Translations under genes and position numbers: made by a program
Notes under the pieces: model-generated
Told to the model about the DNA's origin: nothing
The model's database searches: none
Seen by the model: the letters and a program-made list of their open reading frames with translations, nothing else
Origin: Planctomycetota bacterium
GTDB lineage: Bacteria > Planctomycetota > UBA1135 > UBA2386
Length of the DNA: 64,000 nt
Direction: 5' to 3'
Assembly: GCA_046290465.1 (NCBI GenBank)
Contig: JBKAGP010000001.1
Location: 5,952,001-6,016,000 of the forward strand
In this document: positions 1-64,000 of the stretch, piece by piece
How positions within the stretch are numbered: position 1 is the stretch's first letter
How the letters are laid out: each line of letters opens with the position of its first letter

Positions 1-194
1 AGCTGGCGGTCAAGAAGACCCCGAACGCCGAGACCCCGATCACGCAGGACGGCGTCACGCCGCTGCTGACCATGGACGTCTGGGAGCACGCCTACTACCT
101 CGACTTCCAGAACCGCCGTCCCGACTACATCAAGACGTTCCTCGCGAGCCTGGTGAACTGGGACTTCGCCAACGAGAACCTGGCGAAGGCGTAG
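1..194 (+). CDS. sodB: Fe/Mn superoxide dismutase, C-terminal part (5' end outside window)
   Basis: Frame starting at nt 3 reads ...TPNAETP...[52 protein letters not shown] is the Fe/Mn-SOD signature. Fe vs Mn type is not certain. Confidence 0.93.
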
Positions 195-205
195 GCCTTC
201 GCCAG
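180..205 (+). terminator. 11-bp perfect hairpin with the sod stop codon in its loop
   Basis: CTGGCGAAGGC-GTAG-GCCTTCGCCAG. No U-tract follows, so the terminator role is uncertain. Confidence 0.4.
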
Positions 206-232
206 CCGCCGCTCCGCCGCTCTCCTCACCTC

Positions 233-610
233 GTGACGTCCAACCGTCGCCGCAAGCAGAAGGCCCAGTCGATGGGCCTCACCGAAGCCGAGCTGCAGCT
301 CACCGAGCTGCTCGGCCAGGTTCTGGAGCTGCTGCGTTGGAACCAGGTGCTCGGCTACAGCAACCAGTACCTGCTGCACGAGAAGCTCGGCCTGACGGCC
401 GAAGAACGGCACCGCGTGATGAAGGCCGCGGCCGGCGCGGTCGAGGCCGACGGCCGCATGCAGGACTGGGGCCAGCGGCTGCTGGAGATCCAGGAGTCGC
501 TGACCGCGATCCACGAACGCATGACCGGCGAGCGCCTCGAGAAGCCGTCCGCGCCGGGCCAGGAGCGGGGCGACGACGACGCCGGCGCCGCCGAGGCGGC
601 GCATGGCTGA
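233..610 (+). CDS. hypothetical helical protein, first gene of the glycosyltransferase operon
   Basis: Typical codon bias and protein-like composition; 8-nt overlap with the next start. True start may be the ATG at 272. Confidence 0.7.
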   Translation: MTSNRRRKQKAQSMGLTEAELQLTELLGQVLELLRWNQVLGYSNQYLLHEKLGLTAEERHRVMKAAAGAVEADGRMQDWGQRLLEIQESLTAIHERMTGERLEKPSAPGQERGDDDAGAAEAAHG

Positions 611-1436
611 GCAGCCGCGCACGCCGATCAGCGGCTGCGTGATCTGCTACCAGGAGGCCGACCGCATCGCCGACTGCCTGCGCTCGCTGTCGTTCTGCGA
701 CGAGGTCGTGGTGGTCGACAGCGGCAGCACCGACGGCACCCAGGCGATCGTCGAGCAGCTCGGGGCACGGCTGATCACCAACACGCCGTTCCCCGGCCAC
801 AAGCAGCAGAAGCAGTTCGCCGTCGAGCAGGCGCGCCACGACGTCGTGTTCTGCCTCGACGCCGACGAACGGTGTACGCCCGAGCTCGCTGCGCGCATCG
901 CCGAACTGCAGTGCGACGGCCGGCAGGGCCCCGGCCAGCAGGACGACGGCCAGCAGGGCGACGGTCTGCCATGCGACGGCTACGAGACGCCGCGCCACAA
1001 CCACTACCTCGGTCGCATCCTGCGCCACGGCCTGCACGTGCCCGACCGCAAGCTGCGGCTGTTCGATCGGCGCCAGGGGCGGTGGGGCGGCCGCAATCCG
1101 CACGACCACGTCGAGATGCAGGCCGGCGCGCGCATCGCGCGCCTGGCCGAAGGCATCGAGCACCTCAGCTACCGCGACTTCGCGCACCACCAGCGCACGA
1201 TCGACTCGTTCACGCGGATCTCGGCCGAGGCGATGGCCGCCGAGGGCCGGCGCGGCACGCCGATCGACCTGCTGGTCCGGCCGCCAGCGGTGTTCGTCAA
1301 GAGCCTGCTGCTCAAGCTCGGCTTCCTCGACGGCTGGCGCGGCTTCGTGGTCGCGGCGATGGCCGCCTACACCGACTGGAAGAAGTATTGGCGTCTGCTC
1401 CGGCAGCCGCGGCGCGCGCCCGAGGAGGCGAAGTGA
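603..1436 (+). CDS. GT2 glycosyltransferase (WaaE/KdtX-like beta-1,4-glucosyltransferase type)
   Basis: VVVVDSGSTDGT, LDADE (DxD), KLRLF and C-terminal LGFLDGWRGF motifs. Confidence 0.9.
   Translation: MAEQPRTPISGCVICYQEADRIADCLRSLSFCDEVVVVDSGSTDGTQAIVEQLGARLITNTPFPGHKQQKQFAVEQARHDVVFCLDADERCTPELAARIAELQCDGRQGPGQQDDGQQGDGLPCDGYETPRHNHYLGRILRHGLHVPDRKLRLFDRRQGRWGGRNPHDHVEMQAGARIARLAEGIEHLSYRDFAHHQRTIDSFTRISAEAMAAEGRRGTPIDLLVRPPAVFVKSLLLKLGFLDGWRGFVVAAMAAYTDWKKYWRLLRQPRRAPEEAK
912..980 (+). repeat. in-frame 60-bp insert of 15-bp degenerate units, flanked by a 9-bp direct repeat
   Basis: TGCGACGGC at 912-920 and 972-980; units gacggccggcagggc / cccggccagcaggac / gacggccagcagggc. Confidence 0.7.
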
Positions 1437-2590
1437 ACGCGCCGCGCGTGCTGCACCTGTTCGCCAACTACAAGTGGACCGGCCCGGCCGATCCGGCGAT
1501 CCGTTCGGCGGCGCGGCTGCGCGCGCTCGGCGTCGACGTGCGGTTCGCGCAGGGCAGCTTCGTGCACCCGGGCGGCGAGCATCGCGTCGCCGAGGAGCTG
1601 TGGCGCTGGCGGCTGCCGGTCGTCACCGGCATGGAGCTGCGAAAGCACTTCCACGTTCCGTCGCTGCTGCGGGACATCCGCGCGCTGCGCCGTCTGGTCC
1701 GGCGCGACGGCTACGACGTGCTGCACTGCCACCAGACCGCCGACCACCTGATCGCGGCGATGGCGTGCCGTCGGCTGGCGCGCAAGCCGGTGATCGTGCG
1801 CAGCCTCTACGATCCCGAGGCGCCCAGGCGCGGCTGGCGCGAACGCGCCGCGTTCAAGCGCACGCAGGCGGTGTTCGCGCCGACGATGCAGGCACAGGAA
1901 GGCGTGCGGCGTCGGTTCGCGATCCGCGGCGAACGGGTGTTGCTGCAAGAGCCGGTGACCGAGCCGCGCCGGCTCGACGGCGCCGACGCGCGCTCGCGCT
2001 TCGGGCTGGCCGATGAGCACCTGGCGGTCGGCATCACCGCGCGCATCCAGCCACACCGCCGCTTCGAGCTGCTGTGGCAGGTCGTCGCGCGCGTCGCCGC
2101 CGAACGTCCGAACGTGCGCTTCGTGCTGCTCGGGCGCGGCAATGAGCACGACACGCGCGAACTGGTCACCGAGCCGGTCGCGCGCGCGGGCATCGGCCAG
2201 CACGTGATCCTGCCCGGCTACCAGAAGGGGCCGGCCTACGACGAGGCGCTGCGCGCGCTCGATGCGTTCTTGTTCCTGGTGCCGGGCAGCGACGGCACCT
2301 GCCGGGCGGTCTGCGACGCGATGGCGTTCGGGCTGCCGGTGGTGTCGACGCGGCGCGGCATCCTGCCGGAGCTGCTGGCCGAACGGCGGCGCGGCGAGGT
2401 GCCGGGCTTCGCGGTCGACGAGACGCCCGACGCGCTCGGCGGCGCGCTGCTGCAGTTGCTCGGCGACGACGACCTGCGCGCGCGGACCGGCGACGCTGCG
2501 CTCCGGCGCACCCGGCTGGACATGGACCCGCACGCGGCGGCGCGTCGCATGCGCGACCTGTACGACGCTCTGCTGCGGGAGCGCCGATGA
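1433..2590 (+). CDS. GT4 (GT-B) glycosyltransferase
   Basis: GTG start overlaps the previous stop (GTGA). RVLHL N-terminus, DVLHCH, and a DAMAFGLPVVST nucleotide-sugar-binding region. Confidence 0.85.
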   Translation: MNAPRVLHLFANYKWTGPADPAIRSAARLRALGVDVRFAQGSFVHPGGEHRVAEELWRWRLPVVTGMELRKHFHVPSLLRDIRALRRLVRRDGYDVLHCHQTADHLIAAMACRRLARKPVIVRSLYDPEAPRRGWRERAAFKRTQAVFAPTMQAQEGVRRRFAIRGERVLLQEPVTEPRRLDGADARSRFGLADEHLAVGITARIQPHRRFELLWQVVARVAAERPNVRFVLLGRGNEHDTRELVTEPVARAGIGQHVILPGYQKGPAYDEALRALDAFLFLVPGSDGTCRAVCDAMAFGLPVVSTRRGILPELLAERRRGEVPGFAVDETPDALGGALLQLLGDDDLRARTGDAALRRTRLDMDPHAAARRMRDLYDALLRERR

Positions 2591-3639
2591 GCGCGGCGCT
2601 GGAGCCGCGGGATCGCCAGGTGGTCGACCGGTGGTTCGAGGCGTTCGTGCGCGACGGCCGCGTGCCCGACGAACTGACCCACGTGCAGGGCCGCCTGATC
2701 CGCGCGGTGCACCGCGCCGCGCTGCCCTCGGGCGAGGTGTTCGTCAAGACGATGACGTTCCCGCGCGCCAAGGACCGGCTCCGCTACGCGTTCCGCGCGC
2801 TGCCGGCCGCGCACGAGGCTTGGATGCTGCGGGCGACGGCGATGGCCGGCATCCCGTGCCCCGAGGTCGTCGCCGTGCGCACGCGGCGGCGCCTCGGGTT
2901 GCCGCATCGCTCGATGCTGGTGGTGCGGGCGCTCGACGTGGCCGGCGATCCCGAGCCGGCCGAGCGGCGCGCGCCGGACGAGGTCCGGCTGGCGATGCGC
3001 CTGCTGCAGGCCGGCATCCGGCACCGCGACCTGCACGGCGAGAACTTCGTGCGGCTGCGCTCGGGCGCGCTCGCCGTGCTCGACCTGCAGTCGGTTTCGA
3101 TTTCCGGAGCCGAACGGCAACCCGTTGCCGAGGTCCGGCTTGCGACTGCGTCGCGACTCCTGCGGGATCGGCATGGTGCGGCGCACGCCGCCGCGCTGGC
3201 GGCCATGCGCGACTGTGGAATGTTGTGCTCGGACGCCGAGCTCACGTCGGTGGCAGCCCGTATCGAAGCGGAGCGCGCCCGCTATGAACGTTCGCGTATC
3301 CGGCGCTGTATGCAGACCAGCACCCAGTTCGAGCGCAGCGTGCATTGGAGCGGCGTGCGCCACCGGCTGCGCGACGCCGCGCCCGACGGCCGCTGGATCC
3401 GCGGTGGCGCGGAGTTGCGCGACGCGTGGATCGGCCAGCGCGTGCGCCAGCTGCGCGAGGGCGCGCCGTTACCGTTTGGGGCATTCTTCCAAAAGTGGTG
3501 GTGGCTCGGCGGTGGTGCCGCCCTGTATGTTCCGCGGGCGTGCAGCGACGAACGGATCGAAGCCGAGGTGAGGACAGCATCTGCGGCGACCCGTGGTCCT
3601 TCGCCCGAACGTCCTGCGCAATCCGGACGGTCAGAATAG
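2587..3639 (+). CDS. lipopolysaccharide kinase (Kdo/WaaP/InaA family)
   Basis: VFVK, HEAW, GIPCPEVVA, HRDLHGENF, VLDLQS kinase-like motifs; ATGA coupling in a GT operon. Confidence 0.75.
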   Translation: MSAALEPRDRQVVDRWFEAFVRDGRVPDELTHVQGRLIRAVHRAALPSGEVFVKTMTFPRAKDRLRYAFRALPAAHEAWMLRATAMAGIPCPEVVAVRTRRRLGLPHRSMLVVRALDVAGDPEPAERRAPDEVRLAMRLLQAGIRHRDLHGENFVRLRSGALAVLDLQSVSISGAERQPVAEVRLATASRLLRDRHGAAHAAALAAMRDCGMLCSDAELTSVAARIEAERARYERSRIRRCMQTSTQFERSVHWSGVRHRLRDAAPDGRWIRGGAELRDAWIGQRVRQLREGAPLPFGAFFQKWWWLGGGAALYVPRACSDERIEAEVRTASAATRGPSPERPAQSGRSE

Positions 3640-3676
3640 GCGCTCGGCTCTCACACGGTCGAACAAGGGAGGAGTG

Positions 3677-4852
3677 GTGACGAACGACGAACACGCTTCG
3701 CGGTCCGGGAGAGGGGCTGAGGACGCGGACGCCGCCGACGCGCAGAAAGACGAGCCGATCGTCAAGCTGCCGGCAGTAGCTCCGATCGGAATGTCCGACT
3801 CCCTCGATGGCAGGTCCCGCCTGGGGCCGGCGCGCCGCGTGCTCTTCATCGGCAAGAGCATGTCGCGCACCCGCTGCACCGGTGCGCTGGTCGACTCGCT
3901 CCGTCGCCATGGCGTCGAGGTGCGCTGGCGCAACCTCGTGACCTGGCGCCGCTGGTTCGGCACGCAGATCGCCAACCGGCTCGCCCGAGCCGAGTTCCGC
4001 ACCTACAAGCCCGACGTCGTGTTCGTGTTCTTCCGCGACCTGCCGCTGGCGCTGACGTCGGAGTTCCGGCGCACGGCGCGCATCGTGGTCTGGTGCGAGG
4101 AGGCGCTCGAGGTGATGGACTCGTCCGTCATCGACTACTTCCGCCAGGCCGACCTGGTCTGCATGAGCAACCCGGCCCGGTTCCCGTGGCTGCGTGAGCA
4201 CGGCCTTGAGAACATGACGTTCTTGATGAGCGGCTTCTCGCCGCGCTACCACCGGCCGCTGCCGTCGCAGCAGCACACGCGCGACGTCGCGTTCATCGGT
4301 GGTCCGGGCCGGCGCGGCCAGCGCGCCTCGTTCCTCGCGAGGATCGCCAAGGAGTTCGACACCGACGTCTACGGCCGTCACTGGGATCGATGGAGCGGCG
4401 CGCACAAGCACCTGCGCGTGAACAGCCAGATCAACAACAAGACCTACGCCAAGATCTGCGCGACGTCGCGCATCGTGCTCGGCGTCAACGAGGTCAACGA
4501 CGACGCCTACTACTGCAGCAACCGCACGTTCCTGACGATGGCGTGCGGCGCGTTCCACCTGACGCACTACGTGCCGCAGCTCGAGAACGTGTTCGCCGAC
4601 GGCGAGCACCTGGTGTGGTATCGCGACGAGGACGAGGCGCTCGAGATGATCGCCGAGTGGCTGCCCAAGGCCGACGAACGCGCGCGCGTCGCCGCCGGCG
4701 GCCATGCCGAGGTGATGCTGCACCACCAGTACTACCATCGCGTCGCGCGCATCCTGCATTGGCTCGAGCACGGCCTGCCGCGCGAGGACCAGCAGCTGCT
4801 GCCGACCGAGGCGCTGTCGACACCGATGTCCGCCGAGCGCGCCGACGCGTGA
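3677..4852 (+). CDS. CgeB-family glycosyltransferase (Glyco_trans_1_2)
   Basis: DVAFIG, VYGRHW, SNRTF..MACGAF, ERARVAAGG motifs. GGAGG precedes GTG 3677; start uncertain. Confidence 0.85.
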   Translation: MTNDEHASRSGRGAEDADAADAQKDEPIVKLPAVAPIGMSDSLDGRSRLGPARRVLFIGKSMSRTRCTGALVDSLRRHGVEVRWRNLVTWRRWFGTQIANRLARAEFRTYKPDVVFVFFRDLPLALTSEFRRTARIVVWCEEALEVMDSSVIDYFRQADLVCMSNPARFPWLREHGLENMTFLMSGFSPRYHRPLPSQQHTRDVAFIGGPGRRGQRASFLARIAKEFDTDVYGRHWDRWSGAHKHLRVNSQINNKTYAKICATSRIVLGVNEVNDDAYYCSNRTFLTMACGAFHLTHYVPQLENVFADGEHLVWYRDEDEALEMIAEWLPKADERARVAAGGHAEVMLHHQYYHRVARILHWLEHGLPREDQQLLPTEALSTPMSAERADA

Positions 4853-5523
4853 GGCCGACCGGCCAGGCAGGCCGGCCATCGGCCGGTTGGCCTTCGATCC
4901 GTCGACGCTCCATCGGTCAGGGTTGGGCCGGTCGGTGCTGGGCCGGTCCGTGTTGGGCCGGTCGGTGTCGGGCCGGCAGGTGTGCAACCAGTCGGCGCGC
5001 GGCCAGTCCGCCCGCCGCAGGCCTGCCGCTCGCCGCAGCACTGCTGCTCGCCGCCTGCGCCGCAGCGCCGGAGCCGCCGGTTTCCGGCGCGCCCGAGCCG
5101 GCGACGTTCGAGGACTTCGTCGGCGACTGGCGCGGTTCGATGCAGATCGCCGGTGGTCGCACCGTGGCGATGTCGCTCGAGGTCGCCCCGGTCAGCGGCG
5201 ACCCGCAGCGGTTCCACTGGCGCCTGCAGTACGAAGGCCAGCCGGTGCGCGACTACACGCTGGTGGTCCGCGATCGCGCGCGCGGCGAGGCGGCCGTCGA
5301 CGAGCACAACGGCATCGTGCTGCCGACGCTGCTGCGCGGCCGCGAGCTGGTCTCGGTGTTCGAGGTGCAGGGCAGCGTGATCGACGTGCGCTACCGGCTC
5401 GAACCGGCCGGGCTCGTGTTCGCGCTCGAGTCCTACCGGCCGGCCGCGGCCGAACCCGCGGGCGAGGGCGTGCGCGCGTGGCCGCAGCTGGCGGTCCAGC
5501 GCGGCCTGCTGACCCGCAGGTAG
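4849..5523 (+). CDS. hypothetical lipoprotein (beta-rich)
   Basis: LLLAAC lipobox followed by GDWRGSM...RDYTLV...VDEHNGIVL. The N-terminus is inflated by tandem repeats, so the start is uncertain. Confidence 0.65.
   Translation: MRPTGQAGRPSAGWPSIRRRSIGQGWAGRCWAGPCWAGRCRAGRCATSRRAASPPAAGLPLAAALLLAACAAAPEPPVSGAPEPATFEDFVGDWRGSMQIAGGRTVAMSLEVAPVSGDPQRFHWRLQYEGQPVRDYTLVVRDRARGEAAVDEHNGIVLPTLLRGRELVSVFEVQGSVIDVRYRLEPAGLVFALESYRPAAAEPAGEGVRAWPQLAVQRGLLTRR
4925..4984 (+). repeat. 4 x 15-bp tandem repeat
   Basis: gggccggtcggtgct / gggccggtccgtgtt / gggccggtcggtgtc / gggccggcaggtgtg. Confidence 0.85.
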
Positions 5524-5592
5524 GTCCGGAATGCGTCCCGGCGGGCCTTCGGGCCTCGCCAGCCCGGCGGCACGTTCGTAGCATGTGCCGCC

Positions 5593-6456
5593 ATGAAGAC
5601 CCTGACGACCCTCGTCTGCGTGCCGCTGCTGGCGGCGTTCGCCTCGCTGCCCGCCCAGACCACCAAGAAGGCCGCCTCCGAGAAGGCCACCGCCAAGAAG
5701 GCGAAGCAGGAGAAGATCGTCGACAGCAAGATCACCAAGAACGATCCGGCTGTCCGCGAGATCGACAAGTTCATCAAGAAGCAGTCGGTCAGCAAGAAGA
5801 AGCGCGGCTGGCGCCAGACGCTGTCGGCGCCGCCCAAGCAGGAGTTCCAGGCCAACATGGACTACCTGTGGCACGTCGAGACGTCGGAGGGCCCGCTGAC
5901 GATCCGCTACCTGACGGACTCGGCGCCGATGCACTGCACCAGCGGCATCTACCTGGCGCGGCTCGGCTACTTCGACGGCCTCAACTTCCACCGCATCATC
6001 CCGGGCTTCATGGCCCAGGGCGGCTGCCCGACCGGCACCGGCACCGGCGGCCCCGGCTACCTGTTCGACGGCGAGTTCCCGAAGAACATGCGCAAGCACG
6101 ACAAGCCCGGCCTGCTCAGCATGGCCAACCGCGGCCGCGGCACCGACGGCTCGCAGTTCTTCCTGACGTTCGTGCCGACGCCGCACCTCGACGGCCGCCA
6201 CACCGTCTGGGGTGAGGTCGTCAAGGGCATGGACACCGTCAAGAAGCTCGAGAAGAAGGGCACGCGCCAGCGCAACGGCATGCTCGGCGCGGCCGGCCCG
6301 AAGATCGTGCGCACCTGGATGGAGGTCGTGCCGAAGAAGGCCGAGAAGAAGGACGGCGAGCACGGCAAGGACGGCCACGACGGCAAGGAGAAGGGCGAGC
6401 ACGGCGGCCATGGTGAGCATGGCGGCAACGGCGAGCACGGCGGCGGCGGCCGCTGA
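5593..6456 (+). CDS. secreted cyclophilin-type peptidyl-prolyl isomerase with His/Gly-rich tail
   Basis: [38 protein letters not shown]-terminal signal peptide. Confidence 0.95.
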
Positions 6457-6483
6457 GCTGCGGCCGACCGGCACCCGACCTGA

Positions 6484-6533
6484 AACCAGACGATCCCGTG
6501 ACCGGCAGCCGCCGATCACGGGATCGTCTGGTT
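6484..6533. terminator. long hairpin between convergent genes (probable bidirectional terminator)
   Basis: AACCAGACGATCCCGTGA (6484-6501) pairs perfectly with TCACGGGATCGTCTGGTT (6516-6533), plus an inner CGGC/GCCG. A second hairpin GACGGGC..GCCCGTC lies at 6541-6570. Confidence 0.75.
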
Positions 6534-6571
6534 GATGGGGGACGGGCCGCGCCGCGCGCGCGAGCCCGTCC

Positions 6572-6624
6572 GCCTGCTCGTCGGCGCCTGCTCGACGGGC
6601 CTACTCGTCGGGCCTACTCGTCGG
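6572..6624. repeat. 4 x ~13-bp tandem repeat of the stop-codon region of the cytochrome-HEAT gene
   Basis: gcctgctcgtcggc / gcctgctcgacgg / gcctactcgtcgg / gcctactcgtcgg; the last copy contains the stop. Confidence 0.8.
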
Positions 6625-9220
6625 CCCAGCGCTGGGTGGCGCGCAGGCGCTCTTCGTTGCTGGCGTCCGGGTCGTAGCCGCGGCGTTCGCCGAACTTCGC
6701 CTCGAGCGCGTCGATCGCGGTGCGGCGGGCGCCGGCGTCGCCGCTCGCCAGCAGCGAGACCAGGTCGATGCGGGCCGCTTCGTCGCCGAGCATCAGCCGC
6801 GTGCGCGCCGACGCGGCGAGCATCGGATCGGGGCTCGGGATCGACTCGGGCAGCCCGCCGGCCTTGGCCGCCTGGCGCACGCGCGCCTCGAAGCGGCGCA
6901 GCGCCGGCAGGCAGTGTTCATCGCCGACCTGCTCGAGGGTCGCGGCCGCCCAGTGGGCGACCCCGAACACCGGGTCCCGCAGCACCGGCTGCACGAACGG
7001 CGCGCAGCGCGCGTCGCCGAGGCGCTGCATCGCCGCCAGGATCGACGCGCGCTTGGCAGCGAAGCCCGGCGGGAACTTGAGGCCGCGGATCAGCGCCGGC
7101 AGCGCGTCGGTGCCGTTGGCGAGGATTCGGTCGATGGTGTCCTGGTCGTTCTCGGCGGCCGGAATCAGGCCGGTGCCACCACCGAGGCGCTTGACCATGT
7201 GGAACGCCTCGCGGTCGACGTCCGGCTCCGGGTGCGGCCACGACTTCGGCGTGAAGTCGGCGCCGTTCTTGCTCCACCAGCCCTGCAGGCGGCCGAGCGC
7301 GGCGAGGCGGTCGGGGCGCGGGCCCATCGGCTCGTAGCCGCGGTGCTCGTGGGTGATCTTGTAGAAGCCCTCGAACGCCTTCTCGCGGATCAGGTCGTCG
7401 TCGTAGTCGAGCAGCGGCAGCAGGTCCGCGATGCCGGCGGCCGAGCCGAGGCGTCCGAGCACGACCGCGAGGTCGATCTTCATCTCGACGAACGTGTGGC
7501 GACGCCGCGCCGCGTCGATGGCCTCGATGCTGTCGGTGTCCCCGAGCTCGGCCAGCGTGATCGCCGCGGCGCGCACGACGTCCGGGTCGAACTCGCTCAG
7601 GTGCGAACGGATCCGCGACACCTCGTCGCGCGCCAGCAGGCGGCCGAGCAGGCGGATCGCGGTGACGCGGTCCATCGCGTTGTGGGCGTCGAGGTCGCGC
7701 TTGACCTCGTCGATCAGCGCCTGCTTGTCCGTGGGCAGCGGCAGCTCACCGAGCAGTTCGCGGCAGTGGCAGCGCACGTAGAGGTTCTCGTGCGTGATCG
7801 CCGCGCGCACCAGATCGGTCGCGGGGCGGCCGATGCGCAGCAGCGTCGTCATCGACTTGTCGTAGGTCTTGTTGTCCCACGAACCGAGCGCCTCGATCAG
7901 CGCCGGCACAGCCGGTCGGCCGATCTCGACCAGGCGGTCCATCGCCTTGCGGTTGGCCTCCGGCATCTGGAAGTTGTAGAGCGCGACCAGCTCGTCGATG
8001 TCCTTCTGGGTGTTGCCCTGCGGGATCTCGAACGTCACCGTGCCGCGCTGGAACTGCGACAGTTCGGGCAGGTCGCTCGGGCTCGCCTGCTCGGGCGTGA
8101 TGCCCTCGGGCGTCTGCACGTCGACGTAGGGGTCGGTCTCGACCGGCGCCTCGTTCGGCTCGAGGTCGGTGAACACCAGCGTGCGCCGCTCGAGGCGGTT
8201 GGCCAGCTCGGGGTGGTTGTCCTCGATCGGGAAGTAGAACTTGTAGTGCAGCTCGCAGATGACGGTGCCGTCTGCGACGCCGATCGGGACGCGGTGCTCA
8301 CGCTCCTCGCCGCTCGGGATCTGCGTGTTGGTCTGCAGCGTCATGCCGTAGGGCCGCTTGTAGGGGTCGCGGAAGACCTTGCGCGACCGCGCGATCTCCT
8401 TGCCGTCCGCGTCCTGCACGATCACCAGCGACTCGACCGAGCGCTGGCGCAGCTCGGTGGGGAAGTTGTGGCCGGCACCGCTGTTGGCGATGATCACGAC
8501 CGCCTCGTTGCCGTCGATCTCAGCCTCGTACTCGTAGGCCTTCTTGACGTGCGCGATGTCGCGCGCGCCCGGGAACGCGTGGCTGTAGACGCGGCGCACC
8601 GGGCCACCGACCGCGATCGGCCGCTCGACCCGTTCCATGTGGCAGCTGATGCAGGTGCGGCCGGCTAGCTTGCCCTCCGGCGACTTCTCCCACTGGTAGG
8701 GCGTGCCGTGGTTCTTGTGGCACGACGCGCAGGCCTCGACCGTGCCGACCTCCGGGTGGAACGCGGTCTTGCAGTCGGCGCCGCCGACGAAGCGCGAGTA
8801 GTCGGTATCCTGCTGCCAGTGGCAGGTCATGCAGGAGTTGCCGTCCTCGAGGCCGTAGTGGCGCCGCCGCGGGTTGTTGCCGACCCCGGTCTCGAAGATC
8901 GGGCGCGGCGTGTGGCAGCGAATGCAGTTGGCCGTGCGGAAGTTGCCGGTGGCCAGCCGCACCTCGTTGTCGCTGTACGCGCGGCCGTGCGTGTTCAGTT
9001 CGTGTTCGGCGTAGATCGCCGGGTGGCATTCTGCACAGAACGCGCTCTTCATGACGCGGTCGTAGTGCTCCTGGCTGCCGAGGCCGGTGTCAGCGGTCGG
9101 TGACAGGGCGTTACCTCCACGTAGCACTTCGGTGCCGTGTCCGCGGGTCTGCAGGCAGGAGGCCAGGGTGGTGAGCGCGATCGCGAGCACGATGCCCAGG
9201 GGGAGCAGGAGTCGTTTCAT
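6614..9220 (-). CDS. pentaheme cytochrome c lipoprotein fused to HEAT repeats
   Basis: MKRLLLPLGIV...LASC lipobox; five CxxCH (CAECH, CIRCH, CMTCH, CASCH, CISCH); GAGHNFPT; C-terminal HEAT-like repeats (PAVPALIEAL, DVVRAAAITLAELG). Confidence 0.85.
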   Translation of the reverse strand: MKRLLLPLGIVLAIALTTLASCLQTRGHGTEVLRGGNALSPTADTGLGSQEHYDRVMKSAFCAECHPAIYAEHELNTHGRAYSDNEVRLATGNFRTANCIRCHTPRPIFETGVGNNPRRRHYGLEDGNSCMTCHWQQDTDYSRFVGGADCKTAFHPEVGTVEACASCHKNHGTPYQWEKSPEGKLAGRTCISCHMERVERPIAVGGPVRRVYSHAFPGARDIAHVKKAYEYEAEIDGNEAVVIIANSGAGHNFPTELRQRSVESLVIVQDADGKEIARSRKVFRDPYKRPYGMTLQTNTQIPSGEEREHRVPIGVADGTVICELHYKFYFPIEDNHPELANRLERRTLVFTDLEPNEAPVETDPYVDVQTPEGITPEQASPSDLPELSQFQRGTVTFEIPQGNTQKDIDELVALYNFQMPEANRKAMDRLVEIGRPAVPALIEALGSWDNKTYDKSMTTLLRIGRPATDLVRAAITHENLYVRCHCRELLGELPLPTDKQALIDEVKRDLDAHNAMDRVTAIRLLGRLLARDEVSRIRSHLSEFDPDVVRAAAITLAELGDTDSIEAIDAARRRHTFVEMKIDLAVVLGRLGSAAGIADLLPLLDYDDDLIREKAFEGFYKITHEHRGYEPMGPRPDRLAALGRLQGWWSKNGADFTPKSWPHPEPDVDREAFHMVKRLGGGTGLIPAAENDQDTIDRILANGTDALPALIRGLKFPPGFAAKRASILAAMQRLGDARCAPFVQPVLRDPVFGVAHWAAATLEQVGDEHCLPALRRFEARVRQAAKAGGLPESIPSPDPMLAASARTRLMLGDEAARIDLVSLLASGDAGARRTAIDALEAKFGERRGYDPDASNEERLRATQRWADE

Positions 9221-9295
9221 GGGTGGTCGTCGAGGGGACGTTGATTCGGGAGCAAGTCCCGGGCCAACGAGCCGGATCCAGGCAGTACAGGTCAG

Positions 9296-9490
9296 CTGAC
9301 CACTTGGTTGTTGGTGCCGCGCGCGCCGTGGATCGGTGTGGCGGAATGTGGGCCGGGAATCTGCGGAATGTGTGGCCAGATCGGCCGGATCGCGCCGCAG
9401 CGGCCCTCGCGGCGGCCCGTGCAGGGCCTCCGGCCGCCGCCGCGGCATGCTGCGCGTCGGCCGCGCCGGGACCAACAACCAAGTGATCAG
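9296..9490. repeat. ~195-bp intergenic element bounded by inverted repeats
   Basis: CACTTGGTTGTTGGT (9301-9315) is the exact reverse complement of ACCAACAACCAAGTG (9471-9485) and extends to 20 bp with 1 mismatch. Internal direct repeat GCGGAATGTG at 9341 and 9363. Confidence 0.7.
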
Positions 9491-10593
9491 TTCGAAATGC
9501 GGGCCGCGAGGGCGTCGACCTCGGGGCGGTCCTGGCCGACGACCGTGGCGTGGCCGAGCTTGCGGTTCGGGCGCGCCGACTTGCCGTAGTCGTGCAGGTG
9601 CACGCCGGGCAGCGACAGGACGTGCCGGCGCTCGGGCATCTCGCCGATCAGGTTGATCATGGTGGCGTGGCCGCCCTGGCTCATCGCGGTGCTGCCGAGC
9701 GGCAGGCCGTGTACGGCGCGCAGGTGGTTCTCGAACTGCGAACAGTCGGAGCCCTCGATGGTCCAGTGGCCGGAGTTGTGCACGCGCGGCGCCATCTCGT
9801 TGGCGAGCAGCTTGCCGCCGACGTCGAACAGTTCGACGGCCAGCACGCCGACGTAGTCGAGTTCGCCGAGCAGCGTCGCGGCGAAGTCGTTGGCGTCGCT
9901 CTGCACGTCGTCGGTCAGGTTCGGCGCCGGCGCGCGGCTGCGACGCAGGATGCCGCCGGCGTGTTCGTTCTGCACCAGCGGGTAGCAGGCGACCTCGCCG
10001 GTGGTGCTGCGCACGGCGAGCACCGACAGTTCGCGGTCGAACGGCACCATGCCCTCGACGATCAGGCCGTGCTCGTAGCCCAAGGTCAGCTCGTCCCAGG
10101 CGGCGTCGATCGCGGCGGCGAGGCCGTCGCCCGGCTGCAGGCGGACCTGGCCGCGGCCGTCGTAGCCGAGTCGGCGCGTCTTGACGATGCACGGCGCGCC
10201 GACCGCCTGCACCGCGGCGTGCAGCTCTGCGCGCGTCGACGCCGGCCGGAAGTCGGCGACGCCGATGCCGAGCCGCTGGAAGAGCGTCTTCTCCTCGAGG
10301 CGGTCCTGGCCGACGGCGAGCGCTCTCGGGTGGGGGCGCACGTTGGCGTGTTCGGTCAGCCACTCGGTCGCGGCGACCGGCACGTTCTCGAACTCGAACG
10401 TGCAGACGTCGGCGCCGTCGGCGAGCCGCTTCAGCGCCGCCTCGTCGTCGTACGGTGCCGTGATCAGCTCCGCGACGTGGCCGGCGACGGAGCCGGCCGA
10501 CGGATCGAGCACGCGCGTGCGCAGTCCGAGCGGCGCGCCGGCGAGCGCGAGCATGCGGGCGAGCTGCCCGCCTCCGAGCACGGCGGTGATCAT
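9487..10593 (-). CDS. purK: N5-carboxyaminoimidazole ribonucleotide synthase
   Basis: LGGGQLARM, TFEFENVP, GYDGRGQ, NEMAPRVHNSGHWT, SQFENHLRA, RKLGH. Confidence 0.98.
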   Translation of the reverse strand: MITAVLGGGQLARMLALAGAPLGLRTRVLDPSAGSVAGHVAELITAPYDDEAALKRLADGADVCTFEFENVPVAATEWLTEHANVRPHPRALAVGQDRLEEKTLFQRLGIGVADFRPASTRAELHAAVQAVGAPCIVKTRRLGYDGRGQVRLQPGDGLAAAIDAAWDELTLGYEHGLIVEGMVPFDRELSVLAVRSTTGEVACYPLVQNEHAGGILRRSRAPAPNLTDDVQSDANDFAATLLGELDYVGVLAVELFDVGGKLLANEMAPRVHNSGHWTIEGSDCSQFENHLRAVHGLPLGSTAMSQGGHATMINLIGEMPERRHVLSLPGVHLHDYGKSARPNRKLGHATVVGQDRPEVDALAARISN

Positions 10594-11102
10594 GCGGGCG
10601 GGTCGAGTCGGGGGTCCTGGTCGGCGAGCACCTTGCGGGTCATCGCCTCGCGACGCCGGCGCACGGCGTCGCGCAGTTGTGGGTGGGCCTCTCCGAGCAT
10701 CGACGCGGCCAGCAGCGCGGCGTTGATCGCGCCGGGCTTGCCGACGGCGAGCGTGCCGACCGGGATGCCGCCCGGCATCTGCACGATCGACAGCAGCGCG
10801 TCCATGCCCTGCATCACGGTGGCGTCCATCGGCACGCCGAGCACCGGCAGCACGGTCTTGCTGGCGGCCATGCCGGGCAGGTGCGCAGCGCCACCGGCGG
10901 CGGCGATCAGCACCTGCAGGCCGCGCTCCTCGGCGGTGCCGGCGTACTCCATCAGCCAGTCCGGCGTGCGGTGCGCGGACACGATGCGCACCTCGTGCGG
11001 CACGCCCAGCTCTTCGAGGGTGTTCGCACAGTGCTCCATGGTCGCCCAGTCGCTGCGCGAACCCATGATCACGCCGACCAGCGGCTTTGCGGGATCCGTC
11101 AT
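10590..11102 (-). CDS. purE: N5-CAIR mutase
   Basis: IMGSRSDW, SAHRTP, AGGAAHLPGM, SIVQMPGGIPV. Confidence 0.98.
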   Translation of the reverse strand: MTDPAKPLVGVIMGSRSDWATMEHCANTLEELGVPHEVRIVSAHRTPDWLMEYAGTAEERGLQVLIAAAGGAAHLPGMAASKTVLPVLGVPMDATVMQGMDALLSIVQMPGGIPVGTLAVGKPGAINAALLAASMLGEAHPQLRDAVRRRREAMTRKVLADQDPRLDPPA

Positions 11103-11112
11103 AGTCAGAACT

Positions 11113-11619
11113 TCAGAAGTCGGTCTGCAGCTCGAGCGCGATCTTGCGCGCCAGGTCCTCGGCCATCTCGGCGCGCGCCGAGGTCAGGTTCTCGCCGAGC
11201 GGCGCGCGGAACTCGGTGCGGTCGAGCAGCGTGCGGTCGATGTGCACGGTGCCGTCGCGGCCGATCAGGCGCAGCCGCACGGCGCCTTCGAGCACGCCCT
11301 CGCGAACGCGCGGGTAGCTGATGTCGCCAGGGTTGGCGGGATCCGGAATGCCGAGCACGGCGGTGCGTTCGCGCGCCTCGGTCAGCACGACCTCGAGGAT
11401 CGCGTCGGCCTCGGCGCGGCTGGCGTACTGCAGGCCGGTCGTGGACGGCAGTTCGCGCGCCAGGAACCGGCTGATCTCGACCTCCATACGCTGGCGGTAG
11501 CTCTCGTTGCCGACCACCTGGAACGCGATCGTCTCGATGCCGCGCCGTTCGAGCCCGGTGCCGAACACGTAGCCGCACGATCCGAGCACCAGCAGCGCGA
11601 GGCTCGCGAGCGACCTCAC
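11113..11619 (-). CDS. lptE: LPS assembly lipoprotein LptE-like
   Basis: LVLGSCGY lipobox, IETIAF...NES, ADAILE, C-terminal LARKI helix; GTG start overlaps the bamD stop. Confidence 0.75.
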   Translation of the reverse strand: MRSLASLALLVLGSCGYVFGTGLERRGIETIAFQVVGNESYRQRMEVEISRFLARELPSTTGLQYASRAEADAILEVVLTEARERTAVLGIPDPANPGDISYPRVREGVLEGAVRLRLIGRDGTVHIDRTLLDRTEFRAPLGENLTSARAEMAEDLARKIALELQTDF

Positions 11620-12584
11620 GGTCGGCCTCCGGTCGGCTGCGCGGCCGCGGCGGCGCCGGTCCTGGCGTCGGCCGCCTTGGCGGCCCGTTCGGCCTGCAGC
11701 CGGTCGCGCAGCGCGACCGCCTCCTGGTAGCCCGGTACGTCGACGAACTCGTCGCGCGTCGCCTGCAGCGCGTGGTGCAGCTGGCCGTCCTGGTTCTCGA
11801 GCGTGCGGTAGAACGTCGCGATGTCGAGGTGGCGGCGCACCTGCCACTCGAGGATCTGCTGCAGCGCGCGCTGCGCCTCGGCGAGCATCTGCGGGCTCTC
11901 GGGCTCGGTCCGCAGGAAGCTCCTCAGCTCGGTGACCGCGTGCTGCATGCGGTCGAGGTCGTAGTCGGGGCCGCGCAGGCTAGCGACGATGCTCATCGCG
12001 AAGCGGTAGTTGGCGTAGAAGCGCCAGTCGCTGTCGGGCCGCTCGAGGATGATCTCGCGGTAGCGCGCCTGCGCCATCTCGTAGTCGCCGTCGTCGAAGG
12101 CCATGTCGCCGAGGATGCGCAGCGCGTCGGCCAGCCGGCGCGTGTCCGGGTGCCGCGTGATCAGGTGTTCGAGCACGGCGCGGCCGGCGCGGCGATCCGA
12201 CCAGAAGAACAGGAAGCCGCCGTCGCTGTCGACCAGCGTCTTGCCGACCGACCACAGCAGCTCGACGGCCTGCGGCCGCAGTTCGCTGAGCGGGTGGTCG
12301 TCCGAGAACTTCTCGAGGATCAGGAACGACTGCCACGGCTTGCCGAGCCCGAACTGCGCCCGCGCCCGCGCCAGGTCGCGCCGGTCGCGCAGCCGCTTCG
12401 GGCAGCGCCCGCCGAGCACCGGATCGAGCGTCGCCAGCGCGTCCGCGTAGTTGCCGGCCTGCACCTGCGCCTCGCTGGCCGCCACCAGCTGCGGTGCCGA
12501 CGGCAGCGGTCCCTTGCTCGTCGCACAGGCGGCCGCCAGGGCCACCACGCAGAGACCGGCGCTCGCAAACCTTCGACGGATCAT
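11616..12584 (-). CDS. bamD: outer membrane protein assembly factor BamD-like TPR lipoprotein
   Basis: LAAAC lipobox, TPR helices, HPLSE, GPDYD, IATFY; adjacent to lptE. Confidence 0.75.
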   Translation of the reverse strand: MIRRRFASAGLCVVALAAACATSKGPLPSAPQLVAASEAQVQAGNYADALATLDPVLGGRCPKRLRDRRDLARARAQFGLGKPWQSFLILEKFSDDHPLSELRPQAVELLWSVGKTLVDSDGGFLFFWSDRRAGRAVLEHLITRHPDTRRLADALRILGDMAFDDGDYEMAQARYREIILERPDSDWRFYANYRFAMSIVASLRGPDYDLDRMQHAVTELRSFLRTEPESPQMLAEAQRALQQILEWQVRRHLDIATFYRTLENQDGQLHHALQATRDEFVDVPGYQEAVALRDRLQAERAAKAADARTGAAAAAQPTGGRP

Positions 12585-12696
12585 GTGGCGCCGATGTTCG
12601 GGCACCGGCGAGCTCGCGGCAACTGTTTGCCGCGGAAGCTCGGCGTCGGGGGCCGGTGGCGGTCGGCGGTGCGCGTGCCGGGCCGACGAAGCCGAC

Positions 12697-12756
12697 GTCC
12701 TGGCCGTCGCCGTTGCTGCCGTCGCCGTCCTGGCTGTCGCCGTCCTGGCCGTCGCT
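12697..12756. repeat. 4 x 15-bp tandem repeat just downstream of the recO stop
   Basis: gtcctggccgtcgcc / gttgctgccgtcgcc / gtcctggctgtcgcc / gtcctggccgtcgct. Confidence 0.8.
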
Positions 12757-12760
12757 GCCG

Positions 12761-13560
12761 TCAGCGTTGCTGCCGGGCGCGTTCCTGTGGGGCGCGCGCC
12801 GTCGGAAAGACCAGCGAACGGTACGGCGCGCGCTGCTCGAGCGCGGCGGCGAGCCAGCGCGCGGGCAGCGGCGCGGTCTGCGCGACCGCGTCGGCGGCCG
12901 CGAGCGTCGGCCAGTCCCGGCCGGGGGTGGCGCGCAGCGCCCGCAGCAGCGCGAGCGAACGGGCGCCGACCGGCTGGCGGGGCAGGCCGGCGTGGCGGCG
13001 GCAAGCGAGCCCCATCGTGTCGGCCTGGCGGTAGGCGGTGTCGCCGAGCGCTTCGCCGCACTCGGCGCAGTGGTCCAGGTCCGGCAGCGCTCCGAGCGCG
13101 GCCAGGTGGCGCAGTTCGAGGCCCAGCACGACCTGTGGGATCGCGGGCAGCGGGCAGCGCTCGAGCAGGTTGAGGCCGCCGAGCAGCAGGTCGAACAGGT
13201 CCGGGTCGGCGCGCCCCTCCTGGCTCGCGACGTCGACCAGCCACGCGATGTGGCCGGCGGCGAGGAAGCGGCGCGGCTGGCGCAGCGCGCGCCGTTCGCG
13301 GGTCAGCCGGGCGCGGGTCAGGATGCGCAGGCCGCCGCGGTCGGCCGAGAACGTCGCGTCGAGCTCGTTGAGGAAGTCGATGCGGCCGAGCAGCGGCGAG
13401 TCGGGGCGGTGCGCGCCCTTGGCAAGGCCGGTGACCTTGCCGTGCTCGCGGGTCAAGCAGGTGACGATGCGGCTCGACTCGCGGAAGTCGCGCCGACGCA
13501 GCACGATCGCCTGCGCGGTCGTCTGCCGGCTCGCGCGGGGCTTCGCGCGGCCGGTGCCGG

Positions 13561-13564
<4 letters not shown>
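12761..13564 (-). CDS. recO: DNA repair protein RecO
   Basis: AIVLRRRDFRESSRIVTCLTREHGKVTGLAKGA and Zn-finger CAECG...ACRRH; GTG start overlaps the upstream stop. Confidence 0.92.
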
Positions 13565-14865
<1,301 letters not shown>

Positions 14866-15120
14866 GTCGACGTCGACGACGAACGAACCTTCGGCGCAGG
14901 CCGGCAGGCCGGCGAGCGCGAGCGCGGCGCGGGGTCGGGTGGGACCCCCGGGCGACGGCGGAGGGTCGGGGTCCTCGGCGGTTGCGTCGGCGGTTGGCGT
15001 CACGACGGGGCCGAGCTCGGGTCTTGCAGCACTAGGCACAGGTGCGGGAAGCATACGTACGGTCGGCGCGGAGTGGTGGCCCTTTCCTCGGCCGGAATGC
15101 CGCGACCGGAACGGGCCCGA

Positions 15121-17001
15121 TCACTTCGTTCCCGGCGGCCGCTCCAGCGGCTCCTCGTCGTCGGCCTCGACGTCCGCGGAGAAGCGGTTTCGGCCGTAAC
15201 CCTTGCTGGCGTAGAGGGCTCGGTCTGCACGCATGAGGATCGACTCGACCGAGTCGCCAAATCGGTGGCTGGTCAGACCGATCGAGATCGTCATCGGCAG
15301 GCCGAGTTCCTCGCCGCGTGCGTGCACGGCCGTGAACATGCGCGTGGCCAGCACCGTCGCCTCGTCGGGCGTCGTGTCGGGCAGCACCACCAGGAACTCC
15401 TCGCCGCCGTAGCGACAGACGGTGTCGGACTTGCGCACCGAGTGGCGCAGCACGTCGGCGGTCGCGCGCAGCGCCGCGTCGCCCTGCACGTGGCCGAGGG
15501 TGTCGTTGAGGCGCTTGAAGTGGTCGAGGTCGCACATCAGCACCGTCAACGGCGTGCGGTCGCGTTCGGTCCGGGCCATCGACTGCTCGAGCGCGTGGAT
15601 GCCCATGCGGCGGTTGAACAGGCGCGTCAACGGATCGGTCAGCGCGAACTTCTGGGCGCGCTGGCGGCGGCGGCGCAGCAGCAGGTTCTGGATCAGCAGC
15701 GAGCCGGTCATGCCGAGCATCGTCGCCAGCGTCATGTCGTTCGCCGGGTCGATCGGAGTCAGCGTCAGCGAACGGTCCAGCAGCAGGAACGCCGGTGTCT
15801 CAAAGTCCTGGTTGAGCGGGATCGCCAGCAGTTCGTCGGTCGACAGCGCCCGCAGCAGGCCGCCCTTGGCGTTGGGCTCGGCCGCGAGGTGCACCGGCGT
15901 CTGCGTCTCGAGCGCCTGCTGCAGCATCGTCGCCTCCTCGGGTGAGGCGTGCAGATGGGTCTGCTGCATCCGTCGCGCCGACGAGTCGGCCTTGGAGCGC
16001 AGCGTCACGGTCTGCTGCGAGGGGTTCCACTTGGCGTAGAACGCGCGGTCGTAGTAGCCGTAGCGCACCGACGCGGCGGTCAGCGCGGTGATGATGCCGC
16101 GGTAGCTCTCCGAGCGCGTGCAGCCGAGGATGCTGAGCACGACCTCGTCGAGCTGGCCGCCGGTGTCGGTCGGCCGCCACAGCGGGGTCGCGTCGTCCAC
16201 GCCGTCGTCGAAGGCGGCTTCGGCGTCGTCGCTGGCCAGCCCGAAGCGCGCCAGCGCCGCCTCGACCTTGTCCTGCAGTTGGCGGGCGACGTGCAGCTCC
16301 GACGGGTCGATCTGGCTGGTGATCGCGTCGAGGGCGTCGTCGCCGTGTCCCGGATGGCGGAAGCCGGCCAGCTCGGCGAGCAGCTCGGCGGCGCGGATCA
16401 GCGCCGCCGGATCGGGCGGATCCTCGGTCGAGGTGGCGCGGTCGCCCATGTCGATCGCCAGCATCAGTGACACGAACGGTGCCGGCAGCTGCCAGTGCAG
16501 GATCCAGTCGGTCGGCAGGACCTGGGTGGTGCGCGGCCCGTCGCGCGGATCCAGGCGCTGCAGCCAGGTCGGCAGGTCGTGCAGCAGGCCGACCAGGTAG
16601 GCGACCTCCGGCTCGAGCAGGCCGGTCCGGGCGGCGAGGTCCCTGGCGGCGAAGGCGGTGGCGATCGCGTGGCGCCAGAGCTGTTGCAGCGGCGCAGGGT
16701 CCGCTACGTCGGCGCCGCCGGCGCGGAACAGGCGCTTGCTCAGGGTGGGGCCGAGAGCGCGCACGACCTCGCGCACCGACGGCATGGTGTGGACCGTTCG
16801 AAACACGAAGGCGCTCGAGGCCCGCAGCGCCCGCACGGTCGCCAGCGGGTCGAGTTCGAGCAGCGCGACCAGCTCGTCCTCGCTCTTGGGCCGCTCGGTC
16901 CCGGCGCGCGCGAGCTGCCGCTGCAGGGTCGGCAACGCGAGCATCGAGGGCAGCTGGCGCAACGGGTTGTGTGCGCGAATGAACGGCGGAGTGGGCGTCA
17001 C
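15121..17001 (-). CDS. HDOD-domain diguanylate cyclase
   Basis: LWRHAIATA...AYLVGLLHDL (HDOD); TDPLT, DLDHFKRLNDTLGH, RKSD I-site, GGEEF. Confidence 0.92.
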   Translation of the reverse strand: MTPTPPFIRAHNPLRQLPSMLALPTLQRQLARAGTERPKSEDELVALLELDPLATVRALRASSAFVFRTVHTMPSVREVVRALGPTLSKRLFRAGGADVADPAPLQQLWRHAIATAFAARDLAARTGLLEPEVAYLVGLLHDLPTWLQRLDPRDGPRTTQVLPTDWILHWQLPAPFVSLMLAIDMGDRATSTEDPPDPAALIRAAELLAELAGFRHPGHGDDALDAITSQIDPSELHVARQLQDKVEAALARFGLASDDAEAAFDDGVDDATPLWRPTDTGGQLDEVVLSILGCTRSESYRGIITALTAASVRYGYYDRAFYAKWNPSQQTVTLRSKADSSARRMQQTHLHASPEEATMLQQALETQTPVHLAAEPNAKGGLLRALSTDELLAIPLNQDFETPAFLLLDRSLTLTPIDPANDMTLATMLGMTGSLLIQNLLLRRRRQRAQKFALTDPLTRLFNRRMGIHALEQSMARTERDRTPLTVLMCDLDHFKRLNDTLGHVQGDAALRATADVLRHSVRKSDTVCRYGGEEFLVVLPDTTPDEATVLATRMFTAVHARGEELGLPMTISIGLTSHRFGDSVESILMRADRALYASKGYGRNRFSADVEADDEEPLERPPGTK

Positions 17002-17197
17002 GACGGGTCGTATTGGTTTGTTCGGCTCCGCACGACCGTTCGCTCAAGTGCCGTCGGGCCAGCACCGTCCGGAAATCGGAGATTCGTCGGGCAGCTGCGG
17101 CCAAGTCCCGGTTTGGCACATGCTTAAGTAGCCATCGATCGGGGGGTGTGACGTTTTTGCGACCCGGTGGCATCCCCTTCGCAAGGGGACGTTCGCC

Positions 17198-18031
17198 ATG
17201 ACCTGCTCCCCCTCGCAGACGGCTAGTCGCTCAGTAGCGTTCCCTGAGCGTGAGCGGATTCGCACAGAACTGACGGCGCTGCTCGCGCGCCTCGGTTGCG
17301 ACGTCCCTTCGGTCGAACCCCCGGCGCCGCATGCAGATGCAGCGCTCGCGACCGCGTTGATGGATGCCTTCCGCAAAACCGGTGACTCCGAGGCCTTCGA
17401 CGGCCTGGTCCGCTGGGCAGGACCCCAGCTGCGCGCGCGGGTGCGTTCGCGGCTGCGTTCCCTCGGTGCGATGCTCGACCCCAACGAGGTCTGGCAGGAC
17501 ACCATCGTCAACATCTACCGCTACCCCGACCGCTTCCTGGCCTCGCGGCCCGGCGCGTTCGCGGCCTGGTCGTCGACGATCGTGGACAACGCGATCCGCC
17601 GTCACCTGCGCCGCAGCAAGCGCGACCTGGGCGTGACGCTGCGCGACCCGGAGGTCCTGCAGGAGCAGGCCGACGAGTCGATGCGCGAACCGAGCAAGCA
17701 GGCCGAGACGCACGAGGAATGCATGGCGACCGCTTCGGCGTTCGGCCTCGTGCTGCAGGCCTACCTGCTCGCGTTCCACAAGCTGGCCGAGCGCGAACGG
17801 TTCGTGCTGCAGATGGTCGAGGTGCGGCAGATGCGTTACGCGGAGCTGGCGCAGATCCTCGGCATCCGGCCCGAGGCGCTGAAGATGGTCGTGTTCCGGG
17901 CGCGCAAGCGCATCCACGACCGCCTGCAGCAGCTGCTGTCCGGCAACGGCCTGGACAAGGCGCGCGGTGGTCGCCGTTCGGCGTCGGTCGGCGCAGCCGC
18001 TGGGTCGGGCCCTGCGGCTGCAGTGGCATAG
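17198..18031 (+). CDS. ECF RNA polymerase sigma factor
   Basis: GDSEAFDGLV, EVWQDT, FAAW..TIVDN, LAERERFVL..YAELAQILG..RARKRI. Confidence 0.9.
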   Translation: MTCSPSQTASRSVAFPERERIRTELTALLARLGCDVPSVEPPAPHADAALATALMDAFRKTGDSEAFDGLVRWAGPQLRARVRSRLRSLGAMLDPNEVWQDTIVNIYRYPDRFLASRPGAFAAWSSTIVDNAIRRHLRRSKRDLGVTLRDPEVLQEQADESMREPSKQAETHEECMATASAFGLVLQAYLLAFHKLAERERFVLQMVEVRQMRYAELAQILGIRPEALKMVVFRARKRIHDRLQQLLSGNGLDKARGGRRSASVGAAAGSGPAAAVA

Positions 18032-18122
18032 GCGATCGGAACGCGCCGCAGGTGACGGCTGGCACGCTCGGCTGGGTGGGCGTTCGCTTGCAACCGCTGC
18101 GCGCGGCGCGAAGCTCACGGCC

Positions 18123-19430
18123 ATGGCCGAGACCGTCGATCGTCTGTTCGTGCACTGCCGCCAGCTCGTCACGCTGACCGATGGCGAGCCGACCGGGCCG
18201 CGCCGCAAGGACGCGATGCAGCCGATGGGGGTGATCGACGACGGCGCGGTCGCGGTGCAGGGCGGCCGCATCGTCGCGGTCGGCAGCACCGACGAGATCA
18301 CCGCCCGATATCGTGCGCCCGAGGAACTCGACCTCGACGGCTTCGTGGTGATGCCGGGGTTCGTCGATTGCCACACCCACCCAGTGTTCGCGCGCACGCG
18401 CGAGCAGGAGTTCCACATGCGCTGCGCCGGCGCCGACTACATGGCGATCGCGCAGGCCGGTGGTGGCATCCTCAGTTCGATGCGCGCGGTGCGCGAGGCG
18501 TCGCTCGAGGAGCTGGCCGAACGCACCGAACAGCACCTGTGGCGCTTCCTCGAGAACGGCATCACCACGATCGAAGCGAAGGGTGGCTACGGCCTGTCGC
18601 TCGAGGCCGAGCAGAAGAGCATGCAGGCGCTGGACGCGGCGGCCGCGCTGGTGCCGCTCAACCTGAAGCGCACCTTCCTCGGCGCGCACGAGTTCCCGCC
18701 CGAGTACCGCGACGATCGCGACGAGTACGTGCGCATCGTCTGCGACGAGATGATCCCGGCGCTGGCGCCGATGGCGGACTACTGCGACGTGTTCGCGGAG
18801 CCGGGCGTGTTCACCCGGGAGCAGAGCGAACGCGTACTCAAGGCCGCGCTCGACGCCGGCCTGCGGCTGCGCGTGCACGCCGACGAGATCCAGCCGATGG
18901 GGGGCGCCGAGATGGCGGTGGCGCTCGGCGCCGATTCCGCCGACCACCTCGGCCAGATCTCGGATGCCGGCATCGCCGCGATGGCCGCCAGCGACACCAC
19001 CGGCGTGCTGCTGCCGGGCACGATCTTCTTCCTGGCCAAGCCCGGCTACGCGCCGGCGCGCAAGATGATCGAGGCCGGCTGCGCGGTCGCGCTGGCGACC
19101 GACTTCAACCCCGGTTCGTCGCACACCCAGTCGATGACGCTGATCCACACGATCGCGTGCACCCAGATGAAGATGTCGGTCGAGGAGTGCATCGTCGCGT
19201 CGACGATCAATCCGGCGTTCTCGCTGCAGCTCGACCACGAGGTCGGCACGCTGCACCCGGGCAAGCGCGCCGACCTGTGCGTGCTCGACATCCCGAGCTA
19301 CCAGGCGCTCGGCTACACCTTCGGCGGCAACCCGGTCGCGATGACGATCAAGGACGGCATCCCGGTGATGGCCAACGTCGCCGACCGCCAACCCGACTGG
19401 TTCGCCGACGGCGTCGCCCTCGACGAATAG
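18123..19430 (+). CDS. hutI: imidazolonepropionase
   Basis: PGFVDCHTHPVF, GGGILSS, GITTIEAKGGYGL, TFLGAH, HADEI, ADHL, LATDFNPG. Confidence 0.97.
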   Translation: MAETVDRLFVHCRQLVTLTDGEPTGPRRKDAMQPMGVIDDGAVAVQGGRIVAVGSTDEITARYRAPEELDLDGFVVMPGFVDCHTHPVFARTREQEFHMRCAGADYMAIAQAGGGILSSMRAVREASLEELAERTEQHLWRFLENGITTIEAKGGYGLSLEAEQKSMQALDAAAALVPLNLKRTFLGAHEFPPEYRDDRDEYVRIVCDEMIPALAPMADYCDVFAEPGVFTREQSERVLKAALDAGLRLRVHADEIQPMGGAEMAVALGADSADHLGQISDAGIAAMAASDTTGVLLPGTIFFLAKPGYAPARKMIEAGCAVALATDFNPGSSHTQSMTLIHTIACTQMKMSVEECIVASTINPAFSLQLDHEVGTLHPGKRADLCVLDIPSYQALGYTFGGNPVAMTIKDGIPVMANVADRQPDWFADGVALDE

Positions 19431-19436
19431 GCTGGT

Positions 19437-19464
19437 TTGGTTCCGGGACGAGACCTTACCGACC
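19437..19464 (+). repeat. 28-bp direct repeat, copy 1
   Basis: TTGGTTCCGGGACGAGACCTTACCGACC; 24/28 identical to 23497-23524. Confidence 0.75.
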
Positions 19465-19495
19465 AACCCGGCGAACGGCCCGCGCACGCCGTTCT

Positions 19496-20266
19496 TCAGT
19501 CGCGGCGCGCGACCATCACCAGGCGGCCGCTGTCGACGCGGAACACCTCGCCCTCGGCGCCGAACGCCTGCGCGTCGGCGAAGCCGGCGGCCAACAGCCA
19601 GCTGCGCAGTTCGGTCGCCGAGAACAGCCGCAGCGCGTACTCGCAGCTGCGCGTCGGCTGGCCGCTGCGGGTCACGAACCGACGCACGTGCAGGCGGCCG
19701 GTGGACGGGTCGAACATGCTGCGGTCGATCAGGAAGTGGTGGCCGGCGTCGTCCTCGAGTTCCTTGGTCGCAGAGGACTCGTGGTCGGTCAGACCCGGCT
19801 CGTGCAGGTTGAGCGTCTCGAGCAGCAGCAGGCCGCCCGGCTTCAGCGCGCGGTGCAGCCGACCGAGCTGCTGCTGCAGCGCCGCGTCGCTCTCGCCGTC
19901 GCCATCGCCGTAGCCGAACGACGTGAACCACGACACCGCGCAGTCGAACGCACCGTCGAACGACAGCGTGCGCCAGTCGCCGTGCCGGTAGTCGACCTGC
20001 ACCCCGCGCCGTGCCGCCGACGCGCGCGCCCGCTCCAGGAACGTCTCGCAGCGGTCGACGCCGACCACCTCGGCACCGCGGTCGGCGAGCCGTTCGGCGA
20101 TGCGGCCGTGGCCGCACGGCAGGTCCAGCACGCGCTGGCCCGGCTGCAGGTCGACCAGCAGCGCGATCAGCTCGGCCTCCTCGTCGTTGACGCCGTCGTG
20201 CAGCTCGCCCGCGTAGAAGTCGAGGTAGTCCCGACCGAAGACCTCACCCGCGCCGCCGTCAGCCAC
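19496..20266 (-). CDS. class I SAM-dependent methyltransferase
   Basis: VLDLPCGHGR, VVGVD, FTSFGY, LKPGG. Confidence 0.9.
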   Translation of the reverse strand: MADGGAGEVFGRDYLDFYAGELHDGVNDEEAELIALLVDLQPGQRVLDLPCGHGRIAERLADRGAEVVGVDRCETFLERARASAARRGVQVDYRHGDWRTLSFDGAFDCAVSWFTSFGYGDGDGESDAALQQQLGRLHRALKPGGLLLLETLNLHEPGLTDHESSATKELEDDAGHHFLIDRSMFDPSTGRLHVRRFVTRSGQPTRSCEYALRLFSATELRSWLLAAGFADAQAFGAEGEVFRVDSGRLVMVARRD

Positions 20267-21644
20267 CGAGCGCCTCCCGCTCTCGCAGCACGCGCACGTC
20301 CTCGCCCGTCGGCGCCTGGAACAGCCGCAGGTCGAACTCGTGCACGGCCGCGAGCAGGAAGTCGAACAGGTCGGCCTGGATCGCCTCGTAGTCGCCCCAC
20401 GCCGTCGTGCGCGTGAACGCGTAGATCTCGAGCGGCAGCCCCTTCGGCCCCGGCGGCAGCTGCCGCACCAGCAGCGTCAGGCCCTGGTGGATCATCGGGT
20501 GCTGCCGCAGCCACTCGTAGACGTAGGCGCGGAACGTGCCGATGTTGGTCAGCCGCCGCACGTCGAGCGGCGGCGTCGCGTCGCCGCAGGCCTTGTTGGT
20601 CTCGGCGAGCGCGGCCTTCTTGCCGTCGATGTACTTCTTCAGCACCACAAGCTCGCCGAAGCGGTCGACCTCCTCCTGGGTCAGGAACCGCACCGAGGCG
20701 CTGTCCAGGAACACCGAACGCTTGATGCGACGGCCGGGACCCTGGCTCATGTTGCGCCAGTTCTTGAACGGCTTGTTGACCAGCTGGATGGTCGGGATCG
20801 TCGACACCGTGCGGTCGAAGTTCTGGATCTTGACGGTGTGCAGCGCCATGTCGACGACGTCGCCGTCGGCAGCGCCGGGCACCTCGACCCAGTCGCCGAG
20901 CCGGATCATGTCGTTCTGCGACAGCGTCACCGACGCGACCACCGACAGGATCGTGTCCTTGAACACCAGCATCAGCACCGCGGTGAACGTGCCGAGGCCG
21001 ATCAGCACGCCGGTCGGATCGCGCCCGAACAAGAACGCCACCGCCGCGACCGTGCCGATCACGTAGAGGAAGATCTTGATCAGGCTGATGTAGCCCTTGA
21101 TCGGGCGGGCGCGGTTCTTGGCCCGGCGGTTCCAGATCTCGTGGCCGGCGTCGACGAGCGCGCCGAGCGCCAGCATGCCGGTGATCGTGGTCATCGCGGT
21201 CAGCACCTGCCGGACCCACAGCACGATCGGCTCGGCGGAGTCGAACGCCGGGTCGAGGCCCGGCATCGTCTCGACGATCGCGGCGCAGATCAGCGTCGGC
21301 GGCATGTAGCTGATCCACCGGAAGAACGCCTTGTCGACGAAGATGTCGTCCCAGGTGTTCTTGGTCTTGCGGATCAGCCGCACGATCACGAGCCGTCGCA
21401 GCGCGCGCGTCGCCAGCAGGATCAGCACGCCGATGACGACCAGCGCCGCGACGCCGATCACCTGTTCGATCCAGAGTTCGACGGTCTTCGGCAGCCAGCG
21501 CAGCGCGTTGAGCCCCTCCTCGGAGGCCTGCTCGATCGCCTTGCCGAGCGGATCCTGCGGTCCGGACGGCCCCTGGGGGAAGAAGCGCAGCACGGTCTCG
21601 ATCATCGCTGCCCGCATCATGCGCCCGCGGCGCGCCGGGTCCAT
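20259..21644 (-). CDS. miniconductance mechanosensitive channel (MscS family, YbdG-like)
   Basis: FKDTILSVVAS, GDWVEVP, TVKIQNFD, FKNWRNM, GRRIKRS, TNIGTFRAY, GLPLEIYAF. Start within 21606-21644. Confidence 0.93.
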   Translation of the reverse strand: MDPARRGRMMRAAMIETVLRFFPQGPSGPQDPLGKAIEQASEEGLNALRWLPKTVELWIEQVIGVAALVVIGVLILLATRALRRLVIVRLIRKTKNTWDDIFVDKAFFRWISYMPPTLICAAIVETMPGLDPAFDSAEPIVLWVRQVLTAMTTITGMLALGALVDAGHEIWNRRAKNRARPIKGYISLIKIFLYVIGTVAAVAFLFGRDPTGVLIGLGTFTAVLMLVFKDTILSVVASVTLSQNDMIRLGDWVEVPGAADGDVVDMALHTVKIQNFDRTVSTIPTIQLVNKPFKNWRNMSQGPGRRIKRSVFLDSASVRFLTQEEVDRFGELVVLKKYIDGKKAALAETNKACGDATPPLDVRRLTNIGTFRAYVYEWLRQHPMIHQGLTLLVRQLPPGPKGLPLEIYAFTRTTAWGDYEAIQADLFDFLLAAVHEFDLRLFQAPTGEDVRVLREREALGG

Positions 21645-21684
21645 CGTGATCGGCGAATCCTGCCGCTGCCGCTATGCTGCGCGG

Positions 21685-22869
21685 ATGGCCTCCCGTCTCG
21701 CCATGCTCCTGAGCCTGGTCCTCGCGGCCGCTCCGTCCGTCGCGCAGGACGAGGACCGCAGCGTTCGGATCGCCGGCGTCGTCGTCGATACGCGCGGCCG
21801 CGCGATCGAGGCGGCGAAGATCGGCACCGGCTGGTGGTACGACCAGCGCCGCATGAGCGCCTACGGCTCGCAGGACGTCTGGCCGGCGGACTCGACCCGC
21901 GACGCCAACGGCTGGAACTTCGTGCGCACCAACGTCGACGGCAGCTTCGCTGCGCGCGTGCTGCCGCAGCGTCGCAGCGACACGGTGCAGCTGATCGTGT
22001 TCTCCGAGGACTACCGGCTCGGCGGCGCGTTTGCGTGGGGCCGCGACGAACCGCTCGGCAAGCTGCGGCTGGTGCTCGAGCCGGTCGCGCGGTTCCGCGC
22101 GACGCTGACCTGCGACGCGCTCGGCAAGAAGCGCGTGCCGGCGACCGCGTACCTGCGCTCGTTCGACGGCCGCCGCATCGGCCGCTTCAAGGCCGACGAG
22201 GGACTGGTCGACCTGCGGCTGCCGGCCGGCCACTACGTGCTGCACGTCTACGGTGCCAACAAGCAGGAGGTCGAGGCGCGGAACTTCGCGTTCGCGGTGT
22301 CGGCGGGGGAGGACGCGCGCGCGCGCGACATCGACCTCGAGCCCAACTGGATCGCGTCGAACCGCGGCAAGGCGATCCCGCTGTGGCAGGCGACGGCGGC
22401 GCGCGGCCTGGACCTGCAGCGCACCGACTTCGCGACGTTCGCCGGCAAGTGGCTGCTGGTGCAGATGTGGAACTGCGAGAGCGTCGAGCCCGGTCGCGAC
22501 ATCCCGATGCTGCTGCGCTTCGACCAGGACTGGCGCCGCAAGCACCCCGGCGAGGAGCCGCCGTACGCGATCCTGCTGCTGCACATGGGCGGCGCCAAGA
22601 CGCTCGAGGAGCTCGACGAACAGATCGCGCACCTGCAGCTGCGCGAGAACCACTGGGGCGGCCAGCCGCTGCCGTTCCCGATCCTGCTCGATCCGGGCGA
22701 GAAGACCCGCGAGTTCTGGAAGACCCGCTGGCGCCGCACCACGTTGCTGTTCGATCCGCGCGGCAAGCTGTGGGGCGAGACCGACGGCGACGACGAACTC
22801 AAGCTGGCCGCCGAAGGCAAGCTCGAGCACGCCGTCCCGGCCCGCCCGAAGAAGGCGTCGGATCGATAG
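21685..22869 (+). CDS. secreted protein: beta-sandwich (carboxypeptidase regulatory-like) N-terminus + degenerate redoxin/TlpA-like domain
   Basis: Signal peptide; IAGVVVDTRGRAIEAAKI; FAGKWLLVQMWNC...LPFPILLD...TTLLFDPRGKL resembles a redoxin fold without CxxC. Confidence 0.65.
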   Translation: MASRLAMLLSLVLAAAPSVAQDEDRSVRIAGVVVDTRGRAIEAAKIGTGWWYDQRRMSAYGSQDVWPADSTRDANGWNFVRTNVDGSFAARVLPQRRSDTVQLIVFSEDYRLGGAFAWGRDEPLGKLRLVLEPVARFRATLTCDALGKKRVPATAYLRSFDGRRIGRFKADEGLVDLRLPAGHYVLHVYGANKQEVEARNFAFAVSAGEDARARDIDLEPNWIASNRGKAIPLWQATAARGLDLQRTDFATFAGKWLLVQMWNCESVEPGRDIPMLLRFDQDWRRKHPGEEPPYAILLLHMGGAKTLEELDEQIAHLQLRENHWGGQPLPFPILLDPGEKTREFWKTRWRRTTLLFDPRGKLWGETDGDDELKLAAEGKLEHAVPARPKKASDR

Positions 22870-22878
22870 GTTGATGCC

Positions 22879-23460
22879 GTGACAGATCCCAACGGACCGG
22901 ATCGTTCGGTGCGCATCAGCAAGTTCTTGAGCTACGTGCTGCGGCACCGCCCCGACACGGTGGGCATCGAGCTCGACGAGGGCGGTTGGGTGGACGTGGA
23001 CGTGCTGCTGGCCGCCGCGCGGGACCACGAACCCGAGCTCACGCGAGGCCGACTCGAGGAAGTCGTGCGCAGCTCCGACAAGCAGCGCTTCGTCCTGTCG
23101 GACGACGGGCGACGCATCCGCGCGAATCAGGGGCACTCGGTCGACGTCGATCTCGGTTTGCAGCCGATCGAACCGCCGGAGCAGCTGTTCCACGGGACGG
23201 CCGAACGGTTCGTCGACAGCATCTTCACGAACGGTCTGGAGCGGCGTTCCAGGCATCACGTGCACCTGTCGGCGGACGTCGAGGTCGCGCGCGCGGTCGG
23301 GCAACGGCACGGCCGGGTCGCGATCCTGCGCGTCGCCAGCGGCGCGATGCAGCGGGACGGCCTCGCGTTCTGCCGGTCGGACAATGGCGTCTGGCTGACG
23401 GCCCACGTCGCTCCGCGATATCTGACCCGGCTGCCGACCGGGGACCCCGAGCGGGCGTGA
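22879..23460 (+). CDS. kptA: RNA 2'-phosphotransferase (Tpt1/KptA)
   Basis: SKFLSYVLRHRP, DKQRF, IRANQGHS, LFHGT, HVHLS, NGVWLT. Confidence 0.97.
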   Translation: MTDPNGPDRSVRISKFLSYVLRHRPDTVGIELDEGGWVDVDVLLAAARDHEPELTRGRLEEVVRSSDKQRFVLSDDGRRIRANQGHSVDVDLGLQPIEPPEQLFHGTAERFVDSIFTNGLERRSRHHVHLSADVEVARAVGQRHGRVAILRVASGAMQRDGLAFCRSDNGVWLTAHVAPRYLTRLPTGDPERA

Positions 23461-23496
23461 TCCGCCGGGTCCGTGAGGTTGGTTCGGTCCGCAAGG

Positions 23497-23524
23497 TTGG
23501 TTTCGGGAGCAGACGTTACCGACC
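23497..23524 (+). repeat. 28-bp direct repeat, copy 2 (preceded by an ~18-bp tandem duplication)
   Basis: TTGGTTTCGGGAGCAGACGTTACCGACC; upstream ggtccgtgaggttggttc / ggtccgcaaggttggttt. Confidence 0.75.
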
Positions 23525-23631
23525 GAGGCTCGTGCCGACGGGGGCCACCTTTCGTTGGTGTGCGCCGCGTGCACGCGGCTAGGATCGCCGCCAGCGCCCG
23601 ATCGGCGCGGTCCCGAACTGCCAAGCCACTG

Positions 23632-24540
23632 ATGTCCGAACTGCTCGAATTCGTTCCCAACTTCTCCGAAGGCAAGGACCAGGCCGTCGTCGACGCGATC
23701 GTCGCGCAGATGGTCGCCGTGCCCGGTGTCACCTGCCTCGGCGCCGAACTCGACGGCAGCCACAACCGCGCGGTGGTGACGCTCGCCGGGGACAAGGACG
23801 CGGTCGCCGAGGCGGCGTTCGTCGGGGCGAAGGCGGCGATGGAGCGCATCGACCTGCGCAACCACAAGGGCGAGCACAAGCGCATGGGCGCGATGGACGT
23901 CTGCCCGTTCGTGCCGCTCGGCGCCACCACGATGGCGACCGCGGTGGCGACGGCGCGCGCGGTCGGCGAACGGATCGGCAACGAACTCGAACTGCCGGTG
24001 TTCCTCTACGCCGAGGCGTGCACGCGCGAGGAGCGCCGCAAGCTCGGCGCGATCCGCAACAAGGAGTTCGAAGGCCTCAAGGACCTGGTCGGCAGCGACG
24101 ACGACTACGCGCCGGACTTCGGCCCGGCGCGCATGCACGAGACCGCCGGCGCGGTCGGTGTCGGCGCGCGCAAGTTCCTGATCGCCTACAACATCAACCT
24201 CGCGACCGAGGACGTACAGGTCGCCAAGGACATCGCCAAGGCGGTGCGCGAGAAGGACGGGGGCTTCGCGAAGGTCCAGGGCATGGGCTTCTTCCTCGAC
24301 GACAAGAAGATGGCGCAGGTGTCGATGAACCTGCTCGACTTCGAGACCACGTCGATCCGCACCGTGTTCGACAAGGTCAAGGAACTGGCCAACGCGCAGG
24401 GGGTCGAGGTCGCCGAGAGCGAACTGATCGGTCTGGCGCCGGCCGCCGCGATCGACGCCGAGCTCGCCGCGCACATCCAGCTGCCCGACTTCGATGCCCA
24501 GCAGGCGGTGGTCGAGGCAAAGCTCGCCGGCGGGAACTGA
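23632..24540 (+). CDS. ftcd: glutamate formimidoyltransferase
   Basis: VPNFSEG, HNRAVVT, IDLRNHKGEHKRMGAMDVCPFVP, GARKFLIAYNINL, AQVSMNL, ESELIGL. Confidence 0.95.
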   Translation: MSELLEFVPNFSEGKDQAVVDAIVAQMVAVPGVTCLGAELDGSHNRAVVTLAGDKDAVAEAAFVGAKAAMERIDLRNHKGEHKRMGAMDVCPFVPLGATTMATAVATARAVGERIGNELELPVFLYAEACTREERRKLGAIRNKEFEGLKDLVGSDDDYAPDFGPARMHETAGAVGVGARKFLIAYNINLATEDVQVAKDIAKAVREKDGGFAKVQGMGFFLDDKKMAQVSMNLLDFETTSIRTVFDKVKELANAQGVEVAESELIGLAPAAAIDAELAAHIQLPDFDAQQAVVEAKLAGGN

Positions 24541-24545
24541 GCGCG

Positions 24546-25604
24546 ATGAGTGCGCGCCGTCCGTCCGGGTTCGTGCTGCTGCTGGTCGCTGCGTCGTCGG
24601 CGCTGCTGGCGGTGCTGATCGCACCGTTTGCCGCGTCGTTCTTCGCCGCCGCGGTGCTCGCCGGCGTGCTGCACCCGGCCAAGGAGGCGCTCGCCCGGCG
24701 ACTCGGCGATCGCGGCGGTGCCGCGTCGCTGCTGCTGACGACCGGCGTGGTGCTGCTGGTCGTCGGCCCGATGGCCGGCCTGATCGTGTTCGTCGCCAAG
24801 CAGGGCACTTCGCTCTACGCGCGCGGCCTCGAGACCTGGCGCGAGTCCGGCGTAGAAGGGCTGATCGCCGAGCTGCCGGGGCCGCTGCAGGACCTGGCGC
24901 GCTGGCTCGGCGAGCACTGGCCGGGCAGCTTCCGGGTGGTGTCCGAGTCGGGCGGTGACGAAGCGGTGGCGGTCTCGGGCCAGCAGCTGCAGGCCGCGAC
25001 GTCGGTCGCCGCGGCGGTGCTCGACGGCCTCGCCAACGTGCTCGTCGACATGGGCGTGCTCGTCGTCACGATGTTCTTCCTGCTGCACCAGGGCAAGAAG
25101 CTGGTCGACTGGGTCGTCGACGTGCTGCCGCTGGCCAACGACGAAGGCGAACGGCTGGTCGCGGAGTTCCGCGACGTGACCCGCGCCGTGTTCGGCGCGA
25201 CGATCGTCACCGCGCTGCTGCAGACGGTGGTGTCGTGGATCGGCTACGCGATCGCCGGCATCCCGTACCAGCCGATCGCGCTGCTGGTGACGTTCGTCTG
25301 CGCGCTGATCCCGGTGGTCGGCGCAGCGCTGGTGGTGCTGGCGATCGGCGGGCTGCTGTGGCTCGACGGCCAGACCGGCTACGGCGTGTTCCTGATCGTC
25401 TGGGGTCTGCTGCCGGTCGGCCTCAGCGACAACATCGTCAAGCCGTGGCTGGCCAAGGACAAGATGCGCCTGCCCGGTCCGGTGGTGCTGTTCTCGATGC
25501 TCGGCGGGGTCGTCGTGTTCGGCGCGTTCGGCATCGTCGCCGGTCCGCTGATCGTCGCGTTCTTCCTGGCGTCGCTGCGCCTGCTGGACCGGCGCGACGG
25601 CTAA
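24546..25604 (+). CDS. AI-2E family transporter
   Basis: Multi-TM protein with IPVVG, DNIVKP, GGVVVFGAFGIVAGP. Confidence 0.9.
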   Translation: MSARRPSGFVLLLVAASSALLAVLIAPFAASFFAAAVLAGVLHPAKEALARRLGDRGGAASLLLTTGVVLLVVGPMAGLIVFVAKQGTSLYARGLETWRESGVEGLIAELPGPLQDLARWLGEHWPGSFRVVSESGGDEAVAVSGQQLQAATSVAAAVLDGLANVLVDMGVLVVTMFFLLHQGKKLVDWVVDVLPLANDEGERLVAEFRDVTRAVFGATIVTALLQTVVSWIGYAIAGIPYQPIALLVTFVCALIPVVGAALVVLAIGGLLWLDGQTGYGVFLIVWGLLPVGLSDNIVKPWLAKDKMRLPGPVVLFSMLGGVVVFGAFGIVAGPLIVAFFLASLRLLDRRDG

Positions 25605-25613
25605 GCTGCCCGG

Positions 25614-26428
<815 letters not shown>

Positions 26429-26432
<4 letters not shown>

Positions 26433-28966
26433 GCTACCGGCCACCGGGCACGCTCGGAGTGCTGCGGATCCTGGCGGGCAACTCGATGCGGCGGCTGTTC
26501 CGCGCCGCCGACGTGCAGAAGTCCAAGCGCCAGCACGAGGCCGCGCGCCCGCGCCACGGCGACCGGCAGCGCCCTGGCAACGAGCCGGCGCGTAGCAAGG
26601 GGCCGCGGCGCCGCAAGGCGACCCGGCGCAAGTCCGGCAGCGGGATGATGTGGCTGATGCTGCTGATGGTGCCGCTGTTCGTGTTCCAGTCGATGCTGAT
26701 GTCGCGGCGGGCGGTGGACAACCTCAGCATCGCCGCGCATCGGACCGCGCCGGGCGAGGGGCGTCTGGTCGTTCCCAAGGACCTCTACTGGGAGATCTAC
26801 AAGGTCGCCAACAAGGGGCCCGACCAGGTCGCCGCGGTGCTCGCCGAGAACGGCATCGACGAACAGCATCGCCCGCCGCGTTCGCGCATCGAACGCGCGG
26901 TGGCCGCGCGCGCCTCGGACGGGCTCGACAAGGCCGGCATGTACCTGAAGCGGGAGCGCGGGCCCGACGGCTTCCGCTGGCGCAGCGACGAGGCGCGCCG
27001 GCTGTTCGTGCAGTGCGGCGCGACCCTGCTGCTGCTGTTGACGGTGATGGGGCTGTGCAGCGCGTTCGGTGCGGCCAACACCTCGCTCGGCGGCGGCGAC
27101 TGGGTGCAGTGGTGGTTGATGACGTTCCCGGTCGCGACCCGTTCGCTGGTGCTGGCCAGGGCGCTCGAGTTCTCGCTGGTGCAGTTCTTTCCGTGGTTCA
27201 CGCTGTTCCCGCTGAGCTACCAACTGCTGTCGGCGCTCGGCCAGCCGTGGGCCCTGCCGATCGCGATCGCGGCGACGCTGGCGACCACGTTCCTCAGCGG
27301 CGCCGTGCGGCTGTGGGGCGAGACGCACCTGCGGCTGCGCTTCTCGCTGCACACGATCAAGAACATCCAGGGGGCGTGCACGTTGCTGTCGCTCGCGATG
27401 ATCGGCCTGGTGTTCTGGCTCGGATTGACCGAGCAGACCCCGTTCGTGTTCGTCGACGTGGCCGGAGCACTGCCGGAGTGGCTGACCCTGCTGCCTGGCG
27501 CCTGGCCGATCGGCCTGCCGGGCTTCGGCGCGCTGGCGGCGATCGTCGGGATCGTCGTGACGTGCGCCGCGTTCGGGTTCTCGATCGCCTCGACGTCCCG
27601 CTCGCTGCGCGGCGGCGTGATGCGCACCGGCGGCGTCGATGCCGGCCAACGCCGTGGCCTGCGAACGTGGGCGCGCGGCGTGGGCCTGTCGCTCGGCGGC
27701 AAGGAACTGGCGCTGCTGAAGCGCGACCGGACGTTCCTGGTGCAGACGCTGCTGGTGCCGCTGTTCATCATCGTGCTGCAGCTGATCGTCAACCCCAAGA
27801 TCGGCGATGCCGAAGGCGTCGGGGTCGCGATCATCGCCTACGTGGTCGGCTTCTACGGCGCGACCGGCGGCTGCTTCCAGGTGCTCAGCTCCGAGGGCCG
27901 GGCGCTGTGGATGCTCTACTCGCTGCCGATCTCGGCCGAGCAGGTGCTGCGGCACAAGACGCGCGTGTGGGCGACGGTCTGCTGCGTGTTCGGCACGGTC
28001 GGCCTGGTGGTGTTCTCGGCGCGCGGTGGCTTCGACGCGGGGCAGTTCGCGGTCGACCTCTTGTTCGTGCTGGCGGGCGTCTGGTGCGCCGCGCACATCG
28101 CCGCGGCGATCAGCGTGATGGGCGCCAACACCACGCCGGACTCGGTGCAGCGGCAGCCCAAGCAGCGCTATGCGTGGCTGTTCCTGTTCCTGGCCGGTTC
28201 GTACTCGGCCGTGCTCGGCCTGCCCGAACCGGGCCACCGGATCGCCGGGGCGACCGTGTTCGCGACGATCTCGTATGCGATGTGGCAGCGCGCCGCCGAC
28301 CGGATGCGGTGGTTGCTCGATCCGGTCACCGACCCGCGCGACCGCCTGACGCTGATCGATGCCGGCGGCGCGATGCTGGCGTTCTTCATGCTGCAGCTGG
28401 CGACGTTCGCGATCGTCTACGCGGTGACCGAGGCGATGATGTGGAGCCTGACGATCGGCTTCGTCGTCGGCGGAACGGTCACGCTGGCCTTCTACCTGGT
28501 CCGGCTACCGGCGCGGGGCGTGCCGCTCGCCGCCGAACTCGGCATGCGGGCTCGGCCAAGGGCGGCGCTTGCGACGACCGCGATCGGCGTGCTGGTCGGC
28601 GGCGCACTCGGCGGCCTCGCTCTGCTGTACTTGCGTTGGCTGGAGGAGGTCGCGCCGGCCCAGGTGCCGCCGGTGCCGCCGGAGGACTTCGTGGCGCTGT
28701 TGGTGCTCGGGGTCTGCGCCGCCCCGGTGATCGAAGAACTGCTGTTCCGCGGCCTGCTGCTGGGCGCGCTGCGGCGGTCGACGTCGACGATCGTCGCGCT
28801 GCTGTGGAGTTCGCTGGTGTTCACGTTCGTGCACCCGATGGCGTCCTGGCCGCCGGTGTTCCTGGTCGGTGTCGCGTGCGCGGCGCTGCGGCACCGCGGC
28901 GGCTTCCTGCCCGCCTGCATGGTGCTGCACGCGGTCTACAACGCGATCGTCATCGGGCTGCGCTGA
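26429..28966 (+). CDS. ABC-exporter permease-like protein fused to a CPBP (CAAX/Abi) intramembrane protease
   Basis: Many TM helices with KELALLKRDR and SSEGRALWML..LP permease-like motifs; C-terminal EELLFRG, F..VH, LHAVYN; GTGA coupling to the ATPase. Confidence 0.85.
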
Positions 28967-31032
28967 GCGCCGGCGCGGTCCCGAAACCGCTGCGCCGCCG
29001 CGAGCAAGCGCGCGAACCAGCGTGATTCGGTGTAGTCGCGCATCACCCGGCTGTGGCCGGCGGCGGCGATGCGGCGCCGCTCGTCCTCGTGCGCAAGGTA
29101 GTGGTGCGTCAGCTCGACGCATTCCTCGAGCGACGAGAAGCCGACGATCTCCTCGCCCGGCCGCAGCCAGCGGCCGATCTCGGTCGGGTTGTCGCACAGC
29201 TGCAACACGCCGTTGGCCGGCAGCTCCAGGAAGCGCGTGTTGCACGGACCCGTCGAGTTGTGCAGGTTCCAGCCGAGCCGCGCGCGCGGGTAGATCGACG
29301 TCTGTGGCGCGCGCCCCATCGGCCAGCCGGGCCCGCGCACGCAGGCGTCGGGGAACGTTCGCACCAGCGCTTCGACGCGCTGCGCCCGATCGCTGAGGCC
29401 GAGGTCGCGTTCGCAGCACAGCGCGATGTCGAGCGGGCGCGCGTCGTCGAGGATCGAGGTGCCGGTCACGCCGGCGGCGATGCGGTCGGGGCGCAGCACC
29501 GGGAAGATCGGCTCGACGTGGCCGCAGCCCCACGAACGGTAGTCGTCGAGGCAGGTCGGGTTGACCACCAGCTGCACGTCATAGTGCGGCGCGATCGGTC
29601 GCGACAGCTGCTCGCTGTTCTCGGGGTCGTCGGCGCTGACGAACACCGACGTGCCGGCGAACTGCTCGACGAACTCCGGGTGCAGCATCGAGCCGCCGGC
29701 GGCGACCAGCAGGTCGCACCCGCTGAGCAGCTCGCCGAGACGTTCGTAGTCCGCCATCAGCTGCGGGTCGCGCGAGCGGTAGCGCCGGTCGAGTTCGGGG
29801 AACAGATACCAGTGCTCGCAGCGGATCCCGAACGGCACCACGTCGTGGCCGAGCGCGTTCATGCGGTCGGCGCAGCCCTGCTCCTCGGTGACGCGCGCCT
29901 GCGAGTAGGCGGGATAGACCCACGCGACCTTCGGTGCGCGCGCCTGCGGCGGCGCCGGGCGCGCGGGGGCCGGCACCAGCACCTTGTCCGCCTGCGAGCG
30001 CACGTCGATCTGCTCCTGCAGGATGTCGTCGAGCGTGCGCGTCAGCGACCAATCCGGATAGTCGCGCTGCAGCTTCGACAGGTCGGTGTAGTAGACGCGG
30101 TGGTCGCCGCGGCGTTGGTTGCCGCCGAGGTGCAGCTTCGGCCGCCGACCACACAGCGCCTCGATCCGTTCGACGCACTCGAGCAGCGACGCCGCGTTGG
30201 CGCGGCCGCCGCCGAGGTTGTAGACCTCGCCGGGTCGCGGCGCCTGCGCGAACGCCCACAGCGCCGCGACCACGTCGTCGGCGTGGATCTGGTCGCGCAC
30301 CTGCTTGCCGCCGTGGCCGTAGACCGTGTAGTCGCCCCCGGTCACCGCCTGGCGCACCAGGTAGTTGAGGAAGCCGTGCAGCTCGACGCCGGCGTGGTCG
30401 GGGCCGGTCAGGCAGCCACCGCGGAACACCCCGGTGTTGAGCCCGAAGTAGCGTCCGTATTCCTGGACCATCACGTCCGCCGCCACCTTGCTCGCGCCGA
30501 ACACCGAGTGCATCGTGCGGTCGATCGGCTGGGTCTCGGCGATGCCGCGCCGCAGCTCGTCGGTCGCGAAGTCGTAGCGCGTGTCGAGCTCGACCTGCGG
30601 CAGGTGGTTGGGGCCGTCGCCGTAGACCTTGTTGGTGCTCAAGAACGTGAACACCGCGTCCGGCGCGTGCTGGCGGCAGGCCTCCAGCAGGTTGATCGTG
30701 CCGACCGCGTTGACGTCGAAGTCGTCGAACGGCCGGCTGGCTGCGAGGTCGTGGCTCGGCTGCGCCGCCGCGTGCACGACCAGCTCGAAGCCGCCGTCGC
30801 GCAGCACGCCGTCGACCTCGGCCCGGTCGCGGATGTCGAGGTCGAGGTGACGAAACCGGTCGAAGTGCGCGCGCAGCGTCAGCAGCGTGCGGCGGGTGTC
30901 GCCCTTCGGCCCGAAGAAGTCGCGCCGCATGTTGTTGTCGACGCCGACGACGTCGCAGCCCATGCGGCAGAAGAACGACACCGCTGCCGAGCCGATCAGC
31001 CCGCTGCTGCCGGTGACCAGCACGCGCATCAC
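28936..31032 (-). CDS. CDP-paratose/tyvelose 2-epimerase-like SDR fused to a CgeB-type glycosyltransferase
   Basis: TGSSGLIG, AAQPSHD, STNKVYGD, GKQVRD; C-terminal NTRFLE..ERRRIAAAGH. Confidence 0.88.
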   Translation of the reverse strand: MMRVLVTGSSGLIGSAAVSFFCRMGCDVVGVDNNMRRDFFGPKGDTRRTLLTLRAHFDRFRHLDLDIRDRAEVDGVLRDGGFELVVHAAAQPSHDLAASRPFDDFDVNAVGTINLLEACRQHAPDAVFTFLSTNKVYGDGPNHLPQVELDTRYDFATDELRRGIAETQPIDRTMHSVFGASKVAADVMVQEYGRYFGLNTGVFRGGCLTGPDHAGVELHGFLNYLVRQAVTGGDYTVYGHGGKQVRDQIHADDVVAALWAFAQAPRPGEVYNLGGGRANAASLLECVERIEALCGRRPKLHLGGNQRRGDHRVYYTDLSKLQRDYPDWSLTRTLDDILQEQIDVRSQADKVLVPAPARPAPPQARAPKVAWVYPAYSQARVTEEQGCADRMNALGHDVVPFGIRCEHWYLFPELDRRYRSRDPQLMADYERLGELLSGCDLLVAAGGSMLHPEFVEQFAGTSVFVSADDPENSEQLSRPIAPHYDVQLVVNPTCLDDYRSWGCGHVEPIFPVLRPDRIAAGVTGTSILDDARPLDIALCCERDLGLSDRAQRVEALVRTFPDACVRGPGWPMGRAPQTSIYPRARLGWNLHNSTGPCNTRFLELPANGVLQLCDNPTEIGRWLRPGEEIVGFSSLEECVELTHHYLAHEDERRRIAAAGHSRVMRDYTESRWFARLLAAAQRFRDRAGAQRSPMTIAL

Positions 31033-33782
31033 ACGGCCCCCTGCACGAGCGGCCGCGGCTGCGCCGGCGACGACGACGCGTCGGCGAGGATCGCGTCAAA
31101 CATGCGGGCGAAGCCGCGCGCGCGCTGCTGCCAGTCCCACGCCGACTCGATCCGCTCGCGCAGCCGCAGGCCCATCCGTTCGCGCAGTTCCGGTCGTTGT
31201 TCGATCAGCATCAGCGCCGCCGCGAGCGCGCGCGGGTCCCGTTCGATCAGGATGCCGCTCTGGCCGTGCTCGATCAGCTCCGGCATGTTGCCGACCCGCG
31301 TGCTGACGATCGGCACGCCGCAGGCGGCCGCCTCGAGCGCCGGGTTGGGCGTGCCTTCGACGCGGCTCGCGCACACGTAGACGTCGAGGCCCTGGTAGAA
31401 CGTGCGCATCTCGGCGGGGGTGCGCAGCCGTTCTTCGCGGGCGGCGAGCAGCAGCTGGAACCGGCCGGGGTGGCCCTGCGCCAGCAGCGACATCGCCGGC
31501 CGGATCACGGTCGAGACGCCGCGCATGTCGGGTCCGAAGTTGTCGAGGCTGCCGGCCCAGCCGACGCGCAAAGGGCCCGGTGCGCGCGCGCCGGCGCGCG
31601 GCTGGAAGAAGCCGGCGTGCACGCCGTTGGGCAGGCACAGCGGCCGGGTGTCCGGCAGCAGCGGCCGCACCTCGTGCTCGAGCAGTTCGCTGTGGGTGAA
31701 CACGCTGTGCGGCAGCCGGCGCAGGATGTCGAGGCCGGCCTCGCGCAGCTCGCCCTCGAGCTCGTTGTGCGAGCAGACGCCCATCGCGAGCTTGTGGCGG
31801 TTGCGCGTCAGGGCCTCGCCGAGCCCCTCGAAGCTCATCAGCTGGCGCCAGTACCAGATCACCACGACGTCGGCGCGGTCGATGTCCTCGCCGGTCAGCG
31901 ATTCCTGGTAGACGACGCGGCCGTTGAACTTCGGCTGCAGGCAGCGGATCAGGTTGTGGGCCTTGTGGTCGTGCGCCCAGCCGCGGCTGTCGACGACGTA
32001 GAGCACCTCGGGACGCTGGCTCGGCGTCGGGATCGCGACCGAGCGGGTGGCGCGCCGGCAGAACAGCACGCCCTTGGGCATCGGCTCGTCGTTGCGCGTC
32101 TCGCGCACCACCTCGAAGCCGCAGCGCTGCAGCTCGTAGCGGATCTCGGCCGCGCCGTAGCGCGAGCGGTACTCGCTCGGGGCCCGCTGGTGCACCGGCT
32201 TGTCGACGTCGGACGACAACCAGCGGTGGTTCGGGTTCTTGTCGAAGTCGCGGTCGATGTAGTCCATCGCGAACAGTCCGTCGTCGCTCAGCAGCTCGCG
32301 GATCCGTCGCAGGAACGCATGCAGGTCGAAGTCGTCGACGAGCTGCACCCAGTTCATCGCGCAGATCGCGTCGTAGCGCCGGTCGGGCGCGGCCTTCAGC
32401 GTGCGGCCGTCGTCGATCCACAGCCTGGTTTCGCGACCGGCGGCGCGCAGAAGTTCGCGGCCGGCCGCGATCGCCTTCGGGTCGAGGTCGCAACCGCTCA
32501 GATCGCGCAGGCCGCGCGACGCCAGCCACTCGAGGTTGGCGCCGACGCCGCAGCCGATGTCGAGCACGCTCTGCTCCGGCGACAGGCTCTCGGCGAGCCA
32601 GGCGTAGGTCAGCGCGTTGTCCCAGCGTTCGGCGCGCGCGCGGATCGAGTAGGCGAACCACGGCTGCACGCCGTGCGTGGCCAGCACCGCGTCGACGTCG
32701 ACGTCGTCGCCGTCCGGGGTGCGGTAGCAAACCTGCCAGGGGGTGCCCTGCGGTCCGTCGGCGGTCCACATCTGCGGCTGCACGCGCGCGACGTTCGGCT
32801 GCGGCGCCTTCTTGTGCGCGTCCTCGGTGCGGGTGAAGGCCTGCTCGAACTCCGACATCGTCGCGAAGCCGAAGCCGAGCTCGCGGGCCCGTTCGGCGAC
32901 GGCGCGCAGGTCGTCGACGAACCGCTGCACGTCGCCGTCGGTCGCCGTGTACGGCGTCGCGCCGGCGACCAGCTCCATGCTGTGGAACATCATGCAGAGC
33001 GATTGCCACGGCAGGCCGCGGTCCTCGTCGCGCGCCGCCGCCTCGAGGATCGCCAGCAACTGCGCGCGCGTGCTGCTGACCGGGCGCAGCCAGGTCGGGC
33101 TGTCGCCGGCGCCGCCGCACAGGCTCGCGGGCACGATCGTGACCGGCACCTCGAGCAGCGGGGCGCCGTCCTGCAGGTCGTTGGCGGTGGCGAACACGTC
33201 GCCGCTGGCGTGCACTCGGTAGGGGCGGTGCGACAGATGGCGGAAGTCGGGCTCGCTGCGGCCCGCGGGGTCGGTCCAGACGACGCCGGGCGTGATCGAC
33301 GAGTCGACGCGGTAGCCGAGCTCGTAGAGCGCGCGGCCGGTGCGGCGGCCGATGCCGAAGCGGCCGGCGCGGAACGCCGTCGGCCGCTGCCCGAACTGCT
33401 GGCTGAACAGGTCGGTCAGTTCGCCGAGCAGCCGCCGTTCGTGTTCGGGCGAGAGGTCCTTCTGCATCCAGCGGATCTCGGTCGCGGGGTCGGTCCACTG
33501 GCGCCGCGGCAGCACGCCGGGCATGTAGTCGGCGTGCAGGTGCGCGGCCAGTTCGCAGTCGCGCTGACCGCGCAGCACCGCGACCGCGTCGCGGTCGCAC
33601 AGCGCCTCGGGACTGACGAAGTAGGTCGGCCGCATGCCGGTCTCGGCGCACAGCGGCGCGAGCAGCTGCGGGATCGCCTCGTGGATGCTGCGGAACGTCA
33701 GCGTCGTCGGCGTGCCCCAGCTCGGGTCGTAGTCGCGCTCGACGTCGAGGGTCAGCAGCAGGCGGGTCGTGCGTTCGCTCAT
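31029..33782 (-). CDS. triple fusion: polysaccharide deacetylase-like + SAM methyltransferase + GT4
   Basis: LTLDVE, AHLH, FRAGRFG, YRVDSS (deacetylase); VLDIGCGVG (MTase); EGTPNPALEAAACG (GT4). Confidence 0.85.
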   Translation of the reverse strand: MSERTTRLLLTLDVERDYDPSWGTPTTLTFRSIHEAIPQLLAPLCAETGMRPTYFVSPEALCDRDAVAVLRGQRDCELAAHLHADYMPGVLPRRQWTDPATEIRWMQKDLSPEHERRLLGELTDLFSQQFGQRPTAFRAGRFGIGRRTGRALYELGYRVDSSITPGVVWTDPAGRSEPDFRHLSHRPYRVHASGDVFATANDLQDGAPLLEVPVTIVPASLCGGAGDSPTWLRPVSSTRAQLLAILEAAARDEDRGLPWQSLCMMFHSMELVAGATPYTATDGDVQRFVDDLRAVAERARELGFGFATMSEFEQAFTRTEDAHKKAPQPNVARVQPQMWTADGPQGTPWQVCYRTPDGDDVDVDAVLATHGVQPWFAYSIRARAERWDNALTYAWLAESLSPEQSVLDIGCGVGANLEWLASRGLRDLSGCDLDPKAIAAGRELLRAAGRETRLWIDDGRTLKAAPDRRYDAICAMNWVQLVDDFDLHAFLRRIRELLSDDGLFAMDYIDRDFDKNPNHRWLSSDVDKPVHQRAPSEYRSRYGAAEIRYELQRCGFEVVRETRNDEPMPKGVLFCRRATRSVAIPTPSQRPEVLYVVDSRGWAHDHKAHNLIRCLQPKFNGRVVYQESLTGEDIDRADVVVIWYWRQLMSFEGLGEALTRNRHKLAMGVCSHNELEGELREAGLDILRRLPHSVFTHSELLEHEVRPLLPDTRPLCLPNGVHAGFFQPRAGARAPGPLRVGWAGSLDNFGPDMRGVSTVIRPAMSLLAQGHPGRFQLLLAAREERLRTPAEMRTFYQGLDVYVCASRVEGTPNPALEAAACGVPIVSTRVGNMPELIEHGQSGILIERDPRALAAALMLIEQRPELRERMGLRLRERIESAWDWQQRARGFARMFDAILADASSSPAQPRPLVQGAV

Positions 33783-35476
33783 CGGGTGGCTCCGGCCGGC
33801 GCCGGCGCGGTGGTGTGCGCGGCGATCACGAGGTTCTTGTCGAAGCAGCGCGGCGTGCTGCGGTCCTGCAGCGCGAACAGCTGCTGGTGGAAGCGGCGCG
33901 ACTCGGCGACGTTCTGCGCCAGCGACGGCTCGGCCGAGAAGTCGGGCACCAGCAGTTCGTGGTGTTCGAAGCCGGCGAGCCGCAGCAGCTGGCCGGCGCT
34001 CTGCTCGGTGAAGCCGACCTGGTGGGTCAGGTCCATGCAGCGCGAGTAGATGCCGAGCACGTTGGCCATGTTGGGCGTGCGGAACACCGCGACCCCGCCC
34101 GGGCGCAGTGCACCGCGCACCGCCTTGGCGAAGTCGAGCGCCTCGCCGAGCGGGAAGTGCTCGAGCAGGTCCCACGCGGTGATCAGGTCGTAGCCGCCGA
34201 CGCGTGCCCGCAAGTGCTCGATCGCATCGCCGAGCGCCAGGTCGGCGTCGCTGCCGAGCCGCCGCGAGGCGTGCGCGTGCAGCTGGGCGTCGATCTCGAC
34301 GCCGTGCAGATCGCTGTAGCCGTGTTCGCGCAGGAACTGCAGCAAGAGGCCGTAGCCGCAGCCGACGTCGAGCGCGCGCGCGCTGCGGTCGTGCGGCAGC
34401 ACCGGCAGCAGTTCGCTGCGGTAGTAGGCGAACGCGGCGGTCACGGTGTTCTCGTCCGGCTCGTTGAGCGCGTCGAAGTGTTCGTGGTAGGCCTGCTTGC
34501 ACTGCGCGACGACGTCGGCGTCGGTGGTCGGCTGCGGGATCGCGACGCTGGTCTCGGCGCGCAGCAGGCCGGCCGCGTGGTCGAACAGCGCACGCCATGC
34601 CGGCGCCACCGCGTGCCAGCTGCGGCTCGCCGCCAGCCGTTCGCGGTTGGCCCGGCCGCAGGCGCGCACGTGGGCCGGATCGGCGCAGCAGCGGTGCATC
34701 GCGGCGCGGAACGCGTCGGCGCGGCGCGCGACGATCTGGCCGTGCTCGGCGCGTTCGATCAGTTCGGGCGCGATGCCGACGTCGGTCGAGATCGCGTAGC
34801 AGCCCGACGCCATCGCCTCGAGCAGCGGGCGCGGTTCGCCCTCGCGCGTCGACGCGACCAGCAGCACGTCGACCTCGCGGTAGAACGCCGCCATCGCGTC
34901 GCGGTCGAGCTCGCCGCCGGCGACGCGCACGTCGAAGCCGTCGGCCGCCGGCCGCAGCACGTCGTCGAGGCCCTTGCACGGGTCGTCGGCGTTGCCGGCC
35001 CAGCCGAACACCAGCGGGTCGTCGGCGGGCGCGTCCGGCCGCGCTGGAGCGGGATGGAAGTGCTCGAGTTCGACGCCCTGCGGCGTGTGCAGCACCCGCC
35101 GTTCGTGTTCGAGCAGGGCGACCAGGCGCCGCGAGGTCGCGCCGAGCGTGGCGGCGTCGGCGAGGTGTTCGTCCGCGAAGCGTTCGGGGGTCAGCAGGCC
35201 GTAGGAGTGCTCCTGCCAGCGGTGGCTCGAGATCAGCTTGAGCACGCGGCGCGGATCCTGCACGAACTGCTGGTGCCAGGTCTCGCCCCAGAAGCAGACC
35301 ATCACCAGGTCGAAGTCCCACTGCGACAGGTCGGGCTGCTCCTGCACGTAGGCGATGCGGCACTCGTAGTGCTCGTCGAGCGCGGCTGCGACGCCGTGGC
35401 AGAGCTGGTCGTAGGCCCAGCCGCGACGGTCGGCCAGCAGCCAGACCTTGGGGCGGGCGCGGTCGAGGTCAGCCAT
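33779..35476 (-). CDS. GT4 glycosyltransferase + SAM methyltransferase fusion
   Basis: EGEPRPLLEAMASG; ALDVGCGYG, LLEH, LRPGG..TPN, DLTH. Confidence 0.87.
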   Translation of the reverse strand: MADLDRARPKVWLLADRRGWAYDQLCHGVAAALDEHYECRIAYVQEQPDLSQWDFDLVMVCFWGETWHQQFVQDPRRVLKLISSHRWQEHSYGLLTPERFADEHLADAATLGATSRRLVALLEHERRVLHTPQGVELEHFHPAPARPDAPADDPLVFGWAGNADDPCKGLDDVLRPAADGFDVRVAGGELDRDAMAAFYREVDVLLVASTREGEPRPLLEAMASGCYAISTDVGIAPELIERAEHGQIVARRADAFRAAMHRCCADPAHVRACGRANRERLAASRSWHAVAPAWRALFDHAAGLLRAETSVAIPQPTTDADVVAQCKQAYHEHFDALNEPDENTVTAAFAYYRSELLPVLPHDRSARALDVGCGYGLLLQFLREHGYSDLHGVEIDAQLHAHASRRLGSDADLALGDAIEHLRARVGGYDLITAWDLLEHFPLGEALDFAKAVRGALRPGGVAVFRTPNMANVLGIYSRCMDLTHQVGFTEQSAGQLLRLAGFEHHELLVPDFSAEPSLAQNVAESRRFHQQLFALQDRSTPRCFDKNLVIAAHTTAPAPAGATR

Positions 35477-36704
35477 CGCAGGCCTCCTTGCGCAGCACGC
35501 CGCACCACGAGCCGAGCAGGTGGTGGACCTCGCCCGCGGGGCGGACCTGCTCGACGAAGCGCCGCACGCCGGCGACCGACGTGCCGATCCAGGGATGCAC
35601 CGTGCACAGCGACGGACTGAAGTCGTGCCAGACCAAGAAGCCGCCCGGCTTCAGCCGACGCCAGGCCTGCAGCGAGTCGGCGTGCACCGCGGCCGCGTCG
35701 TGGCAGGCGTCGACGAACGCCAGGTGCAGCGTGTTGGGCACGCGCGCCCAGTCCCAGTCGAGCGTGTTGGCGTAGAGCTGGCGCAGGTTGTGCACGCCGC
35801 GTTCGCGCGGGTAGCTGCCGATCTGTTCGCGGCTCAGCACGTGCGTCGTGTGCACGCCGGCGGCGCGCGCCTGCTCGGGCAGCATGTTGACCGTCGTGAC
35901 CACGTAGCGGCCGATGTTGGTCGCCAGCTTGTAGGCGCTGCGGCCGTGCGAGGTGCCGAGATCGAGGCACGGGCCGGGGAAGCTTGCGGCGAGGCCGCAC
36001 AGCACCTCGGCGTCGCGGCGCTTGCGGCCGTGACGTTCGCAGTCGTTCTCGACCACGTCGAGGTCGTCCTCGAGCAGCACGCCGGGATCGTGCAGGCCGA
36101 ACGCGGCGAGCAGCTGCCGCTGGTCTCTGTGCACGTGCACCGGCATGCCGAGGCGGGCAGCCGCGGGTTCGGCCAGCAGCAGCTGGTCGCCGAGCTGCGA
36201 GCCGAGGTCGTCTTCGGTCACGATGGGCGCGCGGTTGTCGGCAGAGAGCGGCACCAGGCCGCGTTGGTGCAGCAACGGGATCACCGTGGCCAGCGCGTCG
36301 GCGGGCACGGTCAACGCGAGCTGCCGGCACGGCGGCAGCGCCGTGAGCACCGGGCCGAGCGCGGCGGTCGCGGTGATCCGCGCGCTCAGGTGGACCAGGT
36401 CGAAGCTGCCGTCGGTCGGCAGCGCGTCGGGCACCTCGATCCGTCGGTCGAAGCTCGCCTTGCGGGCGCTGGCGCGGGTTGCGATGCGCGCGCCGTCGTC
36501 CGGGTCCCAGCAGACCACCGGCACGCTGCCGGCGCGCGCCGCGAACAGCAGCGACGACCACCCCGCGCCGCAGCCGACTTCGAGGATCGCCGCACCGTTC
36601 TGCACGTGCGGCAGCACCGCCCGGGCTGCCTGTGCTTCGCGGGTCGGGTCGAGGGCACACGTGGTGCCGTCCGCGCCGTTGCGGACCGTTGCCGAATCGA
36701 TCAT
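35469..36704 (-). CDS. tandem SAM methyltransferase-domain protein (C-terminal Methyltransf_24-like)
   Basis: ILEVGCGAG at the N-terminus; LDLGTSHGRS, FVDACH, LKPGGFLVWHD at the C-terminus. Confidence 0.8.
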   Translation of the reverse strand: MIDSATVRNGADGTTCALDPTREAQAARAVLPHVQNGAAILEVGCGAGWSSLLFAARAGSVPVVCWDPDDGARIATRASARKASFDRRIEVPDALPTDGSFDLVHLSARITATAALGPVLTALPPCRQLALTVPADALATVIPLLHQRGLVPLSADNRAPIVTEDDLGSQLGDQLLLAEPAAARLGMPVHVHRDQRQLLAAFGLHDPGVLLEDDLDVVENDCERHGRKRRDAEVLCGLAASFPGPCLDLGTSHGRSAYKLATNIGRYVVTTVNMLPEQARAAGVHTTHVLSREQIGSYPRERGVHNLRQLYANTLDWDWARVPNTLHLAFVDACHDAAAVHADSLQAWRRLKPGGFLVWHDFSPSLCTVHPWIGTSVAGVRRFVEQVRPAGEVHHLLGSWCGVLRKEACDG

Positions 36705-36749
36705 GCCATCGGTGCTATCGGGCCGCCGCGCACCGTGGCTTGAGCGGTG

Positions 36750-37931
36750 CTACATGCCCGAGTCCTGCTCGCCCTGGGCGCGCAGCGTGACGTCGAACTG
36801 CAGCAGCTGCGGGGCGTCGGGCAGGCCGCGCACGACCGTCACCTTGATCGAGTCGCCGGGCTTGTGGCCCGACAGCACCGGATCGAGTTCGTGGAACGCG
36901 CGCACCGGGGTGTTGTCGATCGCGACGATCACGTCGCCGTGCTCCTCGATCTGCGGGCCGCGGCCGGTCTCCTTGATCCGGAACGGTCGGATGCCGGCCA
37001 GGTCGGCGCCGTAGCCGGGGGCGATGGCCTGGGCGATCGCACCGGACGTGTACGGCATGTCCAGCTGGGCGCCGAGGCGGTAGCTGCCGTACTCGCCGCG
37101 CTGCACGCCGAGCAGCGCCTTGGTCGACTTTTTGCCGAGCAGCCGCGGCACGATCTCGTTGACGGTGTCGACCGGCACCGCGAAGCCGAGGCCGGCGTTG
37201 GCGCCGCTGGGGGAGTAGATCGCCGTGGTGACGCCGATCAGGCGACCGGCCGAGTCGAGCAGCGGGCCGCCCGAGTTGCCCGGATTGATCGCGGCGTCGA
37301 CCTGGATCAGGCCGTACATCAGCTTGCCGTCCTCGGCCTTCAGGGTGCGGTTCAGGGCGCTGACGATGCCGGTCGTCATCGTCTGGTCGAAGCCGAACGG
37401 GTTGCCGATCGCGATCGCGGTCTGGCCGACGCGCAGGTCGTGGGAGCTGCCGAGCGCGATCGGCGTCAGCTCGCCGAGCGGGCCCTTCAGCTTGAGGATC
37501 GCGAGGTCGTGGTCCGGCGACGAGTTGAGCACGTCGGCGCGGTAGTTGCGTCCGGCGACGGTCACCTCGACCTGCCGCGCGCCGCGCACGACGTGGTCGT
37601 TGGTGACGATGATGCCGGCCTCGTCCCAGACGAAGCCGCTGCCCGATCCCTGCTGGCGCTGCACGCCGCCCCAGTTGTTGGCGACCAGCGACTTCGTGTT
37701 GATGTGGCAGACCGACGGCGAGGTCTGCTCGAACACGTCGACGAAGCTGGTCTCGAGCGGCGCCAGCGCGCCTCGCGCCGTGACCGCGCGTGGGCTCAGG
37801 TCCGGCGTCGGGTCGAACACGCCGGTGCGGTCGAGCACGAGGTAGGCGGCGAGCACGAACGCGGCGCTGGCGAAGACCAGCGGCAGCGGGCTCTGACGGG
37901 GGGCGGCGAACGGCGTGTAGGAGTTGCTCAT
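36750..37931 (-). CDS. HtrA/Deg-family serine protease with PDZ domain
   Basis: GSGSGF, VTNDHVV, DLAILK, AIGNPFG, DAAINPGNSGGPL. Confidence 0.95.
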   Translation of the reverse strand: MSNSYTPFAAPRQSPLPLVFASAAFVLAAYLVLDRTGVFDPTPDLSPRAVTARGALAPLETSFVDVFEQTSPSVCHINTKSLVANNWGGVQRQQGSGSGFVWDEAGIIVTNDHVVRGARQVEVTVAGRNYRADVLNSSPDHDLAILKLKGPLGELTPIALGSSHDLRVGQTAIAIGNPFGFDQTMTTGIVSALNRTLKAEDGKLMYGLIQVDAAINPGNSGGPLLDSAGRLIGVTTAIYSPSGANAGLGFAVPVDTVNEIVPRLLGKKSTKALLGVQRGEYGSYRLGAQLDMPYTSGAIAQAIAPGYGADLAGIRPFRIKETGRGPQIEEHGDVIVAIDNTPVRAFHELDPVLSGHKPGDSIKVTVVRGLPDAPQLLQFDVTLRAQGEQDSGM

Positions 37932-38034
37932 CGACGTTCCGGTTGGGTCGGCGGGCGCAGGACGGGCGCCCCGCTACGGGGCTGCCTGAAGAGTACGCCG
38001 AGAACTCGTGCGGAAGTCCACCCCGTCGCGGCCG

Positions 38035-40839
38035 TTACTCCGGCTTGGGCCAGAGATCGCGCCAGTCGCCGGTCGGGCTGTTGTGCTGGGCGCGCAGCAT
38101 CGCGACCGCCTCGGGGTGCAGCTGCACCCGTTCCATCGCGGTCTCGCTGAGGATCTGTCCGCAGGCCTCGACGATGCCCTCGGGGTGCATGTCGTGGTAC
38201 TCGTAGATGTGCTTGGGCGTACCGGACTTGCTGAACTTGACCACCGCGCGCGCCAGCTGCGGCACGCCGAGGATCGAGCCCAGGTTGTCGAGCAGGCCGA
38301 TCTCGCCGTCGTGCACCGAAACGATCGGCACGCGGCAGCCGGCGAGGTCGACGGCGCCGAGCGCGTCGATCGGGCCGTTGCTCGGACGCAGGTGCAGGCG
38401 GCCGTCGACCTCGAGCGTCTGCTTGAGGTGCGCGAAGCCGTCCTTTCTGCCGAGTTCGCCGCACAGCAGGTCCGGCGACGACACCACCGTGACGTTGGCG
38501 TAGACGCCGCGGTCGAGCAGCTGCTCGGCGGCGGTGATCGCCTCGGGCACCAGCGCGCCCATGACGAACAGCTCGACGACGTTCTCGCCGGGGTTGTAGC
38601 CGTTGTAGCCGCGCCAGTCGATCAGGCGGAAGCCGCCGCGCAGCGAGTGGGCCTTGACCGTCTCGAGGATCTCGGCCTCGGGCCGCGTCGGCACCTCGGC
38701 CTCGTGCAGGCCGCCGTCCTCGGCGGTCAGGCCGAGCCTGGCGTCGTCGGGCATGTCGGTCTTGAACTGCACCTGACGCTTCAGCCAGGTCAGCATGTCC
38801 TTCTGGTTGAGCGCGCGGGTCACGGCGCGGATCAGCACGCCGCTGCGGCCCTGATTGTCGCGCGAGAAGTGGCGCTGGATCGCGTCGCAGAGGATCCACT
38901 CCATCTCGATCGCGAACGCCGGCTCCCAGGTGATCAGGTTGGGGATCTGGATGTCGCTCTTCCAGCTGTGCTGGGCGCCCTCCGGCGCGAGCGTGATGCC
39001 CGACGGCGTGCCGACCAGGATGAACGAGCTGCCCCAGTAGAGGTTGTAGTAGAGCTGGTCGAGGGCCCGTTTGATGAAGAAGTCGTAGACCGTCATCATC
39101 GGCAGGAACGGGATCCCGGCGATGTCGTGCATCTTGCCGAAGCTGCCGACCGCGGTCATGCAGTTGGCCTCGGCGATCTCGAAGCGGATGTGGCGCGTCC
39201 ACGCCTCGTCGGTCGGCGCCAGCTCGGGGCGCAGGCGCTCGTGCAGCTCGAGCTTCGACTCCCAGTTCTCGTCGTGCTTGGGGCCGAAGATCTTCTCGTC
39301 CATCGCCGGGTTGATGTTGGTCGACGTGCCGACGTCCGGCGCCATCGTCATCATCAGGTCGGCGAGCGGGTTCCACTTCGCCTCGGCTTCGGTCAGCTCC
39401 TTGCCGGCCTTGTTCTCCTTGCCGGCCTGCTTCAGCTCGTCGTAGACGCCGATGCGGACCAGCTTGGCGGCCAGCTGGCCCCACATCCACTGCGTGTGGG
39501 TGGTGGGGGCGAGCTTGAGGTTGATGTCGAGCGAGCCCGGCAGGCCGCCCTGCTCGTCGATCTGCGTCTGCACGCGCTGGCGGTTGGCCTCGGCCTGCGC
39601 CTCGAGCGCCTCGATGCCGAGGCGCAGCTCCTCGCCGCGCTGGGTCGCGAACCTGCCCTCTTCGCTGTCCTGGTCGAGGCGCACGAACGGCCGCTCCATC
39701 GACAGGCCCTGTGCCTCGAGGATCGCGACGACCTCCTTCTCGTCGGGCATCGCCGAGTGGTTGCCGTTGGCGGCGACGCACTCGAGGCCGCGGCCCTTGA
39801 TCGTGTGCATCAGGATCAGGGTCGGGCGCAGCTTGTCCTTCTTCGAGTTCTCGAACGCCTCGACGATCGCCTCGTGGTCGTGGCCGCCGGTGTCGAAGAA
39901 CAGCTTGACGACGTCCTCGTCCGACAGCGATTCGATCAGCTTCTTCGCCTGCGGTTCCGCGCCGATTACGGCCTCGCGCATCAGCTGCGCGTCGCGCTTC
40001 CAGATCAGCGCCTGGTAGTGGTAGTCGGTGAAGCCGCGCTCGAACGCGCGGCGCAGCGCGTCGCCGCCCTTCTTCGCGAACACCGACTCGCGGAAGCTGC
40101 CGTGGCGCAGCTGGATGACCTCCCAGCCGTTGGCGATCGCGGTGCGCTCGATGCGGTCGGCGTCGGTGCCCTGCAGGCCGCGGTTGTTGGGGATCCGGGT
40201 GCCGTCGAGGTTCTGGCGGTTGTAGTCGATGATCCAGGTGACGTTGCCCAGCTCGCGCTCGGCGACCTCGGGCAGCACCTCGAGCAGCGAGCCTTCGCGG
40301 AACTCGCTGTCGCCCATCATGCACCAGAAGTGCGGCTCGTCGACGTCCCAGCCGTGCTGGTTGGCGTAGCGGTAGGCGAGCGCCTGGTAGACCGCGACGA
40401 CCGGCGGGATGCCCACCGAGCCGGACGGCAGGAACCGCCAGCTGTCCGGGTCGGCCTCGGCGTGGTAGCTCTGGAACACCGGCTTGCCGTCGTGCGAGAA
40501 GCTGCGCAGCCGGTGCATGACCGCCTCGCTGTCCTCCTCGTCGAACCAGGTGCCGTCGTCGTGACGGAACAGGCCCATCGCGTGGTGCAGCGAGTGGTCG
40601 ACCGGCGAGCTGTGCGGCTTGCAGCAGATGTAGTCGTTCGGGCTGCGCACCACGAGGTGCAGGGCCGACATGAAGTCGAGGCTCGACGCGCACGCCGCCG
40701 GGTGGCCACCCACCTTGGGGTCGGTCTTGTCGGCGTCGGGGCGGTGGTTGGCGATGTGGATCATCGCGACCATGTGCGCGAACGCGCGGCGTGCGACCTT
40801 GTCGATCAGGGCGAAATCGGGCTGGGTGGCGGACGTCAT
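38035..40839 (-). CDS. AceE-type (homodimeric) 2-oxoacid dehydrogenase E1 / transketolase superfamily
   Basis: KVGGHPA, KPHSSP, QSYH, ThDP motif GDSE...NRQNLDG, IAEAN, YDFFIKRALDQ, GTPSGITLAPEGAQH. Confidence 0.88.
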   Translation of the reverse strand: MTSATQPDFALIDKVARRAFAHMVAMIHIANHRPDADKTDPKVGGHPAACASSLDFMSALHLVVRSPNDYICCKPHSSPVDHSLHHAMGLFRHDDGTWFDEEDSEAVMHRLRSFSHDGKPVFQSYHAEADPDSWRFLPSGSVGIPPVVAVYQALAYRYANQHGWDVDEPHFWCMMGDSEFREGSLLEVLPEVAERELGNVTWIIDYNRQNLDGTRIPNNRGLQGTDADRIERTAIANGWEVIQLRHGSFRESVFAKKGGDALRRAFERGFTDYHYQALIWKRDAQLMREAVIGAEPQAKKLIESLSDEDVVKLFFDTGGHDHEAIVEAFENSKKDKLRPTLILMHTIKGRGLECVAANGNHSAMPDEKEVVAILEAQGLSMERPFVRLDQDSEEGRFATQRGEELRLGIEALEAQAEANRQRVQTQIDEQGGLPGSLDINLKLAPTTHTQWMWGQLAAKLVRIGVYDELKQAGKENKAGKELTEAEAKWNPLADLMMTMAPDVGTSTNINPAMDEKIFGPKHDENWESKLELHERLRPELAPTDEAWTRHIRFEIAEANCMTAVGSFGKMHDIAGIPFLPMMTVYDFFIKRALDQLYYNLYWGSSFILVGTPSGITLAPEGAQHSWKSDIQIPNLITWEPAFAIEMEWILCDAIQRHFSRDNQGRSGVLIRAVTRALNQKDMLTWLKRQVQFKTDMPDDARLGLTAEDGGLHEAEVPTRPEAEILETVKAHSLRGGFRLIDWRGYNGYNPGENVVELFVMGALVPEAITAAEQLLDRGVYANVTVVSSPDLLCGELGRKDGFAHLKQTLEVDGRLHLRPSNGPIDALGAVDLAGCRVPIVSVHDGEIGLLDNLGSILGVPQLARAVVKFSKSGTPKHIYEYHDMHPEGIVEACGQILSETAMERVQLHPEAVAMLRAQHNSPTGDWRDLWPKPE

Positions 40840-41036
40840 GGGTGGGCAGTTGTTCGAGGGGTCTGCAGCCCAGTGAAGTTAGGGGGTAGTGGGGCGGGTT
40901 GCCACCTCGGGCAAGGCGACCGGGCGACGAGGTGCGGGATTTGCGCGGGGTTTCCCGTCGGGCGGACCGGATCCGGGTCTCCCCTGCGGGGAAGGTCCTG
41001 ACGGTGCGAAGCGCTGCCGCTGCCGATGCCCGGAGC

Positions 41037-42101
41037 ATGGAACGAGAGGAAGTGGCGGGTGCGCTGCGCGGCGCGCGGTCCCGGATCGTCGCCGAGTTGC
41101 TCGAGATCGACGGCTTCGGAGGCCCTCGCGACCAGGTCCGCGCCGGCCTCGAGGCGGTCGTCGACGACCTGGCTACGGCCGTGCAGTTCTCGTCGTCGGG
41201 CCTGACCGATCGGGCCTTGTCGTGGTGGAAGGTGCGCGTGCGCGCCCTCGGTGGCGATCCCCGCCAGGTGGTGCTGCTGCCCGGCTACCTGCTGCCCCTG
41301 GCGGCCCGCTTCGTGCCCGAGCTGGCGCTGCCGACGCTCGAGGCGCTGCTCGCCCACGCCGACCAGGTGGTCGCGCACGCGCCCGAACGGGCGCCGGTGG
41401 GGGCGGACCTGCACCCGTCGCTGGTGCCGGGCGGGCTCGGGCGCGAACTGGCCGACGCGATGTGCGGGGGCGATCGCACCGCGGCCGCGGCGATCCCGGC
41501 GCGGCACGGCGCCGAGCCCAGCGCCTGCCTGCGGGACGGCCTCGAGCCGGCGCTGCGCGAGTACGGGGCGCGCTGGCAGAACGGCGAACTCGATCCGGCC
41601 GTCGAGCACGTCGCCTCACGGATCGCGAGCGAGCTGGTCGCGCACGCCGCCCGGCAGGTGCCCGAACCGCCGGGCGACGCGCCGCTGGTGGCGCTGGTGC
41701 GCGCGGCCGGCGACGAGCACTCGCTGGGCCAGGCCTGCCTGCGCGTGCACCTCGCCGCGCACGGCCTGCGTTCGCGCGTGCTCCCGGGCGACGGCCGGCT
41801 GCAGGACGTGCTCGCGATGGTCGCGGCCGTCGGCGCCTCGGCCGTGGCGATCTCGTGCACGCTGACGCGCCAGCTCGAAGCCGCGCGCGACCTGGTCGCG
41901 GCGATCCGGCGATCCGAGCTGGCCGCGATGCCGGTGCTGCTCGGCGGCGGCATGTTCGTCGACGTGCCGCAGCTTGCCTCGCAACTGGGCGCCGACGCGA
42001 CCGCCGTGGACGGCGAGCAGGCCGCCGCCGAACTCGCCCGGCTGCTCGGTGTCGCGGTTCCGATGCACGATGGGGCACAGCGTCCCGACCGGAGCGGTTG
42101 A
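41037..42101 (+). CDS. cobalamin-binding protein (four-helix bundle + Rossmann B12 domain) with uncharacterised N-terminal helical domain
   Basis: W-x9-EH (WQNGELDPAVEH), D-x-H-x2-G (GDEHSLG), ISCT, LLGGG. Confidence 0.85.
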   Translation: MEREEVAGALRGARSRIVAELLEIDGFGGPRDQVRAGLEAVVDDLATAVQFSSSGLTDRALSWWKVRVRALGGDPRQVVLLPGYLLPLAARFVPELALPTLEALLAHADQVVAHAPERAPVGADLHPSLVPGGLGRELADAMCGGDRTAAAAIPARHGAEPSACLRDGLEPALREYGARWQNGELDPAVEHVASRIASELVAHAARQVPEPPGDAPLVALVRAAGDEHSLGQACLRVHLAAHGLRSRVLPGDGRLQDVLAMVAAVGASAVAISCTLTRQLEAARDLVAAIRRSELAAMPVLLGGGMFVDVPQLASQLGADATAVDGEQAAAELARLLGVAVPMHDGAQRPDRSG

Positions 42102-42135
42102 GCGGCGTTGCTTGCAGGCGGCGGTGACGGCCTCG

Positions 42136-44259
42136 TCACCGGCAGTAGACGAGGATCTCGCCGCCGCCAGTGGGCACCTCGAACGCCCCGGAACCCGCCT
42201 CGCGCTCGGTCGCCAGCTCCCACTCGAAGTCGCCCGGGTACAGGTCGAGGCGCCACTTAGAACAGTCTCCTCCCTTGGTCTCGACCACGATGGTCTTGCC
42301 TGCCTGACGCAGCGACAGCGTCGCTTCTCCATATGGCTGCCGCAGCCCTTCGATGCGCAGGGTCGTCTCCGTTGCGCTTCGTTGCGGCATCGACAGCGCG
42401 CCGCTGTGTCCTGCAGCCACCCGCATGCGATGGACGTGAGGTGCGACGCCTCTGCCGAACCACGCGAACTCGTACTCGCCGACGGACAGCTCGCCGAGAT
42501 CCCAATGCGCACGCTCCCGGTCGCGGGCCAGCATGATCCAGGTGTCCTGCGAAGCCTGCCGCAGACCGAGCAGGCAGCGGCTGCCTGCGATGCTGTCGCC
42601 GTCGACGACCATCCGGCACGACACCGTCTGCGGCAGTTCCCAGTAATAGGAGCTGACGCCCAACGGCTGCACCGTGGTCTCGGCGCGATACGGCAGGTGC
42701 CAGTCCGAGACGCTGATCTCGCAGGTGTAGGTGCCCGGCGGAATCGACGTGATGTCGCAGACCCCGTCGACGACCGAGCCGGTGAACACGCGGTTGCTGC
42801 CGTCGACCTCGGTAAGCCGGACCGGCCACGCCCCTTCGCAGGCGCCGCCCCCGCTCGAACGAACGTCGAGGTGCAGCGCCCCACTGGGCAGCTCTGCTGC
42901 CGAGACGACGATGCGCGCATACGTGCGCGGATGTGCCTGCACGGTCTTCAGGGTGCGTTCGAAGCCAGCGTGGGTGCGCACGACGACACGCAGTTCCAGC
43001 GCCCGTGCCGGCACGTTGCCGAACCGGAACGTGCCCAGTGGCCCGATGACGGCCGGTGCACGGGCGCCGGCGCCGTGCAGCAGGACGAACGTGGTGCCGA
43101 TCTCCGCAGGCACGCCCTGGACTTCGCCGGTGAGGGAATCGGTCGCTTCGATCTCCCATGTGTGTTGCACGACCTTGCCAGGGATCTCGGTTTCGGCCCA
43201 CGGCCCCCCGTCCGCCAGCAGAACCCTGACGGGGTCCTTGGCCACGTCGCGCAGGCGCGCCCGGCCCGCCGCGACGAGGGCGCTGCGCTCGACCGTCCCG
43301 TGCCAGGTCACCTTGCCCTGCGCAACCGGGCCGTCGCCCTGGACCGACAGCGAGATGTCGATACTGCGGGCCTGCTGGAGCACGATCCTGGCACCGTGCA
43401 TGTCGCGGCTGTCGCCGGCGACCATGCCGTCCCGGTCGGCGACCCAACGCTGCCATCCATCGGGAACGCGCAGCAGAGCCTCGCCGTGTTCGTCGGTCAG
43501 GCCACGGTCGCGCACCCTGCCCTGGTCGTCGATCGCGTCGACGACCGCGTCCGCAACGGGGTGGCCGGTCGCCGTCTCGACGTGGACCGATACCGCCTTG
43601 TGCAGAGGTGCCAAGCCGGCCACGTTCGTGCCGTTGCTCCAGTCGCTGACCTTGCCCGCCTCGCGATAGACCGCCCGGACCAACGCCGCCGGGTCGACGG
43701 TCACGGCAGCGAGCTGTGGGTTCTGCAGCGACTCGGCGACGCGGAACACCCAGTCGGCCGGGCTGACCGAGCGGGTGAGCAGTTCGCATCCTTCGGTGCC
43801 CGCATGCTCGATCGAGACGGCGTTGTCCGGGAGGGGGCGCAACCGGACCGAGGTCTTGCGACTGCCGATCACCAGCGGTGGACGACGATCGCTGAACAGC
43901 ACGGCTGCCTCGCCGAACGCCGGATCCCAGGCGATCACGGCGTTCTCGGCGTTGGCCGGGATCACGATGTGTCGGCGAACGCGGAAGTCCGCAGTTGCGA
44001 TGCCGCACGCCTCGTCGAAGCCTTGTTCGCTTCGCGTGACCCGATACTCGATGAGGTCCTCGTCGTTGCGGCGTGTGATCGGCGTCGAGCCGGTTTCCGG
44101 CGTCGGCGCCGTGCCGTCGCCGCTCGCTGGACCAGCAGGCTGCTGGGGGGTGTCCGGGGTCGGACCCGTGGTGGGGGCTCCGGAACTCCAGTACCAGAGG
44201 CCTGCCACGACCGCCGCGAGGCAGGCGACGGCAAGCACGAGCAGCCTTGCGTTCTGCAT
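42136..44259 (-). CDS. membrane-anchored beta-rich protein with carboxypeptidase-regulatory-like repeats
   Basis: N-terminal TM, Pro/Thr linker, repeats GHPVADAVV, GLTDEHG, GTFRFGNVP, SIPPGTYTCEI, LYPGDF. ATG sits 2 nt after the upstream stop. Confidence 0.65.
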   Translation of the reverse strand: MQNARLLVLAVACLAAVVAGLWYWSSGAPTTGPTPDTPQQPAGPASGDGTAPTPETGSTPITRRNDEDLIEYRVTRSEQGFDEACGIATADFRVRRHIVIPANAENAVIAWDPAFGEAAVLFSDRRPPLVIGSRKTSVRLRPLPDNAVSIEHAGTEGCELLTRSVSPADWVFRVAESLQNPQLAAVTVDPAALVRAVYREAGKVSDWSNGTNVAGLAPLHKAVSVHVETATGHPVADAVVDAIDDQGRVRDRGLTDEHGEALLRVPDGWQRWVADRDGMVAGDSRDMHGARIVLQQARSIDISLSVQGDGPVAQGKVTWHGTVERSALVAAGRARLRDVAKDPVRVLLADGGPWAETEIPGKVVQHTWEIEATDSLTGEVQGVPAEIGTTFVLLHGAGARAPAVIGPLGTFRFGNVPARALELRVVVRTHAGFERTLKTVQAHPRTYARIVVSAAELPSGALHLDVRSSGGGACEGAWPVRLTEVDGSNRVFTGSVVDGVCDITSIPPGTYTCEISVSDWHLPYRAETTVQPLGVSSYYWELPQTVSCRMVVDGDSIAGSRCLLGLRQASQDTWIMLARDRERAHWDLGELSVGEYEFAWFGRGVAPHVHRMRVAAGHSGALSMPQRSATETTLRIEGLRQPYGEATLSLRQAGKTIVVETKGGDCSKWRLDLYPGDFEWELATEREAGSGAFEVPTGGGEILVYCR

Positions 44260-44261
44260 GT

Positions 44262-45260
44262 TCAGGTTCGGTTCCTCGCCATCATGCCGACCAGCAGGCT
44301 GACGCCGACCAGCAGACTCAGGCACAGCCAGCGGCGCCAGGTCGTCGGCACGCGGGCTTCGCGCCAGACTCCTTCGGACTCGAGGACGGCCAGAAAGCGG
44401 CTCGAGCCGGTCGTGTCGACGTATTCCATCGGTGCAGCCCCCTGCCGTTCGTAATCCAGGCGATAGGTATAGTCATCGATCGCGACCATGCGAGGCCACG
44501 GTGGAGCCTCCGTCAGTCGGGACACGTCGACGAGATGCATCTCCCGCTCGAGACCGGGCTCGGCCGGGACGTGCACGCGTACGTCGGACCAGCATGGAGC
44601 ATGTGCATCCCCGGTGTCGATGCGATTGGTGTAGGCATAGGTGACGCCCGCCTGCTCGGGCACATGGGGGTTGTGCTCGATCGTCAGGCTCGCTGGCGCC
44701 AACTTCACGGCGCAGCCCTGCGAGGTGCGCACCATGGTGCCCTCGGCGGTGCCCACGGCCTCGCCCAGTACGACCGCGAGGTGGCCTCCTCCCCAGAGGA
44801 AGTGCCCGAGCTGCAGCAGCGCCCCGGCCAGAGCTGGATCGCGGTCGTGGGAGGACTGGTCTCGTCGCACACTAGCGAGTGGACGACAGCGCAGCACTTC
44901 GCCGTCCGCGTCCCAGTAGATGCCCTCCTGCACGCCACAGTCATGCCAGCCGACGGAAGGCTGCGTCAGGTCCCCGGTCCAGTTCGCGGGGTATTGGTCG
45001 GTCCACAGGGTCCATGCATCCGGCCCGGCCAACCAGAGCCGCATGTGCAGTACGCGGCCATGTGCGTTGGCATCGACGAGGGTGGTGCTCCATTCGGCAT
45101 AGGTGGCGCCGAGCTTGCGGTAGCCATCGCCGCTCCATTCCTGGGCGGAGCACGTGACGACTAGCAACCCTGGCAGAAGGCCCTGCAGGAGGCCCCGCCG
45201 AAGGCGCTGCAGAAGGCCCTGCCGCAGGTGTCGTCCGAGGTCATGAACGTGCATCGCCAC
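44262..45260 (-). CDS. hypothetical exported protein with C-terminal membrane anchor
   Basis: Signal-like N-terminus; C-terminal RRWLCLSLLVGVSLLVGMMARNRT; overlaps the MauE-like gene. Confidence 0.6.
   Translation of the reverse strand: MAMHVHDLGRHLRQGLLQRLRRGLLQGLLPGLLVVTCSAQEWSGDGYRKLGATYAEWSTTLVDANAHGRVLHMRLWLAGPDAWTLWTDQYPANWTGDLTQPSVGWHDCGVQEGIYWDADGEVLRCRPLASVRRDQSSHDRDPALAGALLQLGHFLWGGGHLAVVLGEAVGTAEGTMVRTSQGCAVKLAPASLTIEHNPHVPEQAGVTYAYTNRIDTGDAHAPCWSDVRVHVPAEPGLEREMHLVDVSRLTEAPPWPRMVAIDDYTYRLDYERQGAAPMEYVDTTGSSRFLAVLESEGVWREARVPTTWRRWLCLSLLVGVSLLVGMMARNRT
45173..45228. repeat. 4-5 x 12-bp tandem repeat within the signal-peptide coding region
   Basis: gcagaaggccct / gcaggaggcccc / gccgaaggcgct / gcagaaggccct. 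Confidence 0.7.
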
Positions 45261-45690
45261 TCCCTCGAACGCGTCGCAGGGCTGCGGGCGCGAGCAGCGC
45301 GACCAGCAGCAGATTGCGCCAGAGCAGCAGCGAGATGCCGTCCAACACCCGCTCGCGGCGCAGCAGCTTGCCGAAGCAGTTGCACATCGGCGCTTCGTTG
45401 ACGATCGACTCGATGACGAGCATCGCCGCGAACAGCGCCAGCAACCCGATGGCCGAGCGGGCCGTCGCGCGGCGTCGACCCGGCAGCATCACGTAGGCCA
45501 GCAGCAGGCCCCATTCCACGCTGGGCAGGAGCATCGCGATCGGCAGCTCCATCGTGTCGGGGATCGTCTGCCAGCCGGCAAGCGAATCGAGGAAGTCGTC
45601 AGCCGCATAGGCCTTCGCCAGTCCGGCGCAGCCCAGGACCGCCATGGCAAGCAGAGGGCATGCCTCGCGTAGCAGGGTCGACCACTTCAT
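45241..45690 (-). CDS. MauE/DoxX family redox-associated membrane protein
   Basis: AGLAK, LPSVEW, CNCFG (CxCFG), WRNLLL; four TM helices; GGAG RBS. Confidence 0.85.
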   Translation of the reverse strand: MKWSTLLREACPLLAMAVLGCAGLAKAYAADDFLDSLAGWQTIPDTMELPIAMLLPSVEWGLLLAYVMLPGRRRATARSAIGLLALFAAMLVIESIVNEAPMCNCFGKLLRRERVLDGISLLLWRNLLLVALLAPAALRRVRGSGDARS

Positions 45691-45757
45691 GCAGGTCTCC
45701 GTCGAGATGGGCGGGGTGGTGGTCGGGCCGCGGGTCTGCGGCCCGATCGGCCAGCGG

Positions 45758-46240
45758 CTAGAAGCCGCCTTCCGGCTCTACCGGGTCCTCCTCGTCGGAG
45801 CCGCCGTAGTTCTCGCACTCGACGCCGAATAGCTCGTGACCCTTGCAGGTGTAGTTCGCCTGCGAGATCGGGTCGCACTGGCCGTGGACCGTGGTGCTGC
45901 ACGTGTAGCGCCACTGCGTGCACTTGCCGTCGATGCCGGAGTTCCTCCAGTCGCTCCAGCAGCCAGCTGCCCCGGTCGGGCAGTCCATCTGCCGCCAGAC
46001 GAGGTCGTTCTTGAGGGTGATGTTGGTCGCCGGATTGGCGGCCGGGCAGTACCACGGCGAGCCGAGGTTGCTGTTCACGCAGTAGGTCTTCTTGCCGGGA
46101 GTGAACCCGGAGTTCGCGGTCCCGTCACCCAAGGCGCAGCACCTTGCCTGGTAGCGCGTGTAGCACTCCGTTGCGTCGGACGCGGCCATCAACAGCATCA
46201 GCGGTACGGCCAAGAGCACGTACTTCAGCTTGCTAAGCAT
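45758..46240 (-). CDS. secreted cysteine-rich small protein (160 aa, 12 Cys, acidic tail)
   Basis: AGGAGA RBS; signal peptide MLSKLKYVLLAVPLMLLMAASDA; GC3-biased codons. Confidence 0.85.
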   Translation of the reverse strand: MLSKLKYVLLAVPLMLLMAASDATECYTRYQARCCALGDGTANSGFTPGKKTYCVNSNLGSPWYCPAANPATNITLKNDLVWRQMDCPTGAAGCWSDWRNSGIDGKCTQWRYTCSTTVHGQCDPISQANYTCKGHELFGVECENYGGSDEEDPVEPEGGF

Positions 46241-46307
46241 CGGATCTCCTTCTTCGCAGCCGAACTTGCAGAGCCTGGGAGTCAGGCGCCATCGTCGGCG
46301 ACTCCAA

Positions 46308-46336
46308 GTTCTACGTATTACACCTGGCGATGTCAG
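46308..46336 (-). promoter_or_regulatory. possible sigma70-type promoter of the Cys-rich cassette
   Basis: Minus strand CTGACA-N17-TAGAAC, ~70 nt upstream of the ATG in an AT-richer spacer. Confidence 0.3.
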
Positions 46337-46459
46337 GGGGGTAGGTACGAACATTCCGTCGGATCGCGCTCACGGGCCACGGCCAGCCATTGCCAGCTCG
46401 CCCCAAGAGGTGAGAAGTCAGCCCCTTGGGTGCAGGCGGTCAGGCGCCGATCCGGGCTC

Positions 46460-47860
46460 TCAGAGGTCGTCGACCGATCCGGTGCTGTCCGAGAACGTGT
46501 CGGTCTCGACCCCGAGCCGCTGCAGCATCGTCACGAACAGGTTCGACAGCGGCAGGTCGTCGTAGTCGAACTCGCGCTGCCACGGTTCGGTGCCGCCGCT
46601 CCATGAGCCGCCGAAGACGTTCTCGCCGGCATAGTTCAGGTAGCGGCCGTGGCGCAGGCCGAGGGCGTCGCCGCCGAACAGGATCAGCGGGTAGTTGCGC
46701 GACAGGTGGAACGCGCTCGATGCCGAGCCGAACAGCACCAGCGTGTTGTCGAGCATCTTGCCGTCGCCGCCGGCCTCGGGCGTCGTGCGCAGCTGGTCGA
46801 GGAAGCGATGCAGCTCCTCGCACAAGAACCGGCAGTAGAGGCCGAAGTTCTTCCAGCCGCCCGGCTTCTTGGTCTCGTGCGACAGCTGGTGCGCGAGCGG
46901 GAAGCCGATCGCGCGCGACAGGTAGTCGCTGATGCCGACGCTGTTCTCACGGCCGATCTGGTAGGTCACGACGCGCGTCGAGTCGGTGCGCAGCGCCAGG
47001 AACATCAGCCCGAACATCGCCTGCAGGTAGTTGCGCGAGTCCTCGGGGCCGACCTCCAGCTGCAGGTCGTGCCGTTCGATCGTCGGCAGCGGCGTCGACA
47101 CCCAGTGGCGCGCCTTCTGCACCTTGAGCTCGGTGGTGCGCACAGCGTCGAGGTACTCGTCGAGCGACGCCTTGTCGTGGCCGCTGAGCCGGCGCCGCAG
47201 CGCGCGCGCGTCCTCGAGCAGGTCGTCGAGCGCCGATTCGTCGAGCGCCAACCGGCGGGCGGCGTCCTCGTCGCTGGTGACGAACAGCGCGTCGAAGATC
47301 TTCTTCGGCTTGTGTGCGGCGGGGATCGCGCGGCCCTTGCGATCGAACGACAGCGTATGGGCGCCGCGGGCAGTGCCGGTGCCGCCGTCGGTCGACATCA
47401 CCAGCGACGAGAAGCGCGTCTGGTGGCCGACGTGCGACGCGAACTCCTGGTCGAGCGAGATCGAGTTCTTGTAGTCGTCGCGCGCGCCGGTGTCGGCGCC
47501 GGTCAGGAACTGGTCGGCGTTCGAGTGGCCGTGCACGGCGCGCACGCGCGGGTGCGACAGGCCGGAAAGGATCGTCATCCGTTCGCGCAGGTCGGCGAGC
47601 GGCTCGAGGCATCTGGTCAGCCGGTAGTCGCGGCCGTTGCCGTGCGGGAACCAGGACCAGTCCTCGTGGGCCGGATCCTGCGGCAGCGGCATCGGCACCC
47701 CGTCGGGCTGGTAGGCGCAGACCAGCCGCTTCGGCCGGTCGCGGCGCGGGTCGGTGGCGGCCGCAGACGCCAGCACGCCGAACGACTCGAACGCCGGCAG
47801 CGCCAGCGCCGCGGCGCTGCCGCGCAGGAACCTGCGGCGATCCAACGTGTCGATCCTCAT
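46460..47860 (-). CDS. DUF1552 domain protein (Tat-type signal)
   Basis: LDRRRFLRG..LALP, PKRL, SISLDQ, DEYL..VR..E, TDSTRVVT, LDNTLVLFGS. Confidence 0.9.
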   Translation of the reverse strand: MRIDTLDRRRFLRGSAAALALPAFESFGVLASAAATDPRRDRPKRLVCAYQPDGVPMPLPQDPAHEDWSWFPHGNGRDYRLTRCLEPLADLRERMTILSGLSHPRVRAVHGHSNADQFLTGADTGARDDYKNSISLDQEFASHVGHQTRFSSLVMSTDGGTGTARGAHTLSFDRKGRAIPAAHKPKKIFDALFVTSDEDAARRLALDESALDDLLEDARALRRRLSGHDKASLDEYLDAVRTTELKVQKARHWVSTPLPTIERHDLQLEVGPEDSRNYLQAMFGLMFLALRTDSTRVVTYQIGRENSVGISDYLSRAIGFPLAHQLSHETKKPGGWKNFGLYCRFLCEELHRFLDQLRTTPEAGGDGKMLDNTLVLFGSASSAFHLSRNYPLILFGGDALGLRHGRYLNYAGENVFGGSWSGGTEPWQREFDYDDLPLSNLFVTMLQRLGVETDTFSDSTGSVDDL

Positions 47861-47871
47861 GTCGCGTGGCC

Positions 47872-50523
47872 TCATCGGTTGCAGAACAGTTCGCTGCGCG
47901 CGATCGCGCGGATCATGGTAGCAAGGCCGTCGCCGCGCATCCGCACCTCGGCGGTGATCTCGTCGATCGCGGCGCGGTCGGAGAACGCCAGCGGCCGGCC
48001 GAGCGCGAAGGTGGTCAGCTTGCGCACCAGTGCGCGCACCAGCTGGTCCTGTCGGTGCAGCAGCAGGAATCGCTTCAGCCCGTCCATGCCGTCGAGCTTC
48101 TGGTCGTTGAACAGCACGCCGACGGCGTCGACGGGCTTGCCGCCGATCGCGTCGCGCCAGCTGCCGACCGCGTCGTAGTTCTCGAACGCGATGCCCCACG
48201 GGTCGATCTTCTGGTGGCACGAACGGCAGGCGGCCTGGTTGCGGTGGTCCTCGATGCGCTCCTTCAGCGTCATCTGCGCGATGCGCGGATCGGCCAGGTC
48301 GATCTCCGGGACGGCCGCCGGTGGCGGCGGCGGCGGGTCGTCGAGCAGCCGTTCGAGCATCCAGATGCCGCGCTTCAGCGGGTGCGAGTCCTTGCCGTCG
48401 CTGTTCATCGCCAACAGCCCCGCCTGTGTCAGCAGCCCGCCGCGCCGCCGCGCGTCGTCGAGCGGCACGCGCCGCAGCTCGTTGCCGATCACGGCGTCGG
48501 TGCCGTAGTGGCGCGCCAGCCGTTCGTTGGCCATCGCGAAGTCCGAGTGCACGAAGTCGAGCACGCTCGCATCGGAGCGCAACAGCTCCTCGAAGAACGC
48601 GATCGGCTCGCGCTGCATCGCGTCGTGCAGCGACGCGTCGAACGACGGATGCGCCTTGCGGTCGATGTCGACGTAGTCGAGCAGCGCGAGATTGAGCCAC
48701 TGGCGCACGAACCGGTACGAGAACCGCGCCGCCTTCGGCGAGGCCAGCATGCGGGTGACCTGCTCGTCGACGCGCCGCGGATCGCGCAGGCCGCCGTCGC
48801 GCGCCGCCCGCAGCAGCGGTTCGTCCGGCGTGCTGCACCACAAGAACGTCGCCAGCCGCGTCGCCAGTTCGTGGTCGGCGAGCGCGCGCTCCGGCGACGG
48901 GGCCGACAGGTAGAGGAAGTTGGGCGAGGCCAGCGCCGAGGCGAACACCTCGACCAGGGCGCCTTCGGCGTCGTCGCAGCGGGGGCGCAGCCGGTCGAAC
49001 AGGCGGAGCTTGCGGTCGAGTTCGTCGCGGCTCGGAGCCCGCCGCCAGGCGCGCGCCAGGAACCGTCGCAGCGTGCGTTCGGCGTAGGCGCGTTCTGCGA
49101 CGTCGGCAGCGCGAACCGGCAGCAAGGCGCGGTGGCTCGGCGGCGGCCAGCTCCGGTAGGCAGGCGCGGTCACCTCGACGTGTTCGACCAGCAGCGCGTC
49201 GCCGGCGAGCGCCGCGTTGTCGATGCGCAAGTACTCGGACGGGTTGGGCAGGTCGCCCATCTTGTTGACGCCGCGCACCAGGTTGCGCGGATAGATGCTC
49301 GGGATCGGGATCTGCCACTCGAACCAGCGTGCGGCGCCCGGGGCGGCGTCGACGACCACGTCGCGTTCGCTCAGCACCGAGTGGGCTCGCGAGTCGTTGC
49401 TAGCCTGCCAGCCGTAGACGAGCCGGATGCGCGGCGGGCGGTCGCGATCGTCGCCGACGCGCGCGGCGCGGATCCGCACCTGCAGGGTGCCGCGCTCGGG
49501 CACCCGATCGCCGAGCTCGACGCGCACGCCGCGGCCCGCCGGCACGTGCACGAACGTCGTCCCGAGCGCCGGCGGCGGACCGAGTTCGTGCGTCGGCGCC
49601 CACGCGAACCGGCCGCCGTTGTAGCCCCAGCGGGTGCGCGCCTGCCGGCCGGTCGCGCCGTCGACGTAGTGGCTCGTGCGGGCGCCGGGTCGCTGGTTGC
49701 GGTCGAACTTCGCCAACTGCCTGGCGAGTTCCTCCGGGTCGGCCGCGTGCTGCTTCTCGAGTTTGCCGCGCTGCGCGTCCTGGTGACGGAACTCGCGCGC
49801 CGCGGCGTCCCGCATCGACACCGACCAGCGCAGCGGCGCGGGCCGTTCGCCGGTCACGGTCGCCAGCCGCAGCGCCTTGCGCGCCGCGTCGAGGTAGCCA
49901 CGAAACTCGACCGACGAGACGTGCAGCACCTCGGACGAGTTCTGGAAGCCGTCCTCGGAGATCGGGTCCGGCGGCAGGTCCTCGGTGAAGTCGTAGGCGA
50001 CGCCGAGCAGGTCCTGCAGCGCGTAGCTGAACTCGTAGCTGGTCATGCGCCGGAACGACGAGTGCTCGGAGGTCGCGCGGCGCGCCCGGGACGCGCGCTG
50101 GCTCTCGGTCGACAGCCAGTCGACCAGCCGAGCCTGGTCGGCATCCGCCAGCGGCGGCTCGTCCTCCGGCGGCATCTCCCCGTTGCTGACCGCGGCCAGC
50201 ACGTCGAGCCACCAGTCGACGTCGGTGCCCGCAAACAGGTCGGGATCGAGCGTGTCGAGGCGGAGGTCCCCCTTCTGCCGCTTCGGTCCGTGGCAGCGGA
50301 AGCAGCCGTTCTCGAGGATCGGTCGGATCTGCTGCGCGAACGTATCGAGATCGGCGACCGGCGCGTTTTCGGTGGCGGGCTGCTGCCCGCGATCGCGATA
50401 GGACGAGCGGGCGGCACCCTGCCGCTTCAGCTCGGCCCAGCCGGGTTGCTGGGCCTGGATGGTGCCGGCCAGCAGCAGGCTGGCGGCGCCGGCGAGGACG
50501 CGGACGAACGACGGGTTGGGCAT
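47872..50523 (-). CDS. planctomycete cytochrome c / DUF1587-DUF1595-DUF1592-DUF1588-DUF1585 protein
   Basis: CFRCHG, RRMTSYEF..LQDLLG, RAWRR, ELATRLATFLWCSTPD, RGGLLTQA, HPLKRGIW, CRSCH.KIDP.G. Confidence 0.92.
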   Translation of the reverse strand: MPNPSFVRVLAGAASLLLAGTIQAQQPGWAELKRQGAARSSYRDRGQQPATENAPVADLDTFAQQIRPILENGCFRCHGPKRQKGDLRLDTLDPDLFAGTDVDWWLDVLAAVSNGEMPPEDEPPLADADQARLVDWLSTESQRASRARRATSEHSSFRRMTSYEFSYALQDLLGVAYDFTEDLPPDPISEDGFQNSSEVLHVSSVEFRGYLDAARKALRLATVTGERPAPLRWSVSMRDAAAREFRHQDAQRGKLEKQHAADPEELARQLAKFDRNQRPGARTSHYVDGATGRQARTRWGYNGGRFAWAPTHELGPPPALGTTFVHVPAGRGVRVELGDRVPERGTLQVRIRAARVGDDRDRPPRIRLVYGWQASNDSRAHSVLSERDVVVDAAPGAARWFEWQIPIPSIYPRNLVRGVNKMGDLPNPSEYLRIDNAALAGDALLVEHVEVTAPAYRSWPPPSHRALLPVRAADVAERAYAERTLRRFLARAWRRAPSRDELDRKLRLFDRLRPRCDDAEGALVEVFASALASPNFLYLSAPSPERALADHELATRLATFLWCSTPDEPLLRAARDGGLRDPRRVDEQVTRMLASPKAARFSYRFVRQWLNLALLDYVDIDRKAHPSFDASLHDAMQREPIAFFEELLRSDASVLDFVHSDFAMANERLARHYGTDAVIGNELRRVPLDDARRRGGLLTQAGLLAMNSDGKDSHPLKRGIWMLERLLDDPPPPPPAAVPEIDLADPRIAQMTLKERIEDHRNQAACRSCHQKIDPWGIAFENYDAVGSWRDAIGGKPVDAVGVLFNDQKLDGMDGLKRFLLLHRQDQLVRALVRKLTTFALGRPLAFSDRAAIDEITAEVRMRGDGLATMIRAIARSELFCNR

Positions 50524-50674
50524 GGTCGAGAGGGGGCGACCCGGGCGGGCGCGACGAGCATAGCAGCTGCTCGGCGTCGCGCGCGCGCGTCGGCGAGGCG
50601 GACGTGCGAAGCGCCGATCGGACCCGACGCAGGAGGCTGTCGGGACCGGGGCGCGGCGGCTAGTCTGCGTCGCA

Positions 50675-52171
50675 ATGGCGCGGAAGAATCCACCGCTCGC
50701 AGGGCGGGCAGTGCTGGCGGTCGTTCTGATGGTCGGCTTCTACCTGCTCGCTCTCGGGATCTGCGGTGTGCTAGCCTGGCTCTGCTACCTGGACACCCAG
50801 AGCGGTCGCATCCACGGCAAGCTGTGGTTGGTCGCGGCGATCACGATCGGCGCCGTGCTGTGGAGCGTGTGGCCGCGCCGCGCGGCCTTCCCGGACCCCG
50901 GCGTGCCGATGACGAAGCAGGACCAGCCCGAGCTGTGGCAGTTGGTCGAGTCGATCGCAGCTCAGTGCGACCAGGAGCCGCCGAAGCACATCTTCCTGGT
51001 GCCGGAGATCAATGCGTTCGTCGCCGAGCGCAACGGGCGCATGGGCTTCGGTGGCGAACGGATCATGGGGATCGGCCTGCCGCTGATGCAGGTGCTGACG
51101 CTGCCGCAGGTTCGCAGCGTGATCGCGCACGAGTTCGGCCACTTCCACGGTGGCGACACGCGGCTCGGGCCATTCATCTACAAGACCCGTGAGGCGATCG
51201 GCCGTACGGTCATCAACCTCACCAAGGCCGATTCGTGGCTCGGCAAGCCGTTCGAGTGGTACGGCACGCTCTACCTGCGCGCGACCTTCGGGATCTCGCG
51301 GGCCCAGGAGTTCGCCGCCGACGCGCTGTCGGTGCAACTGGTGGGCCTGGAGCCGGCGCAATCGTCACTGCGTCGCGTCAACGAGGTGGGCCCGCTCTAC
51401 GACCACTACCTCGAGCAAGAGTACTTCCCGATGCTCAACCGCGGCATCCGTCCGCCGCTCGCCGACGGGTTCGATGCGTTCCTCGAGTCCGAGACGATGC
51501 AGAAGGCGCAGGTCGAGCTCGGCGAGGGCGCGATGCAGGCCAAGGGCAACCCCTACGACAGCCACCCGCCCCTGTCCGAACGGCTTCGGGCCGCCGCCGA
51601 GGTCGAGGGCGCGGGATCCGAGACGTCCGCCGGCGCGCCTGCGATCGCGCTGCTGCACGACGTCGCCGAGGTCGAGGGCCGGTTGCTCGCATTCCTTACC
51701 GGTCGCGACGAGGTGCGAAACATCCCGGCGGCGGCGTGGACCGAGGCGGGCCGGGCGCACGCCGTCGGCTGGCACCAGTTCGCCGCCGCACAGGGCAAGA
51801 ACGTCCAGGCACTGCGCGCCGAGGAGTTCGTCGCCAGCGCGGCCGACCTCGCCTCGATCGCCAGGTCCGTCGATCGTGAGATCCCGTCCGAACATCGCAA
51901 GGACGCCGGCGCGTGGATGGTCGCCACGCTACTGGCGAGCGCGCTTGCGCGCGCGGGGTTCCAGGTGCGCACCGCGCCGGGCGATCCGTTGGACATGGTG
52001 CGAGGCGACGCGTCGTTCCGGCCGTTCGCGCTCGCGCACGAGCTGGTCGAGGGCAGTCTTGACGACGCCGACTGGCGCCGGCGCTGTGACGAGGCCGGCA
52101 TCACCGGGCTGGTGTTGTCGGGGCCGGACCTGAAGCCGTTCGCCGACGGTGAGACCAGGCTCCCGTCCTAG
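50675..52171 (+). CDS. M48 family zinc metallopeptidase (membrane)
   Basis: NAF, IAHEFGH, SRAQEFAAD, DSHPPLSER. Confidence 0.9.
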   Translation: MARKNPPLAGRAVLAVVLMVGFYLLALGICGVLAWLCYLDTQSGRIHGKLWLVAAITIGAVLWSVWPRRAAFPDPGVPMTKQDQPELWQLVESIAAQCDQEPPKHIFLVPEINAFVAERNGRMGFGGERIMGIGLPLMQVLTLPQVRSVIAHEFGHFHGGDTRLGPFIYKTREAIGRTVINLTKADSWLGKPFEWYGTLYLRATFGISRAQEFAADALSVQLVGLEPAQSSLRRVNEVGPLYDHYLEQEYFPMLNRGIRPPLADGFDAFLESETMQKAQVELGEGAMQAKGNPYDSHPPLSERLRAAAEVEGAGSETSAGAPAIALLHDVAEVEGRLLAFLTGRDEVRNIPAAAWTEAGRAHAVGWHQFAAAQGKNVQALRAEEFVASAADLASIARSVDREIPSEHRKDAGAWMVATLLASALARAGFQVRTAPGDPLDMVRGDASFRPFALAHELVEGSLDDADWRRRCDEAGITGLVLSGPDLKPFADGETRLPS

Positions 52172-52521
52172 CCCTCGAACACGTGCCGCCGCTGCGCGAA
52201 CTGCTGCACGCGTAGGTTGCTGACCTCGACGCCGTCCTCGGCGAGGTGCGCGGCCTGGCGCTCGGCCGCGTCCGGTTGCTGCGACAGGCGGCCGCCGGCC
52301 GCGACGCAGCGCCACCACGGCACGTCGCTGTCCGGAGGTACGGCGGCCATCGCGTAGCCGACGTGGCGCGCGACGTTCTTGCTGCCGAGTGCTGCGCCGA
52401 CGTCGCCGTAGGTGGTGACCGATCCCGCCGGCACCTGCCGCACGAGCGCGAACACCTGCTCGTGGAAGCCCGGCCCGACGATGCGTCTGGGGCCATGGCG
52501 GGCGGGGTCGTAGGGAGGCAT
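52168..52521 (-). CDS. alkyltransferase-like (ATL/YbaZ, MGMT family) protein
   Basis: VRQVPAGSVTTYGDV, ARHVGYAM, VPWWRCV (Trp in place of the catalytic Cys), LAEDGV. Confidence 0.88.
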   Translation of the reverse strand: MPPYDPARHGPRRIVGPGFHEQVFALVRQVPAGSVTTYGDVGAALGSKNVARHVGYAMAAVPPDSDVPWWRCVAAGGRLSQQPDAAERQAAHLAEDGVEVSNLRVQQFAQRRHVFEG

Positions 52522-52573
52522 ACGAATTCGGAGAAAGCGGCGGACGGCGCGAAACCGTGGGGCAACACGGGAC

Positions 52574-52613
52574 CCATACACCATGCCAGGGGACCCTTGA
52601 TTCGGGTGTATGG
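52574..52613. promoter_or_regulatory. 9-bp inverted repeat in the divergent promoter region
   Basis: CCATACACC (52574-52582) - 22 nt - GGTGTATGG (52605-52613). Confidence 0.35.
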
Positions 52614-52637
52614 ACTCCGTACGAAGACCGGCGAAGG

Positions 52638-54383
52638 ATGGCTACGGGAAGGAAGACCGGCGAGAAGGGGACCGCCGACACGCCGGGCGGTTCCCACCTG
52701 CCCCTGACGCTGGTCCAGGTGGCAGGCTACCTGCTGCCCGGTGTCGAGCTGAAGCAGTTCTTGCTGTGGCCTCCGGACCTGTTCGCCCTGACCAGCATGT
52801 CGCTGGACGTGTCAGGTGCCTACATCGCAGCGGTCGCAGATCGTCTCGATCTCGATCCCGAACGCGGCTTCTTGAGCCGCGCGTGGCGCGAGCAGGTGGA
52901 GCAGGCGGCGGCGCAGTGGCGCAGCAACCTCGAGGTCGCAGTCGTCAGCCAGTTCCTGCTGCACCGACGCCAGGCGAGACCGTTGGGGCGCACCGTCGCA
53001 GGTCGCATGAAGCAGTTCGTGCCCGACCTGGTCGAGCAGCTTTGGAAGGCCTTGCGCAAGGTCGTGACGCCGTTGGACCAAACCAAGGGCGGCCACACCG
53101 AGAGCATCAGCAAACTTAACCATGAGCCCAAACTCGCCAAGGCGCGTGAGGCCGTGCTGACGCTACATGCGATCGCCGATTCCGCGTGTGCCGGCTGGGG
53201 GGTCGCCGTGGCGGCGGATTCGGAGGACGACGACACTCCGGACCCGGCCGGCCACATCGTTCGACAGCACTTGCGGGACTTCCATACCCTGAGTTCGATC
53301 CACGCGGATCGCGGCGTCGTGTTGCCGAAACTGCACACGTCGCAGGTCGGCATGACGCTGCGTTCGCTGTCGCTGCACCTGTCGTTCCATCGCACCTCGA
53401 TGCCCATCAAGTTGGTCGAGCACGAGGTCGAAACGCGCGCGCCGATGAACGTGCTGTTGTTGCCGTGGCCGCTCGAGACACGCGCCCTTGATTTCAAGAA
53501 GGTCCGCAGGGATCCGGTCGTCCGAGAGGGGTTCGGCTACTTCTCGTACGAGCCGCGCTCGATGGAGATGCTCGCCAAGCTCGACGAGGTGCTGCAGAAC
53601 GCCAGGCGCGAGTGCGGCGGCGTGGACATGGTCGTGTTTCCGGAGTGCGCGATCGCCGAGACCAGCCTGCACGAGTTCGAGAAGGTGATGCAGGCGCACG
53701 ACGTCGGTTGCTACATCGCGGGGGTCCACAAGCCCCCTGGGGAAGACGGGCAGCTGGGCGAGAACCTCGCCGTCGTCAAGACTGGCGGCGCGGGTAGGGC
53801 CGCGTTTGCCAACTCGCTCTGCCGACAGCACAAGCATCACCGCTGGCGCTTGGATGCATCGCAGATCGTGGCCTACCAGCTCGGTGGCATCCTGGATCTC
53901 GACGAGAAGTGGTGGGAAGCGATCCGCATCCATGAGCGATCGGTCTCGTTCGTCTCACTCGGACCCGACATCACGTTGTGCCCGCTGATCTGTGAGGATC
54001 TGGCACGGCAGGAGCCGGTGTCCGAGATCCTCCGCAGCTTCGGCCCATCGTTGGTCGTGTCCCTGCTGATGGATGGTCCCCAGTACCGATCGCGATGGTC
54101 GGCGCAGTACGCCAGCGTGTTGGCGGATGATCCCGGCAGCTCCGTGCTCACGCTGACGTCTCTGGGCATGGTCAAGCGGTGGCGGTCCCCGTTCCTGGAG
54201 CGCCGTCCGATCGTTGCCCTCTGGAAGGACTCGTACGGGCCTGCTGTCGAGATCCCGCTGGAAGACGACAAGTACGGTGTGCTGCTGACCCTCAGTGCCC
54301 GGCGGAACAGCGAGTACTCCGCGGATGGCCGACGAGCCGATGGCAGGGTCACCATCACGCTGGGGGGCTGGCAGTCCGTGTAG
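52638..54383 (+). CDS. large atypical carbon-nitrogen hydrolase (nitrilase-fold) protein with N-terminal helical domain
   Basis: VDMVVFPE (Glu), QHKHH (Lys), LICEDLA (Cys) in nitrilase order; N-terminal WPPDLFA and LPK.HT.QVG.TLRSLS. Confidence 0.7.
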   Translation: MATGRKTGEKGTADTPGGSHLPLTLVQVAGYLLPGVELKQFLLWPPDLFALTSMSLDVSGAYIAAVADRLDLDPERGFLSRAWREQVEQAAAQWRSNLEVAVVSQFLLHRRQARPLGRTVAGRMKQFVPDLVEQLWKALRKVVTPLDQTKGGHTESISKLNHEPKLAKAREAVLTLHAIADSACAGWGVAVAADSEDDDTPDPAGHIVRQHLRDFHTLSSIHADRGVVLPKLHTSQVGMTLRSLSLHLSFHRTSMPIKLVEHEVETRAPMNVLLLPWPLETRALDFKKVRRDPVVREGFGYFSYEPRSMEMLAKLDEVLQNARRECGGVDMVVFPECAIAETSLHEFEKVMQAHDVGCYIAGVHKPPGEDGQLGENLAVVKTGGAGRAAFANSLCRQHKHHRWRLDASQIVAYQLGGILDLDEKWWEAIRIHERSVSFVSLGPDITLCPLICEDLARQEPVSEILRSFGPSLVVSLLMDGPQYRSRWSAQYASVLADDPGSSVLTLTSLGMVKRWRSPFLERRPIVALWKDSYGPAVEIPLEDDKYGVLLTLSARRNSEYSADGRRADGRVTITLGGWQSV

Positions 54384-54493
54384 TCGATCGGCCCGATGCG
54401 AAATGCCCGTCGAGCAACGGTTTCCGGTCCCTGCCGAAGGATTCGGCGTCACCGGCACGATACATTCACCGAGATCCCCTGTTCAGATCCTCC

Positions 54494-54913
54494 ATGGACA
54501 CCGCTCGCACACGAATGATGCTCGTCGAAGTCGCAACGACCTGGCTCGCAAAGCCAGATCGTGCGAGGCGCATGCTGGAAGACTTCGTGCACTACCTCGA
54601 GGTGCGCGACCGGCACGAGGATGCACAGTTGCTCCGGGGCGCCGGCGACAGCATGAGCAGCATCGTCGAGGACGCGCACGGGCTGCGCGACCACGCGGAC
54701 GAGCATGCGAACCTGGGCTACTTCATCTACAAGTCGATCGCCGCTGCGAATCCCGAAGAGCTCGGTCGAGAAGCCCTGGCCGGCTCGGTCGCCTTCCTGA
54801 CCGCGATCTTGAATCGGGTGCGCTCCCGCGCTCAGGGTGGCTGGAGCGACGAAGATCGAGCCAGGCTGGTCGAGTTTCGGTCGCTGCTGGCCGAACGTCT
54901 GCAAGCAGCCTAG
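54494..54913 (+). CDS. hypothetical alpha-helical protein (139 aa)
   Basis: Protein-like composition; co-oriented behind the nitrilase-fold gene. Confidence 0.6.
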   Translation: MDTARTRMMLVEVATTWLAKPDRARRMLEDFVHYLEVRDRHEDAQLLRGAGDSMSSIVEDAHGLRDHADEHANLGYFIYKSIAAANPEELGREALAGSVAFLTAILNRVRSRAQGGWSDEDRARLVEFRSLLAERLQAA

Positions 54914-55082
54914 GAGCGCGTCCATGTAGTGGACGCGCTGCCGACCGTGATCGCGGAAGCGGCGTGTACGCGTGCGGAAGGGGCTTTGCCCACTAGCGCG
55001 GCCGCGGGCGTCTCGGCACGGTTGGCGTCGTCTGCTCCCAGGAGGGGGACTGGTCCATTGGCGCCCCAATCGATGCGCGCCC

Positions 55083-56294
<1,212 letters not shown>

Positions 56295-56635
56295 GGGGCG
56301 AGCACGATAGTGTCGGAGCGACGCCGCCACCAGCGGTTCGGTGCGTCCGCGGGCGCGCGGGGGGCGAACGGCCGGGCCATGCCGCGACGTCGTCCGTCAG
56401 AATCTGCTGCGCGGCCGTCGCTGCGCGCCGCGCGGTCCTTTGCCGGCGCGGCCGACGCGTGCCCCGCCGCCGCGAAACGGACTGGTTCGACCCTGGCGCG
56501 GACGCGATGCTGGGGGGCGTCGACGGCCGACCCCGGCGACCTCACCGTGCGCATCCAGGATCCGACCAGCCAGCCGTTCGATCGCGAGTCCCGCGGGGTG
56601 CTCGTCGCGGGCTCGCGCGTCCGGGGGGCATCGGC

Positions 56636-57658
56636 GTGAGCGTGCGCCTGGTCGCGGTGGTCGGCGCCGGCGTCGCCGGGCTGTCGTGTGCGCAGCGGCT
56701 GCGGCGTGCGGGCCGGCACGTGGTGCTGTTCGACAAGGGGCGGCGGCCCGGCGGTCGCGTCTCGACGCGGCGCGCCGGGGAGCTGCGCTTCGACCACGGT
56801 GCCCAGTTCTTCACCGCGCGCGACCCTCGCTTCGCCGAGCTGGTCGCTCGACTCGAACGCGACGGCGCGGTGGCCCGATGGCAGGGGCCGTTCGCGACGC
56901 TGCGCGACGGTGAGCGCGGCGACGACCCGCGCCGCGACGCGGTGCGCTACGTCGGCACGCCGGGCATGTCGGGGCTGGCGCGCGTGCTGGCGGCGGACCT
57001 CGACGTGCGGGTCGGCGTGCGCGTCGACCGCGTGCTGCGCCACGGCGATGGCTACGTGCTCGAACTGCAGCCGCACGGCGACGACGCCGTGCGGCGCGAA
57101 GGGCCGTTCGACGAGGTCGTGGTCACGGCGCCGCCGCGGCAGGCGGCCGAACTGCTGCGCGACGTCGACGGCGACGCGCGGCTGGCGGCCGAGCAGCAGT
57201 CGGGGGCGCTGATGCCGAGCCTGTGCGCGATGGCCGCGTTCGAACGGCCGCTGCCAGGTGCCGACGGCGGCATGTTCGTGCTCGACGACGAGGTGCTCGG
57301 CTGGGCCGCGCACGACGGCGGCAAGCCGGGCCGCGGCGGGGCTTGGACCTACGTGCTGCACGGTGCGGCGGTCTGGTCGCTGGCCAACTACGAACGCCCG
57401 GCGGCCGACTATGCGAGAGACCTGCTGGCCGCGTTCGGGCGCGCCCTCGCGATCGACGCCGCGGCGATGCCGGCGCCAACGCACCTGACCGGCCACCGCT
57501 GGGGCTACGCGCTGGCGGCGGGGGATCCGCCGCCGCAGCCGTTCGTGCTGCAGCCCGACGGGCTGGCCGTCTGCGGCGACTGGCTCGGCGGCGGCCGCGT
57601 CGAGGGGGCGTTCGTCAGCGGGCTCGAGTTGGGGGACGCGCTAAGCTGCCGGTCATGA
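56636..57658 (+). CDS. renalase-like FAD-dependent oxidoreductase
   Basis: VVGAGVAG, DKGRRPGGR.STRR, FDHGAQFFT, HRWGYA, CGDW.GG.VEGAF.SG. Confidence 0.92.
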   Translation: MSVRLVAVVGAGVAGLSCAQRLRRAGRHVVLFDKGRRPGGRVSTRRAGELRFDHGAQFFTARDPRFAELVARLERDGAVARWQGPFATLRDGERGDDPRRDAVRYVGTPGMSGLARVLAADLDVRVGVRVDRVLRHGDGYVLELQPHGDDAVRREGPFDEVVVTAPPRQAAELLRDVDGDARLAAEQQSGALMPSLCAMAAFERPLPGADGGMFVLDDEVLGWAAHDGGKPGRGGAWTYVLHGAAVWSLANYERPAADYARDLLAAFGRALAIDAAAMPAPTHLTGHRWGYALAAGDPPPQPFVLQPDGLAVCGDWLGGGRVEGAFVSGLELGDALSCRS

Positions 57659-58860
57659 CGCAGGGACTGTTCGCGAACGGTCGCGGACGCGTGCTCGTGT
57701 TCTGCTGGCTCGGTTGGGTCTTCGACTTCTACGACCTGATCCTGTTCAGCTTCCTCAAGCACGGCATCGCCGACGAACTCGGCCTGCCGCTCGACGGGGC
57801 GGTGGCGTGGATCGAGGGCTGGTCGCTGCTGGCGACCGCGGTGGGTGGGTTCGCGTTCGGCCGCGTCGCCGACCGCATCGGCCGCCGGCAGGCGATGGTC
57901 TGCAGCATCGTCGTGTTCTCGCTCGGGGCGCTGTGGACCGGCATCGCCGACGGCTTCTGGTCGCTGCTCCTGGCGCGCATCGTGACCGGCCTCGGGGTCG
58001 GCGGCGAATGGGGGATCGGCCATGCGGTGGTCGCCGACTACTGGCACCAACGGCAGCGCGACCGCGTGCACGGGATCCTGCAGGCCGGCAGCCCGGTCGC
58101 GATGGCGCTGGCCGCGGCGGTCGCGTGCTTCGTCGCGCCGCTCGACGGGGTCGGCTGGCGCGCGGTGTTCGTCGGCTCGGCGGTACTCGGCCTGCTGGCG
58201 CTCGCGGGGCGCTGGGCGATGCCTGGCCCGGACCGCGCCGTGGCCGCCGGGGCCGCGGTGCCGGCGAGGCTGCTGTTCTCGCCGCCGCACCGACGCACGA
58301 GCGTGGTGCTGCTCGCGATCCTGACGCTGCACATGGCCGGCTTCTGGTGCGTCTACGCCGAACTGCCGGTGCGGCTGATCCGCGAGCACCGGGTGCCGAC
58401 CTCGCAGGTCGGCTGGTTCCAGATCCAGGTCAACAGCGTGCACGTCGTCGCCGACGTGCTGTTCGGCTACCTCGCGGCGCGGCTCGGCCGGGTGCGCATC
58501 TTCGTCGCGTTCTGTCTGGTGTTCGCCGCCGGCCAGGCGCTGGTGCTGGGCGCGCTCGACGACGTGCGGCAGGACTTCTCGACGTTCACGCTGGCGATCG
58601 CGCTGATGGGGCTCGGGGCCGGCACCTGGTCGTGCTTTGGCGCGCTGTTCGGGCAGCACTACCCGGCGGCGCTGCGCGCGACCGCCGCGGCGCTGTTCTA
58701 CGCGTTGGCGCGCGGCGTGCAGTTGCCGACCAAGCCGGCCATCGGCGCGGCGATGGCGGCGGCGGACTCGTTCGCGCCGGCGCTGTGGGTGGGCATCGCC
58801 TGCGCGCTCGGCTCGGCCGCGCTGGTGCTCCTGCTGCCGCGGCCGCGCGCGGCGGAATAG
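57655..58860 (+). CDS. MFS transporter
   Basis: GWVFDFYD, GRVADRIGRR, GLGVGGEW, YPAALRAT. Confidence 0.92.
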   Translation: MTQGLFANGRGRVLVFCWLGWVFDFYDLILFSFLKHGIADELGLPLDGAVAWIEGWSLLATAVGGFAFGRVADRIGRRQAMVCSIVVFSLGALWTGIADGFWSLLLARIVTGLGVGGEWGIGHAVVADYWHQRQRDRVHGILQAGSPVAMALAAAVACFVAPLDGVGWRAVFVGSAVLGLLALAGRWAMPGPDRAVAAGAAVPARLLFSPPHRRTSVVLLAILTLHMAGFWCVYAELPVRLIREHRVPTSQVGWFQIQVNSVHVVADVLFGYLAARLGRVRIFVAFCLVFAAGQALVLGALDDVRQDFSTFTLAIALMGLGAGTWSCFGALFGQHYPAALRATAAALFYALARGVQLPTKPAIGAAMAAADSFAPALWVGIACALGSAALVLLLPRPRAAE

Positions 58861-58867
58861 CGATCGA

Positions 58868-60085
58868 CTAGACGGCGGCCGGCTCGGGCTTGCGTTCGCG
58901 GAACAGCAGCACGAACACCACCAGGATCGCCAGGGCACCCAGGCACGGCAGCCACCAGATCTGGCCCCAGTCGACGACGGTCGACGCGCCTTCGCCGGTG
59001 GTGTTGTCGACGACGATGCCGGTCATGATCTGCGCGCCGAGATACATGCCGAGTCCCTGCGTCATGATGACCAGGAAGCTCTGCGCCTGGCCGCGGATCT
59101 CCGGCCGGGCCTGCCGGTCGACGTAGATCTGGCCGGTGACGAAGAAGAAGTCGTAGCAGATGCCGTGCAGCAGGATGCCGCCGAGCACCATCCAGGCGAC
59201 CGGCTCGGCGCCGGCGCCGAAGCTCCACAGGCCGTAGCGCACGACCCACGCGGCCATGCCGATCGCGAGCATCTTCTTGACGCCGAGCTTTGCGAAGCAC
59301 AGCGGCATCACCAGCATGAAGCCGACCTCGGCCCACTGCCCGAACGCCGTGTAGAAGCCCGGGTCCTCCCAGACCGTTCCGGCGAACTGGTTGCCGAAGC
59401 TGTAGTAGCCGGCCAGCGGGATGCAGATCAGGAACGAGCACAGCAGGAACACCACGAACGCCGGCCGCTTCATCAGTTCCAGCGCACCGAGGCCGAGCGT
59501 CTCGCTGACGCTGACCTGCTTGCCGGCGAGCGGCGGCGGCGTGCGCGGCAGGATCCAGCTGAGCACGGCCATCGCGATCGAGCTGTAGCCGGCGATCGTG
59601 AACATGATCGGGTCCTTGTCGCCGTCGAGCCCCTTGCTGACCAGCGTGACCGCGGCGATCCAGCCGAGCGTGCCGAACACCCGCGCGATCGGGAACTGGC
59701 GCTCCGGGTGCTCGATGTGCGTGAACGCGACCGTGTTCGACAGGCCGAGCGTCGGCATGTAGCACAGCATGTAGACCAGCACGTACCACTCGAACGCCGC
59801 CGCATCCTTGGTCTCGATCGAGCCCGGGATCAGCACCAGCATGGTGACGCCGCCGAGCAGGTGCATGATCGCGAGCACGCGCTGCGACGCGAAGAACCGG
59901 TCGGCGATCAGGCCGAGGAACAGCGGCGAGATCATCGCGGCGATCGGACCGGCCGAGTAGACCCAGCCGGTGGTCGACTGCTCCCAGCCCATCTCGGGCA
60001 CGAACGTGCCGGCGGTCACGTACCAACTCCCCCAGACGAAGAACTGGAGGAACATCATCACACACAGGAGAGGGAACTTCGGCAT
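58868..60085 (-). CDS. nucleoside:H+ symporter family MFS (NupG/YegT-like)
   Basis: MMFLQFFVWGSW, IADRFF, YMPT, RVFGTLGWI, GQWAEV, LHGICYDFFFVTGQIYVD. Confidence 0.93.
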   Translation of the reverse strand: MPKFPLLCVMMFLQFFVWGSWYVTAGTFVPEMGWEQSTTGWVYSAGPIAAMISPLFLGLIADRFFASQRVLAIMHLLGGVTMLVLIPGSIETKDAAAFEWYVLVYMLCYMPTLGLSNTVAFTHIEHPERQFPIARVFGTLGWIAAVTLVSKGLDGDKDPIMFTIAGYSSIAMAVLSWILPRTPPPLAGKQVSVSETLGLGALELMKRPAFVVFLLCSFLICIPLAGYYSFGNQFAGTVWEDPGFYTAFGQWAEVGFMLVMPLCFAKLGVKKMLAIGMAAWVVRYGLWSFGAGAEPVAWMVLGGILLHGICYDFFFVTGQIYVDRQARPEIRGQAQSFLVIMTQGLGMYLGAQIMTGIVVDNTTGEGASTVVDWGQIWWLPCLGALAILVVFVLLFRERKPEPAAV

Positions 60086-60209
60086 GGCCGGCCGATGATG
60101 GCGCGGCCGGGCTCGGGACACCAGCGGAGAGGTGCTGCGTGCCGGTGACGCCGTGTGGTTGGCGAGATATCGTCGACTTTCGACTCCGGTTTTCTCGCCG
60201 CACTCGCCC

Positions 60210-60848
60210 ATGAAGGAAGACGACGCCTCCGCGGCTGCTCGCGCAGCATCCGCGGCCCGCTCCATGTCCACTCCCTCTCCACAGCCGGACGGTCTACGGA
60301 CCGACCTGGACGCGTTCTGCACGCGCTGCTACCCGCTCGTCGAACGGCGGGTGCAGCGGTTGCTGTCGCGCGACATCCGGCGCAATCGTCCGTGGCTGGA
60401 TTCGGTGCTCAGCACGGGCGACGTCGTGCACGACGTGTTCCTCGGGGTCGTGCGGGACCACGGGGCGTTCCGCGGTCAGGCCGAGGCCTCGATGGTTGCC
60501 TATCTGGCGCGGCTGGTGCGCAACCGCCTGATCGACGCGGTGCGCTTCCACGAGGCGTCGGTTCGCGACCAGCGCCGCAACGAGCCGGTCGACCTCGATC
60601 GCCCCCGCAGCCAGCGGTCGCCCGGCGGTGAGGTCGTGCACGCAGAAGAGCTGCGGCAGTTCCACCGGGCCCTGGCATCGTTCGGCGAGCGCGAACGCGC
60701 GATCCTGCAGGCGCGGCTCGAGGACGCCATGCCGTTCGCGCACCTGGCCCGGACGTTCGGCTATCGCTCTGCGGACAGCGCGCGCAAGGCCTTCCACGCG
60801 CTGCAGGCGCGGCTGGTCGTGCGCATGCGCTCGGGGGGCGGCACGTGA
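60210..60848 (+). CDS. ECF-type sigma factor paired with a Ser/Thr kinase
   Basis: STGDVVHDVF, YLARLVRNRLIDAVR, ERERAIL; GTGA overlap with the kinase. Start 60210 or 60264. Confidence 0.82.
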   Translation: MKEDDASAAARAASAARSMSTPSPQPDGLRTDLDAFCTRCYPLVERRVQRLLSRDIRRNRPWLDSVLSTGDVVHDVFLGVVRDHGAFRGQAEASMVAYLARLVRNRLIDAVRFHEASVRDQRRNEPVDLDRPRSQRSPGGEVVHAEELRQFHRALASFGERERAILQARLEDAMPFAHLARTFGYRSADSARKAFHALQARLVVRMRSGGGT

Positions 60849-63340
60849 GCAGCGACGATCGCGAGACGGACGAACGGGTGGCCGACCTGGTCGAGCAGGT
60901 GCTCGAGCTGCGCGCCAGCGGTGCGGCGCCGGACCTGCTGGCGATGGCCGGCGGCGACGACGCCCTGTGCCGCCGCCTCGAGCAGGCACTCGAGGATCTC
61001 GAGGCCTTGCCGGCGATGTTCGGGCCGGCGATGTTCGGTGCGGTCGGCGGCGACGACGCATGGCTCGGGCGGATCCTGGGCGAGCGCTTCGAACTGGTCG
61101 AACGCATCGGAGCCGGTGCCATGGGCATGGTCTACCGTGCCAACGATCGTGTGCTCGGCCGCGACGTCGCGGTCAAGCTGCTGCGGTCCGAGCTGCCGGT
61201 CGGCGAGCGCATGGCCGCCCGCCTCGAACGCGAGGCCGAAGTGCTGGCCAACATCCGCGATCGCAACGTGATCACGGTGTTCGATCGCGGGCGCACCGGG
61301 GACGGCCGGGCGTTCTTCGTGATGGACCTGCTGCGCGGCGAGAGCCTGGTCTCGTTCCTCGCCGGCGGCGGGCTCGATGGACCGGCGCGGCTCGAACGAT
61401 TCCGGGCGCGGCTGGGCGGGCTTGCGACCTCACGCAGCGACCTGCGCACCGTCGCTGGCTGGCTGGTGCAGGCCTGCGCCGGGGTGCAGGCGGCGCACGA
61501 CTCGGGTGTGCTGCACCGCGACCTCAAACCGTCGAACCTGTTCGTCGAGCGCGACGGTCGGGTCGTCGTGCTCGACTTCGGGATCGGCTCGGTGCACGCG
61601 TCGCAGACGCTCGGCTCCGACGGTTCGCCGCTCGGCACCCCGGCCTACATGGCGCCCGAGCAGCTCGGCGAGGCGACGGTCGACGCGCGCACCGACGTCT
61701 ACGGACTCGCCGCGACGCTCTACCACCTGGTGACGGGCAAGGCGCCGTTCGACGGCGCCGTCGCGCGCGTGCTGCACGGCGTCGCCCGGCAGGAGCCGCC
61801 GGTGGTCGACCGCGTTCGTCCCGGCGTGCCGCGAGACCTCGCCGCCATCGTCGAGAAGGGCATGGACAAGGATCCGGCGCGTCGATACGCGTCGGCGGCC
61901 GAACTCGGCGCCGACCTCGAGGCCTGGCTGGAACATCGGCCGGTCGAGGCGCGACGGATGTCGTTGTTGCGGCGAACGGCGCGGCGCGTTGCCAGCAACG
62001 CCTCGGCACGGGCTGCGGCCGGTGTGTTGCTGCTGGTCGTTCTGGTGCTCGGCGCCTTTTGGTGGCGCGCGGCTGCGGCAGAGCGCGACCGATCGCTGTG
62101 GCTGGACGACTTCGAGCGGATCGGGTCGTCGCTGGTCAACGACCTGCCGACGCTGCGCTCGACCAACGCGCTGGTGCGCAGCGAGCGGCTGCAGCAGGGG
62201 CTGGACCGGATGGTGGGTCTGGCGGTGTATCCGGGGATCTCGCTCGGCCTGCGCGCCGTCAACCGGATCGACCTCGCGGACCACGCGGGTGCCGCGCGCG
62301 ACCTCGAACGGATCGCCGACGTCGGGCCGGCACCGTTTGCGCTGGCCCTCGCGGCCGAACTGCGTGCCGGCCGGGCGGACCCGCTACCGCTGCTGTCCGG
62401 CGAACGTGCGCCCGAGCTCGGCTGCGATGCCGACCGGTTCGTCGCGGTGCTGCTCGGGATGCGCCTGGCATGGGCGGCACCGGCCTGGATCGAAGCCGTG
62501 CTCGCCGGCTGCGACGACCCGGCCCGCCCCGGCCTTGCCGACCTGGTCGTGCTGCAGCGCTTCCGGGGCACGTTCGCACTGGATGGCGGGCCCGACGGCA
62601 CGCGCGAGCGCCATGCGGTGCTCGACGACACGGCCCGTCTGCGCGCGCGTCGCGGCGCGACGTCCGGCGTGTTGCTGCACGTTCGTGCCAACGTGCTGCT
62701 GCGGTTGGGGCGCGCCGGAGAAGCGCTCGCAGTCGCCAGCGAAGGCATCGCGCTGTGCCCCGACGACTACCTGTTCCACCTCGCGCACGGACACGCGGCG
62801 TACTTGCGCGGTCGGTTCGAGGCGGCGCTGGCTTCGCTGCAGGCGGCGACCTCGCTGCAGCCGTCGTCGCTGCGCGCCCACCGGATGAGCAACGACACGC
62901 TGCTCGAGCTCGGGCGCTTCGACGAGGCGGCCGAGCAGATCGACCGGGTGCCGTGGCAGCTCGATGCGCGCGGCGCCGCCTGGCGATGCGAACAGGAGGC
63001 GTTGCTCGCGTTCGCGCGCGGTTGCCACCGGCTGGCCGATCCGGCGGCCGACGACGGCGCCGCCGCTGCGAGCTTCGCCCTGGCGCGCGAGCGATTCGTG
63101 CGCGCCCGGCAGCTCAGCGGTTCTGGGCCGGGCTTCGAGGAATGGGTGTGTGCCGCGCGGGCCGGCGAGCGGTCGGCGTTCACCCGAGTGCTCGAATCGG
63201 TGTTGGCGACGCCCGCGGACGCGCACGCGCTCGAACGCCTGTCCTACGTGTTGCCCCCGAAGTTCTCGGAGGAGGAGATCCGGTTGCTCGCGCAACTGCT
63301 CCGATCCCAGGCGGCCGCGCTCGAGGGGCGCGATCGCTAG
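60845..63340 (+). CDS. membrane Ser/Thr protein kinase with C-terminal TPR-like region
   Basis: IGAGAMGMVY, VAVK, HRDLKPSN, DFG, GTPAYMAPE; a TM helix, then TPR-like helices. Confidence 0.95.
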   Translation: MSSDDRETDERVADLVEQVLELRASGAAPDLLAMAGGDDALCRRLEQALEDLEALPAMFGPAMFGAVGGDDAWLGRILGERFELVERIGAGAMGMVYRANDRVLGRDVAVKLLRSELPVGERMAARLEREAEVLANIRDRNVITVFDRGRTGDGRAFFVMDLLRGESLVSFLAGGGLDGPARLERFRARLGGLATSRSDLRTVAGWLVQACAGVQAAHDSGVLHRDLKPSNLFVERDGRVVVLDFGIGSVHASQTLGSDGSPLGTPAYMAPEQLGEATVDARTDVYGLAATLYHLVTGKAPFDGAVARVLHGVARQEPPVVDRVRPGVPRDLAAIVEKGMDKDPARRYASAAELGADLEAWLEHRPVEARRMSLLRRTARRVASNASARAAAGVLLLVVLVLGAFWWRAAAAERDRSLWLDDFERIGSSLVNDLPTLRSTNALVRSERLQQGLDRMVGLAVYPGISLGLRAVNRIDLADHAGAARDLERIADVGPAPFALALAAELRAGRADPLPLLSGERAPELGCDADRFVAVLLGMRLAWAAPAWIEAVLAGCDDPARPGLADLVVLQRFRGTFALDGGPDGTRERHAVLDDTARLRARRGATSGVLLHVRANVLLRLGRAGEALAVASEGIALCPDDYLFHLAHGHAAYLRGRFEAALASLQAATSLQPSSLRAHRMSNDTLLELGRFDEAAEQIDRVPWQLDARGAAWRCEQEALLAFARGCHRLADPAADDGAAAASFALARERFVRARQLSGSGPGFEEWVCAARAGERSAFTRVLESVLATPADAHALERLSYVLPPKFSEEEIRLLAQLLRSQAAALEGRDR

Positions 63341-63369
63341 TCGTTCTCGCTCCCTCGCTCTCGACCAAG

Positions 63370-64000
63370 ATGAACTGCCTCGCCATTTCCGGTTCGTTCC
63401 TGCTGCTCGCGGCCACCTGTGCCTCCCAGAATCCCGGCCAGTTGCCGGTCGCTCCGCTACCCGCCCGCGGGGTGCTATCGACCTTCCAGATGGGGATGCT
63501 GTTCGACGACGACCTCACGCGGATCGCGCTGCGCCGCGCCGGCCGGCGTGGCCTGCTCGACGTGTACCCGGGCGTCGCACAGGGCAACGTCATCGATGCC
63601 TCGGGGGCGGCGATCAACGGCTGGATCCGCTCCCAACCCGGGTGGTCCCAGTTCGGCTGGCAGCCGGCCTTCGATGCCCTGTCCACCTACTCCGACAACC
63701 TGCCGATCGAGCTGTTCGACCCGAACACCGCGGTGGCCGGAGACGAGTATTACCGTCCGTACGACGCGGGCCAGGACTCGTGGGCGATGCTCGAACTGGC
63801 CGTCGAGGCAGGGACCATCCGCGCCACCAATGCCGCGATCGACAACGCCACGACGCTCGGCTACTACTTCCAGAACTCGGGCTTCCCGAGCCAGCTCCAG
63901 AACGGTGTCTACCACGAGATCCTGCGACCGGACTTCACCAGTGGCAGCGTGCCGGCGCCGTCCGGAACGGTCGGGATCCGCGGGCTCGACGCGGGGCTCG
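63370..64000 (+). CDS. secreted hypothetical protein, truncated by the window end
   Basis: MNCLAISGSFLLLAATCASQNPG... is open to nt 64000; not in the ORF track because it has no stop. Confidence 0.7.
   Translation, partial: MNCLAISGSFLLLAATCASQNPGQLPVAPLPARGVLSTFQMGMLFDDDLTRIALRRAGRRGLLDVYPGVAQGNVIDASGAAINGWIRSQPGWSQFGWQPAFDALSTYSDNLPIELFDPNTAVAGDEYYRPYDAGQDSWAMLELAVEAGTIRATNAAIDNATTLGYYFQNSGFPSQLQNGVYHEILRPDFTSGSVPAPSGTVGIRGLDAGL

Follow-up and report, generated by a model that had tools for sequence, protein, structure and literature searches.

A Planctomycetota genome harbors a gene for MauE located between that of an exported protein with 12 cysteine residues and those of two membrane-anchored proteins, which raises the question of what such a set of genes is for. 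The window, i.e., the whole stretch of DNA that was analyzed, comprises 64,000 nucleotides, in which the segment 42136..46340 is a real inserted cassette of four genes. The whole insertion (about 4.36 kb, 42102..46459) is flanked by two convergent genes, one B12-binding and the other DUF1552, whose stops face it. In two congeners (G008 and G012) the site is empty and the two flanking stops are 16-18 nt apart, which supports the horizontal acquisition proposed in a first-pass annotation of this DNA; no terminal repeats of the insertion stand out. Four joints across the region, from one run and with sides of 20-22 letters, were left out.

All four genes are located on the minus strand in the order described previously, which Pfam and transmembrane (TM) predictions confirm: the Cys-rich precursor P0001 (45758..46240), MauE (P0002, 45241..45690), the C-anchored exported protein P0003 (44262..45254) and the N-anchored beta-sandwich protein P0004 (42136..44259). 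The tight coupling is evident from the sequence, where genes 1 and 2 are 67 nt apart, genes 2 and 3 overlap by 14 nt and gene 4 starts 2 nt past the stop of gene 3, and the ribosome-binding sites were recovered as Shine-Dalgarno-like GGAG words 5-6 nt upstream of genes 1-3. The suggestion that the cassette has its own promoter holds in part: a weak sigma-70-like candidate, read by eye, is found at 46308..46336 (minus strand; CTGACA-17 nt-TAGAAC, 9/12 consensus matches, behind a run of C), but a consensus promoter scan gave 0 sites. Similarly, the claimed excess of A/T-ending codons is borne out in genes 2-4 but barely in gene 1, because the GC3 values of genes 1/2/3/4 (0.92/0.85/0.80/0.85; median 0.94) correspond to percentiles 21/3.6/1.3/3.7 among 4587 called genes; the total GC of the cassette genes, 0.66-0.71 vs 0.70, is just slightly low. 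A 9-bp, GC-rich hairpin 3' of the P0001 stop (45718..45741, minus strand; z -2.4, 3/200 shuffles as good) is a possible mRNA stabilizer that is local to this cassette; as a general trait such a hairpin was rejected (6/49 precursors vs 2/49 controls).

The presumed product of the cassette, P0001, is a protein of 160 aa with an N-terminal hydrophobic signal and a Cys spacing of 7-0-18-10-21-6-12-6-7-9-9. All 12 Cys are invariant across six full-length family members, where the N-half is conserved and the C-half variable. The precursor had been expected to be hypervariable, which it is not within the species, where P0001 and P0015 differ at one position in 160 aa. P0001 is acidic (17 D/E vs 12 K/R), i.e., not a cationic peptide, and has no Pfam match (E up to 1), no NCBIfam match and no PDB sequence match at E 10; no toxin domain was recognized in these searches. 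An AlphaFold2 model (4 rows) reached a pLDDT of 43, and because a fold search with this model returned no Z of 5 or more and the Atlas no usable hit, no fold can be named. Membership in the tandem 2x6-Cys precursor family of relatives (C-x15-C-x3-C-x5-C-x14-CxC twice) was considered and rejected, as the spacing differs and hhalign probabilities are 0.7 and 2.0.

The identification of P0002 (149 aa) as MauE is secure (Pfam PF07291 at E 4e-16, 59.8 bits vs a curated cut-off of 27). It displays four hydrophobic segments (6-22, 49-65, 81-97 and 118-134), and the CNCFG motif pointed out earlier is found at 103-107 (C103-N-C105-F-G), between segments 3 and 4. According to passages of a preprint (bioRxiv 10.64898/2026.03.05.709764), MauE is a DsbB-like disulfide-forming protein, a generalist working through DsbA, in which helices 3 and 4 are joined by a loop with CXC-FG and helices 1 and 2 contribute a conserved Lys and a conserved Glu; for two homologues from other species, replacement of DsbB in vivo was demonstrated. 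P0002 shares the four hydrophobic segments, the loop, the Lys and the Glu (compared with that preprint, K26, E59, F106 and the CXC are kept) and is therefore a plausible disulfide-forming oxidase. In contrast to the generalist that these passages describe, it is encoded in a cassette that is mobile and offers a single candidate substrate, with neither MauD/DsbA nor mauA/B/G. As mauE adjoins mauA in the mauE/mauD-containing clusters of methylamine dehydrogenase, P0002 adjoins an exported 12-Cys protein; as noted at first, mauB, mauD and mauG are absent from the insertion and its flanks, and the cassette holds no thioredoxin or MauG gene. In the genome (94% complete), no match was found to DsbB, VKOR, DSBA or Thioredoxin_4 in searches with responding controls, and none to mauA or mauB in searches where both controls were silent, so that the genome-wide mauB negative is weak; eight CCP/MauG-family matches are located elsewhere. 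A MauE tree (72 rows, quick method, 44/69 inner branches open) shows long branches only.

The two downstream proteins, first listed as unknowns, both have recognizable folds. P0003 (330 aa) is, as described, exported with a C-terminal anchor (signal and TM 310-326). It has no Pfam match, and its model (pLDDT 54) predicts a LolA/LolB/TP0789-like fold: the best structural match has a Z of 10.0 (rmsd 3.8, 173 aligned), six chains at Z 8 or more are all LolA/LolB-like, and structure rows of the Atlas are found at TM 0.4-0.45. LolA/RseB-type periplasmic carriers are known, from which P0003 differs by its C-terminal anchor and an identity to solved LolA-like chains of 5-15%; that it carries lipoproteins does not follow from the predicted fold. 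With the LolA-like C-anchored protein of another locus (L080) no alignment was obtained (probability 0.1). P0004 (707 aa) is large, N-anchored (TM 6-22) and of the carboxypeptidase-regulatory beta-sandwich type (CarboxypepD_reg, PF13620 at E 8e-10), in agreement with the earlier description. It can be assigned to the partner family discussed below as a remote member (32.7 bits vs at most 1.0 for shuffles) and is not among the 51 family hits in the genome at E 1e-3, 47 of which have no Cys-rich neighbor.

The cassette of the window belongs to a widespread type, for which the small protein is predicted to be held by its own tethered partner as a toxin is by its antidote. A Cys-rich exported gene is found beside 21/40 MauE loci, compared with 3/40 on the opposite strand and 15/150 controls, and in the reciprocal test MauE adjoins 12 of 18 independently found 12-Cys loci; together with four MauE cassettes in this genome, these counts bear out the recurring association that had been proposed. 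The proposal that MauE forms a conserved core does not hold everywhere, since its median identity in the commonest cassette type is 22%, compared with 24% for the precursor and 17% for the partner, and since it is missing from five of the nine Cys-rich/partner loci of the genome, where the anchored partner is always present. These loci, at least nine in number, have unrelated Cys frameworks and one is broken in both genes. Downstream of the precursor, an anchored partner is present at 17 of the 18 independently found loci, the remaining one ending at a contig edge, i.e., the steadier partner of the Cys-rich protein is the anchored protein, not MauE. P0009, P0012 and P0005 (4512 bp) as well as P0023 and P0008 (5103 bp) were taken as same-contig solely on the basis of equal contig size. 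The exact type found in the window appears to be rare: no further P0003-like match surpasses E 9e-4 in 338 other genomes of the class. A metagenome scan with P0003 alone as the query gave no match, and a genome scan with the MauE alignment gave a single weak, unrelated locus. A third congener (G011) keeps P0004 as its sole intact gene of the cassette: the orthologue is preceded by the final codons of gene 3, is flanked by integrase and recombinase genes, and by analogy resembles an orphan immunity gene.

A structural model was obtained for a paralogous cassette of the same genome, where the Cys-rich protein and its beta-sandwich partner scored 0.79 and the best of three controls 0.02; the pass mark is reached by 116/157 solved complexes and 2/215 mismatched pairs, counts that are approximate for the alignments used here. 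Between runs, at least 77% of contacts are shared, and the partner pLDDT is at least 73, which supports binding of this Cys-rich protein to its partner. In the model, the precursor spans two partner domains by strand addition and all three hairpins face the partner. In the partner, conservation is lowest at the modelled interface (11% vs 14-20%), but in the precursor the interface does not vary more than the remainder (15% vs 13%). The identity values of precursor and partner are correlated (Mantel rho 0.38, p 0.004, 17 loci), which would also follow from joint inheritance. The modelled precursor family has no solved structure with similar sequence, and its Cys framework differs from that of P0001 (hhalign probability 0.7 and 2.0, families unrelated). 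P0004 is a candidate cognate binder of P0001 by extension from this pair.

According to the mechanism that we propose, P0001 would be exported through Sec, judging from its signal, and its 12 Cys would form six disulfides, with P0001 as the presumed substrate of the cassette MauE, which would act as a DsbB-like, quinone-linked oxidant, either directly or via an unlinked thioredoxin-fold protein. Folded P0001 would then be gripped in the periplasm by membrane-tethered P0004, the edge strands of which would add to P0001 hairpins, both as modelled for the paralogous pair, and P0003, with its predicted LolA-like cavity, may assist as another tethered protein. Because precursor and binder diverge together, each binder would fit its own precursor. 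We consider the core of this scheme, i.e., an oxidized exported protein with a cognate tethered binder, to be probably correct. As to its role, the reading that we favor, with a probability of roughly 0.4, is that the Cys-rich protein acts as a polymorphic effector in antagonism, and that the tethered protein holds and neutralizes it in the producer and its kin. The empty-site insertion, the rarity of the exact type, the number of loci, the anchored partner at 17 of 18 loci, the score of the paralogous pair, the variable partner interface, the correlated identities, the orphan in G011 and the lack of DsbB, VKOR, DSBA and Thioredoxin_4 matches all argue for this explanation as a whole. Polymorphic toxin-immunity cassettes are mobile and patchy, with rapidly diverging pairs, tight cognate binding, orphan partner genes and co-decay. 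The present cassettes share mobility, patchiness, a diverging pair, predicted cognate binding (in the paralogous pair), an orphan partner and co-decay, but differ in that a toxin domain and a delivery system are lacking, the anchored partner is large and multidomain, and an oxidase is built in.

Several observations speak against an effector and its neutralizer. No toxin domain, target or delivery system was seen; immunity proteins are usually small, compared with the 707 aa of P0004; P0001 is acidic and does not change fast within the species. Furthermore, most beta-sandwich paralogues lack a Cys-rich neighbor, P0001 is unrelated to the modelled family and P0004 is distant from the modelled partner.

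The same core is also part of a different and somewhat less likely explanation without antagonism: the tethered protein would serve as a dedicated steric chaperone or as a permanent stalk, with the Cys-rich protein, an adhesin or surface protein, being its client in the first case and its tip in the second. A precursor that links two partner domains by strand addition, as in the model, would be expected of a fixed subunit, and lipase foldases, N-anchored in the periplasm and encoded beside their client, offer a precedent. Cassette D of the genome encodes an 8-Cys protein with a sorting-signal-like TM tail, adjoining an exosortase-like gene (by eye; no Pfam match), and at two loci in the phylum MauE is paired with pilin-like genes. 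With all three modelled hairpins turned toward the partner, however, little variable surface is left for display, the inner-membrane anchor would keep the complex in the periplasm, and an orphan partner in G011 is difficult to reconcile with a chaperone. Lipase-specific foldases and the present partners are both periplasmic, membrane-anchored and encoded beside a client, but folds and clients differ; alignments of the ~275-aa partners, and likewise of their precursors, were poor, and a likeness to lipase foldases did not emerge.

It is improbable that the Cys-rich protein is a secreted ligand that signals kin or density and is recognized by the tethered beta-sandwich protein or by those paralogues that carry an ECF sigma factor fusion. 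At least 10 of the 51 paralogues are fused to sigma-70 region 2 and four more follow one, and of four genes that lie upstream of cassettes in relatives and were chosen by eye, three encode sigma factors. Yet only about five residues precede the anchor of P0004, so that it could not signal alone, and there is no sigma gene in or beside the cassette of the window.

Even less probable is a loose association, where MauE is the general oxidase of the cell and the genes merely co-travel on islands, with no dedicated substrate or binder. Passages of the preprint term MauE a generalist (10.64898/2026.03.05.709764). The absence of DsbB and VKOR matches and the five Cys-rich loci without MauE would fit, and P0003 and P0004, with 4 and 9 cysteines outside the hydrophobic ends, respectively, are possible substrates. 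Against it stand the counts of MauE loci relative to both controls, the reciprocal test, the fixed gene order in L039 and the complex modelled for the paralogous pair. Finally, that P0001 is MauA (the methylamine dehydrogenase small subunit) or another TTQ enzyme subunit is hardly credible: 12 Cys, several Trp, a signal and the adjoining MauE would fit, but P0001 has no PF02975 match at E up to 1 and no PDB match at E 10, in line with the earlier view that it is not a plain MauA, W98 is the sole invariant Trp in its C-half, unrelated Cys frameworks occupy the same slot in other cassettes, and the genome has no mauB match (search control silent).

A MauE beside Cys-rich precursors has already been proposed: passages of the decRiPPter study (2020; PMC7794033) describe candidate RiPP clusters of Streptomyces with mauE beside a precursor of at least eight cysteines, the proposed substrate. 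In both cases mauE is found outside mau clusters; here, the phylum is another, the product of 130-160 aa is Sec-exported, and the partners are tethered beta-sandwich and LolA-like proteins. A RiPP cluster was rejected, as beside P0001 with its Sec-type signal the insertion encodes only an oxidase and two tethered proteins, rather than the tailoring enzymes, peptidase or exporter expected beside a leader/core precursor. In the open-access literature we found no description of the window's cassette or of the cognate-binder design, and none of ligands for carboxypeptidase-regulatory ectodomains, on which the accessible part of PMC8999054 is silent.

These findings turn MauE, so far a generalist oxidase, into a candidate maturase that is specific to its cassette and has nameable substrates, and they provide a testable candidate ligand for the tethered beta-sandwich proteins, a family of about fifty per genome. 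If the pairs are effector and immunity protein or signal and receptor, they would represent a form of self-recognition not yet described in planctomycetes; in either case, the small proteins would be bacterial six-disulfide scaffolds without Pfam or PDB sequence match. More tentatively, polymorphic cassettes for two-part recognition may form a large, as yet undescribed class in Planctomycetota, each composed of an exported disulfide-knotted protein (of several unrelated frameworks), a cognate inner-membrane strand-addition binder and often a private MauE, serving self/non-self discrimination by antagonism and immunity or by kin signaling via ECF-fused ectodomain copies. If so, the carboxypeptidase-regulatory ectodomains that abound in the lineage would have their first ligands, and the cassettes would amount to a large natural collection of disulfide-rich bacterial scaffolds, supplied with a folding enzyme of their own.

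The four genes of the cassette, encoding P0001 to P0004, all lie on the minus strand and are tightly coupled (67 nt between genes 1 and 2, an overlap of 14 nt between genes 2 and 3, and 2 nt between genes 3 and 4), i.e., the co-oriented four-gene unit of the first-pass annotation is borne out. The N-terminus of P0001 is hydrophobic, and the protein contains 12 cysteines. P0002 belongs to MauE (E 4e-16) and carries CNCFG, P0003 bears a signal and is anchored at its C-terminus, and P0004 combines an N-terminal anchor with a CarboxypepD_reg domain. The A/T-ending codons attributed to the whole unit are found in genes 2-4, where GC3 ranks between percentiles 1 and 4 among the 4587 genes that a custom script predicted in the whole genome, G000, but gene 1 is not low (21st percentile). 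The proposed promoter is a weak candidate by eye, but is absent from the promoter scan output. A homopolymer run at window positions 46336-46342 adjoins the candidate -35 box and has two extra bases in one low-depth contig; it could reflect promoter tuning or a sequence error. Four in-frame 12-nt repeats at 45173-45228, where the contigs of one run break, make the start of P0003 12 residues longer than in homologues.

The flanking genes converge 16-18 nt apart in G008 and G012, two of the 14 congener genomes compared, and the window has 4.36 kb at this otherwise empty site. The cassette is an insertion, which fits the horizontal acquisition inferred in the first-pass annotation. A further congener, G011, harbors a P0004 orthologue over two contigs (DNA identity 74% and 70%); of gene 3, only the final codons remain in front of it, and it lies between integrase and recombinase genes. 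Contigs from two other studies span the cassette at ~98.5% identity. One metagenome contig carries MauE and homologues of P0003 and P0004 in the window's order (47%, 39% and 34% identity). Homologues of P0002, P0003 and P0001 (83%, 72% and 57% identical) each have a longest contig of 4512 bp and, by this equal length, may lie on a single contig. The B12-binding gene to the left of the insertion (window 41037-42101) is absent from the same site in G005 and G007; therefore, this spot has undergone repeated gene gain or loss.

Three more MauE cassettes are found in G000, all of which encode an anchored partner and an exported protein with 8-14 cysteines, together with five additional Cys-rich/partner loci without MauE, one of which is broken in both genes. 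In the decayed cassette at G000:C1:5595950-5597139 (L102), a gene for tandem six-Cys units is disrupted by a frameshift and a stop, next to a truncated beta-sandwich gene. In relatives, 10 of 28 MauE-like loci, picked from 59 non-self matches nearly all because the CXC region was reached, contain an exported 12-14-Cys gene. A profile of those Cys-rich proteins identified 18 new loci irrespective of MauE, with MauE at most 6 kb away in 12 and an anchored partner in 17; one locus stops at a contig edge. Across the phylum (40 of 52 new MauE matches, leaving out 7 that were weak and 5 that lay at contig ends), a fixed filter detected a same-strand exported Cys-rich ORF at 21 of 40 loci, in a sample skewed towards cassettes because the MauE profile came from cassette copies; two of the 21 seem spurious and two genuine ones escaped the filter. 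As controls, the opposite strand yielded such an ORF at 3 of 40 loci, and random G000 stretches did so in 15 of 150 cases. The commonest precursor is composed of two six-Cys units in tandem; in 30 sequences, its 12 cysteines are invariant and column identity is 23%. The anticipated association of MauE with Cys-rich ORFs recurs, but within this family MauE shows no higher conservation than its companion genes.

Cassette D of G000 (G000:C1:3408830-3415000) encodes an 8-Cys protein with a TM tail that resembles a sorting signal, a beta-sandwich protein and two fusions of MauE to thioredoxin. It also encodes a membrane protein that is exosortase-like but has no Pfam match. A second locus type (G000:C1:557529-559630, 3927001-3928384, 3985475-3987188 and 4877724-4879233) combines 12-15-Cys exported proteins with N-anchored partners of ~275 aa, also without a Pfam match; one such locus sits behind a serpin gene. 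Two loci (L065 and L074) have a pilin-like gene directly after MauE, followed in L074 by a 15-Cys exported protein, and in two others (L043 and L097) the precursor genes are duplicated in tandem and diverged between their cysteines. The loci L073 and L080 encode MauE-thioredoxin fusions together with exported proteins of 13-15 cysteines and proteins anchored at the C-terminus, of which one is weakly LolA_like and one neighbours a C39 peptidase; this is the window's layout within another family.

The P0001 family has six further members among 5.8 billion clusters, including one near-identical own cluster and one fragment. All 12 cysteines are invariant across six full-length sequences, with non-Cys identity of 62% at residues 24-70 and 36% at 87-142. 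P0001 has no match in Pfam, NCBIfam or PDB, and its cysteine framework differs from that of the tandem six-Cys precursors. Structure prediction gave no reliable fold for P0001 (pLDDT 43).

A complex was modelled for the best-aligned precursor/partner pair, that of cassette B of G000. The score was 0.79, with at best 0.02 for three controls; among solved complexes, 116 of 157 attain the score mark, as against 2 of 215 mismatched pairs, figures that are only rough for the alignments used. The runs share at least 77% of contacts, with a partner pLDDT of at least 73, and the model supports binding of this precursor to its partner. Three precursor hairpins are predicted to touch the partner, two of them pairing with strands 286-291 and 499-506, and the interface is the partner's least conserved part (11% vs 14-20%). 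P0004 scores 32.7 bits against a partner-family profile that included 6 non-member frames of 42 (shuffles at most 1.0), and it is not among the 51 genome-wide G000 matches of the cleaned profile; it is a distant family member. Because P0004 is distant and the modelled precursor shares no homology with P0001, the model applies to the window by analogy only.

Two MauE proteins substitute for DsbB in E. coli, with a required CXC and named conserved Lys, Glu and Phe residues (2026 preprint 10.64898/2026.03.05.709764); all of these are present in P0002. DsbB, VKOR, DSBA and Thioredoxin_4 gave no match in G000 (94% complete), where the search controls did. The P0003 model (pLDDT 54) matches LolA-like chains, six at Z of at least 8 (best 10.0, rmsd 3.8, 173 aligned), Atlas results agree, and a LolA fold is predicted.

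P0001 would be exported, oxidized by the cassette's own MauE and, by analogy with the modelled pair, captured by P0004. We favor, at a probability of about 0.4, that P0001 is an effector held and neutralized by its cognate binder, because the pairs are mobile, patchy and co-diverging, a partner is orphaned and the hairpins are buried; against this stand the absence of a toxin domain, the acidic protein and the large partner. A foldase or display role, which suits the bridging interface and the sorting-like tail in cassette D, is somewhat less probable. A signalling role is less probable again; it agrees with the fusion of at least 10 of the 51 beta-sandwich paralogues of G000 to sigma factors (24 of the 98 sigma-70 region 2 matches in the whole genome were compared by script, the remainder by eye), whereas P0004 lacks a cytoplasmic domain. 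A loose association of the cassette genes is more doubtful still, and P0001 is hardly a MauA.

The MauE chemistry is already published, and in Streptomyces mauE beside precursors with at least eight cysteines has been proposed for three cluster families (PMC7794033). The open-access literature searched gave no description of the Planctomycetota cassettes or the tethered binder. The window cassette is a real, mobile and undescribed form of the MauE/Cys-rich-substrate module, and it provides a strong lead, open to testing, on the partner.
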